Source of the DNA: Legionellales bacterium
GTDB taxonomy: Bacteria > Pseudomonadota > Gammaproteobacteria > Legionellales > Legionellaceae
NCBI GenBank assembly: GCA_020050595.1
Contig: JAGVKL010000024.1
Location: 2,299-66,298 of the forward strand
DNA: 64,000 bases
Reading direction: 5' to 3'
Every line of letters begins with the position of its first letter. Position 1 is the first letter of the stretch. Positions 1 through 64,000 of the stretch are shown piece by piece. Both the position numbers and the translations under genes were made by a program. The notes beneath the pieces were generated by a model that saw only the letters and a list, made by a program, of their open reading frames with translations, was not told the origin of the DNA and did no database searches.

Positions 1-1
1 A

Positions 2-745
2 TTGGTTGCATGCAGTAAGCCTTCGCCCAATACGCTTATTATCGGCACTATTTCAGGGCCTGAAACAGAATTAGTTGATGTGGCGCAAAAAGTAGCGCTT
101 GAGCAATATGGCCTTACTATCAAAATTGTAGAATTTAGCGATTACAATCTCCCTAATGAAGCCTTGCAAGATGGAAGCCTGGATGCCAATGTTTACCAAC
201 ATTTACCCTACTTAAAAGCAGCCATAGCGGCGCATGGTTATCATTTAGAACCGATTGGTAAAACATTTGTTTACCCCACGGGTATTTATTCCGAAAAAGT
301 TACATCGTTAAAACAATTGCCTCATGGTGCAATCATTGCTTTACCCAATGACCCAAGTAATGAAGCGAGGGCTTTACTATTGCTACAAAAAGCAGGCTTA
401 ATCACGCTTAAAGCGACAAAAAATGCTAGCGTGCAAGATATCCTAGCTAATCCTAAAAAGTTCCAATTTAAAGAGTTAGATGCAGCACAACTACCGCGAA
501 TTTTAGATGATGTAGACGCTGCTGTTATTAATACCAATTTTGCTATCCCTGCGGGGCTGAATCCCGCCAGAGATGCATTATTTAAAGAAGATAAGCATTC
601 ACCCTATGCTAATCTCATCGTAGCTCGGGACAATAGTGATAAAAAAGAGCAGTTAGCTTTATTTGTGAAAGCATTAAACTCGCCAGAAGTTAAAAAGAAA
701 GCCCAGGAATTATTTGGCGACGCTGCGATTCCTGCATGGAATTAG
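2..745 (+). CDS. metQ: MetQ/NlpA-family methionine ABC transporter substrate-binding lipoprotein (5' end outside window)
   Basis: The ORF is open at the window edge. The translation follows the NlpA/MetQ pattern (GPETELV, LDANVYQHLPYL, NDPSNEARALLLL, DAAVINTNFA). Confidence 0.85.
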   Translation: MVACSKPSPNTLIIGTISGPETELVDVAQKVALEQYGLTIKIVEFSDYNLPNEALQDGSLDANVYQHLPYLKAAIAAHGYHLEPIGKTFVYPTGIYSEKVTSLKQLPHGAIIALPNDPSNEARALLLLQKAGLITLKATKNASVQDILANPKKFQFKELDAAQLPRILDDVDAAVINTNFAIPAGLNPARDALFKEDKHSPYANLIVARDNSDKKEQLALFVKALNSPEVKKKAQELFGDAAIPAWN

Positions 746-900
746 CTTAATCTGCATCTATTCACCACATTTTGAATCAACATATCTCAATATGTGCCAA
801 ATATGGTTTTTTGGTCAACGTGGTGAATGGTTACCTTAAGCTTTTTATAATATTTAGGTGTTATACTTAAAGTAACTAACAACTTGTATATAGGTGCACT

Positions 901-2343
901 ATGCCTGGATTTAGAAGTGGTTTGCGTGATTATGGGCTTTTGGTAGGTAACTATCTCTTAGGGTTATTAAATAAAAAGCCTTTTATGCACGGCGAAACGG
1001 TGGATAAATTATCTCCTCGGCAAAGGCAAGCGCTTCTTGATGAATATCGCTTGAGTACTGGATTGGGTAAAGCCGAGCTCCCTACGGGGGTAGGCTTTCA
1101 AAAATACATGGATGCGCGTGCATCTTCGATTGACGCCTTTGCAAAAGTAAAAACTCCTGATGGCACTACCCTTGCAGATAAGTTAAAAGCGGCCCCCGCT
1201 GGCGCAGTAACGGCTGTCAAAGATGCGGTTAGTGAGGCTTTAAGACCGACACAAGCGGTGCAGGATGCAAAACAAAAATACATGGATGCGATGAAAGAGT
1301 TAAGCACTGCTCTTGCTAACGATGCCAAAGTCAATGCGCGCGATGTAGAGCGCTACTTATACGAATTAAGAGGAGAGGCTACTAAAGCCATCACAGCTCA
1401 GCATGATGCAGAAAAAACAGCACTTGAGGCTAAATTTAATGATGCTGGTTTTAAAGGGCATATGAAAACAGTCCTCGGTGCAGGAGCAACAGATGCCCAA
1501 GTTGATGAGTTAAAAAAAGAAATGCTTGCTGAACTTGAAAAGTCTCAGAAAGCAGAATTGGAAAAATTCGAGAAGGGTATTAATTACCGCATCAAAAAAA
1601 TCCATGAAGCAGCACAGATAGAAAGGGATCGCGTGAGCTATTTAGCCACGCTGTATACACACAATGAAGACATGCGCAAAGAAATTGAAGCGTTGCATCA
1701 GCAGAATCGTGGTACGGGTGGTGTAAGCGCGAGTTTCACTTTACAAGAACCTAACCGAGCTCTTTTTCACGGCATGGAGATAAAGGATCTTCACACTTTA
1801 CGTACAGTGACTGGGCGCCTTATTGATGTTAAAAAGAACCCCGATGGTTCTTTGTCATCTTTCTCCATGACATTGCCTAATCGGATTTTAAGTTCTAGCT
1901 ATTATAAAAGTGCCCATAATAATGTGAAGGCAGACATGAAGTCCATAACGGATGCTGTCTACGCTACTGGAAAAACCGCTGTAACGGCTAATATTGAACA
2001 TAAAGATCCAGAGCATGCTCTAGAATTAGCAAGAGCAGCTTATGAAGCTGCTTTAGAATCAGGTTTTGATGAAAAGCATATTACCATTAGAGTAAATGGT
2101 CAGGAGAAAAAGGCCGAAGATCTCTTTGCCGATAACCATGGTCTTTTAAGTTCTCTAAAAGAAACAGCTAAAAAACAGCGAGAAGAAAGGGAAAAACCTT
2201 TTGATCCCAAGACTCAAGATGCTGAAAGTAACGATGTAACCTATGCGCGTTTCAAAAAAGCATTAGAAGAAGGCCGCTTAAGCGATGCGACCGCCCAAGA
2301 GCCTCCAATAGTTCCCCCGGCAGGGCCGCATGTTCAGCCGTAG
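901..2343 (+). CDS. Hypothetical 480-aa protein with a coiled-coil/Ala-Lys-Glu-rich middle; orphan, effector-like
   Basis: Long ORF with GGTG 5 nt upstream of the ATG. I recognise no family motif. The central region has low-complexity helical composition and the tail is Pro-rich. Confidence 0.6.
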   Translation: MPGFRSGLRDYGLLVGNYLLGLLNKKPFMHGETVDKLSPRQRQALLDEYRLSTGLGKAELPTGVGFQKYMDARASSIDAFAKVKTPDGTTLADKLKAAPAGAVTAVKDAVSEALRPTQAVQDAKQKYMDAMKELSTALANDAKVNARDVERYLYELRGEATKAITAQHDAEKTALEAKFNDAGFKGHMKTVLGAGATDAQVDELKKEMLAELEKSQKAELEKFEKGINYRIKKIHEAAQIERDRVSYLATLYTHNEDMRKEIEALHQQNRGTGGVSASFTLQEPNRALFHGMEIKDLHTLRTVTGRLIDVKKNPDGSLSSFSMTLPNRILSSSYYKSAHNNVKADMKSITDAVYATGKTAVTANIEHKDPEHALELARAAYEAALESGFDEKHITIRVNGQEKKAEDLFADNHGLLSSLKETAKKQREEREKPFDPKTQDAESNDVTYARFKKALEEGRLSDATAQEPPIVPPAGPHVQP

Positions 2344-2376
2344 TATTGTATATTTTCTACCCCCTCCCCTAACCCA

Positions 2377-2539
2377 GGGCCTACGCATGAAAAGTTAAAT
2401 TGAATCTAGTCAATTCAATCTGGCTTAAAATGCTACGTCCCGCGACTTGTTCGCGGGATCCATAAATTTAGCAAGATCGCTGGATTCCGCGAACAAGTCG
2501 CGGAACGTAGAAGTCAAGCGTTTTTTCATGCGTAGGCCC
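2377..2539. repeat. Nested palindromic intergenic element (outer 17-bp arms, inner ~29-bp arms)
   Basis: GGGCCTACGCATGAAAA (2377-2393) pairs with TTTTCATGCGTAGGCCC (2523-2539). Inner arms GCTACGTCCCGCGACTTGTTCGCGGGATCC and GGATTCCGCGAACAAGTCGCGGAACGTAG are also complementary. CCCTAACCC lies on both flanks. Confidence 0.8.
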
Positions 2540-2605
2540 TGCACCCTAACCCTCTCTGTGTGACCGGCACATAGGATGAGGGTTATAACCACAAAATATC
2601 CCCAA

Positions 2606-3319
2606 TCAGCAACCACGCTCCACTACATACACATCAAAACGCACCGTTTTCCCACTAATGCTGTAATGAGGCGGTAATAGCGCTTTTAATTTTTGCGGCC
2701 ATTTTATCACAACGCGCTCTTTAGCCACCGATAATGCCAACTGCAGTAACTCCAACGCATCGCTATCTGCCCCGATCAATTCCTGCAGGGCCTGCATGTC
2801 TTTTTTTACCAAGGCTGATTTTTGGCGCAAAGGATGCATTGGATCGATGTAAATAACCTCCGGTTTTTCATCACCTAACGCTTGCAAATAATGTTTACTG
2901 TCCTCATTAATGAGTTTTAAATTAGATAACCAGGGCGCTCGCCTTAACCCATCTGCCAATAAGGCAGCCATGATAGGCTCGCGTTCTATCATGACGACCT
3001 CCGCTTGAGCATAAGCCAGCAAGGCAGCGTCTCTTCCCCACCCGGCTGTAGCATCGATGATACGCACCCCCTTTGCCGGTTTACATGCTCTAATTAACGC
3101 TTGCTTTTTACCCACAATACTTCGTCGTTCAATCGCGGGGGCATTAAAATCTACATACAAAGGCGCAAAATCTTTAATGACTAATGCCAATTTATCTGGC
3201 ATTAAAGACAGTCTGGGCACCATGGCATGGTCTACCTTAAGGCCAAGCTTGCTTGCTAATAATGAAGCGGGCTCTTTTAAGGTAGGATCCGTAAAACCGA
3301 TAGCCGTTATTTTATTCAT
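2606..3319 (-). CDS. rsmJ: 16S rRNA m2G1516 methyltransferase RsmJ (SAM-dependent)
   Basis: The translation has the RsmJ/YhiQ pattern (IDATAGWGRDAALLA, VVMIEREP, IYIDPMHP). I moved the start to the ATG at 3319 (MNKITAIGF) to remove the overlap with gmhB. Confidence 0.8.
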   Translation of the reverse strand: MNKITAIGFTDPTLKEPASLLASKLGLKVDHAMVPRLSLMPDKLALVIKDFAPLYVDFNAPAIERRSIVGKKQALIRACKPAKGVRIIDATAGWGRDAALLAYAQAEVVMIEREPIMAALLADGLRRAPWLSNLKLINEDSKHYLQALGDEKPEVIYIDPMHPLRQKSALVKKDMQALQELIGADSDALELLQLALSVAKERVVIKWPQKLKALLPPHYSISGKTVRFDVYVVERGC

Positions 3320-3327
3320 TAAATAGA

Positions 3328-3867
3328 TTATCCCGTTAAAAGGACATTGACGCATTGTGCTAAAGAGTCAAAAACAGGCACATGAGGATAGGCTTTTAAA
3401 GCCTCACGATCAGTCATGGAAGATAAAACAATAAAAGGAATCGCTCCGGTACCTTCAGCTACCTGAATATCCGAAACGCGATCACCTATAAAAGGGACCC
3501 CTTCTAGGGAGCAATTAAAATGTTTTGCAATATCTAATAGCATACCAGGCTGTGGCTTGCGGCACGCACATCCCGCATCAGGCATGTGGGGACAGTATCT
3601 AACAAAATCAATATGGCCGCCTGCTGCTTGTACACTTTTCATCATTTTATCGTGAATGGCGGTTAACTGCTGCTCATCGTAATAACCACGCGCAATCCCT
3701 GATTGATTGGTGGCAACAGCAATGCAATACCCCGCCGCGGTTAATCGAGCGATAGCCTCAGAGCTCCCCGGTATCATGATAAATTCTTCGGGAGATTTTA
3801 TATAAGCTAGTGAATCCTGATTGATAACGCCGTCTCTATCTAAAATAATTAGTTTAGGAGTACGCAA
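3328..3867 (-). CDS. gmhB: D-glycero-beta-D-manno-heptose-1,7-bisphosphate 7-phosphatase
   Basis: HAD motif ILDRDGVIN, Zn-loop C-x-H-x6-C-x-CRKPQPGM, and GDRVSD. Confidence 0.85.
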   Translation of the reverse strand: MRTPKLIILDRDGVINQDSLAYIKSPEEFIMIPGSSEAIARLTAAGYCIAVATNQSGIARGYYDEQQLTAIHDKMMKSVQAAGGHIDFVRYCPHMPDAGCACRKPQPGMLLDIAKHFNCSLEGVPFIGDRVSDIQVAEGTGAIPFIVLSSMTDREALKAYPHVPVFDSLAQCVNVLLTG

Positions 3868-3888
3868 TTTTTAATCCCCTCACCCTAG

Positions 3889-3911
3889 CCCTCTCCCCTG
3901 CGGGGAGAGGG
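3889..3911. repeat. GC-rich hairpin of the CCCTCTCCCC-TGC-GGGGAGAGGG type (REP-like)
   Basis: 10-bp perfect stem with a 3-nt loop. The same hairpin recurs at 39126-39148, and a related one lies inside the IS66-element inverted repeats. Confidence 0.7.
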
Positions 3912-3948
3912 GATTTGCTTCTCGGTCACTCGAAAGTAAGTTAGATAC

Positions 3949-3995
3949 TTTAACCTCCATTCGGCAGTTGAATCTACTACCGAATGGAGGTTAAA
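3949..3995 (-). terminator. 16-bp perfect hairpin straddling the glyS stop codon (possible terminator or RNA-stability element)
   Basis: TTTAACCTCCATTCGG (3949-3964) pairs with CCGAATGGAGGTTAAA (3980-3995) around a 15-nt loop. There is no clear U-tract. Confidence 0.35.
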
Positions 3996-6049
3996 CAAGA
4001 AATATCCGCTACACCTTGCAATAGCTTTTGTAAACGTGCCAATAAGGACAAACGGTTTGTCTTAAGAGCCTTGTCCTCAACCATAATCATCACATGGTCA
4101 AAGAAAGCATTCACCTTTTCATTTAAGCTAGCTAATTGAGTTAAAATAGCACTGTAATCACCTGCGCTATAAAGTGGCGTAACTATTTTCTCTATCGTTT
4201 GCAGCCCTTCAAATAATGCTTTTTCAGCAGGCTCCGCTAGTAAACCCATTTCCACTTGGCTTAGCTCAGCTAAAGACACCTGTTGTAATAAATTACTAAC
4301 CCGCTTACAAGCTCCCGATAAACTTAAAGCTTCAGGCAGTGCAATAAAGGTTAAGAGTGCTTTTACCCGTTTATCCATATCATAAAATCTATCATCCTGC
4401 CGCGCACGAACGGCTTGTACTATTTCGGCCGGGATATCTTGGGCTTGATAATAAGATTGCAATCGCTCTAGGATAAAAGGCTTCAACTCCGCTATATCAT
4501 CATGCTTAGTTAGCACAGAGCCGTAAGCTTTCAATGCCTGATCAATCAACGCTGATAGACTTAAATCAGCTGGTGTTGTTACTAATAAACGAGCAATAGC
4601 TAACGCGTGCCGCCGAAGCTTAAATGGATCTTTTACCCCAGAGGGTTTTTGGCCGATAGCAAAAATACCCACCATGGTGTCTAGTCGGTCAGCTAAAGAT
4701 AAAGCAAGTCCTAATGGTGATTGAGGTAACTCATCTTTAGAGAAACGCGGCATATATTGTTCGTTCAGTGCTTCTGCTACGGCCTCTGACTCTCCATCAT
4801 GGCGCGCATAGTAATACCCCATTAAGCCTTGTAATTCTGGAAACTCACCCACCATGCCTGTCATTAAATCACATTTACTTAATTCGGCGGCACGGGCAGC
4901 ATTTTTTAATTCCAAATGAAGCGGCTTAGCAAGATAATCCATTAACTGCTTGATACGTGATGTTTTGTCTTGCAAACTTCCAAGTTTTGCCTGAAATACA
5001 ACCTGAGCGGTTCGATCGTAATATGCACTTAGCTTTTGTTTCTTATCTTGACGATAAAAAAATGCGGCATCACTCAAACGAGCACGCATCACTTTTTCAT
5101 TACCAGCGATCACGCGCTCTCTATCCAAGCTCACAATATTAGCTACGGTAATAAAATGCGGTACTAAATTACCCTTTTTATCGTTTAGCGCAAAACACTT
5201 TTGATGAGACTGCATGGCCGCGATTAAAACTTCAGGTGGCACCTCTAAAAATTCAGGCTCAAAATTAGCTAATAAAGCTTCTGGCCATTCAACGATCGAT
5301 GTCACTTCATCGAGTAATTCATCGGGCATAATCGCCTGATAACCGTGCTGGCTAGCCAACGCATTGACTTGTTCTACAATCATTTGCCGACGGGTAGCAA
5401 AATTAGCCGCTACAAAAGCATCGCTCAATAAAGACTCATAAATACGCGGTGTTGAAATTTCAATGCTTTTAGGATGATGAAATCGATGCCCTACACTATA
5501 CCGACCGGTATTGACGCCTAATACTTGACAGGGCACAACATCATCACCAAACAATAAAACCGCCCAATGCACCGGCCTAGCAAATTGCGCAGCACCATCT
5601 CCCCAACGCATAGGCTTTGGAATAGGTAAACCATCTAACGCTTCCGTGATCATCCGGGGTAATAAATTTGTGGTTTTTTCTAAAGGTGTTTGTGCCTCAT
5701 AGGCCCACCATTCACCTTTTTCAGTGGCTATTTTAGTGAGTTTATCAATGGAAACATCGCATGATTTTGCAAAACCTAGCAAGGGGGGTAAAGGCTTACC
5801 GGCTGCATCAACCGACGAAGCCACTGCAGGACCGCGTCTTGAAATTTTCTGAGCAGGCTGCTCCTCTTGTACATCGTAAATCAGGATAGCGAGTCGTCTA
5901 GGTGAGGCAAACCGATGAACTTCGCCATGTTGTATACTTGCTTTTGCCAATAAAGTAATGAAGTTATTCGCCAAAGCATCGACTAGGGGCCAAACTACAC
6001 CAGAAGGTAGTTCTTCTGTACCTAGTTCAAATAATAAATCATTGACCAT
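3977..6049 (-). CDS. glyS: Glycine--tRNA ligase beta subunit
   Basis: 690-aa ORF with the typical GlyS N-terminus (LLFELGTEELP). It lies immediately downstream of glyQ. Confidence 0.95.
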   Translation of the reverse strand: MVNDLLFELGTEELPSGVVWPLVDALANNFITLLAKASIQHGEVHRFASPRRLAILIYDVQEEQPAQKISRRGPAVASSVDAAGKPLPPLLGFAKSCDVSIDKLTKIATEKGEWWAYEAQTPLEKTTNLLPRMITEALDGLPIPKPMRWGDGAAQFARPVHWAVLLFGDDVVPCQVLGVNTGRYSVGHRFHHPKSIEISTPRIYESLLSDAFVAANFATRRQMIVEQVNALASQHGYQAIMPDELLDEVTSIVEWPEALLANFEPEFLEVPPEVLIAAMQSHQKCFALNDKKGNLVPHFITVANIVSLDRERVIAGNEKVMRARLSDAAFFYRQDKKQKLSAYYDRTAQVVFQAKLGSLQDKTSRIKQLMDYLAKPLHLELKNAARAAELSKCDLMTGMVGEFPELQGLMGYYYARHDGESEAVAEALNEQYMPRFSKDELPQSPLGLALSLADRLDTMVGIFAIGQKPSGVKDPFKLRRHALAIARLLVTTPADLSLSALIDQALKAYGSVLTKHDDIAELKPFILERLQSYYQAQDIPAEIVQAVRARQDDRFYDMDKRVKALLTFIALPEALSLSGACKRVSNLLQQVSLAELSQVEMGLLAEPAEKALFEGLQTIEKIVTPLYSAGDYSAILTQLASLNEKVNAFFDHVMIMVEDKALKTNRLSLLARLQKLLQGVADISCLTSIR

Positions 6050-6050
6050 C

Positions 6051-6956
6051 TTACATTCTCAAAGAAGGTTTAAGCATAGGAAAACCAAGCGCTTCACGAG
6101 CGTCATAATACGCTTTTGCAACAGCCATAGATAATTGTCGAACACGCAATATGTAGCGCTGCCGCTCGGTTACCGATATAGCATGACGAGCGTCTAATAA
6201 ATTAAATGCATGCGATGCCTTAATAACCATTTCATACGCAGGTAGAGGCAAGTGAAGATCAACTAGTTTTTGCGCTTGTGCTTCAAAATAATTAAATTGA
6301 TGAAATAATGCTTCCACATCAGCATGCTCAAAATTATACGCTGACATTTCTACTTCATTTTGATGAAAAACATCGCCATAAGTCACTATTCCATTGGCTG
6401 TTTTACTCCAAGGAAGTTTAAACATGTTATCAACATTTAAGATATACATGGCAAGACGTTCGAGCCCGTAAGTTAATTCACCAGTTACCGGCTTACAAGA
6501 TAAGCCGCCTACTTGCTGAAAATAAGTGAATTGCGAAATTTCCATACCGTTTTGCCAAACTTCCCACCCTAACCCCCAAGCACCTAACGTCGGCGATTCC
6601 CAATTGTCTTCCACAAAACGAATATCATCGACCAATGGGTCAATCCCTAAAGCGCTTAGTGAATCAAGGTATTTTTCTTGAATATCAATGGGTGAAGGCT
6701 TAAGCACGACTTGAAACTGATAATAATGCTGGCCGCGATTAGGATTTTCGCCATAACGCCCATCCGTAGGACGCCTAGAAGGCTGCACGTAGGCAGCTGA
6801 CCACGGCTCAGGACCTACGGCGCGTAAAAAAGTAGCAGGGTGAAATGTCCCAGCACCTACCTCCATATCCAAAGGCTGCAATAAGACACAACCTTGAGCT
6901 GCCCAAAATTGCTGAAGGGTTAGAATAATATCTTGAAAAGTGCTGGGTCGATTCAT
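6051..6956 (-). CDS. glyQ: Glycine--tRNA ligase alpha subunit
   Basis: Highly conserved GlyQ sequence ([31 protein letters not shown]). Confidence 0.95.
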
Positions 6957-6961
6957 TTTAA

Positions 6962-7765
6962 TTAGCTATTGGAAGCTTTCTTAATTAACTCTTGCAATAC
7001 ATCGACACTAGCAGCCCCTGGGATAAATGCAGGCTCACTCTTCGCATTAAACTGACCTGCAGGTGTTGACGCCACTACAAAAGCAGGAGTACCCATTAAA
7101 TGCATCTTTTCTGCTAATTCGCGGTTCGCTTGTAATTGATTAAGCACTTCCTGGCTTCCCATGTCTTGTTCAAATTTTTGCATGTTCAAACCAATGGATT
7201 TTGCAGTATCCATGATCACTTGGTTGTCTAGGCGTTTGTCAGCCTTAAATAAAGCGTCATGCATTTGTTGATATTTACCCTGCATGCCTGCTGCTAAAGC
7301 AGCTTTGGAAGCCGTTTCTGAGCTCTTGCCAAAAATAGGGAATTCTTTATAAACCACACGCAAATTACTATCTTTTTTAATCAGTTCACCGATCGTAGGT
7401 GCCATTTTTTTGCAGTGAATGCATTGATAATCGAAAAACTCTACTAAAGTCACTTTACCTTTAGGGTTACCGCTTACCGCTGTTTTACCGTCAAATAGCT
7501 GATTTGCGTTTTCCAAAATAGCTGCTTTAGCCTGCTGCTGCATGGTTTGTTGTTGTTTTTGCTGCAATGCTTGAGACGCTTCCACCAATACTTCTGGGTT
7601 ATTGACCAAATAGTCATGAACTACTTTTTCCACTTCCTTTTGCTGCTCAGGTGACATCGTATTAGCTGCCATAATGGCTGGCGATGTCATCGCCGTTGCT
7701 AATGCGCTTATTACTAATAAATTTGTTAATTTCACACCTTTCCCCTTATGAAATATTATAAACAT
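6962..7765 (-). CDS. Periplasmic DsbA-family thiol:disulfide oxidoreductase, Com1-like
   Basis: Signal peptide, Gln-rich linker, and thioredoxin CxxC site [12 protein letters not shown] as in the Coxiella Com1/DsbA-like family. The true start may be the GTG at 7735. Confidence 0.8.
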
Positions 7766-7820
7766 TACTTTTCGTCACCCGAACCCTAGCATCAGTAGCA
7801 GTTAAATTCAAGGGATATCT

Positions 7821-8048
7821 CGAACCACAACCGCAGGAGTCCGAACCACGACCGTCAGGGAGCGGAGAAGTCCCCCAATCCCCGAACCACGACCGCCAGA
7901 AGTCCGAACCACGACCACCAGAAGTCCGAACCGCGACCGTCAGGGAGCGGAGAAGTCCCCCCAATCCCCGAACCACGACCACCAGAAGTCCGAACCGCGA
8001 CCACCAGAAGTCCGAACCGCGACCGTCAGGGAGCGGAAAACTCCCCCC
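7821..8048 (+). repeat. Tandem array A of the CCGAACC-R-C-R-ACC core repeat (about 10 cores; 22-bp short units and ~42-bp long units)
   Basis: Short units read TCCGAACCACGACCACCAGAAG. Long units read CCGAACCGCGACCGTCAGGGAGCGGAGAAGTCCCCCCAATCC. They are arranged as a higher-order repeat (2 short + 1 long). Confidence 0.9.
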
Positions 8049-8079
8049 ATGTTTTGCAGGCCCTACCAAAGATAAGTGT

Positions 8080-16981: not shown

Positions 16982-17638
16982 TCAGACTAAAATCCTATAT
17001 TCATGATAACGCTCTTCAGCATACGCCAATACCTTGGGAAAAAATAAGATTTTAACGAACACATCAGCCGGACTGCGCTTAGCCGTGTAGAGTAATGAAG
17101 CGTAATCATTATGCCTAACCATATGCTGTAGCAATTCTGAAGCGGCAGGCTCAGCTCGGCAATAAGCGATAAGCGCCTCGAAAAAAGGCGCGTGTTTTTG
17201 CTCTAACGCCAAATAAAGTATTAGCGAGCCCACTGCATTGAGAAGCCCTATTTTTTGACTGGGCGAAACATAAGAGATTAGCAAATGGAACATATCCACA
17301 TCGCCTGCATAAGCGGCTAAGGAGAAGGCTTCCGCTTGAGTTAAATCGGCAAGATGGGGTCGAGTGCTCATTAGCAGGCCAAATTTATCCAAAGAGCGGT
17401 CCAATAGTTTGCGCACTAACTCGATGCTTCCTGCTTCCACCGCTAAATAAAAGGCTTCTGAACCAGGGCTAGAAAGGCTCGTTTTATCTGCATCGGTTAG
17501 CATCGAGTCCCATAAGAAAATCCCCCAACTAGCATCACCCTTGCGGCAAGCACCGATAAAGAGGCACCGAAGCCTATCAGAAAACATCGCTTTCCCACTC
17601 AAAAAGCCTATTTGATCATTAAGGCCTTCTGACTGCAA
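16982..17638 (-). CDS. 218-aa ankyrin-like repeat protein
   Basis: Repeated helix pairs (YLAVEAGSIELVRKLLD, FSLAAYAGDVDMFHLLISY, LYLALEQKHAPFFEALIAY). One unit (SPSQKIGLLNAVGSLILYLAL) mirrors the 41-aa repeat of the 1195-aa protein. Confidence 0.55.
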   Translation of the reverse strand: MQSEGLNDQIGFLSGKAMFSDRLRCLFIGACRKGDASWGIFLWDSMLTDADKTSLSSPGSEAFYLAVEAGSIELVRKLLDRSLDKFGLLMSTRPHLADLTQAEAFSLAAYAGDVDMFHLLISYVSPSQKIGLLNAVGSLILYLALEQKHAPFFEALIAYCRAEPAASELLQHMVRHNDYASLLYTAKRSPADVFVKILFFPKVLAYAEERYHEYRILV

Positions 17639-17692
17639 TAGTTTTAATCAAATTCATGGGGATGAATCAGATCCCGAACGGATTATCCGGGG

Positions 17693-18646
17693 TCACCCCC
17701 CTAGACGTAGCGAAGCGAGACACCTCAAATAATCTCCCGCAATATCAAGCTTTGTTTCCGCGGCAATTTCGCGGATGCAGGTGGGGCTTGTGACATTAAT
17801 CTCGGTGAGATAATCGCCAATGACATCAATGCCCACGAAGTATAAACCCTTTGCTTTTAACGTCGGGGCTATTTCGGCACAAATCCATCGGTCGCGCGAA
17901 GTTAGGGGCACCACCTTGCCCTCCGCCCCTGCTGCTAGATTTCCCCGTAATTCACCAGGCGCTGGAATACGTGCTAAAGCAAAGGGAATTGGCTCGCCAT
18001 TGATCAATAAAATGCGTTTATCGCCTAATGTACTAATTTCGGGGATATACTTTTGAGCCATGATGCTTACCGTTTGCCCGTGGGTTAATACTTCTAAAAT
18101 CACTGATAAATTACGCGCATCATCATTCACATGAAAAACCGAGCGCCCCCCCATCCCCTCTAAGGGTTTAAAAATCACATTTTTATGCGCTTGCCAGAAC
18201 GTGCGTAACTGATGAATATCGCGACTAACTAAGGTAATAGGGCAACATTGAGGGAAATTTAACGTGAAAAATTTCTCATTCGCATCGCGTAAACTCTGCG
18301 GCTTATTAGCAATCAATACCCCCTCTTTTTCTGCAAGCTCTAGAGCATAGGTTGCATAAATATATTCCATGTCGAAGGGGGGATCTTTTCGCATTAGAAT
18401 CATATCAAAAGCCGTCAGCGGCTGTTCGCCCAAAGGCGTTACTTTCGCCCAATCAGCTTTTTTTTCATCGGTTACTATAATTTGAGTAACATTGGCAAAA
18501 GCCTGCCCTTCGCGGCAAAATAAGTCATTTAAGGTAAAATAAACACAAGACCAGCCTAGTTTATTAGCACTTTGAATCATGGCCACTGTAGAATCTTTAT
18601 AAGCTTTGATGGTAGGCAAGGGGTCCATTAAAATTGCAAGCTTCAT
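17693..18646 (-). CDS. gshB: Glutathione synthetase (ATP-grasp)
   Basis: Typical prokaryotic GshB sequence (MKLAILMDP, ILMRKDPPFD, DKRILLINGEP, VIGDYLTEINVTSPT). Confidence 0.9.
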   Translation of the reverse strand: MKLAILMDPLPTIKAYKDSTVAMIQSANKLGWSCVYFTLNDLFCREGQAFANVTQIIVTDEKKADWAKVTPLGEQPLTAFDMILMRKDPPFDMEYIYATYALELAEKEGVLIANKPQSLRDANEKFFTLNFPQCCPITLVSRDIHQLRTFWQAHKNVIFKPLEGMGGRSVFHVNDDARNLSVILEVLTHGQTVSIMAQKYIPEISTLGDKRILLINGEPIPFALARIPAPGELRGNLAAGAEGKVVPLTSRDRWICAEIAPTLKAKGLYFVGIDVIGDYLTEINVTSPTCIREIAAETKLDIAGDYLRCLASLRLGG

Positions 18647-18680
18647 GCTATCTCCTATAGGGCTATAATCCTGTCATGAC

Positions 18681-19979
18681 TTACTCTCCGCCAATCGCTG
18701 CAATTTCACGCGCTGCAGCTAGCGCTGCAAGACGCGCTATCACTCCATAAGCGTAAAATCGATTGGACGAATCGCCTACTTTTAACTCTTCACAGGGCAT
18801 GTTACACGCCTTTGCAAATGCCAAAGGCTCAAAATGCATGCCTGGCGCATTGAGATTATCATCCGTACCTCTAGCTTGATGAACGCGATAAAAGCCCCCC
18901 ACTACAAATTGGCCTATCATATAGACCACAGGCTCAGCAACTGCCCCATTCGGCATGGTTTCAAAGCTGTAAACCCCCTCTTGAATCATCACTTTGGTGA
19001 CTTTTTGACTACCTTTGCTCGACGACATTTTTGTACGCTGCTTACGGTTAAGCTGTAATAATTGCGCTCCTTCGTGCACCATCATGACGCTCATCCCATA
19101 AGTGCCGTTATCCGCTTTGACAGCCACAAAGGGTTTTTCCTTAATGCCGTAATGTTCGTATTTTTGTTTAATAGCCGTTAATAAGCTATCCACTTCTTCG
19201 GCAATCACATCAACGCCTTTTTGCGCCATAAAATCCACGTTTTCTATGGCTCTAAACATCGGATTAATTAACCAAGCATCAATACCCACTAACGCAGCAA
19301 ACTCTTCTGCTACCTCATGAAAAAATTGGAAATGGCTGGATTTAAGGCGAGATGCCCAACCAAGCTTTGTCGTGGGGCGAATACGTTGCTCCACACCTTG
19401 TAAAATATCGGGCACACCGGTCGATAGGTCATTGTTTAGTAATAATAAACAAGGTTCAAAATTATCTAATTGAACCTTGGTACCTACGCGCTTTAAAGGC
19501 TCCACCACCACGACTTCACCTTGCTCTGTGATAAGCTCTGTAGGAGACGTAATTGCTTGATCTAAGCTACCAATACGAACAATAAAGCCGGCTTTAACGA
19601 AAATATCCCTTAAGACATTTAGGCTTTGTATATAAAATGGGTTACGAGTATGGCTTTCCGGCAGGATCAATATCTTTAAACAACTTGAAAAACTACCTCC
19701 CAGCGTTGATTGTGCCGCTTGAATACACAACGGCATAAACTCAGGATTTAAATTATTAAAACCCGCCGGGAATAAATTAGTATCCACTGGCGCTACTTTA
19801 AAGCCAGCATGGCGTAAATCAACTGAAGAAGTAATCGGCGCGGGAGTCGTTTGCCATTGCTTACGAAACCAGGCTTCAATCGTCGCAATTTTATTTAAAA
19901 TAACTTCTTCCACAGGAAAAAGCGGCCCAGAATGCGCTGTAGTTAAATTAGGAACAGGAAAATCTATTAATCGCATCAA
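18681..19979 (-). CDS. gshA: Glutamate--cysteine ligase, short non-E. coli type
   Basis: 432-aa ORF directly upstream of gshB. The sequence resembles the small proteobacterial GshA family (VDTNLFPAGFNN, VKADNGTYGM). Confidence 0.65.
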   Translation of the reverse strand: MMRLIDFPVPNLTTAHSGPLFPVEEVILNKIATIEAWFRKQWQTTPAPITSSVDLRHAGFKVAPVDTNLFPAGFNNLNPEFMPLCIQAAQSTLGGSFSSCLKILILPESHTRNPFYIQSLNVLRDIFVKAGFIVRIGSLDQAITSPTELITEQGEVVVVEPLKRVGTKVQLDNFEPCLLLLNNDLSTGVPDILQGVEQRIRPTTKLGWASRLKSSHFQFFHEVAEEFAALVGIDAWLINPMFRAIENVDFMAQKGVDVIAEEVDSLLTAIKQKYEHYGIKEKPFVAVKADNGTYGMSVMMVHEGAQLLQLNRKQRTKMSSSKGSQKVTKVMIQEGVYSFETMPNGAVAEPVVYMIGQFVVGGFYRVHQARGTDDNLNAPGMHFEPLAFAKACNMPCEELKVGDSSNRFYAYGVIARLAALAAAREIAAIGGE

Positions 19980-20178
19980 CTATCTCATCATTATTTGTCT
20001 TTTTGATGTTACCGCAGATGAACGGAGAATAAAATTATTATTACGGGTACGATTTTAAGCACAGTTATAAGATTTTTACCCTTAAAATCGCACCCTATTA
20101 TTACAGTCTTTGAGGATAACTGATATTATCTTGCTAAAATCCAGGGCAGCCGCATGATATGAAAAAATTAGACAATAA

Positions 20179-20267
20179 GCCGTCTTTGCGAGCGAAGCGA
20201 AGCAATCCAGATTAATTTACGTTTGAAGATCTGCACTGGATTGCTTCGCTTCGCTCGCAAAGACGGC
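20179..20267. repeat. Perfect 32-bp inverted repeat with a 25-nt loop
   Basis: GCCGTCTTTGCGAGCGAAGCGAAGCAATCCAG (20179-20210) pairs with CTGGATTGCTTCGCTTCGCTCGCAAAGACGGC (20236-20267). Confidence 0.9.
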
Positions 20268-20330
20268 AGACTGTTGTTTTATAATCATAAGATGCGATTG
20301 CCCTGCCTAAAATCAATTAAGGATACGTCT

Positions 20331-20612
20331 ATGCTAGCGGAGTTAGCGCAACAGTATGGTAATCAAATTCAGACATTTTATTATCTCTTACTCTTCATTA
20401 ATGCCCTTATTCATGTGATTTTTGCAGGAGCGGTGGCACGAGATGCGGGTAATTTGTACAAACTTTCCCAGCGCCCAGCATTGGTTTCTGCGGCGACGTG
20501 GGCCTTTGCCACCTTGATTGGCGGGGTTATTACTGCGGCTATTTATTGGTTTATCCATCATTCAACCATCACTCGACCAACCATAAGAGAGACACGTTAT
20601 GAACGAGCTTAA
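20331..20612 (+). CDS. Small membrane protein (93 aa, 2 TM)
   Basis: The ATG at 20331 is preceded by AAGGA. The upstream part of the tracked ORF (from 20223) runs through the palindrome and is unlikely to be coding. Confidence 0.5.
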   Translation: MLAELAQQYGNQIQTFYYLLLFINALIHVIFAGAVARDAGNLYKLSQRPALVSAATWAFATLIGGVITAAIYWFIHHSTITRPTIRETRYERA

Positions 20613-20931
20613 AATAAATACCATTGATGTACACGAATTACACAAACGGCGAGAAATTGATCCCAATCTTTGTATCATTGACGTTCGAGAAGATGACGAA
20701 TGGCAAGAGCAACATATTCCCCGAGCTGTACATATTCCCAAAGATTTAGTGGCCGCCCAGATTGAACAGATTGTGCCCGATCACAACCAACCTATCTACC
20801 TCCATTGCAAAGGCGGTGTACGCTCTATGCATGCGGCAGCTGCTTTGTTATCTATAGGGTATACATCGGTTTATTCTATAGACGGGGGCATTACGGCTTG
20901 GAGAAATGCAGGTTATCCTATCGAGCCTTAG
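20599..20931 (+). CDS. Single-domain rhodanese sulfurtransferase
   Basis: Rhodanese fold pattern with active-site loop CKGGVRS. Confidence 0.85.
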   Translation: MNELKINTIDVHELHKRREIDPNLCIIDVREDDEWQEQHIPRAVHIPKDLVAAQIEQIVPDHNQPIYLHCKGGVRSMHAAAALLSIGYTSVYSIDGGITAWRNAGYPIEP

Positions 20932-20934
20932 TAG

Positions 20935-21150
20935 TCTGTTGTCCTTAAGCCTACGCCACGTGGCTTGTCCACGGGGTGTAGGGATGCCGCGAGCAGTCCC
21001 GAACAAGTCGCCGGAGCAGAACGTAGCCATGGCTTTGGCTTTATGCCAATTGTCATTTGGATCTATCTGCCCTTCCAATCGTTCTTGTTGGGCCAAGGCC
21101 CAACCTACGAAAAATTTGGCTATACGAGAGTTGCACCCTTAATAAACTAC
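20935..21150. repeat. Degenerate copy of the palindromic repeat families (CGAACAAGTCGC segment plus the GGCCCAACCTAC...GTTGCACCC end module)
   Basis: GGCCCAACCTACGAAAAATTTGG...GAGAGTTGCACCCTTAATAAAC matches segments at about 31195-31260 and 46490-46550. CCCGAACAAGTCGCC resembles the inner arm of the 2377-2539 element. Confidence 0.6.
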
Positions 21151-21215
21151 TAAGCTTGCGTTATCTTGCTAATACCGCGATAATTTGGCACTAATCATAT
21201 CGTTCTAGGTTTTTT

Positions 21216-21638
21216 ATGCAACAATTAGGTCAATTTATTATACATCATTGGAGTCTTTGGTTAGCCTTAGCGATCATTCTTGCGCTCATTTTTATTAATG
21301 AGCTCAACTCGCAGAAAAAACGCGGCAAAACACTTACCCCGGCTCAAGCGGTTCATATGATCAATCGCGAAAATGCGGTCATCATCGATATACGTGAGCA
21401 AGAAGCCTTTCGTAAAGCGCATATTATTGATTCAGTACGTGCTGCAGCCGATGATTTTACCCAAAAACGTATGGAAAAATATAAAAATAAACCATTGATC
21501 CTCGTCTGCACTCGCGGCATGCAAGCGGCGAATCTAGCTCCAACATTAAAGGCGCAAGGATTCACTGAAGTAATGGTATTAGCAGGTGGCATTAGTGCCT
21601 GGCAAGAAGCAGGATTACCCTTGGTTAAGAAGCCGTAA
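21216..21638 (+). CDS. yibN: Membrane-anchored rhodanese-domain protein, YibN-like
   Basis: N-terminal TM segment plus a rhodanese domain (CTRGMQA loop), in the conserved position upstream of secB-gpsA as in enterobacteria. Confidence 0.75.
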   Translation: MQQLGQFIIHHWSLWLALAIILALIFINELNSQKKRGKTLTPAQAVHMINRENAVIIDIREQEAFRKAHIIDSVRAAADDFTQKRMEKYKNKPLILVCTRGMQAANLAPTLKAQGFTEVMVLAGGISAWQEAGLPLVKKP

Positions 21639-21675
21639 GGGTGATTGACGTTAACATTTAACGGGAATAAATAAC

Positions 21676-22164
21676 ATGACAAAAGCAGTTAAAGAAGAAA
21701 ACCAACAAGCCCCCGCTGAAGCGCAATTTATGATTCAGCGTATTTACATCAAAAATTTATCATTCGAAACCACCAATACCCCTGCCATTTTCCAACAGCG
21801 CTGGGAACCTGAATTAACTGTTGATTTAAATACGCAGCATCAACAATTAGACGATGGGGTTTACGAAGTATCTTTAACCGTAACCGCAACCGTTAAAAAT
21901 CAAAACGCTACGGCCTTTTTAGCGGAAGTCCAGCAAGCAGGTATTTTTACTATCAAAGGCGCCGGAGCCCCCCAATTAGAACATTTATTAGGCAGCTTCT
22001 GCCCTAGTCTACTATTCCCTTATGCGCGTGAAGCCATCACCACCGAAGTCAGTCGTGGAAGCTTCCCGCAATTGATACTTGCGCCCATTAATTTTGATGC
22101 ATTGTATATGCAGCAATTAGAAGAAAAACAAAAATCATCGAAAGAGAATACGGCTTTAAATTGA
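21676..22164 (+). CDS. secB: Protein-export chaperone SecB
   Basis: Typical SecB sequence (FMIQRIYIKNLSFE, CPSLLFPYAREAI, INFDALY). Confidence 0.92.
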   Translation: MTKAVKEENQQAPAEAQFMIQRIYIKNLSFETTNTPAIFQQRWEPELTVDLNTQHQQLDDGVYEVSLTVTATVKNQNATAFLAEVQQAGIFTIKGAGAPQLEHLLGSFCPSLLFPYAREAITTEVSRGSFPQLILAPINFDALYMQQLEEKQKSSKENTALN

Positions 22165-22224
22165 GAAGAAAGTAGCCTGAGAAAAATCCCCCTCTCCTGT
22201 GCGAAGCGTGAGGAGTGGGCTCTG

Positions 22225-22442
22225 ACGGATCGGCGAAAATTCAAACACAATTGCGTAGCCCGTAGCCCGTAAGGAGCAAAGCGGATTACGGGGATTGCGC
22301 TCCAAAGACCAATCAATGCAAATGTGTTTGCGCATTGTTATTGTTTTTGTTGTTTTATATGAGGAGTGTATCGTTCATTGAGAAACCCCGTAATCCGCTT
22401 TGCTCCTTACGGGCTACTCTGTTTGAATTTGCGCCGATCCGT
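22225..22442. repeat. Long imperfect inverted repeat (~57-69-bp arms, ~90-bp spacer)
   Basis: ACGGATCGGCGAAAATTCAAACA...GTAGCCCGTAAGGAGCAAAGCGGATTACGGGG pairs with CCCCGTAATCCGCTTTGCTCCTTACGGGCTAC.TCTGTTTGAATTTGCGCCGATCCGT. Confidence 0.85.
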
Positions 22443-22608
22443 AAAGAGAGGGCTACCTTTGCTGCAAGGCCTGACTCCAGATGCCCCATTAAAACATAAG
22501 GCTAATTGGACGCAGCGTTTTCGGGATGATATTTTCCTTAACTTGATGGCAGTATCTCTAACAGGGGATTCAATCTCGGTACGTTTCCGAGCGACGTGAG
22601 GAGGTTAC

Positions 22609-23592
22609 ATGATGACTACGATTGCTATATTAGGCGCAGGTTCTTGGGGGACCGCCGTAGCGATTCATCTTGCCAATAAGGGTCATCCTGTCCTGTTATG
22701 GGATCGGGATGCCAGTCATATTCAAAAAATGTGCAAAGTGCGTTGTAACCCCTACTATCTACCGGATACCCCTTTCCCAGCCAGCATCACACCCGTAGCG
22801 GATCTAGCGGATGCTCAAAAAGCAGAGCAAATCATCATCGCTACGCCTTCCCACGCTTTTGCTTCCCTACTGGCAAAGCTTGCTAAACCTGCCCAAGGAT
22901 TAGCGTGGCTAACCAAAGGGATCGATCCGGCTACCAATGACTTATTAAGTGAATTGGTCGCAAAAAAATGGGGTAAAACCTTCCCCATCGCCGTTATTTC
23001 AGGCCCTTCTTTTGCCAAAGAAGTCGCGAAATTTTTACCGACCGCCTTGGTGATCGCAGGTAATCATCCTTCTTATTTACAAGCTATTCATGGGATTTTA
23101 CATCACGATAACATTCGGGCTTACTTAACCGACGATCTGATTGGCGTACAACTTGCAGGCGCTATTAAAAATGTCTTAGCGATTGCGTGCGGTGTCAGCG
23201 ATGGTTTAAATTTTGGCGCGAATGCAAAAGCGGCCCTCATCACCCGCGGCCTTGCCGAAATGTGCCGCTTAGGGCTCCAATTAGGGGCCCGACAAGAAAC
23301 ATTTATGGGCTTAGCTGGTGTAGGTGATTTAGTCTTAACTTGCACGGATGATCAATCCCGTAACCGCCGCTATGGATTGCAATTAGGCAAAGGTATGGGT
23401 TTAGACGAAGCAGAAAAATTCATCGGCCAAGTCGTCGAAGGCAAGTACAACGCAGCCCAAGTCTGCACACTTGCTAAAAAACACCACGTTGACATACCTA
23501 TTTGTAACGAAGTCCATGCCTTATTACAAGGAAACGTAAATCCAAAAGCCGTCGTCATTAACCTAATGAGCCGGCCTGCGAAGGAGGAATGA
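22609..23592 (+). CDS. gpsA: NAD(P)H-dependent glycerol-3-phosphate dehydrogenase
   Basis: GAGSWGTA Rossmann motif and conserved GpsA blocks (ISGPSFAKEV, NVLAIACG, GDLVLTCT). Confidence 0.95.
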   Translation: MMTTIAILGAGSWGTAVAIHLANKGHPVLLWDRDASHIQKMCKVRCNPYYLPDTPFPASITPVADLADAQKAEQIIIATPSHAFASLLAKLAKPAQGLAWLTKGIDPATNDLLSELVAKKWGKTFPIAVISGPSFAKEVAKFLPTALVIAGNHPSYLQAIHGILHHDNIRAYLTDDLIGVQLAGAIKNVLAIACGVSDGLNFGANAKAALITRGLAEMCRLGLQLGARQETFMGLAGVGDLVLTCTDDQSRNRRYGLQLGKGMGLDEAEKFIGQVVEGKYNAAQVCTLAKKHHVDIPICNEVHALLQGNVNPKAVVINLMSRPAKEE

Positions 23593-23704
23593 TTTAAATT
23601 TATACCTTTAAGCCATTTTGCTATAATCCAGGCTTTGGGCATTTTTACCAGAACCGTTCGTCCTGAGGAGCCAGCCTAGCTGGCCTCTCGAAGGACTAGA
23701 TCAA

Positions 23705-24511
23705 TTACACATCAACCAATTCAATATCCCTTGCCGCTAAAGCTTGGCTTAAAAATAGCTCGCCTACTTTTTGAAAGCGTTGGATGGAGTCTGTTACTAA
23801 GTATTGGATCATGCCTTGGGATTTTTTCTCGTTTAGCAAATGCTTGCTTTGCAATAATTGTTTTAAGGCAACCGCGGTAGCGTCGGCGGAGTCCACTACG
23901 GAAACGTGCTTGGGTAATAGCGTAGTTAATAACGGTTTAAAGACTGGAAAGTGGGTGCACCCTAATAAAAGGGTATCTTCACCATCCAATTCGGTGAGGT
24001 AATGCGCTAAGGTGGTGCGGGCAATGGCGTTATCGACCATGCCTTCCTCGGCTAGGGCAACTAACAAGCTACAAGCCCGAGCGCTGATGGTTGCCGCGGG
24101 GATTTTTTCAGTAATTAAGCGTTGGTAGGCATTAGAGGCTATCGTGGTTTCGGTAGCAAAAACCGCTATCCGCTGATTTTTAGTCGCAGCCACCGCAGCA
24201 CTAGCGCCCGGAGAGACCACACCTAATACGGGGATATCAGGCAGCATGGCTTGTAAATGAGGCAGCGCTGCCGTGGTTGCCGTATTACAGGCAATGACTA
24301 AGGCCTTGATGCGTCGCTCTACCAGCAATCGCGCCATTTGTACGGCGTATTGTTTGACCGTATCCTTACTCTTAGTCCCATAAGGAAGGCGCGCGGTATC
24401 ACCTAAATAGATAAACGATTCATGCGGTAAAACGTACTTTAAAGCCCGTAATACCGTCAATCCTCCCATACCTGAATCAAAAACACCAATCGCTAATTGT
24501 GATTTATTCAT
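23705..24511 (-). CDS. murI: Glutamate racemase
   Basis: FDSGMGGLTV, two catalytic Cys blocks (IACNTAT, LGCTHFP). Confidence 0.92.
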   Translation of the reverse strand: MNKSQLAIGVFDSGMGGLTVLRALKYVLPHESFIYLGDTARLPYGTKSKDTVKQYAVQMARLLVERRIKALVIACNTATTAALPHLQAMLPDIPVLGVVSPGASAAVAATKNQRIAVFATETTIASNAYQRLITEKIPAATISARACSLLVALAEEGMVDNAIARTTLAHYLTELDGEDTLLLGCTHFPVFKPLLTTLLPKHVSVVDSADATAVALKQLLQSKHLLNEKKSQGMIQYLVTDSIQRFQKVGELFLSQALAARDIELVDV

Positions 24512-24521
24512 GTTGTCCTTG

Positions 24522-31677: not shown

Positions 31678-34170
31678 GCTTTATTTGAAGCACTGGCAGC
31701 GGGGGCCATCGTTATCACCCCCAATAATCGTTTAAGCAGTCAATTACTTCAGGATTTTTTTAAAACGACAACACCCTTAAGCAAAATAAGTGAAGTTACA
31801 TGCCTTCCTTATAAAACCTTCTTGCAACATTGGTTTAAAAAATTACGTCATCAGGATCCTCATCGGTCTCATCCTATTTTGTTAAGTCAGGCTCAACAAG
31901 ATTACTTATGGCAGCAGATCCTTGTGGACTACAATGCAGGATTCATCAACGAGGTGAAAGAAGCTTGGCGACGTTGTGCGCTTTGGCAAATAGATAGCGC
32001 GTCAGATGCTTTTGCTCTCACCCCCCAAACCCAGCATTTTCAACGCTTTAGCAATGAATTTAAGCAACAACTCCAAAAGCTTCATGCCTTAACTGAAGAA
32101 CAATTGGTGGGCTATCTTCTAAACTCACCCCCCATAGACCTACCTTTTAAGCTTATTTGGGCTTGTTTTGATGACTATACGCCCGAGCAACAAGCTTTAC
32201 AAAATGCCATGCAACAAAGAGGATGTGTCCAAGAAGCTTACGATTTAGGCGAAAAACATACCGAAGCTTATCGATACGCGGCAAAAGATAAGCAAGATGA
32301 ATACCGCCAAATGATTGAATGGGCGAAAGAGCAATTAAACTTAAAGAAAGGACGTATCGCTATTGTTATTCCTGAATTGCAAAAAGAATTCACTCCATTG
32401 CAACGATTGCTTAAGCAGCATTTATCTAGCGAAGCATTTAATATTTCCTTAGGACAGCCTTTTATTGAATACCCTATTGTTGCTCATGCATTACATTGGC
32501 TCGATTTGGATAAAGCAACTCTTGATCATCATCAAATTAAATTACTGCTAACCTCGCCTTATTTATCAGGCAGTCACCAAGAGTTCATTACACGCTCCGA
32601 ACTCATGCAAAAGAGTACTTTGCTGAAGCATGTCAATTTGTCTTTTTATACCTTTATTAAAGCGACCCGCCCCACGGCCCCTCTTTTAGCAGCCTGTTTA
32701 GAAAATATAGCCGATTATCCCCATGAAGCTTCCCCTATGGAATGGGTTCATTATTTTAAAACACGGCTTTTAGAACTCGGCTTTCCGGGGGAATACACGC
32801 TGCAATCCGCTAATTATCAATGCTTTCAGCGGCTGATGATGTTATTGGATGAGTTTTTGCAATTAGCGCTTATTAGTCCAATAATGACTAAGAAGGAGGC
32901 TTTAGCGGCGTTAAATCATCTAGCTAAATCCACCATTTTTCAAACACAAAAAGCGACAACCTCTTTACAAATCCTTGGCTTATTAGAAGCCTCGGGTTGT
33001 ACCTTTGATAGCATTTGGGTCAGTGGCCTTACGGATCAATGTCTTCCTCAAAAGGCGAATTTATCCGCTTTTATTCCCATCCATCTGCAACGTGAACGCT
33101 CAATGCCTCACGCATCAGCAGAGCGGGAGTTGCAACTGGCTGAGCAACTAGTAGCTCGTTTGCAATACGGATGTGAGCATGTTGTGTTTAGCTACCCACA
33201 GTTGATGGAGGATATGCCTAATTTACCCAGTCCTTTGATTAAACCATTTAAAGAATTGCCCAAACGAATTATTGATGAATCTCGCAGAGAAACGCATTTA
33301 ATGACTTATCAAGAGGACTATTTAGTGCCTTTTGCCTTGAATGAATCTATCTCAGGAGGTACGGCACTATTAGCTTACCAAGCCCAATGCCCTTTTCGCG
33401 CTTTTGCAGCGCACCGCTTGCACGCTGAGAAAGCGGTGATGATCGTGGAGGGCTTGGATGTCATTGAGCGCGGCTCGCTGATTCATAACGTCTTGGATTT
33501 ATTATGGCAACGGCTTAAGAGTCAGCACTATTTGCTAAGCCTTAGCGATGGCAAGCTTCAAGAAGAAATAACTCACGCTATTGAACAGGCTTTAAAGCCT
33601 ATTATTCAAGAATCGCGGCGTTCTTTTTCTTCATTGATACGCGATGTGGAAATTTTACGTTTAACGCGGTTGGTAGAGGCCTCTTTAGCCTGGGAGAAAA
33701 AACGCCCGCCTTTTATCGTAGAGTCGACAGAGCAGCATTTTACTATTCAATTGGGCGGTATCGATTTTCGCCTGCGGGTTGACCGCTTGGATGAAGTCGA
33801 TGGGAAAAAATGGGTGATTGACTATAAAAGTAGCCTCCCTTCTGCTAGCCCATGGAATGAAGAGCGCCCTGAAGCACCGCAATTGTTGCTTTATGCCTTG
33901 CTGGATGAGCAGATTAACGCCCTCCTTTTCCTGCAATTAAAAGGAGGGCGTGTTGCTTGTAGTGGGTTCAGTGAAAATAAGGTGTTAGACGATGTGAAAT
34001 CCCTAAAGCCCGATGAAGAGTGGGCTGATTACCGCGAGCGATGGCAACATCAATTAACCGAGCTCGCTTGCGAATTTAAAAAAGGCCACTGCCCACCCGA
34101 ACCGCAACGGCGAAGTACATGCCAGCAATGTGATTTTACTCCTTTATGCCGGGTAGGCTTGATGGAATAA
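31645..34170 (+). CDS. AddB-like PD-(D/E)XK nuclease family DNA repair protein with a C-terminal Fe-S Cys cluster
   Basis: 841 aa. The nuclease motif is RVDRLDEV...WVIDYKS, followed by C...CPPEP..RRSTCQQCDFTPLC, as in AddB/RecB-family nuclease domains. Confidence 0.65.
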   Translation: MIELNKTKNKEALFEALAAGAIVITPNNRLSSQLLQDFFKTTTPLSKISEVTCLPYKTFLQHWFKKLRHQDPHRSHPILLSQAQQDYLWQQILVDYNAGFINEVKEAWRRCALWQIDSASDAFALTPQTQHFQRFSNEFKQQLQKLHALTEEQLVGYLLNSPPIDLPFKLIWACFDDYTPEQQALQNAMQQRGCVQEAYDLGEKHTEAYRYAAKDKQDEYRQMIEWAKEQLNLKKGRIAIVIPELQKEFTPLQRLLKQHLSSEAFNISLGQPFIEYPIVAHALHWLDLDKATLDHHQIKLLLTSPYLSGSHQEFITRSELMQKSTLLKHVNLSFYTFIKATRPTAPLLAACLENIADYPHEASPMEWVHYFKTRLLELGFPGEYTLQSANYQCFQRLMMLLDEFLQLALISPIMTKKEALAALNHLAKSTIFQTQKATTSLQILGLLEASGCTFDSIWVSGLTDQCLPQKANLSAFIPIHLQRERSMPHASAERELQLAEQLVARLQYGCEHVVFSYPQLMEDMPNLPSPLIKPFKELPKRIIDESRRETHLMTYQEDYLVPFALNESISGGTALLAYQAQCPFRAFAAHRLHAEKAVMIVEGLDVIERGSLIHNVLDLLWQRLKSQHYLLSLSDGKLQEEITHAIEQALKPIIQESRRSFSSLIRDVEILRLTRLVEASLAWEKKRPPFIVESTEQHFTIQLGGIDFRLRVDRLDEVDGKKWVIDYKSSLPSASPWNEERPEAPQLLLYALLDEQINALLFLQLKGGRVACSGFSENKVLDDVKSLKPDEEWADYRERWQHQLTELACEFKKGHCPPEPQRRSTCQQCDFTPLCRVGLME

Positions 34171-34173
34171 TTT

Positions 34174-34888
34174 GTAACTCCCCAGGTACTCCAATAGCCT
34201 CCTCTCCCGCGTGCGCGTAGCGCATGGGGGAGAGGATTGAGGAGAGGGGGATTAAATATTGTCGCGAAGCGACCTCATTTTTAAGCGTTGATAGGCTTTT
34301 TCTGTAAATGAGGCAATGGATGCAGTAGAAATTGGTAAGCTGTACATATCCATAAACAGTTGCTGAATGCAGGGTAAATCAAAAACCTGTCTTTTAATAA
34401 CGCGCTGAACAGCCTTATTTGATAACGATTCTCCACAATCAGGGCAATCACGTAACTCATATGTCACAATATGGTCCGGGCATGAAACCTGCTCAAGTGT
34501 TATTCCTTTATGTCCTGCTTGGCCACCCGTTTTATTTTTCCCTTTTTCTCGTAATGAGGTCGTGCGGGGTGTTTTTTTAAACCATCACTGGAGGGCGACT
34601 TGGAGCTGTTGCTGCTGTTTTTATTTAAACGTCGCTTTAATTCCGCAATTTCAATCGCCTGTTTTGCAACAAGCGCCTCAAGCTCCGTAATCCGAGCCAG
34701 TAACTTCTCAATAATTTCTTCGTAATTTTTCATGGGGTTATTTGATCATAACTACTTATTTTTGCAAGCTTTATTTTTAATAATGAGGTCGCTTCGCGAC
34801 AATATTTAATCCCCCCTCTCCTCAATCCTCTCCCCCATGCGCTACGCGCACGCGGGAGAGGAGGCTATTGAAGTACCTGGGGAGTTAC
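34174..34888 (-). mobile_element. 715-bp non-autonomous IS66-family derivative with ~108-bp terminal inverted repeats and an 8-bp target-site duplication AATAATTT
   Basis: The ends start with GTAA (IS66 hallmark). The inverted repeats at 34174-34281 and 34781-34888 differ by 1 mismatch and 1 indel. AATAATTT is present at 34166-34173 and 34889-34896. Confidence 0.8.
34252..34733 (-). pseudogene. IS66-family transposase remnant (N-terminal leucine-zipper and Zn-finger region, frameshifted and internally deleted)
   Basis: LLARITELEALVAKQAIEIAELKRRLNKNSSNSSKSPSSDG, then in another frame GGQAGHKG...CPDCGES, are typical IS66 TnpC N-terminal motifs. The DDE part is absent. Confidence 0.75.
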
Positions 34889-34976
34889 AATAATTTAAAA
34901 AAATGTGCAGTATGTATACACATTTATAATATCTTCGTGTATAATGGTCGGTTTTGTTGTATTTAAGTTAAGTTGT

Positions 34977-36047
34977 ATGCCAAAACCTTCTGAAATTTTT
35001 GTTACACCCTATGAAAGAAAATATTATATAAACTTCAATCAAAGACCTGTAAAAATAGATTATAGTCATGATATTTATCCACTCAGCCACCTAGCAGCGT
35101 TAATTGAAAAAATTAAAGCACGAGGTGAGTTTAGTATTCGGTATTTAGTCGATATCGCCAATGTAATGTGGTTTGCTCTAGAAGGCGTCCCCAATGCCAC
35201 CACCCCGGCACACTGGCAAATGACTGGAGAGTATCAAAGCACTGCGAAATGCCTCGCTGCCGGAAACATTTATTTTTCAGCCGATTATAAGGAAATAATA
35301 CTGATTAATCATAAAAGTGGGGACTTTAGACCGGACTTTGATTCGCTACAAATTGCCCTGGCCATTTTAGCTAAAAATAGAGCTGTATTAACATCTATGT
35401 CCCTAAAATTAGCAGCTGAGCTTTCCATTGAGGCTTTATCATCATCTGGAGGTCATGAATCTACCTTCAAGATTAAATGGACAGACTTATGCAGCTGGGT
35501 AGATGACAAATTCGATAACCCATATTCCCAGCCTATCATTATTAAAACATTCTCTGCTAAAAATACACATAAACGAGGGGGTTCAAATAGCTACGATGAG
35601 AGTGATGGCGATTCGGAAGACAGTGAAACGGAGTATCGTATGTCCGGACAAGGCTCCAAAAGACGAAGAATTGATGAAAGTGGGTTACATAAATTTCGAC
35701 TCACTGGCCTTGTATCCAGTATGCCTGCGCGAAGCGAAGGTATTGCGGGGTTTTCCCCCCTGGCGCTTTTTACAAGTGAACCAACAGCGTCAGAAGAAAT
35801 GGAGGAAGCCTGCGCAGGTACAGGAAGCATGGGCGAGGGCGGTGGGCCTCGACGTGAGGGGGAAGCCTTCGCAGGAGCAGGAAGCCTTGGTGGCAGCAGT
35901 AGGCCTGAAGCCTTGGCAGGAGCGGGCACTGGTGGGGCTTGCCAACCGGCGGCTATAAATACCAAGTTACTATTTTGGATTACCGCGAAGAAAATGGGTG
36001 AAGCCAACGAAGCTAGCTCAGCCATGCATCATACTCCAGCAATTTAA
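34977..36047 (+). CDS. Hypothetical ~356-aa protein (alternative GTG start at 34905) with a GC-rich Gly/Ala-rich repetitive C-terminus; orphan, effector-like
   Basis: Long ORF with an N-terminal globular region (..AAGNIYFSADYKEIILINHKSGDFRPDF..). The C-terminus has about 3 repeats E(A/G)xAGAG(S/T)xGG...RP. The 3' end overlaps epmA by 4 bp. Confidence 0.5.
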   Translation: MPKPSEIFVTPYERKYYINFNQRPVKIDYSHDIYPLSHLAALIEKIKARGEFSIRYLVDIANVMWFALEGVPNATTPAHWQMTGEYQSTAKCLAAGNIYFSADYKEIILINHKSGDFRPDFDSLQIALAILAKNRAVLTSMSLKLAAELSIEALSSSGGHESTFKIKWTDLCSWVDDKFDNPYSQPIIIKTFSAKNTHKRGGSNSYDESDGDSEDSETEYRMSGQGSKRRRIDESGLHKFRLTGLVSSMPARSEGIAGFSPLALFTSEPTASEEMEEACAGTGSMGEGGGPRREGEAFAGAGSLGGSSRPEALAGAGTGGACQPAAINTKLLFWITAKKMGEANEASSAMHHTPAI

Positions 36048-37003
36048 GCTCTAGCAAAATCAAAAGCCATCACTTTAGCAATAGAGGACTCTTTAAGCGC
36101 TAAAGCCAATAAGCGGTCTACCCCCAAGGCAACTCCACTGCATGGGGGTAACCCATAGGACAGCGCTTCTAGAAGGTAGGTATCAGTCGGTTTTTCTTCG
36201 AAACCCTTTTCCTTACGCAAACGATTATCTGCTTCAAATCGGGCATGTTGTGCACTGACATCTGTTAGCTCATGAAAGCCGTTCGCTAACTCTACCCCGC
36301 GGTAATAAATTTCAAAACGCTCTGCTATACCATGCTCTACCCTAGCAAGCGCTGCTTGTGAGCTTGGGAAATTAAATACAGCGGTGGGGCTCTCTTCTCT
36401 AGCCAGTGCAGGCTCCACCACATGGCTCATCAGTAAAAACAAATATTGGTCACGATCGTTTTCATCATTAGGCAGTACATTATCCAGTTCAAACCGTTTT
36501 AAAACCGCTTTTAATACTTGAATATCGGCAGATAAAGGATCGATATCGCAGGTCGCTCTAAAGACCTCTTGATAGGTTTTTCTTATCATGGGCGGGCAGT
36601 GAAGCAGCGCTTGGAGAAGAGCATCAACTTCATCCATTAATTGATGATGATTAATATGAAGCTGGTACCACTCTAATAATGTAAATTCAGGGTTATGCCA
36701 CCGCCCCAATTCATCATCACGAAACACTCTGGCCAGCTGAAAGATAGGGCCACTACCAGCGGCTAACAAGCGCTTCATGTGGTATTCGGGGGATGTTTGC
36801 AGGTAATAAGTCTTGTTTCTAAAAGTCGATTTTATATTGGCTAAATAGACATCTGTGATGCCAAATTGAGCCATAATGGGGGTTTCAACTTCTAAATAAT
36901 GCCGCGCGTTGAAAAAGGCTCGTATCGCTTTAAAGAAAGCAGCGCGTTTATGCAAAAGCTCAATAGAGGCGGAAGGCCGCCAGGTGGGATTTTGGATCAT
37001 CAT
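36044..37003 (-). CDS. epmA: Elongation factor P--(R)-beta-lysine ligase (EpmA/PoxA/GenX)
   Basis: Truncated class II LysRS-like sequence (YLEVETPIM, LQTSPEYHMKRLLAAG, RNEFTLLEWY-like, GVALGVDRL). Confidence 0.9.
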   Translation of the reverse strand: MMIQNPTWRPSASIELLHKRAAFFKAIRAFFNARHYLEVETPIMAQFGITDVYLANIKSTFRNKTYYLQTSPEYHMKRLLAAGSGPIFQLARVFRDDELGRWHNPEFTLLEWYQLHINHHQLMDEVDALLQALLHCPPMIRKTYQEVFRATCDIDPLSADIQVLKAVLKRFELDNVLPNDENDRDQYLFLLMSHVVEPALAREESPTAVFNFPSSQAALARVEHGIAERFEIYYRGVELANGFHELTDVSAQHARFEADNRLRKEKGFEEKPTDTYLLEALSYGLPPCSGVALGVDRLLALALKESSIAKVMAFDFARA

Positions 37004-37338
37004 TAATAAAAAATACCTAACTCTAGCCGGGCGGCCTCACTCATACGATCTTGAGTCCACGGGGGCTCCCAAACTAGCTCAACATTACAATCGGTAACCC
37101 CTTCTACCTGGTTCACTGCTTGCTCTACAGTACCTGGAAAAGTCTGAGCCACGGGGCATCCTGGAGATGTTAAGGTCATTTGAATATGAACATGCTGCTC
37201 TTCATTAATATTGATATCATAAATTAATCCCAGATCATAAATATTAACGGGGATTTCTGGATCAAAGACTGTTTTTAAAGCAGTGATAACCGCTTCTTTT
37301 AATAGTTCATTGTTCTGCTTTTTTTTAAAACCGAACAT
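37003..37338 (-). CDS. sufT: DUF59/SufT-type Fe-S assembly protein
   Basis: DPEIPVNIYDLGLIY...MTLTSPGCP pattern of the MIP18/SufT family, at the end of the suf operon. Confidence 0.75.
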   Translation of the reverse strand: MFGFKKKQNNELLKEAVITALKTVFDPEIPVNIYDLGLIYDININEEQHVHIQMTLTSPGCPVAQTFPGTVEQAVNQVEGVTDCNVELVWEPPWTQDRMSEAARLELGIFY

Positions 37339-37340
37339 GC

Positions 37341-37784
37341 TTACTCCGTTGTTACTGTCTTATGATCTTTTTTAAGCGCCGCTTCCAACGTATGCCATGC
37401 CAAAGTAGCGCATTTAACTCGTGCAGGAAATGTCCGCACTCCTGCTAAGACCGTTAATTTATCCAATGACGAAGACGATTCTTCCGTATCTTCAGTCACC
37501 ATTTGATGAAATCGACCAAAAAGCTCATGGGCCTTTTCGATAGATTTACCTTGCAACATATCTGTCATTAAAGAAGCGGACGCTTGGGAAATGGCACAGC
37601 CGCATCCTATAAAACTAATATCTTGAATGATACCTTTATCAATTTTTATATAAAGTGTTAATTTATCACCACAAAGCGGGTTAAACCCTTCCGCCTCACA
37701 AGAGGGATGCTCCATCACTCGATGATTACGAGGATTGCGGTTGTGATCGATAATAATTTCTTGGTAAAGCTCACGTAATTCCAT
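37341..37784 (-). CDS. sufU: SufU/IscU-like Fe-S scaffold/sulfur acceptor
   Basis: LYQEIIIDHNRNPRN, NPLCGD, GCGCAIS and a C-terminal KC motif. I set the start at the ATG at 37784, which overlaps the sufS stop (TAATG). Confidence 0.85.
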   Translation of the reverse strand: MELRELYQEIIIDHNRNPRNHRVMEHPSCEAEGFNPLCGDKLTLYIKIDKGIIQDISFIGCGCAISQASASLMTDMLQGKSIEKAHELFGRFHQMVTEDTEESSSSLDKLTVLAGVRTFPARVKCATLAWHTLEAALKKDHKTVTTE

Positions 37785-39034
37785 TAGGCAAATATCTCCT
37801 TCACCTTCTGAAGCGCCTGGACACAGTGATCGATTTCTTGCTTTGTATTGTAAAACGATAAGGAGATACGGCTCGTTGCGGCCACTCCATAAAAATCCAT
37901 CAAAGGCATGGCGCAATGATGGCCGCTGCGAATGGCAATCCCTTCGTTATCAAGAATCGTGCCAATATCATGGGCGTGTATTTTCCCATGTACAAAGGCA
38001 ATGATGGGGGCTTTTTCATGCGCCGTACCTATTAAATTAAAACCTTTGACAGATTCCACGGCATCGGTCGCATAATCCAATAGCTGTTTCTCATAAGCGC
38101 TTATGGCCTCCATATCCGATGACCATAAATAATCCAAGGCCGCCCCTAACCCAATCACCCCGGCAATATTAGGCGTGCCTGCTTCAAATTTGTGAGGTAA
38201 AGGCGCATATTCGGTGGCTTCAAAGGTTACATAATTAATCATTTCTCCGCCCCCTTGATAAGGCGCCATACTATCTAAAAGCGCTTCCCGCCCCCACAAA
38301 ACTCCGATGCCTGTCGGCCCATACATTTTATGGCCCGAAAAAGCATAAAAATCGCATCCTAAAGCTTGTACATCGATAGGCAAATGCGCTGTAGCTTGTG
38401 CGCCATCTAATAAGACAATAGCGCCATGGGCATGCGCCATTTCAATCATTTTCCGTACGGGGTTCACTGTACCTAATGCATTCGACACATAATTAATCGC
38501 GACAAATTTGGTATTGCTCGATAATAATTTTTCAAATTCATCTAACAACACTTCACCGCGCAAAGAAATCGGCGCTACTTTTAATACCGCGCCCGTTTTT
38601 TTACAAACCATCTGCCACGGGACAATATTAGAATGATGCTCCATGTGGGTAATTAAAATTTCTTCGCCAGGCAAAATACGAGGCATAACAAAGCTTTGCG
38701 CTACTAAATTAATCCCTTCTGTTGTCCCGCGAACAAAAATACATTCGCGCGTATGGGGCGCATTAATAAATCGTTTTACCTTTTCACGCACCACTTCAAA
38801 CTGTTGAGTGGAGCGGACGCTTAACGCATGCACCCCACGATGAACGTTGGCATTATCATGCGTGTAATAGTGTGAAACCGCATCAATGACCGATTGAGGC
38901 TTTTGCGTCGTTGCTGCATTATCAAAATAAATGAGAGGATGTCCATTAACGAATTGATTTAACGCGGGAAAATCTCGACGTATTACAGCTAAGTCCAATG
39001 TCTCAATTAAATCGGTTGCTTTGCTCATCATCAC
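37784..39034 (-). CDS. sufS: Cysteine desulfurase SufS (class II)
   Basis: YFDNAATTQKP, SGHKMYGPTGIG (PLP Lys), RSGHHCA active-site loop. Confidence 0.92.
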   Translation of the reverse strand: MMMSKATDLIETLDLAVIRRDFPALNQFVNGHPLIYFDNAATTQKPQSVIDAVSHYYTHDNANVHRGVHALSVRSTQQFEVVREKVKRFINAPHTRECIFVRGTTEGINLVAQSFVMPRILPGEEILITHMEHHSNIVPWQMVCKKTGAVLKVAPISLRGEVLLDEFEKLLSSNTKFVAINYVSNALGTVNPVRKMIEMAHAHGAIVLLDGAQATAHLPIDVQALGCDFYAFSGHKMYGPTGIGVLWGREALLDSMAPYQGGGEMINYVTFEATEYAPLPHKFEAGTPNIAGVIGLGAALDYLWSSDMEAISAYEKQLLDYATDAVESVKGFNLIGTAHEKAPIIAFVHGKIHAHDIGTILDNEGIAIRSGHHCAMPLMDFYGVAATSRISLSFYNTKQEIDHCVQALQKVKEIFA

Positions 39035-39070
39035 CTCAATCGCTCTTTGTGCCGTTAAATTAGTAAAATC

Positions 39071-39148
39071 CTCTCTCCCATTGATGGGAGAGAGTAGCTA
39101 TCTAATTTTAACACCCTCTCTCTAACTCTCTCCCCTGCGGGGAGAGAG
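39071..39148. repeat. Two CTCTCTCCC...GGGAGAGAG-type hairpins in the sufD-sufS spacer
   Basis: CTCTCTCCCATTGATGGGAGAGAG (39071-39094) and CTCTCTCCCCTGCGGGGAGAGAG (39126-39148). The second is nearly identical to the hairpin at 3889-3911. Confidence 0.8.
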
Positions 39149-39181
39149 GATTTCTAGATATAATTCCTTAAGTTGACACCA

Positions 39182-40429
39182 TTATATGTGAACATTTGCA
39201 ATTAATGTCTCTATCCATGCTGCTAATTCCGTATTCGTAAGCATACGTATATTTTCCTTAGTAAATGCTTGCACTAAATAACGGGTCGCTTCATCTCGGC
39301 CAATACCCCGGGTAGCTAAATAAAATAAGGCTTCTTCATCGAGCTGGCCTACCGTTGCGCCATGAGTACATACTACATCATCAGCAAAAATTTCTAACTG
39401 GGGCTTGGTATCAATTTCGGTATTTTTGGATAATAAGAGGTTCTTATTTTGCTGTTTAGCTTCTGTTTTTTGTGCATGTTTGGCAACAATAACTCTACCG
39501 TTAAACACCGCATGCGCCTCATCCTTTAAAATGCCTCTATAATCTTGCTCACTATGACCATAAGGGGCGCTATGAAATACTGCGGTATGGTGATCCATAT
39601 GCTGTGAATCTGAAGGCACGTAAACACCATTCATTAAACAATGTGCTTGGGGCTCTGCTAAATCGATGGCAATATCACTACGCACCCACCGACCACCGAT
39701 GCTAAAGGTGTGGCTATGAAACTCGCTGTGCTGTGCTTGCTTTACTGCAAGATGGCCCATATGGTAGGCATGAAGGCTTTCACGTTGAATTTTATAATGT
39801 GAAAGCTTGGCTTGAGCAGCCAAAGAAACCTCGGTAATCGTGTTAGTGAAATAACACGCGTCTTCACCCTGATAATCTTCAATAACGCTAGCTGAGCTTC
39901 CTGTCTCAAGCACTATCAAATGCCGTAAATACGATGCTTGATGTGCCTTATCCTGAGAGTAAGTAATATATAATGGCTTAGCTAGGACTACATGGGCCGG
40001 CAAATAAATAAACAAGCCTTGGGCTAACATCGCTGTATTTAATGCATGAAAACCATGTTGTGATTGCAAAATATGATTTAAAAAGGGTCTTATTTTGTCC
40101 GCATGCTCTACCAGTGCTTGAGACAATGGCTGAATAATCACATCCGCTGGCACATACTCAAGCATTTTTTTATCTACTTGGCCGTTGACGATTGGAATAG
40201 CATTTTCCAAAGGTATCTCGGCTATTTTTCGTTTAGACATCGCTTGATTGACAAAAGATTCCTTTAAAAAAGAATCAACGGAGGTATATTTCCAATCTTC
40301 ATCATGGCGCGTCGGGAAGCCTAAGCGAGTAAACACCGCCAAAGCCTCCTCTTGCATTTTTTTTAGCCATGGGATATCTGAAAAGCAAGCTGCTGCTTCT
40401 TTTTGATAAAAATCTAAACGTCCGCTCAT
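39182..40429 (-). CDS. sufD: Fe-S cluster assembly protein SufD
   Basis: Position between sufC and sufS, with the SufD C-terminal beta-helix pattern (HTAVFHSAP..., PQLEIFADDV.CTHGAT.G). Confidence 0.9.
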   Translation of the reverse strand: MSGRLDFYQKEAAACFSDIPWLKKMQEEALAVFTRLGFPTRHDEDWKYTSVDSFLKESFVNQAMSKRKIAEIPLENAIPIVNGQVDKKMLEYVPADVIIQPLSQALVEHADKIRPFLNHILQSQHGFHALNTAMLAQGLFIYLPAHVVLAKPLYITYSQDKAHQASYLRHLIVLETGSSASVIEDYQGEDACYFTNTITEVSLAAQAKLSHYKIQRESLHAYHMGHLAVKQAQHSEFHSHTFSIGGRWVRSDIAIDLAEPQAHCLMNGVYVPSDSQHMDHHTAVFHSAPYGHSEQDYRGILKDEAHAVFNGRVIVAKHAQKTEAKQQNKNLLLSKNTEIDTKPQLEIFADDVVCTHGATVGQLDEEALFYLATRGIGRDEATRYLVQAFTKENIRMLTNTELAAWIETLIANVHI

Positions 40430-41178
40430 CCCTGTTCTATCTCCGATAACCAGCTATAGCCCTTATCTTCTAACTCTAAAGCCAGTGATTTATCACCGGA
40501 CTTGATAATACGACCATGAGCAAGTACGTGAATAAAATCGGGCTGAATATAATTTAAAAGGCGCTGATAATGGGTCACTAAAATAATCGCGCGATCGTGA
40601 GAGCGCATGGCATTGACACCTTCAGAAATTTCACGCAAGGCATCAATATCCAAGCCTGAATCCGTCTCATCGAGAATAGCTAATTTAGGCTCGAGAGCCA
40701 TCATTTGCAGGATCTCATTGCGTTTTTTTTCGCCACCTGAAAAGCCCTCATTGATACTGCGATATAAAAAGCTTTCATCCATATCTAACGCTTGGCATTT
40801 TTCGCGGATAAAGGTTAAAAATTCCATCGCATCGAAAGGCTTCTCCCCGCGTCCTTGGCGCACAGCGTTCACGGCTGCTTTTAAGAAGTTAATATTCGTG
40901 ACACCTGGGATTTCCACCGGGTATTGAAATGACATAAAAATACCTGCTTGCGCTCGCTCTTCCGGCGTTAGGGGTAATAAATCCTTGCCTAAAAATCGAA
41001 TACTACCGCTAGTCACTTCATAGGCAGGGTGTCCCGCTAACACTTTGGATAGCGTACTTTTGCCTGAACCATTAGGCCCCATAATGGCATGCACTTCACC
41101 GGCTTTAACCTCAAGATCAATACCGTTTAAAATCGCTTGCGTATTTGTTGCAACATTTAACTGTTTAATTTCTAACAT
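40426..41178 (-). CDS. sufC: Fe-S cluster assembly ATPase SufC
   Basis: Walker A GPNGSGKST, ABC signature FSGGEKKR, Walker B LAILDETDSGLD. Confidence 0.95.
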   Translation of the reverse strand: MLEIKQLNVATNTQAILNGIDLEVKAGEVHAIMGPNGSGKSTLSKVLAGHPAYEVTSGSIRFLGKDLLPLTPEERAQAGIFMSFQYPVEIPGVTNINFLKAAVNAVRQGRGEKPFDAMEFLTFIREKCQALDMDESFLYRSINEGFSGGEKKRNEILQMMALEPKLAILDETDSGLDIDALREISEGVNAMRSHDRAIILVTHYQRLLNYIQPDFIHVLAHGRIIKSGDKSLALELEDKGYSWLSEIEQG

Positions 41179-41179
41179 A

Positions 41180-42628
41180 TTAGCCCACTGCCCCTTCCAA
41201 ACTAATGCCTAATAATTTTGTGGCTTCTACTGCGAATTCCATGGGTAATTCTTTCAATACTTGTTTACAAAAACCATTCACGATCATAGAAACCGCATCC
41301 TCCATACCAATACCGCGTTGTTGGCAATAAAATAATTGCTCCTCACTGATCTTGGAGGTGGTTGCCTCATGCTCCACCTGTGCTGATGGATGTTTCACTT
41401 CAATATAAGGAAATGTATGGGCAGAACACTCACTACCCATTAACATCGAATCACACTGCGTATAATTGCGCGCATTGACCGCGGTGGGGGCAATGCGTAC
41501 CAGCCCTCGATAGGCGTTATGAGCATGCCCTGCGCTAATCCCTTTAGAAATGATAGTCGAGCGCGTATTTTTACCGAGATGAATCATTTTAGTGCCCGTA
41601 TCGGCTTGCTGATAATGATTCGTTAAGGCTACGGAGTAGAATTCACCGACGGATTCATCTCCTTGTAAAATGACGCTAGGATACTTCCAAGTAATCGCAG
41701 AACCCGTTTCAATTTGCGTCCACGATATTTTTGAACGCTTGCCACGGCATGCACCTCGCTTGGTTACAAAATTATAGATCCCCCCTTTCCCTTCTTTATC
41801 GCCGGGGTACCAATTTTGCACGGTTGAATATTTAATTTGCGCCCCATCAAGCGCTATTAGCTCGACCACAGCTGCGTGTAATTGATTTTCATCCCGCATC
41901 GGAGCCGTACAACCTTCTAAATAAGAAACATAACTGTCACAGTCAGCAATAATTAAGGTGCGTTCAAATTGTCCGGTTGAAGCTGCATTGATTCGAAAAT
42001 AAGTGGATAACTCCATAGGGCAGCGTACGCCTTTAGGAACGTAGACAAAAGAACCATCACTAAATACCGCTGAATTAAGTGCTGCGTAAAAGTTATCACG
42101 GTAAGAAACAACCGAGCCTAGGTATTGTTGGATAAGTTCAGGGTATTGATGAACCGCTTCTGAGAAAGGACAGAAAATAACTCCTTTTTCCTTCAATTTG
42201 GCTTTAAACGTGGTCGCCACGGAAACGCTATCAAACACCGCATCTACCGCGACCCCGGCTAACATTTCCTGCTCACGCAAAGGGATGCCTAATTTTTCAT
42301 AGGTACGCAATAATTCAGGATCCACTTCTTCTAAACTTTTTGGCCCGTCTTTCTTACTCTTCGGCGCAGAATAATAAGAAATGGCTTGATAATCGATGGG
42401 CGGATAATGCACGCTTGACCATGCTGGATGAGACAGGGTTTGCCAATGTCTAAATGCTTTCAACCGCCATTCAAGCATAAATTCAGGCTCACCTTTTATG
42501 GCTGACAGGCGGCGAATGACCTCTTCATTTAGGCCAGGCGGGAACGTATCGACTTCGATGTCGGTTACGAAACCATGTTGATATTCCCGCTCAAGCAAAG
42601 AATTAAGTTGTTCGTTACTTTTAGTCAC
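41180..42628 (-). CDS. sufB: Fe-S cluster assembly scaffold SufB
   Basis: Highly conserved SufB sequence ([25 protein letters not shown]...HEATTSKI). Confidence 0.95.
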
Positions 42629-42754
42629 GACTGACTCCCGATCTTACCGTGATAAGTGTTCATCGAATGGCGTCAACTTAAGGCGCCACTCCTCGGCTAC
42701 TCTGTTCTGGCTCTTAGCCCCATTTGTGGGCGTGCAACGCCATCATGTGCACAC

Positions 42755-43207
42755 TTACCTTGTTATTGCTACTTGCCGAATGCGATCGAGATCGATCGCT
42801 GAAAGCGAGGGCTTTGCTAATAGTTCTAAACTTACACTTTCTAACGCCGTCTCGATTGCCCGACTAATTAATTGCCAATTACCTTGTACATGACAGACGT
42901 GTTGTAAAGAGCACTCATTGGGCGCTTTACTGCATTCGGTTAACCCACGATCTTCATCTAAAGCGTATATAATTTCCGCCACTGAAATCTCAGCAGCTGC
43001 TCGTTGTAAACGGTATCCGCCAGTCACGCCCCGAACAGAAGATAATAAACCTGCAGCTGTTAACCGTTTTAATAATTTACTCACGGTTGGTACGGTAAGG
43101 TGGGTATGTGAAGCAATATCTCTTGCATTGCAAAGCTTTTGCGAATGCTTTGCAAGATACACCATTACGACTGTTCCATAATCGGCCAATTTACTGATGC
43201 GGAGCAT
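42755..43207 (-). CDS. iscR: Rrf2-family regulator, IscR/SufR-like
   Basis: N-terminal wHTH (MLRISKLADYG...) and a Cys triad (C...CSLQHVC) typical of Fe-S-sensing Rrf2 proteins. It is the first gene of the suf operon. Confidence 0.85.
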   Translation of the reverse strand: MLRISKLADYGTVVMVYLAKHSQKLCNARDIASHTHLTVPTVSKLLKRLTAAGLLSSVRGVTGGYRLQRAAAEISVAEIIYALDEDRGLTECSKAPNECSLQHVCHVQGNWQLISRAIETALESVSLELLAKPSLSAIDLDRIRQVAITR

Positions 43208-43229
43208 ATCATTCCCATCCCCAATAATC

Positions 43230-43266
43230 TAGTACTATTTAAGTCTTATATTATAATATAGTACTA
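43230..43266. promoter_or_regulatory. Two palindromic TAGTACTA boxes bracketing TATAAT upstream of iscR (candidate Rrf2 operator)
   Basis: TAGTACTATTT occurs at 43230 and 43259 (29 bp apart). The self-complementary 8-mer cores flank TTATAAT. Confidence 0.3.
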
Positions 43267-43367
43267 TTTTGGTTCTATTTAAAGAAAGCCAACATCATAA
43301 CGTATTATTTGAGTAATCGCTAGGGGTGCAACTCTCGTATAGGCAAATAAAAAGTAACCAGCAAAAA

Positions 43368-43507
43368 ATCCGAACCACAACCATCAGAAACCGGATCCGA
43401 ACCACAACCATCAGAAACCGGATCCAAACCGCGACCATCAGGAACCGGATCCGAACCACAACCATCAGGAACCGGATCCGAACCGCGACCGTCAGGGAGC
43501 GGAAAAG
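43368..43507 (+). repeat. Tandem array E of the core repeat (5 x 27 bp), ending in CCGAACCGCGACCGTCAGGGAGCGGAAAAG
   Basis: TCCGAACCACAACCATCAGAAACCGGA units start at 43369, 43396, 43423, 43450 and 43477. Confidence 0.9.
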
Positions 43508-43621
43508 TTAACCAGCCATGTTTTTCACAAGCAGGCCATTTTCATAGCAGGGCTAATAGTTCACTATTGACAGTTGGTAATGAGGGATTATAATCGCCGA
43601 CGAGTTTAGATTAAGATTATT

Positions 43622-44281
43622 ATGACAATACGATTTTTTATTATCTTTTTGGGCATTTTTTTAAGCCCCCTTACTTTTGCAGAGCCCCCAAATCTCTCTA
43701 TTGTTCTCCATGAATTAAAAATTTACCACGACTCAGGTGCTTATGCGCATGATTTAAACCGCGTTGTTCAAGATGCTCATCGTTATATTCTTAAAGAAGT
43801 AAGCATTAATAACCACCGCATAACCCCCAAAAAGCTTGCTATCGTGCTGGATATTGATGAAACAAGCCTCTCCAATTACCGCACATTTTCTGCACATCAG
43901 TTTGTAGAAACCAAACAACAAATTCATCAGGATATGCTGGCTGCCAATGCCCAGCCGATTATCCCCACCTTGCAATTATATAACGATGCCTACAAGCAAG
44001 ATGTTGCTGTCTTCTTTGTAACGGGTAGGCGGATTTCTGAAAAAAATGCCACCATTAAAAATCTAAAAAAAGCCGGCTATGAACATTGGACTGGTCTTTA
44101 TTTAAAGCCTGAAAATTACCATCAACCTTCCGTTATTCCCTTTAAATCCAGTGTAAGAAAAATGATTGCGAGCCAAGGTTACACAATTATTGCTTCAATT
44201 GGCGATCAATATAGCGATTTAAAAGGCGGTTATGCTGAAAAAACGTTTAAATTGCCTAACCCTTATTATTATATTCCCTAA
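43622..44281 (+). CDS. Secreted class B (HAD IIIB) acid phosphatase
   Basis: Signal peptide, DDDD-family motifs (VLDIDETSLSN, FFVTGR, GDQYSDL). Confidence 0.8.
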   Translation: MTIRFFIIFLGIFLSPLTFAEPPNLSIVLHELKIYHDSGAYAHDLNRVVQDAHRYILKEVSINNHRITPKKLAIVLDIDETSLSNYRTFSAHQFVETKQQIHQDMLAANAQPIIPTLQLYNDAYKQDVAVFFVTGRRISEKNATIKNLKKAGYEHWTGLYLKPENYHQPSVIPFKSSVRKMIASQGYTIIASIGDQYSDLKGGYAEKTFKLPNPYYYIP

Positions 44282-44347
44282 CATACTCAAAAACAGCCTA
44301 TGGGGTCTGACCCTATTGAAATCAATGGGGTCAGACTCTATTGATTA

Positions 44348-44470
44348 TTAATAAATATAATGTTGAATAATTTGCTGAGCTTGCTCAGGCGTTAAGGGCT
44401 TAGTTAAGACGCCATCCATAGCATAATCATTGCAATCATATTTAACGACATCGGCTTGATACGAGGTTGC
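44348..44470 (-). pseudogene. Possible orphan fragment of a response-regulator receiver-domain C-terminus (40 codons)
   Basis: The minus-strand translation ...YDCNDYAMDGVLTKPLTPEQAQQIIQHYIY* looks like the alpha4-beta5-alpha5 end of a REC domain. Stops lie upstream and no start is present. Confidence 0.3.
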
Positions 44471-44483
44471 CAATTAATTTATT

Positions 44484-46094
44484 TTATGGACAAATAGTGC
44501 GGTGTGTCGGGCGCGGAAAACGCTCGTCAAGCAGACACTGGAGAGCATTTAATTTTGCTTCTAATTGCCTCTTTTCAACGCTTTCTGTAAAAGGCCCTTT
44601 TAATTCCTCTTTCATACGCTCTATTCGCACACAATCAAGCTGCCATTTACCACTGATAAATAACTCACCAACTGCTTTGAAAAAATCGCTGATGATATAA
44701 ACCATCTGCATAAAAAAAGGAGCGTCATAACGGGAAATCGCTAACTCAACCAGCTTGATTTGATCTGCTAGCCCTTCCTGGGTAATAGATGAATCCGAAG
44801 AGAAGTTTTTCACTGCAATAATTTTCCCACTGTTGGGAAAAAACGTTGAAGATTGAAGGTTGGGACGAGTCGCAACAGCTATGGAGCTTTCTCCGGTTTT
44901 CTTATATTCTTCAACCAAGCTCGTTAGCATTTGTGCATAATCCGCTTTAAGAGTTATCAACCCTATAATTATACCCATAGCGACCAGGCACAAATCGATT
45001 TCTTTCTGAGATTTTATGACTTGCTTTATCTTTTCTTCTGCTGCTATAAGATCTTTCTTCAATAAGAAACCAATGATTTCAGCCATGATGAGGTACGATC
45101 GAGCTTCATTATTAAGAGCCTTTTGAATAGCTTCCCGAATCGATGAAATCCTATCCATTATATTTTCATGCTGCATAACCTTTAAGTATGCTTCTCGCTG
45201 TTTGGGGGCAAGTATGGATTCATCTTTGCGAATTAACTCTTGCATGCGGTTTACAATAGGCATCAAACGAAGCTCATAATACTCGCTAATAAATAACGCA
45301 CGAATTCTAGCCGTTTCTAAAGCGATAGCGCCTGCCTCAGCAAATCGCGCTTCGGCAAACGAGCGACAAATACTTTCTACCTCATCCGCGTTAGAAATCA
45401 TATAAGGCTCGTCGCTTGCGCTACGCTTAATAATCCAATGAGTTAAGACTTCATCAAGAAAATTATTGGTTGAGCATCCATTAATGGCTGTTACTTCCCG
45501 CATGACTGCTAATTGCTCGGTGCGGATGGCCGTACGGCCAGGATTATCTTCTCGCTCTTTACCAGCAAGACATCGCTCTGCATTTTTTAAAGCATATGGC
45601 CCACAAGAAGCCATATCAGGCTGAGCCCATGCATGGGCATAAGGAGCTTTGGTAACACTGACATTAGCTGCTTCATAATGCATTCGAAAAAGACTTTCAA
45701 TCCGGTCTAGCTCACTTCCCACCCCGTAAGGGATAATGCCTACATTTAATGAATCAGAAAAAAAGATATTAACAATTTTCTTAGCCGAGTTCGTTGGATC
45801 TTTTTTAACTATAATAGCCACTGAAGTCCAATGACTATTTCCACGATTAAGGGTGAGCATGATATGAAAAGGGAAAGTCGTTTCTTTTAAGTGTCGCCTT
45901 AAATGATGAGCTTCTAAACCAGTACGTCCCACGCCTTCATTTTGGAAAAGGGAAGCACCAACGACCGAAACAGGCTCTGAAGTTAAAAATAATCGATTTT
46001 CAGAAGCACGGGCCCAAACGTTGCCTACTTCTTTCATCTGAGCTGTGGTGTACCAATAATCGTCTATGGGCGTTCTAACTATTGGATCGGGCAT
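44484..46094 (-). CDS. 536-aa protein with an N-terminal Ulp1/CE-clan cysteine protease signature (candidate deubiquitinase/deSUMOylase-type effector) and a helical C-terminal half
   Basis: Ordered His-Asp-Gln-Cys signature: NRGNSHWTSVAIIV (His), IFFSDSLN (Asp), AWAQPDMASCGPYALKNAE (Gln and Cys). Confidence 0.6.
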   Translation of the reverse strand: MPDPIVRTPIDDYWYTTAQMKEVGNVWARASENRLFLTSEPVSVVGASLFQNEGVGRTGLEAHHLRRHLKETTFPFHIMLTLNRGNSHWTSVAIIVKKDPTNSAKKIVNIFFSDSLNVGIIPYGVGSELDRIESLFRMHYEAANVSVTKAPYAHAWAQPDMASCGPYALKNAERCLAGKEREDNPGRTAIRTEQLAVMREVTAINGCSTNNFLDEVLTHWIIKRSASDEPYMISNADEVESICRSFAEARFAEAGAIALETARIRALFISEYYELRLMPIVNRMQELIRKDESILAPKQREAYLKVMQHENIMDRISSIREAIQKALNNEARSYLIMAEIIGFLLKKDLIAAEEKIKQVIKSQKEIDLCLVAMGIIIGLITLKADYAQMLTSLVEEYKKTGESSIAVATRPNLQSSTFFPNSGKIIAVKNFSSDSSITQEGLADQIKLVELAISRYDAPFFMQMVYIISDFFKAVGELFISGKWQLDCVRIERMKEELKGPFTESVEKRQLEAKLNALQCLLDERFPRPTHRTICP

Positions 46095-46150
46095 ATTATT
46101 AGATATAATTTAAGTGCTAATGTTTTATTTTAACACAAATTACGATGGTT

Positions 46151-46550
46151 AGGTTCATTTATTAAACGGGTGCAACACTAGGCAACGTCCCTAAAGTTTC
46201 GCCAGGAGCGAAAAAGTAAGAAATTGAGGCAAAATACACGCTTGATAGAGGCGAATAGCAAGCTCTATTTAACGAAATCAAGCGTGTATTTTGACCCATT
46301 TATTGCTTTTGCAGCCCGGCGATAACTTTAGGGACGTTGCCTAGGTTGGGCCCTGAGAGATCGTCACTTTTTGTTAAACCATGTAGCCTGGTTGCTTGCA
46401 ACCAGGGACTTTGAGCATTGATGTAAGTTATGACATGCTTTCCTGGTTGCAAGCAACCAGGCTACTGTTTAAAAAGTGACAATCCATCAAGGCCCAACCT
46501 ACCGGGTTTTATTGAATAGAGGAGCGTTGCATCCGCTTAATAAATGAACC
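46151..46550. repeat. 400-bp intergenic region built entirely of nested inverted repeats (outer 27-bp arms, a 167-bp hairpin element, a 160-bp MITE)
   Basis: GGTTCATTTATTAAACGGGTGCAACAC (46151) pairs with GCGTTGCATCCGCTTAATAAATGAACC (46524). CTAGGCAACGTCCCTAAAGTT (46178) pairs with AACTTTAGGGACGTTGCCTAG (46324). TAGGTTGGGCC (46342) pairs with GGCCCAACCTA (46491), enclosing GTAGCCTGGTTGCTTGCAACCAGG and its complement. Confidence 0.85.
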
Positions 46551-46552
46551 CC

Positions 46553-47032
46553 CTAATAATCTACGGCTATGATTTCATACTCAACCACCCCTCCAGGGGT
46601 CTCTACTTTTACGGTATCATCTAGTTGCTTACCAATTAATGCTCGGCCGATAGGAGAACTATAGGAAATCTTATTCACTTTGATATCCGCTTCATCTTCC
46701 CCTACGATTTGGTAGGTGATTTCTGTATCCACTTGCAAATTACAGACAGAAACTTTCGCACCAAAAATAACTTTGCCTTGGTTTGGCATTTTGCTGATAT
46801 CAATAATTTGAGCGTTTGATAACTTCGCCTCGAGCTCTTGTATCCGCCCTTCTGTAAAACTTTGTTGCTCACGCGCCGCATGATACTCAGCATTTTCCTT
46901 CAGATCACCATGAGCACGAGCAGTTGCAATAGCGTCAATAATCCGCGGACGCTCTACTGTTTTAAGACGGTGTAATTCATTTTTAAGTGCTTCTGCACCT
47001 TCCACGGTCATTGGATGTTTTTGCATAGCCAC
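46553..47032 (-). CDS. greA: Transcription elongation factor GreA
   Basis: Conserved GreA sequence ([44 protein letters not shown]). Confidence 0.95.
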
Positions 47033-47052
47033 CCCAATTTAAAATGTTCCTT

Positions 47053-50000
47053 TTAATGTAAATCTTGAAGCTTTGTGACGGTTTTTCTATCTTCGTATTT
47101 CATAGCTAAACACGCAGCCTCAGCACCTGATAACGTTGTAGTATAACTAACTTTATGTTGTAAGGCATTGCGCCGTATAGCAAAAGAATCTGCAATCGCC
47201 TGCTTACCTTCGGTAGTGTTTACAATAAAATCAATTTCATGATTTTTAATGTAATCTACCACGTGTGGCCGGCCTTCTGCCACTTTAAATACCCGTTTAC
47301 AATTAATTCCTGCCGCCTGAATCACCATAGCTGTACCCCGGGTAGCGACGATTTCAAAACCTAAATCAATCAAGCGCTTGGCTATCTCTCCGATGCGCGT
47401 CTTATCCGCATCTCGAACCGAAACAAATGCTCGCCGCCGCTTCCCAATATTGACGCCAGCGGCCAATTGCGCTTTTGCATACGCTTGGCCAAACCGTTTA
47501 GCAATGCCCATGACTTCGCCGGTCGATTTCATTTCAGGTCCAAGAATAGAGTCAACCCCAGAAAATTTGATAAAAGGAAAAACCGGGAGCTTAATCGAAT
47601 AAAATGCTGGCATCGCATGCTGCTCAGTAAGACCTTGGTCTTTTAAACGCTTGCCTACTTTGCAAAGCGCAGCAATTTTAGCTAATGGTAGCCCTGTTGC
47701 TTTCGAAACAAAAGGCACTGTACGTGAAGCTCGGGGATTTACTTCTAACACATAAATATCATCGGATTGAATAGCAAACTGCGCATTGATTAAACCTACA
47801 ACCCCTAATTTCAAAGCCATAGCTCGCAATTGCTCAATTAAATCTTGTTGCACCACTGTACTTAAGCTAAACGGAGGTAATGTGCATGCGGAGTCGCCAG
47901 AATGAATCCCAGCCTGCTCAATATGCTCCATGATAGCGCCGATTAAAACATCCTCACCATCACAGACGGCATCAATATCTACTTCTATCGCGTCATTCAA
48001 AAACCTATCTAGCAATACGGGTGCATCATTAGATACCTCTACTGCATTAGCTAAGTAATGGCGCAAATCTTGTTCTTGATAGACAATTTCCATGGCGCGA
48101 CCGCCAAGTACATACGAGGGCCGAACCACCAAGGGGTAGCCAATCCGCTCTGCTAATACAAGTGCTTCCTTCTCGCTGCGCACCGTACCATTAGCTGGTT
48201 GATGCAAATTTAAATCGTTTACTAATTGCTGGAAGCGCTCTCGATCTTCTGCTTTATCAATAGCATCGGGTGAAGTCCCAATAATTTTTACACCATTCGC
48301 TTCGAGTGCTCGAGCCAACTTTAATGGCGTCTGCCCACCGTAATGAACAATCACACCATCAGGCTTTTCAACCGCAATGACTGAAAGCACATCTTCTAGT
48401 GTCACCGGCTCAAAATACAATCTATCCGAAGTATCAAAATCGGTAGACACCGTCTCTGGATTGCAATTCACCATAATGGTTTGATACCCTGCTTCTCGCA
48501 ACGCCATGGCGGCATGCACGCAACAATAATCAAACTCAATACCTTGACCTATACGGTTAGGCCCACCGCCTAAAATCATGATCTTTTGTTTATCCGTTGA
48601 AGGCCTAGCCTCGCACGTACTGTCATAACAAGAATAAAGATAGGCCGTATCACTAGGAAACTCACCAGCACAAGAATCAATTCGCTTATAAACAGGCGTT
48701 ATACCTAGGCTTAACCGATAAGCACGTACCTCGTCTTCTTTACAATCAAGTAAGAAAGCCAAATAAGCATCAGCAAAGCCATGACGCTTTAATTCATGCA
48801 ATGTTTTCTTGGATACATCATGAAGAGCTTGCCCTTGAATGGTATTTTCTAATTCTACCAGGTGCTTTATCTGACCTAGGAACCAAGGATCTACTTTGCT
48901 TTCTTGATGAATTTCTTCCAAAGTAAAGCCCTGTCTGAAAGCGTCAGCGATATACCACAGGCGATCCGGAGTAGGCTCACGCAAATGCCCGCGTAATAGC
49001 GACAAATCGTGTTGTTTAAATAAAGGAATTAAACCTGAACGACCTATTTCTAAACTACGAATGGCTTTTTGTAATGACTCTTGAAAGTTAGATCCTATAG
49101 CCATGACCTCACCCACCGACTTCATTTGTGTCGAAAGGATAGGCGGGGTTTGTGGAAATTTATCAAAATTAAAACGGGGAATCTTAGTCACCACATAATC
49201 AATCGTAGGTTCAAACGAGGCTGGCGTTTTTCCGCCGGTGATTTCATTAGCTAACTCATCCAAGGTATAGCCTACCGCCAATAGCGCCGCTATTTTCGCT
49301 ATAGGAAAACCTGTTGCTTTAGAAGCTAATGCAGAGCTTCTTGATACTCGGGGGTTCATTTCAACCACTAGCATGCGGCCATCTTCAGGGTTTACGGCAA
49401 ATTGCACATTTGAACCCCCCGTATCCACACCGACGGCACGTAAAACACGAATAGCCGCATCACGCATGCGTTGAAACTCTTTATCCGTTAAGGTCTGAGC
49501 AGGTGCTACCGTAATAGAATCCCCGGTGTGAACGCCCATCGGATCAAAGTTTTCAATGGAGCATACGATAATGCAGTTGTCATTTTTATCGCGCACCACT
49601 TCCATTTCATACTCTTTCCAACCCAATACCGATTCATCAAGTAATAACTCATGGGTAGGCGAAAGCTCAAAACCTCGGGCGCAAATTTCTTCAAATTCTT
49701 CACGATTATAGGCAATTCCTCCACCACTGCCGCCCATGGTGAATGAGGGTCGGATAATGGTGGGGAAACCTAATTGGGCTTGAACAGAAAGCGCTTCTTC
49801 CATGCTATGCGCAATGGCTGAGCGCGGCATATCCAAACCAATTTTTTTCATTAATTGACGAAATTTCTCTCGATCCTCGGCTTTATCAATGGCTTCCCGC
49901 GTTGCCCCAATTAACTCCACCTTGTACTCAGCAAGCACTCCCTCACGTACTAGATCCAACGCGCAATTCAAAGCCGTTTGACCACCCATAGTAGGTAATA

Positions 50001-50256
50001 AGGCATCTGGGCGCTCTCGCTCAATGATACGCGCTACTTCTGGCCATAAAATAGGCTCGATATAGGTTGCGTCAGCTAATTCAGGATCGGTCATAATGGT
50101 CGCAGGATTAGAATTAACTAAAATAATCCGGTAGCCTTCTTTTTTTAATGCACGCACAGCCTGGGTGCCCGAGTAATCAAACTCACAAGCTTGACCAATA
50201 ACAATGGGCCCTGCACCAAGGATAAGGATGGATTGGATATCAGTTCGTTTTGGCAT
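47053..50256 (-). CDS. carB: Carbamoyl-phosphate synthase large subunit
   Basis: 1067 aa with duplicated ATP-grasp halves and highly conserved CarB blocks. Confidence 0.97.
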
Positions 50257-50282
50257 AGTAAGTGGCTACTTTTTAATTAAAT

Positions 50283-51596
50283 TTAATATCGATAATGCTC
50301 TGGTTTATAGGGCCCCTCGATAGCGACACCGATGTAGTTTGCTTGTTCTGGTGATAATTTAGTTAATTTTGCTCCAATTCGGTCTAAGTGCAGACGAGCT
50401 ACCTTCTCATCCAAGTGTTTAGGTAGGACATACACCTGTTTATCGTATTGTTCTGCTCGCTGGAATAATTCTATTTGCGCCAAGACTTGGTTGGTAAACG
50501 ATGCTGACATGACAAAACTTGGATGTCCTGTAGCACAACCTAGATTAACCAAGCGGCCTTCGGCTAACACAATAATGCGTTTTCCATCAGGGAAAATAAC
50601 ATGATCAACTTGCGGTTTAATGTTTTCCCACTCGTATTGGCGTAAGCTTTGGATATCAATTTCAGAATCAAAATGGCCAATATTGCAAAGTATTGCTTGG
50701 TTTTTCATGCGCAACATGTGCTCATGGGTCACTACATGGTAATTGCCTGTCGCAGATACCACAATATCAACCATTTCAGCCACATCATCCAGGGTGACTA
50801 CACGATACCCTTCCATGGCTGCTTGCAATGCACAAATGGGATCAATTTCCGCAATAAATACTGTTGCTCCTTGGCCCCGTAAGGCTTGGGCACACCCTTT
50901 ACCTACATCGCCATAGCCTAGGACTATTGCAATTTTACCCGCAACCATCACATCCGTAGCGCGTTTTAAACCATCTAAAAGCGACTCTCTACAGCCGTAT
51001 AAATTATCAAATTTTGATTTAGTGACCGAGTCATTGACGTTGATAGCAGGCATTTTTAGTTGACCTTTTTTAGCCATTTCATAAAGCCTTGCCACGCCTG
51101 TGGTCGTTTCTTCAGAAACACCTTTGATCGCTGATAATAATTCGGGGTGTTTGTCATGAATTAATTGCGTCAAATCGCCGCCATCATCTAGCAATAAATT
51201 AGGCGTCCAGTTGTCAGGGCCGCGAAGGGTTCGCTCTACACACCACCAATACTCTTCTTCGGTCTCACCTTTCCAAGCAAAGACAGGGATACCTGCTGCG
51301 GCAATTGCTGCGGCGGCGTGATCTTGGGTAGAAAAAATATTACAGGAAGACCATCTAACTTCTGCCCCTAAAGCGATAAGCGTCTCAATCAAGACAGCCG
51401 TTTGAATGGTCATGTGCAAACAGCCGGCAATCCGTGCACCGCGTAGGGGCTTTTCTTTGCCGAATTCTTCTCTTAGTGCCATCAAACCTGGCATCTCGGT
51501 TTCAGCAATTGCAATTTCTTTGCGTCCCCAACTCGCGAGTGATAAATCGGCTACTTTATAATCTTCACTGGCTGTTACTTCTTTTGCTTGTATCAT
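50283..51596 (-). CDS. ahcY: Adenosylhomocysteinase
   Basis: Conserved AhcY blocks ([24 protein letters not shown]-binding GYGDVGKG). Confidence 0.95.
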
Positions 51597-51610
51597 AGTA
51601 GTTCCTTTTA

Positions 51611-52759
51611 TTATAAAGCCTTCTCTAATTCAGCAACTTTATTTAATCGCTCCCAAGGCAAATTATCACGACCATAATGACCATAAGTCGCTGTGCGCCG
51701 ATAAATTGGGCGGAGTAAATCATGATGATTAATGATGCCTTGTGGCGTTAAATCAAAATGCGTATTAATCAAATCAATAATAGTTGCATCATCTAAACGG
51801 CCCGTACCAAACGTTTCCACATGAATAGAAGTCGGCTCAGCAACGCCAATCGCGTAGGAAACTTGAATTTCACACTTATCTGCAATACCCGCTGCAACGA
51901 TATTTTTAGCTACATGGCGAGCAGCATAGGCGGCTGATCGATCCACTTTAGAGGGATCTTTCCCTGAAAAACAACCGCCTCCGTGGCGTGCCATACCACC
52001 GTATGTATCTACAATAATTTTTCGGCCGGTTAATCCGCAATCTCCTAACGGCCCACCGATAACAAAACGTCCCGTAGGATTAATGAAATAACGTGTTTGC
52101 GGTTGCATCCACTCGGCTGGCAATACTGGCTTAATAATTTCCTCCCGCACGGCTTCCACTAAATCGCTGTGGGCCACATCGGGTGAATGCTGGGTAGAGA
52201 TAACGACAGTATCAACCGCTATAGGCTTACCTTCTTGATATTTCAAGGTAATCTGCGATTTAGCATCCGGTCTTAGCCAAGGAAGCTTACCACTCTTACG
52301 CAAATGGGCTTGGCGCTCCATTAAACGGTGAGCATACGCGATAGGGGCCGGCATCAGTACATCCGTTTCCCGGCTAGCATAGCCAAACATCAAGCCTTGA
52401 TCACCAGCGCCTAATTGCTTGGTTTGTTGATTATCCACACCTTGAGCAATATCGGGAGATTGTTTACCAATAGCCGATAAAACAGCACAAGACTCCCAAT
52501 CAAAGCCCATTTGGGAGCTGTTATAACCGATATCTTTAATGACCTCACGTGTAATTTCTTCGACATCCACCCAAGCACTGGTTGTAATCTCACCACCCAC
52601 CAAAACCATACCGGTTTTTACAAAGGTCTCACAAGCAACACGAGCTCGAGGATCTTGTGCCAATATTGCATCCAATATCGCATCTGAAATTTGATCAGCA
52701 ATTTTATCTGGATGACCTTCTGATACCGATTCTGAAGTAAAAACATGCGATGCTTTCAT
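51611..52759 (-). CDS. metK: S-adenosylmethionine synthase
   Basis: [42 protein letters not shown]-like blocks. Confidence 0.97.
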
Positions 52760-52773
52760 TATCTTACAACTCC

Positions 52774-53904
52774 TTATTTTGTACTGGCCATTAAGCGAGT
52801 AAATTCCAAAAAAATATCCTCAAGATCATGAGGACCAGGGCTTGCCTCTGGATGTCCTTGGAAACCAAAAGCAGGTTTATCTCGATGTTTAATTCCTTGC
52901 AAGCTATTGTCAAATAAAGAACGGTGTGTAACTTTAAGTTCTTTGGGTAAAGAAGCTTCATCAATAGCAAAACCATGATTTTGGCTGGTAATAAACACTC
53001 GCTTTTGCCCTTCTACTTCTACTACAGGATGGTTAGCACCATGGTGCCCAAATTTCATTTTAACTGAACGGGCTCCACAAGCTAAACCTAAAATTTGGAA
53101 ACCTAAACAAATTCCAAATAAAGGAATACCTGTTTGTAAAAATTCTTGAGTCGCCCGAATGGCGTAATCGCAAGCTTCCGGGTCACCAGGACCATTGGAT
53201 AAAAAGACCCCATCCGGGTTAAGTGCCATTACGTCTTTAGCAGTAGTCTTAGCGGGTACAAGGGTTAAGTGGCAGCCTAAATCATGAAGAATTCTAAGCA
53301 TGCTGTGTTTCACCCCAAAATCATAGGCTACGACATGAAACGCCTGCGGCTTTGAGTGATGGCGCCATGCTTCGCCTCGCCCTTCATGCCATCGCTCTAT
53401 TGTTTGGCGTGAAACGACTTGCGCTAAATCTAAACCGGAAAGACCACTGAAGGAGCGGGCTGCTTCCAATGCTCCTTCTATATGATCTACATTGGTGCTG
53501 ATACACGCATTTATTGCACCCTGCTCACGTAAGCGCAATGTTAATGCTCGGGTATCCACCCCTGAAATGGCAACCACTCCATGCTTTTTTAACCAATCTG
53601 GAAGTGAAAGTTCAGCACGATAATTGCTGGGCCTAGCAACACAATCTCGCATCACCACCCCCGTCGCCCAAACTTTAGCAGACTCCATATCTTCTAGATT
53701 GCAGCCGGTATTTCCTACGTGAGCCGTGGTTAGCGTGACAATCTGACGAGCGTAAGAAGGATCACTTAACATTTCTTGGTAGCCTGTCATGGCGGTATTA
53801 AACACAAGCTCCCCCACGCTCTCACCACTAGCCCCCATGGATATACCTTCAAGCACCGTACCGTCGGCAAGAACTAAAATGGCGGGTTTATTACTCATGA
53901 CCAT
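52774..53904 (-). CDS. carA: Carbamoyl-phosphate synthase small (glutaminase) subunit
   Basis: CarA N-domain plus a class I GATase (GICLGFQ, HGANHPV, SQNHGFA). Confidence 0.95.
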
Positions 53905-53983
53905 GCTCCAACTGCAATTTAGGCGGTACTATAAAATAAAAACTGCCAATTGTAGCGCATATTGTCAGTGGATTGAAACACCC

Positions 53984-55120
53984 CTAAAACTTCATATCTT
54001 CGAAGAATTTTTTCACACCATCAAACCAAGAATTCGAGCGGGGAGAATGGGTGCCTTTTCCTTTCTCTAAAGAGTCTTGTAATTTAGTAAGCAAGTTTTT
54101 TTGTTCTCGCGATAAATTAACGGGGGTTTCAACCACCACTTTGCATAATAAATCACCGGTAGCATAACCTCTTACCGACTTAATACCTTTGCCTCGAAGG
54201 CGAAATGATTTACCGGTTTGAGTCTCTGCTGGGATTTTTAAAGTTACCCTGCCTTCTAAAGTAGGTACCTCAATTGAGCCCCCCAATGCTGCCGTTATAA
54301 AACTAATTGGAACTTCACAATGTAAATCACTATCATGCCGCTCAAAAATAGCATGGGGCTTTACATTGACTTGCACATATAGATCACCAGGAGAACCACC
54401 ATGCATTCCTGCCTCTCCCTCCCCACTTAAGCGCACTCGATCACCATTATCAACACCTGGCGGGATTTTGACAGTGAGGTTTTTACTTTCACGCACCCGT
54501 CCTTGACCATGGCAGGTCGTACACGGCTCGGTAATCACCTGGCCGTCACCATGGCAATGAGGACATGTTTGTTGAATAGAGAAAAAGCCTTGCTGAATGC
54601 GGACTTGACCTATACCGTCACACGTTTCACATTTTTTAGGGGTCGTTCCTTTTTTTGCACCAGAACCAGCACATGTTTTACATCCCGTATGGCGAGGCAC
54701 GGTAATTTCAATTTGCTTACCATGAGCGGCTTCTTCTAATGTTAATTGTGCATTAATTTGGAGATCAGCACCATGCTGTCCTCTTGATTGGCGATGCTGC
54801 CGACGTGCACCTGAAAAGATATTTTCAAAAATGTCTTCAAACACATCGCCAAAGCCCCCAAATCCACCGGCCCCGCCCCCCATCGAAGCATCAACCCCAG
54901 CATGGCCGAATTGGTCATAGGCGGCTCTTTTTTGCTTATCAGATAGAATGGCATATGCCTTTTGGACCTCTTTGAACTTCTCTTCGCTAGCCTTATCATC
55001 AGGATTACGATCCGGGTGATGCTTCATCGCCAATTTACGATAAGCTTTTTTAATTTCAGCTTCACTAGCACTGCGGCTAACACCGAGAAGTTCATAATAA
55101 TCTTGTTGCATAATACTCAC
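53984..55120 (-). CDS. dnaJ: Chaperone DnaJ
   Basis: J domain (DYYELLGV...HPDRNP), G/F region, and four CxxCxGxG zinc-finger motifs. Confidence 0.96.
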
Positions 55121-55153
55121 ACTATTTGATCGATTTTATTCCAAATTAAGCAC

Positions 55154-57081
55154 TTATTCTTTTTTGTCATCCTTGACTTCTTCGAACTCTGCATCGACCA
55201 CACCCTCGTCTGCTTTACTCGCATCCTGCGGCTGTGCTTCACCCTGAGGTTGTCCCTCAGCTGCTTTCTTGGCATAAACTCGCTCAGACAGCTTATTAGA
55301 GGCTTCTGTTAAAACCTGTAACTTACTCTCAATTTGCGCTTTATCATTGCCTTTAATCGCTTCTTTTAATTCACTAATCGCCGTTTCGATGCCTTTTTTC
55401 TCATCATCGGATAATTCACTGGCTAAATCTTTTATGGATTTTTCACTGCTGTGAATTAAGCTGTCTGCTTGGTTTCGAATCTCAGCTAACTCTTTGAATT
55501 TCTTATCTTCTTCAGCATGTGCTTGGGCGTCTTTAACCATTGCGTCCACTTCTTCGTCACTAAGACCGCTAGATGCTTTGATGACAATGGATTGCGCTTT
55601 ACCCGTTGCTTTGTCTTTTGCTGATACGTTTAAAATACCATTCGCATCAATATCAAACGTTACTTCAACTTGGGGCACACCTCGAGGGGCTGGAGGAATA
55701 TCGGTTAAATCAAAGCGGCCTAATGATTTATTAGCCGATGCTTGCTCTCGCTCGCCCTGCAATACATGTACTGTCACTGCCGTTTGGTTATCATCGGCTG
55801 TGGAAAAGACTTGATTTGCTTTGGTCGGGATGGTGGTATTTTCTCAATTAACTTGGTCATTACGCCACCTAATGTTTCAATACCTAATGAAAGGGGAGTA
55901 ACGTCTAGTAAGAGAATATCTTTCACATCACCTGATAAAACAGCAGCTTGAATAGCAGCACCAACGGCTACCGCTTCATCAGGGTTTACATCTTTACGCG
56001 GCTCTTTACCAAAGAAATCTTCAACTACTTTTTGTACAAGCGGCATACGCGTTTGGCCGCCCACTAAGATCACTTCATTAATCTGGCTTACCGTCAACCC
56101 AGCATCTTTTAAAGCCGTCTTACAAGGCGCTATGGTACGCTCAACTAATTTCTCAACTAAAGACTCTAATTTGGCACGCGTTAGCTTAATATTTAAATGT
56201 TTTGGTCCTGAAGCATCGGCTGTAATGTATGGGAGATTAACATCCGTTTGTTGGGCAGATGATAATTCAATCTTTGCTTTTTCAGCGGCTTCTTTTAACC
56301 GTTGCAATGCTAATGGATCATTATGAAGGTCAATGCCCGTATCTTTTTTGAACTCGGCAGCGAGGTATTCAATTAAGGCTAAGTCAAAATCCTCGCCCCC
56401 TAAGAATGTATCACCATTGGTAGCCAATACTTCAAACTGGTGTTCACCGTCGACCTCTGCAATTTCAATAATTGAAATGTCAAAGGTACCACCACCTAGA
56501 TCGTACACCGCAATAATAGAATCGCCGCGCTTTTTATCCATACCATACGCAAGGGCTGCTGCTGTAGGCTCGTTAATAATACGTTTTACTTCAAGACCAG
56601 CAATACGACCTGCATCTTTGGTTGCTTGGCGTTGTGAATCATTAAAGTAAGCAGGAACCGTAATCACTGCTTCTTTGACTTCTTCACCCAAATAATCTTC
56701 GGCGGTCTTTTTCATCTTACGTAAAACTTCAGCTGAAATTTGCGGTGGGGCTTTATCTTGGTTATTCGCACGTACCCAAGCATCACCATTATCAGCTTTG
56801 ACAATTTTGTAAGGTACCATTTTAATATCTTTTTGAACGACAGCATCATCAAAACGACGGCCAATTAAACGCTTGATCGCAAATAGCGTATCATCGGGAT
56901 TGGTCACCGCTTGGCGCTTTGCTGCTTGCCCCACTAAAACTTCACCATCTTTGGTATAAGCAACAATAGAAGGTGTCGTACGGTGCCCTTCGCTATTTTC
57001 TATCACTCGTGGCTTATCGCCTTCCATCACGGCTACACAAGAATTTGTGGTTCCTAAGTCGATTCCAATAATTTTTGGCAT
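55154..57081 (-). pseudogene. dnaK: dnaK (Hsp70) interrupted by a 1-nt deletion in an A-run (plus-strand T-run 55839-55842); otherwise intact
   Basis: ORF 55774-57081 matches DnaK up to ...TKLIEK, then goes out of frame. Inserting one A restores [31 protein letters not shown], which joins ORF 55154-55777. Confidence 0.9.
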
Positions 57082-57123
57082 TTTTAGTCTTGCTCCAATT
57101 CAATTTATTTTGCAATGTTTTCT

Positions 57124-57152
57124 ATATGGGGATTAAAATTTTAATTTCAAGG
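57124..57152 (-). promoter_or_regulatory. Sigma32 heat-shock promoter of dnaK
   Basis: The minus strand reads CCTTGAAA-ttaaaattttaat-CCCCATAT, a near-perfect CTTGAAA/CCCCATnT pair with a 13-14 nt spacer. It overlaps the grpE stop. Confidence 0.65.
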
Positions 57153-57743
57153 CTTTGATACAATGACTCGCGCTGGACGAATCACCCGATCGCTTAACCG
57201 ATAACCTTTTTGAAATACAGCAAGCACTGTATTGGGAGCCACATTGGTGGCTTCTTGCATAGACATGGCTTCATGCTGCTGCGGATCAAAAGGCTCGCCT
57301 TCAGGATTTAATTGGCAAACATCATATTTCTCCAAGGCGTCGAGAAATAGCTTCATAGTTAATTCAAGCCCTTCGTGCATTGCAGCGTCACCATGTTTAT
57401 CGGCAAGCTGTAGCGCTTGCTCAAGGCTATCCACAATGGGTAATAAAGACTGAATTAATTTTTCTATACCATAGCGATGAGCATTCGCAACTTCACGCTC
57501 CGCACGACGACGAACATTATCCAACTCGGCTAAAGCACGTACGGATTTTTCCCAATTCTCATGCGCTTTTTGCTCAGCTAAGGTTAACTTTTCCTCGAGA
57601 GCATTATAAGAAGGATGGTCTAGGGCATTCGTTAAATCCTCTTCCTGCTCTTCGCCTTCCACATCCAATTCTTGGGCCTCTTCCTCGTGAGCTGCATGCT
57701 CTTCTTTAAATTTTTTCCAATCTTTATCTTTTTTATCGCTCAT
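57147..57743 (-). CDS. grpE: Nucleotide exchange factor GrpE
   Basis: Conserved GrpE C-terminal half (NVRRRAEREV, IVDSLEQAL, FDPQQHEAM, GYRLSDRVIRPARV). I chose the start at the ATG at 57743, 8 nt after GGAG. Confidence 0.9.
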   Translation of the reverse strand: MSDKKDKDWKKFKEEHAAHEEEAQELDVEGEEQEEDLTNALDHPSYNALEEKLTLAEQKAHENWEKSVRALAELDNVRRRAEREVANAHRYGIEKLIQSLLPIVDSLEQALQLADKHGDAAMHEGLELTMKLFLDALEKYDVCQLNPEGEPFDPQQHEAMSMQEATNVAPNTVLAVFQKGYRLSDRVIRPARVIVSKP

Positions 57744-57773
57744 CTGCCACTCCATAATCATTATAGAATCAAC

Positions 57774-57812
57774 AGATGGGGTTAGTTAGAAGAAAATCAA
57801 GGTATAAAAATG
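57774..57812 (-). promoter_or_regulatory. Sigma32 heat-shock promoter of grpE
   Basis: The minus strand reads CCTTGAT-tttcttctaactaa-CCCCATCT. Confidence 0.6.
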
Positions 57813-57856
57813 GAAAATAATTTAGGCAACTGTCTACTGCACTGCTTTTTCTAGGA

Positions 57857-59737
57857 TTATATGGCTCCTGCTCCTGCCCCCGCTCTCACTGCGGTAGAAG
57901 GGATAGGCACCGCTGCCAATTCAGCTTCTATGTTTGATGATCTAAATAGGCCGTGCCTCTCCAAAGCATGGACTATTGCAGATGGAATAGGTTTTAATGA
58001 TGCTATCCTCAATGTTGCTAATATTGTGGTAGTTACTTTCTCCTTTTTTTGCCGCAACACATCGATTTCAAATATGGTTTCCATGGTTAAATCTATTTTT
58101 TTCAGTACCTCTGCAGAAAGAGAATCATCAAGATATAACAAATTACGAAGAACCATTACACTTAGCGGCATTACTCTTGCGAGGTGATTATAATAGCCTT
58201 CTAATTTCTCTCGAATATCTGAAATATCAAAAGTAAGGGCGGGAGGTAAACCGTATCCTGTAACTAAATCCAGATCTACAAATAGAACTTGATCGTTAAA
58301 TAGGCGCGTGTTCCCATCACCGCATCCATCCATAACAATGATGCCTTTTTCCTTATAAAGCTTAAGCATAGCCTCTGCAATTAAACAATCGGAAGGAGCC
58401 CTGCAACCAAAGTACTGAACAACCCAGATCCCATTGTTCTTCTCATTTGTAGATAAAATTGCCGGATATTGGGGATATATGTGTCCCCATATTTTTACAG
58501 CCCTACGTGCATTACTAAATCGAGCATTGCTTTCTGTAGGGCACGGCGTTTTCTTAACGAATTTACCTCTTAGACCATTGATTTCAAGTTCGTTTGAACA
58601 ATCAACTTTATTATAACGCCCTTTACCCAAAAACGACCAACTGATTGTTCTAAGCAAATCTCGAGACGCCTGCATATCCGATATTTCTTTTCTCGTAAAA
58701 GCGCCATAGCCACGTAACATAGCTATTGCTCCCTCATGCCCTTCTTTTTCTGCATAATCTAGTGCGGTAAATCCTTCATCTTCTTCATGTCCTTCTTGGC
58801 CCTCCCAGTTAGCTTGAATATTTAGGTAGGCTCCCCATTCAATAAGAGCTTCTAAAAAACTCTCACGATGACCTTTTATCCGCTTACTTCTTGCTGCAAC
58901 CATGAGAGGCGATAGACCTCCTGGCATTAAGAGAAAATTAATACGTCTTCCATACTTAATTTCAGTTTCAATTAAGCCTAATAGGCCTAGCTCTGCCGCC
59001 AAATGCAGTCTCTTTTCAGATGGAATTACAATCAATTCGTAAAAATTTTCATCTGGAATGAATTGAGTAGCATTCCTCACTATAAGCTCCCTCATATTTT
59101 CCACCAAAAAAGGTAACTGATGGATGGGCATATCGGGAAGTTTTTTGATAAGATCCGGCGTTAACCTCACTGTCCCTGCTTGTAATAGGATCAATTTTTG
59201 GATCATATCAAGTGTAAAATAACTATCTTCACCCCTTATATCTGCGAAAGAAAGACAGCTCTCAAGACCTAATAAATGTGCAATAGCTCTATGTGTGTCT
59301 ATATAAGATGCATCGCCTGCAGTAAGAAGCTCCTCTTCTGCTGTGATTTCAATCTGAACACAATGGGCTTTCCCTTCATGGAGAATAAAGCAATGTTTAT
59401 GGGCCGCACTGATAATAATCTCACCCGTCCGCCTATAAATAGCTAGTACTGCTTGAGCGACTAATGAATCGGGTGCTGGTGTGTTACCTAAATAGGGAGT
59501 TATCCATGAACCATCGGATAACAGGTAGGCTTGATAGGGCTTTTGGTGGATTGTATTCCATTTTTCCACCATGTCCGCACTGGAAATCCTACTATCTGGC
59601 TCTCTCTTAGCCCATCTTCCTGTAAAGCCACCTACACAAATTACTGTACTTGAAATAGTAGCGCCTTTGTAGGCGCCTTCTGTCTCTGGTAACCAAACGA
59701 TAGCTTTAAAAAGAGCTTCTAATTCTTCTGGTTTCAC
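57857..59737 (-). CDS. 626-aa protein: degenerate kinase-like N-domain, 3 ankyrin repeats, OspG/NleH-like minimal kinase signature, helical tail ending (GA)3-I
   Basis: GTG start 5 nt after GAGG. ANK: RLHLAAELGL.., LSPLMVAARS.., GFTALDYAEKEGHEGAIAMLRGYGA. Kinase-like: GKGRYNKV, FVKK, IIVMDGCGDGN, LFVDLDL. Confidence 0.65.
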   Translation of the reverse strand: MKPEELEALFKAIVWLPETEGAYKGATISSTVICVGGFTGRWAKREPDSRISSADMVEKWNTIHQKPYQAYLLSDGSWITPYLGNTPAPDSLVAQAVLAIYRRTGEIIISAAHKHCFILHEGKAHCVQIEITAEEELLTAGDASYIDTHRAIAHLLGLESCLSFADIRGEDSYFTLDMIQKLILLQAGTVRLTPDLIKKLPDMPIHQLPFLVENMRELIVRNATQFIPDENFYELIVIPSEKRLHLAAELGLLGLIETEIKYGRRINFLLMPGGLSPLMVAARSKRIKGHRESFLEALIEWGAYLNIQANWEGQEGHEEDEGFTALDYAEKEGHEGAIAMLRGYGAFTRKEISDMQASRDLLRTISWSFLGKGRYNKVDCSNELEINGLRGKFVKKTPCPTESNARFSNARRAVKIWGHIYPQYPAILSTNEKNNGIWVVQYFGCRAPSDCLIAEAMLKLYKEKGIIVMDGCGDGNTRLFNDQVLFVDLDLVTGYGLPPALTFDISDIREKLEGYYNHLARVMPLSVMVLRNLLYLDDSLSAEVLKKIDLTMETIFEIDVLRQKKEKVTTTILATLRIASLKPIPSAIVHALERHGLFRSSNIEAELAAVPIPSTAVRAGAGAGAI

Positions 59738-59933
59738 ATTAACCTCAATCTAAATTAAACGCTTTATCTACGAATTAATTAGCCAGTAAACTCTCATGTA
59801 TCATATTAAAGATAACGACCGTCGCAGATATGCCAATGTCAATCAACTTTGGTCATTTTTTCGAACTGCAGTCGATCCCGCTTGCAGATTATGAAAATGG
59901 CTAAAGCCAATATAATGTAACAAATTTGACATT

Positions 59934-59962
59934 ATTATACTTTTTATGAACATAACAAACAA
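59934..59962 (-). promoter_or_regulatory. Candidate sigma70 promoter TTGTTT-N17-TATAAT conserved upstream of both paralogs
   Basis: The minus strand reads TTGTTTGTTATGTTCATAAAAAGTATAAT. The homologous copy is at 62109-62137. Confidence 0.3.
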
Positions 59963-60160
59963 TGCTTTTTGTCTAAAAATGGCGCATCATGCTCTTGCGT
60001 GATGAATGAAAAATCTGAGGCCAGGCTCTGAATCCAGGGCATTCTGAATGCAATAGCTGCTTTTCTATGCGGACAACATAAACTAAAAAAATTCCACCGT
60101 CCCCGCGCAGGCGAAGATCCGTGGTAGAAGAGGCTCTATGCTACCATCACGATGGATTCC

Positions 60161-60220
60161 CGCCTACGCGGGGAAGGACAACATTACTTTTTGTCATGTA
60201 CAAAGCATAATCTTAGGTGC
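60161..60220. repeat. Second copy of the ~55-bp repeat seen at 29803-29856, adjoining an imperfect palindrome (60108-60185)
   Basis: See 29803-29856. The adjoining arms are TCCCCGCGCAGGCGAAGATCC..GTGGTAG and CTACCATCACGATGGATTCCCGCCTACGCGGGGA. Confidence 0.75.
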
Positions 60221-60258
60221 TAGACCAATCACCTCTAACGATTGTATTTGACACGGGA

Positions 60259-64000: not shown

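Follow-up and report, generated by a model that had tools for sequence, protein, structure and literature searches.

The 64-kb window analysed here (64,000 nucleotides; C29:2299-66298) comes from a Legionellaceae MAG of 1.72 Mb in 75 contigs with 41.8% G+C, hereafter G000, and contains five tandem arrays, A to E, interspersed with protein-coding genes (Table 1). Pfam supports the flanking genes as real, viz., those for DsbA-like, UvrD, alpha/beta-hydrolase, MlaA, IscR, and acid phosphatase proteins, and returns no match for the array-covering ORFs at 7746-8090 and 15632-15922. The positions at which a preliminary description had placed the five arrays hold by sequence and, except for array B, also by TRF, which finds A at 7821-8049 (periods 22 and 86), C at 11833-12014 (period 24), D at 15763-15905 (periods 35 and 24), and E at 43368-43503 (period 27). 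The higher-order structure described there for array A, with two short units of 22 bp and one of 42 bp, is likewise borne out, at 2.7 copies by count. A 1195-aa ankyrin-repeat gene (12146-15733) is flanked by arrays C and D, both in minus orientation, and its insertion into the locus may have been marked or mediated by the repeat arrays.

Table 1. Arrays and associated features in the window (positions are those of the window; REP, full copy of the conserved 30-mer; REPtron, transposase gene between inward-facing copies of the repeat)
Feature	Position	Strand	Description
Array A	7821-8048	+	86-bp higher-order unit x2.7, consisting of two 22-bp truncated units (CCGAACCACGACCACCAGAAGT) and one 42-bp unit containing a full REP
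Array A, full REPs	7841-7870, 7926-7955, 8012-8041
Array A, neighbours	6962-7765; 8080-10248	-; -	DsbA-like gene; uvrD
Array A, terminal cap REP	8012-8041	+	CCGA foot 8012-8015; stem 8017-8020 paired with 8033-8036
Array A, cap REP hairpin interior			Tandem G.A internal loop, inner CC/GG pair, GTCA loop
Array B	11480-11590	+	Left arm of decayed REPtron; full REPs 11502-11531 and 11561-11590, degenerate units in between
Chimeric remnant between arrays B and C	11591-11821	+	ISAs1 fragment and transposase 3' remnant; match G000:C29:14013-14081
ISAs1-family transposase gene, 5' fragment	~11650-11775		Homologous to L023 and L037
Class 3 TnpA-Y1 gene, 3' remnant	~11772-11821		Reads ...GSTWYLWKE..., intact relatives GSTRYLWKE
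Array C	11821-12055	-	Right arm of decayed REPtron; full REP 11822-11851
Array C, outward of REP			About eight 24-bp truncated units (CCGAACCGCGACCGTCAGGCCRCT), degenerating toward 12055
Array D	15763-15906	-	Full REPs 15763-15792 (3 mismatches) and 15798-15827, then 24-bp truncated units
Array D, neighbours	12146-15733; 16007-16840	+; +	Ankyrin-repeat gene; mlaA
Array E	43368-43507	+	Four diverged near-full 27-bp units, then full REP 43478-43507
Array E, inward of REP			TTAACCAGCCATG..., a segment that in relatives separates the transposase 3' end from the right-hand REP
Array E, neighbours	42755-43207; 43622-44281	-; +	iscR; acid phosphatase gene

The same repeats recur across the genome. 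An 18-nt core searched with at most three mismatches gave 161 matches, as against one for the reversed control, which group into 70 strand-specific clusters; these amount to 52 loci spread over some 35 contigs, often close to contig ends. A degenerate 26-mer gave 105 matches, and none when its pattern was reversed. Because the core is spread over 52 loci, the family is dispersed and does not represent a local duplication, and the confinement to this region that the preliminary description had named as possible counter-evidence does not apply. Its statement that the arrays are strictly intergenic extends to the whole genome, with none of the 52 loci falling within a stop-to-stop frame that reaches 150 codons. 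Whole-genome TRF recovers about 40 arrays with periods of 11, 20-27, 34-55, and 78 bp, in which every unit begins with CCGAACC, is homologous to the full repeat over 11 to 30 nt, and then passes into a spacer specific to the array. Of the 30 arrays genome-wide that mix truncated and full units, 28 have the full unit in the 3'-most position, and the closure of the arrays on one side by a conserved 30-mer, first remarked in the window, is thus a general property. As read from the short-read MAG assembly, the copy number of the 20-bp unit ranges from 2.0 to 7.5 over seven loci and that of the 11-bp unit from 3.1 to 9.8 over five. The arrays sit on the outer side of a hairpin or palindrome, and in G000 several solo caps, among them the ones of arrays A and E, run inward into AACATGGCTNNTTAAC, which in the remnants of relatives is the segment between the gene's 3' end and the right-hand repeat. 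A further long array (C19:57454-57649), with an 11-12-bp unit TAAATRCCCGG(G) unrelated to the repeat, abuts the base of a 92-nt hairpin.

The arrays show no preference for convergent, tandem, or divergent intergenic regions relative to background and no orientation bias with respect to the GC-skew strand. No outward gradient of divergence was seen either, the outermost units averaging 1.91 mismatches and the innermost 1.81 (p=0.77) in a loose 12-mer search that was noisy. A loose search with the 11-mer head gave 479 matches for the reversed control vs 364 for the motif, and single matches from that search were therefore disregarded. The arrays account for many contig breaks and spurious ORFs of this MAG and would be candidate VNTR markers.

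The conserved 30-mer CCGAACCGCGACCGTCAGGGAGCGGAAAAG has nine matches in the window (at most three mismatches), compared to none in 100 shuffles. The preliminary description saw no obvious hairpin in it; however, its minimum-free-energy DNA fold, .....((((..((....))..))))....., at -5.4 kcal/mol (z = -1.6, a weak value), is a short imperfect hairpin with the architecture CCGC-GA-CC-GTNA-GG-GA-GCGG, i.e., an outer CCGC/GCGG stem, a tandem G.A internal loop, a CC/GG pair, and a GTNA loop within which the variable position of the repeat falls. In a set of 120 distinct copies, 96 have G:C and 15 have A:T at pair 8:23, C:G has changed to T:G 22 times at pair 9:22, and the number of double changes was reached by none of 500 shuffles; in the copies beside a Bryobacteraceae homologue of the transposase gene (see below), pair 8:23 is C:G. 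Covariation thus supports the hairpin, the support lying with one base pair of a weak fold. The 30-mer is accordingly a REP-type element, with a 5' CnGA foot followed by a small imperfect hairpin; the foot reads CCGA or CAGA in the copies that bracket a gene in relatives and additionally CTGA among dispersed ones. Rfam gave no gathering-level match in the window and none on any array at E<=1, and a literature search for the letters of the repeat, in an incomplete library, returned no match.

An intact ORF of 178 aa in a relative (G008:C46) has copies of the 30-mer on both sides, two on the plus strand and four on the minus strand, and matches the Pfam Y1_Tnp family (PF01797) at 31 bits (cut-off 23). 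Near-full-length homologues, with 68-79% identity over at least 146 residues, were found in 11 of 121 Legionellaceae genomes, which we count as intact, this number including one homologue with an in-frame stop and one cut by a contig end; further matches within the same 11 genomes are fragments only. Homologues are likewise on record for four cultured Legionella species, viz., L. pneumophila, L. waltersii, L. shakespearei, and L. bononiensis. An alignment of 29 homologues (consensus length 178 aa) displays the motifs N94-H-V-H97, W134-[TA], and Y155-V-[VI]-x-E-Q160, with H95, H97, W134, Y155, V156, and Q160 invariant and N94 and E159 nearly so. The signature tabulated for class 3 TnpA-Y1 proteins comprises NHVH, W[TA], and YV[VI][AENY]EQ at about position 155 in a protein of about 178 aa (Quentin et al., 2018; PMC6006769). 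Every tabulated motif is matched and, judged by these motifs, the gene of the relatives belongs to class 3 TnpA-Y1, with G000 itself retaining remnants only. An AlphaFold model (pLDDT 83) has as its top PDB fold match 4ER8, followed by the IS200, IS608, and ISDra2 transposases; 4ER8 is the structure of TnpA-REP, the transposase associated with the REPs of E. coli, in complex with a REP hairpin (PDB). A profile search of PDB sequences yielded only chance matches to SETD2, the relationship being reached by the fold search, and the NCBIfam model REP_Tyr_transpos (NF047646) scores the transposase at 24.1 bits against a cut-off of 80. As both the NCBIfam RAYT model and the sequence-only PDB search fall short, the protein does not belong to the classical (class 2) RAYTs.

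Gene and repeat are associated, if imperfectly. Inward-facing copies of the repeat, reading CCGA[A/G]CC[G/A]CGACCGTNAGGGAG[C/T]GGA, bracket the gene in all ten related genomes with readable flanks. The preliminary description had set the arrays apart from classical REPs, but a hairpin behind a CnGA foot that brackets a Y1/HUH gene in each of these cases makes them REP-like. Across the 121 Legionellaceae genomes the repeat occurs in 34 and any match to the gene in 15, all within those 34, with none in the 87 genomes that lack the repeat; the 11 genomes with an intact gene carry 18-196 repeat copies each. The link is imperfect because seven genomes with at least ten repeats gave no match to the gene, among them one complete genome with 90 copies, and the gene is present without this exact repeat nearby at a Bryobacterales locus (L102) and some others. 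In the intact-gene genomes most copies form inverted doublets with a distance of 38-54 bp, and full-unit arrays in direct orientation stand beside the gene in two relatives (period 75 in G008, 48 in G133). Arrays of truncated units (period 11-27), by contrast, are absent from the 11 intact-gene genomes and among the 121 were found only in G000 (23 matches) and G005 (one match), the two repeat-rich genomes with remnants of the gene only; as they were seen in just two genomes, their tie to gene loss is anecdotal.

The repeat is also found outside the family. Scanning one genome per prokaryotic species for an exact 27-mer core, for which we estimate about 0.004 chance matches, recovered Legionellaceae/Legionellales MAGs, Bryobacterales, Pirellulales, and unclassified Proteobacteria. 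In the Bryobacterales, the Pirellulales, and the other proteobacterial MAG the repeat is dispersed in 17-167 copies, with none for the reversed controls, and class 3 genes were found in two of these non-Legionellaceae genomes. A G+C-rich metagenome contig encodes a homologue with 55% identity; on its flanks stand the same repeat and, oppositely oriented, a second variant that is dimorphic. Hence, about 25 nt of the repeat are nearly invariant across three phyla, and the protein diverges to about 55% identity. This cross-phylum occurrence agrees with the published host range of class 3.

In G000, an 82% complete assembly, the gene is present as remnants only (C31:7368-7584 and between arrays B and C in the window); given this completeness, an intact gene could be unassembled. 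The motif GSTWYLWKE of the window remnant belongs to the C-terminal region of the transposase, encoded in the last ~50 bp before array C. The part of the window homologous to L023 opens with the 30-mer, at its first base or no more than one base before it, and extends into the 5' end of the ISAs1 fragment. Similar chimeric remnants occur on C31 of G000, in G002, and in G005, with a different deletion junction in each, and in another relative (G006) the 3' end of an ISAs1 element abuts an intact transposase gene immediately upstream of it. The junctions of the remnants and the arrangement in G006 indicate that ISAs1 entered the REPtron directly inward of its left repeat and that the locus decayed afterwards. 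Two further cases touch on this locus: in a related MAG (L023 3507-6496) the repeat-adjacent ISAs1 transposase gene is interrupted by a group II intron (RT ORF 4544-6091), and in G002 (L059 400-900) an IS66 fragment lies inside the decayed REPtron. The REPtron locus thus attracts nested insertions.

Among described systems the closest is that of the class 3 TnpA-Y1 genes, which were defined in 2018 by sequence only (Quentin, Siguier, Chandler, and Fichant; PMC6006769). In the part of that account devoted to them, these genes, hosted by Planctomycetes, Acidobacteria, and Proteobacteria, have on their flanks atypical secondary structures that carry a CnGA foot and are present in high copy number, up to about 600 in Solibacter usitatus (PMC6006769). 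The likeness to the system studied here extends to the 178-aa protein with NHVH, W[TA], and YV[VI]xEQ and a tyrosine at about 155, to several flanking structured repeats with a CnGA foot and high copy number (the repeat being compared by description), and to the Acidobacteria, Planctomycetes, and Proteobacteria as hosts. The family, which the preliminary description did not recognize as a described one, therefore fits the class 3 repeats as these are outlined (PMC6006769); that description had also named a match to a known IS or MITE terminus as possible counter-evidence, and the class 3 repeats are in effect such a match. The class 3 portion of the published account is short and names no Legionellaceae, and the decayed gene with head-to-tail truncated arrays seen here is absent from its description; no account of such arrays for this family was found in the literature searched.

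The classical REP/BIME/REPIN elements with their RAYT (TnpA-REP, class 2; Nunvar, 2010, PMC2817692; Bertels and Rainey, 2011, PMC3116915) share with this system a single-copy Y1 gene between inverted copies of a short, dispersed, extragenic hairpin repeat, and the best fold match, 4ER8, is common ground. They differ in that the present repeat has a CnGA foot and lacks the GT[AG]G head, its stem is short and imperfect (six Watson-Crick pairs plus the tandem G.A), and its sequence is almost invariant across phyla, whereas classical REPs vary between species. The inverted doublets of the relatives resemble REPINs, and G000 has 92-nt perfect hairpins (described below). In the incomplete library searched, no paper ties a RAYT or REPIN to Legionella. 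TIRtrons (TIRYT; Di Nocera et al., 2013; PMC3733652) combine tyrosine transposase genes with flanking inverted repeats that have no relation to GTAG REPs. An Acidobacteria group is among them, and their TIR families are moderately abundant and arranged in dimers or clusters, but the GGGGWSAS motif of some TIRs is absent from this repeat (PMC3733652). With minisatellites and VNTRs the arrays have in common the array-specific periods and a unit copy number that varies between paralogous loci; they depart from these in having units that go back to a single mobile repeat family and a full copy of that repeat as the closure of each array.

We consider it highly probable that the 30-mer is the cognate REP-type DNA of a class 3 TnpA-Y1 whose gene has decayed in this genome, and that the arrays are secondary products. 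The arrays consist of full and truncated copies of a small hairpin repeat and as such are selfish-DNA debris of a known kind, although their head-to-tail order is unusual. By analogy to IS200/IS605 TnpA and E. coli TnpA-REP, the class 3 enzyme would bind the hairpin on single-stranded DNA and, on the same analogy, would probably cut and rejoin the DNA beside the foot, with copies thereby spreading into intergenic DNA. In related genomes the gene between inward-facing copies constitutes the REPtron, and in G000 the gene has decayed, the remnant between arrays B and C having been disrupted by the ISAs1 insertion and the other lying on contig C31. The arrays are then tandemly duplicated outer (5') portions of the repeat together with a few adjacent bases, with one complete repeat at the end. 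Slippage during replication, or a switch of template, where the hairpin or palindrome has its base would mainly account for their origin and changes in length, as in minisatellites. That slippage beside the hairpin, and not transposition, produced the arrays is a conclusion we draw with moderate confidence from two genomes. It is favoured because identical short units differ in copy number between loci, because the arrays lie outside the hairpin or palindrome, with at least one array being without repeat sequence, and because truncated arrays are absent from all 11 genomes with an intact gene.

The most serious competitor to slippage holds that the truncated arrays are direct products of the transposase, wherein a nick at the CnGA foot, short copying, and rejoining would add a partial unit each time and leave footprints of abortive transposition. 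HUH enzymes nick site-specifically and can prime copying, and the common unit boundary (CCGAACC...) with a variable 11 to 30 nt of repeat homology, together with the 3' position of the full repeat in 28 of 30 mixed arrays, would suit such a process. We nevertheless regard it as unlikely, although it merits some weight: the truncated arrays were found only in the two repeat-rich genomes with mere remnants of the gene and in none of the 11 with an intact gene, the inter-unit spacers differ from the continuation of the full repeat, which argues against the units being simple re-copies from a nick, and the array unrelated to the repeat also abuts a palindrome. In a related vein, it is possible but doubtful that the truncated capped arrays record either a fixed-polarity action of the class 3 enzyme at the CnGA foot or a turnover of REPs into minisatellites after loss of the transposase; either record, if true, would make this genome the source of the first in vivo readout for class 3 enzymes. 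Selection by the host is another conceivable origin of the form of the arrays, which would then be iterons, promoter or terminator modules, or BIME-like supercoiling or gyrase sites. Their strictly intergenic location accords with this, as does a GAAC-N16-CGG spacing that presumably resembles, if loosely, that of ECF-type promoters. E. coli REPs and BIMEs, as summarized by Nunvar, 2010 (PMC2817692), bind IHF, gyrase, and Pol I, which also speaks for a host function. Such a function seems improbable, however, as the arrays show neither a preferred type of intergenic region nor an orientation bias against GC skew, their array-specific periods and truncation points speak against a fixed binding register, Rfam has no match, and the short arrays are missing in 119 of the 121 relatives.

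Still less probable is a reading in which an ISAs1-family IS has the 30-mer as its terminal inverted repeat and the arrays and short inverted pairs are its MITE-like derivatives. This idea draws on the position of the 30-mer 65-110 bp upstream of the ISAs1 transposase start in the window, L023, and L037, and on the coincidence of its first base with the start of the window-L023 homology. However, the 30-mer is absent from all 19 other ISAs1 loci retrieved from the family, being upstream of the gene only in L037, the closest relative of the window fragment; it brackets the Y1 gene where ISAs1 is absent; the abutting ISAs1 of G006 is an IS inserted inside a REPtron; and no ISAs1 gene is detectable in the G000 assembly. 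No complete ISAs1 copy that terminates in the 30-mer on both sides and has a target-site duplication was found. On the strength of the 19 loci and of G006 we rejected an ISAs1 terminus as the identity of the 30-mer. Finally, we give almost no credence to the arrays encoding repeat peptides of the PLPDGRGSD type or being degenerate CRISPRs. Open frames do cross some arrays (e.g., 7746-8090 on the minus strand, 114 aa), but many periods are not multiples of three (11, 20, 22, 23, 35, 38), no frame runs past an array, and the array ORFs lack Pfam matches, in keeping with the preliminary view that they are spurious. Equally, the spacers within an array are identical or absent, so the CRISPR reading fails for want of unique spacers, as had been said at the outset.

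With the class 3 assignment, these puzzling intergenic arrays are tied to a concrete pair, namely a class 3 TnpA-Y1 and a hairpin with a CnGA foot. What is new are the Legionellaceae members, the evidence for the hairpin, the constancy of the repeat across phyla, and the head-to-tail arrays of truncated units; the general understanding of REP-like elements is unchanged by the result.

The genome additionally harbors other repeats and transposase-like genes. A second REP system of the classical type is built on the GTAG-headed palindrome GTAGCCTGGTTGCTTGCAACCAGG, which in the window forms a BIME-like array of alternating orientation with period 191 and a doublet (31139-31673 and 46384-46464). 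Its canonical RAYT is intact on C20 (L010 1423-1980), scores 178 bits with NCBIfam REP_Tyr_transpos, and is flanked by the same palindrome. This RAYT was considered as a partner of the CnGA-foot repeat and rejected, being flanked by the different, GTAG-headed REP. An IS110/IS1111-type transposase (PF02371) was also looked for, and the genome has none. Contig C23 (L009 1432-2439) encodes a 335-aa RAYT-like protein whose C-terminal tail is weakly similar to the C-terminal DNA-binding domain of DnaA; no flanking repeat was seen at this gene. In the window, the divergent region between uvrD and the alpha/beta-hydrolase gene contains a palindromic MITE-like element of ~185 bp (10283-10465; CAACCTAGAAAAAGCAGTAGCCC ... 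GGGCTACTGTTTTTTCTAGGTTG), the Rfam hairpin matches of which are all sub-threshold. About 11 perfect 92-nt hairpins (-44 kcal/mol), each consisting of two inverted variant repeats, occur in G000, e.g., at C4:40557-40648, C23:39050-39141, C37:4888-4979 and 19817-19908, and C74:9162-9241, with another at C29:69099-69190 just past the end of the window. They are embedded in an element of ~300 bp with the outer inverted repeats CACGGTAAACGCATCTAAAT / ATTTAGATGCGTTTGCCCTG, and their 14-nt loop (ACGAGCAGCGAAAC) is found in both orientations (flip/flop).
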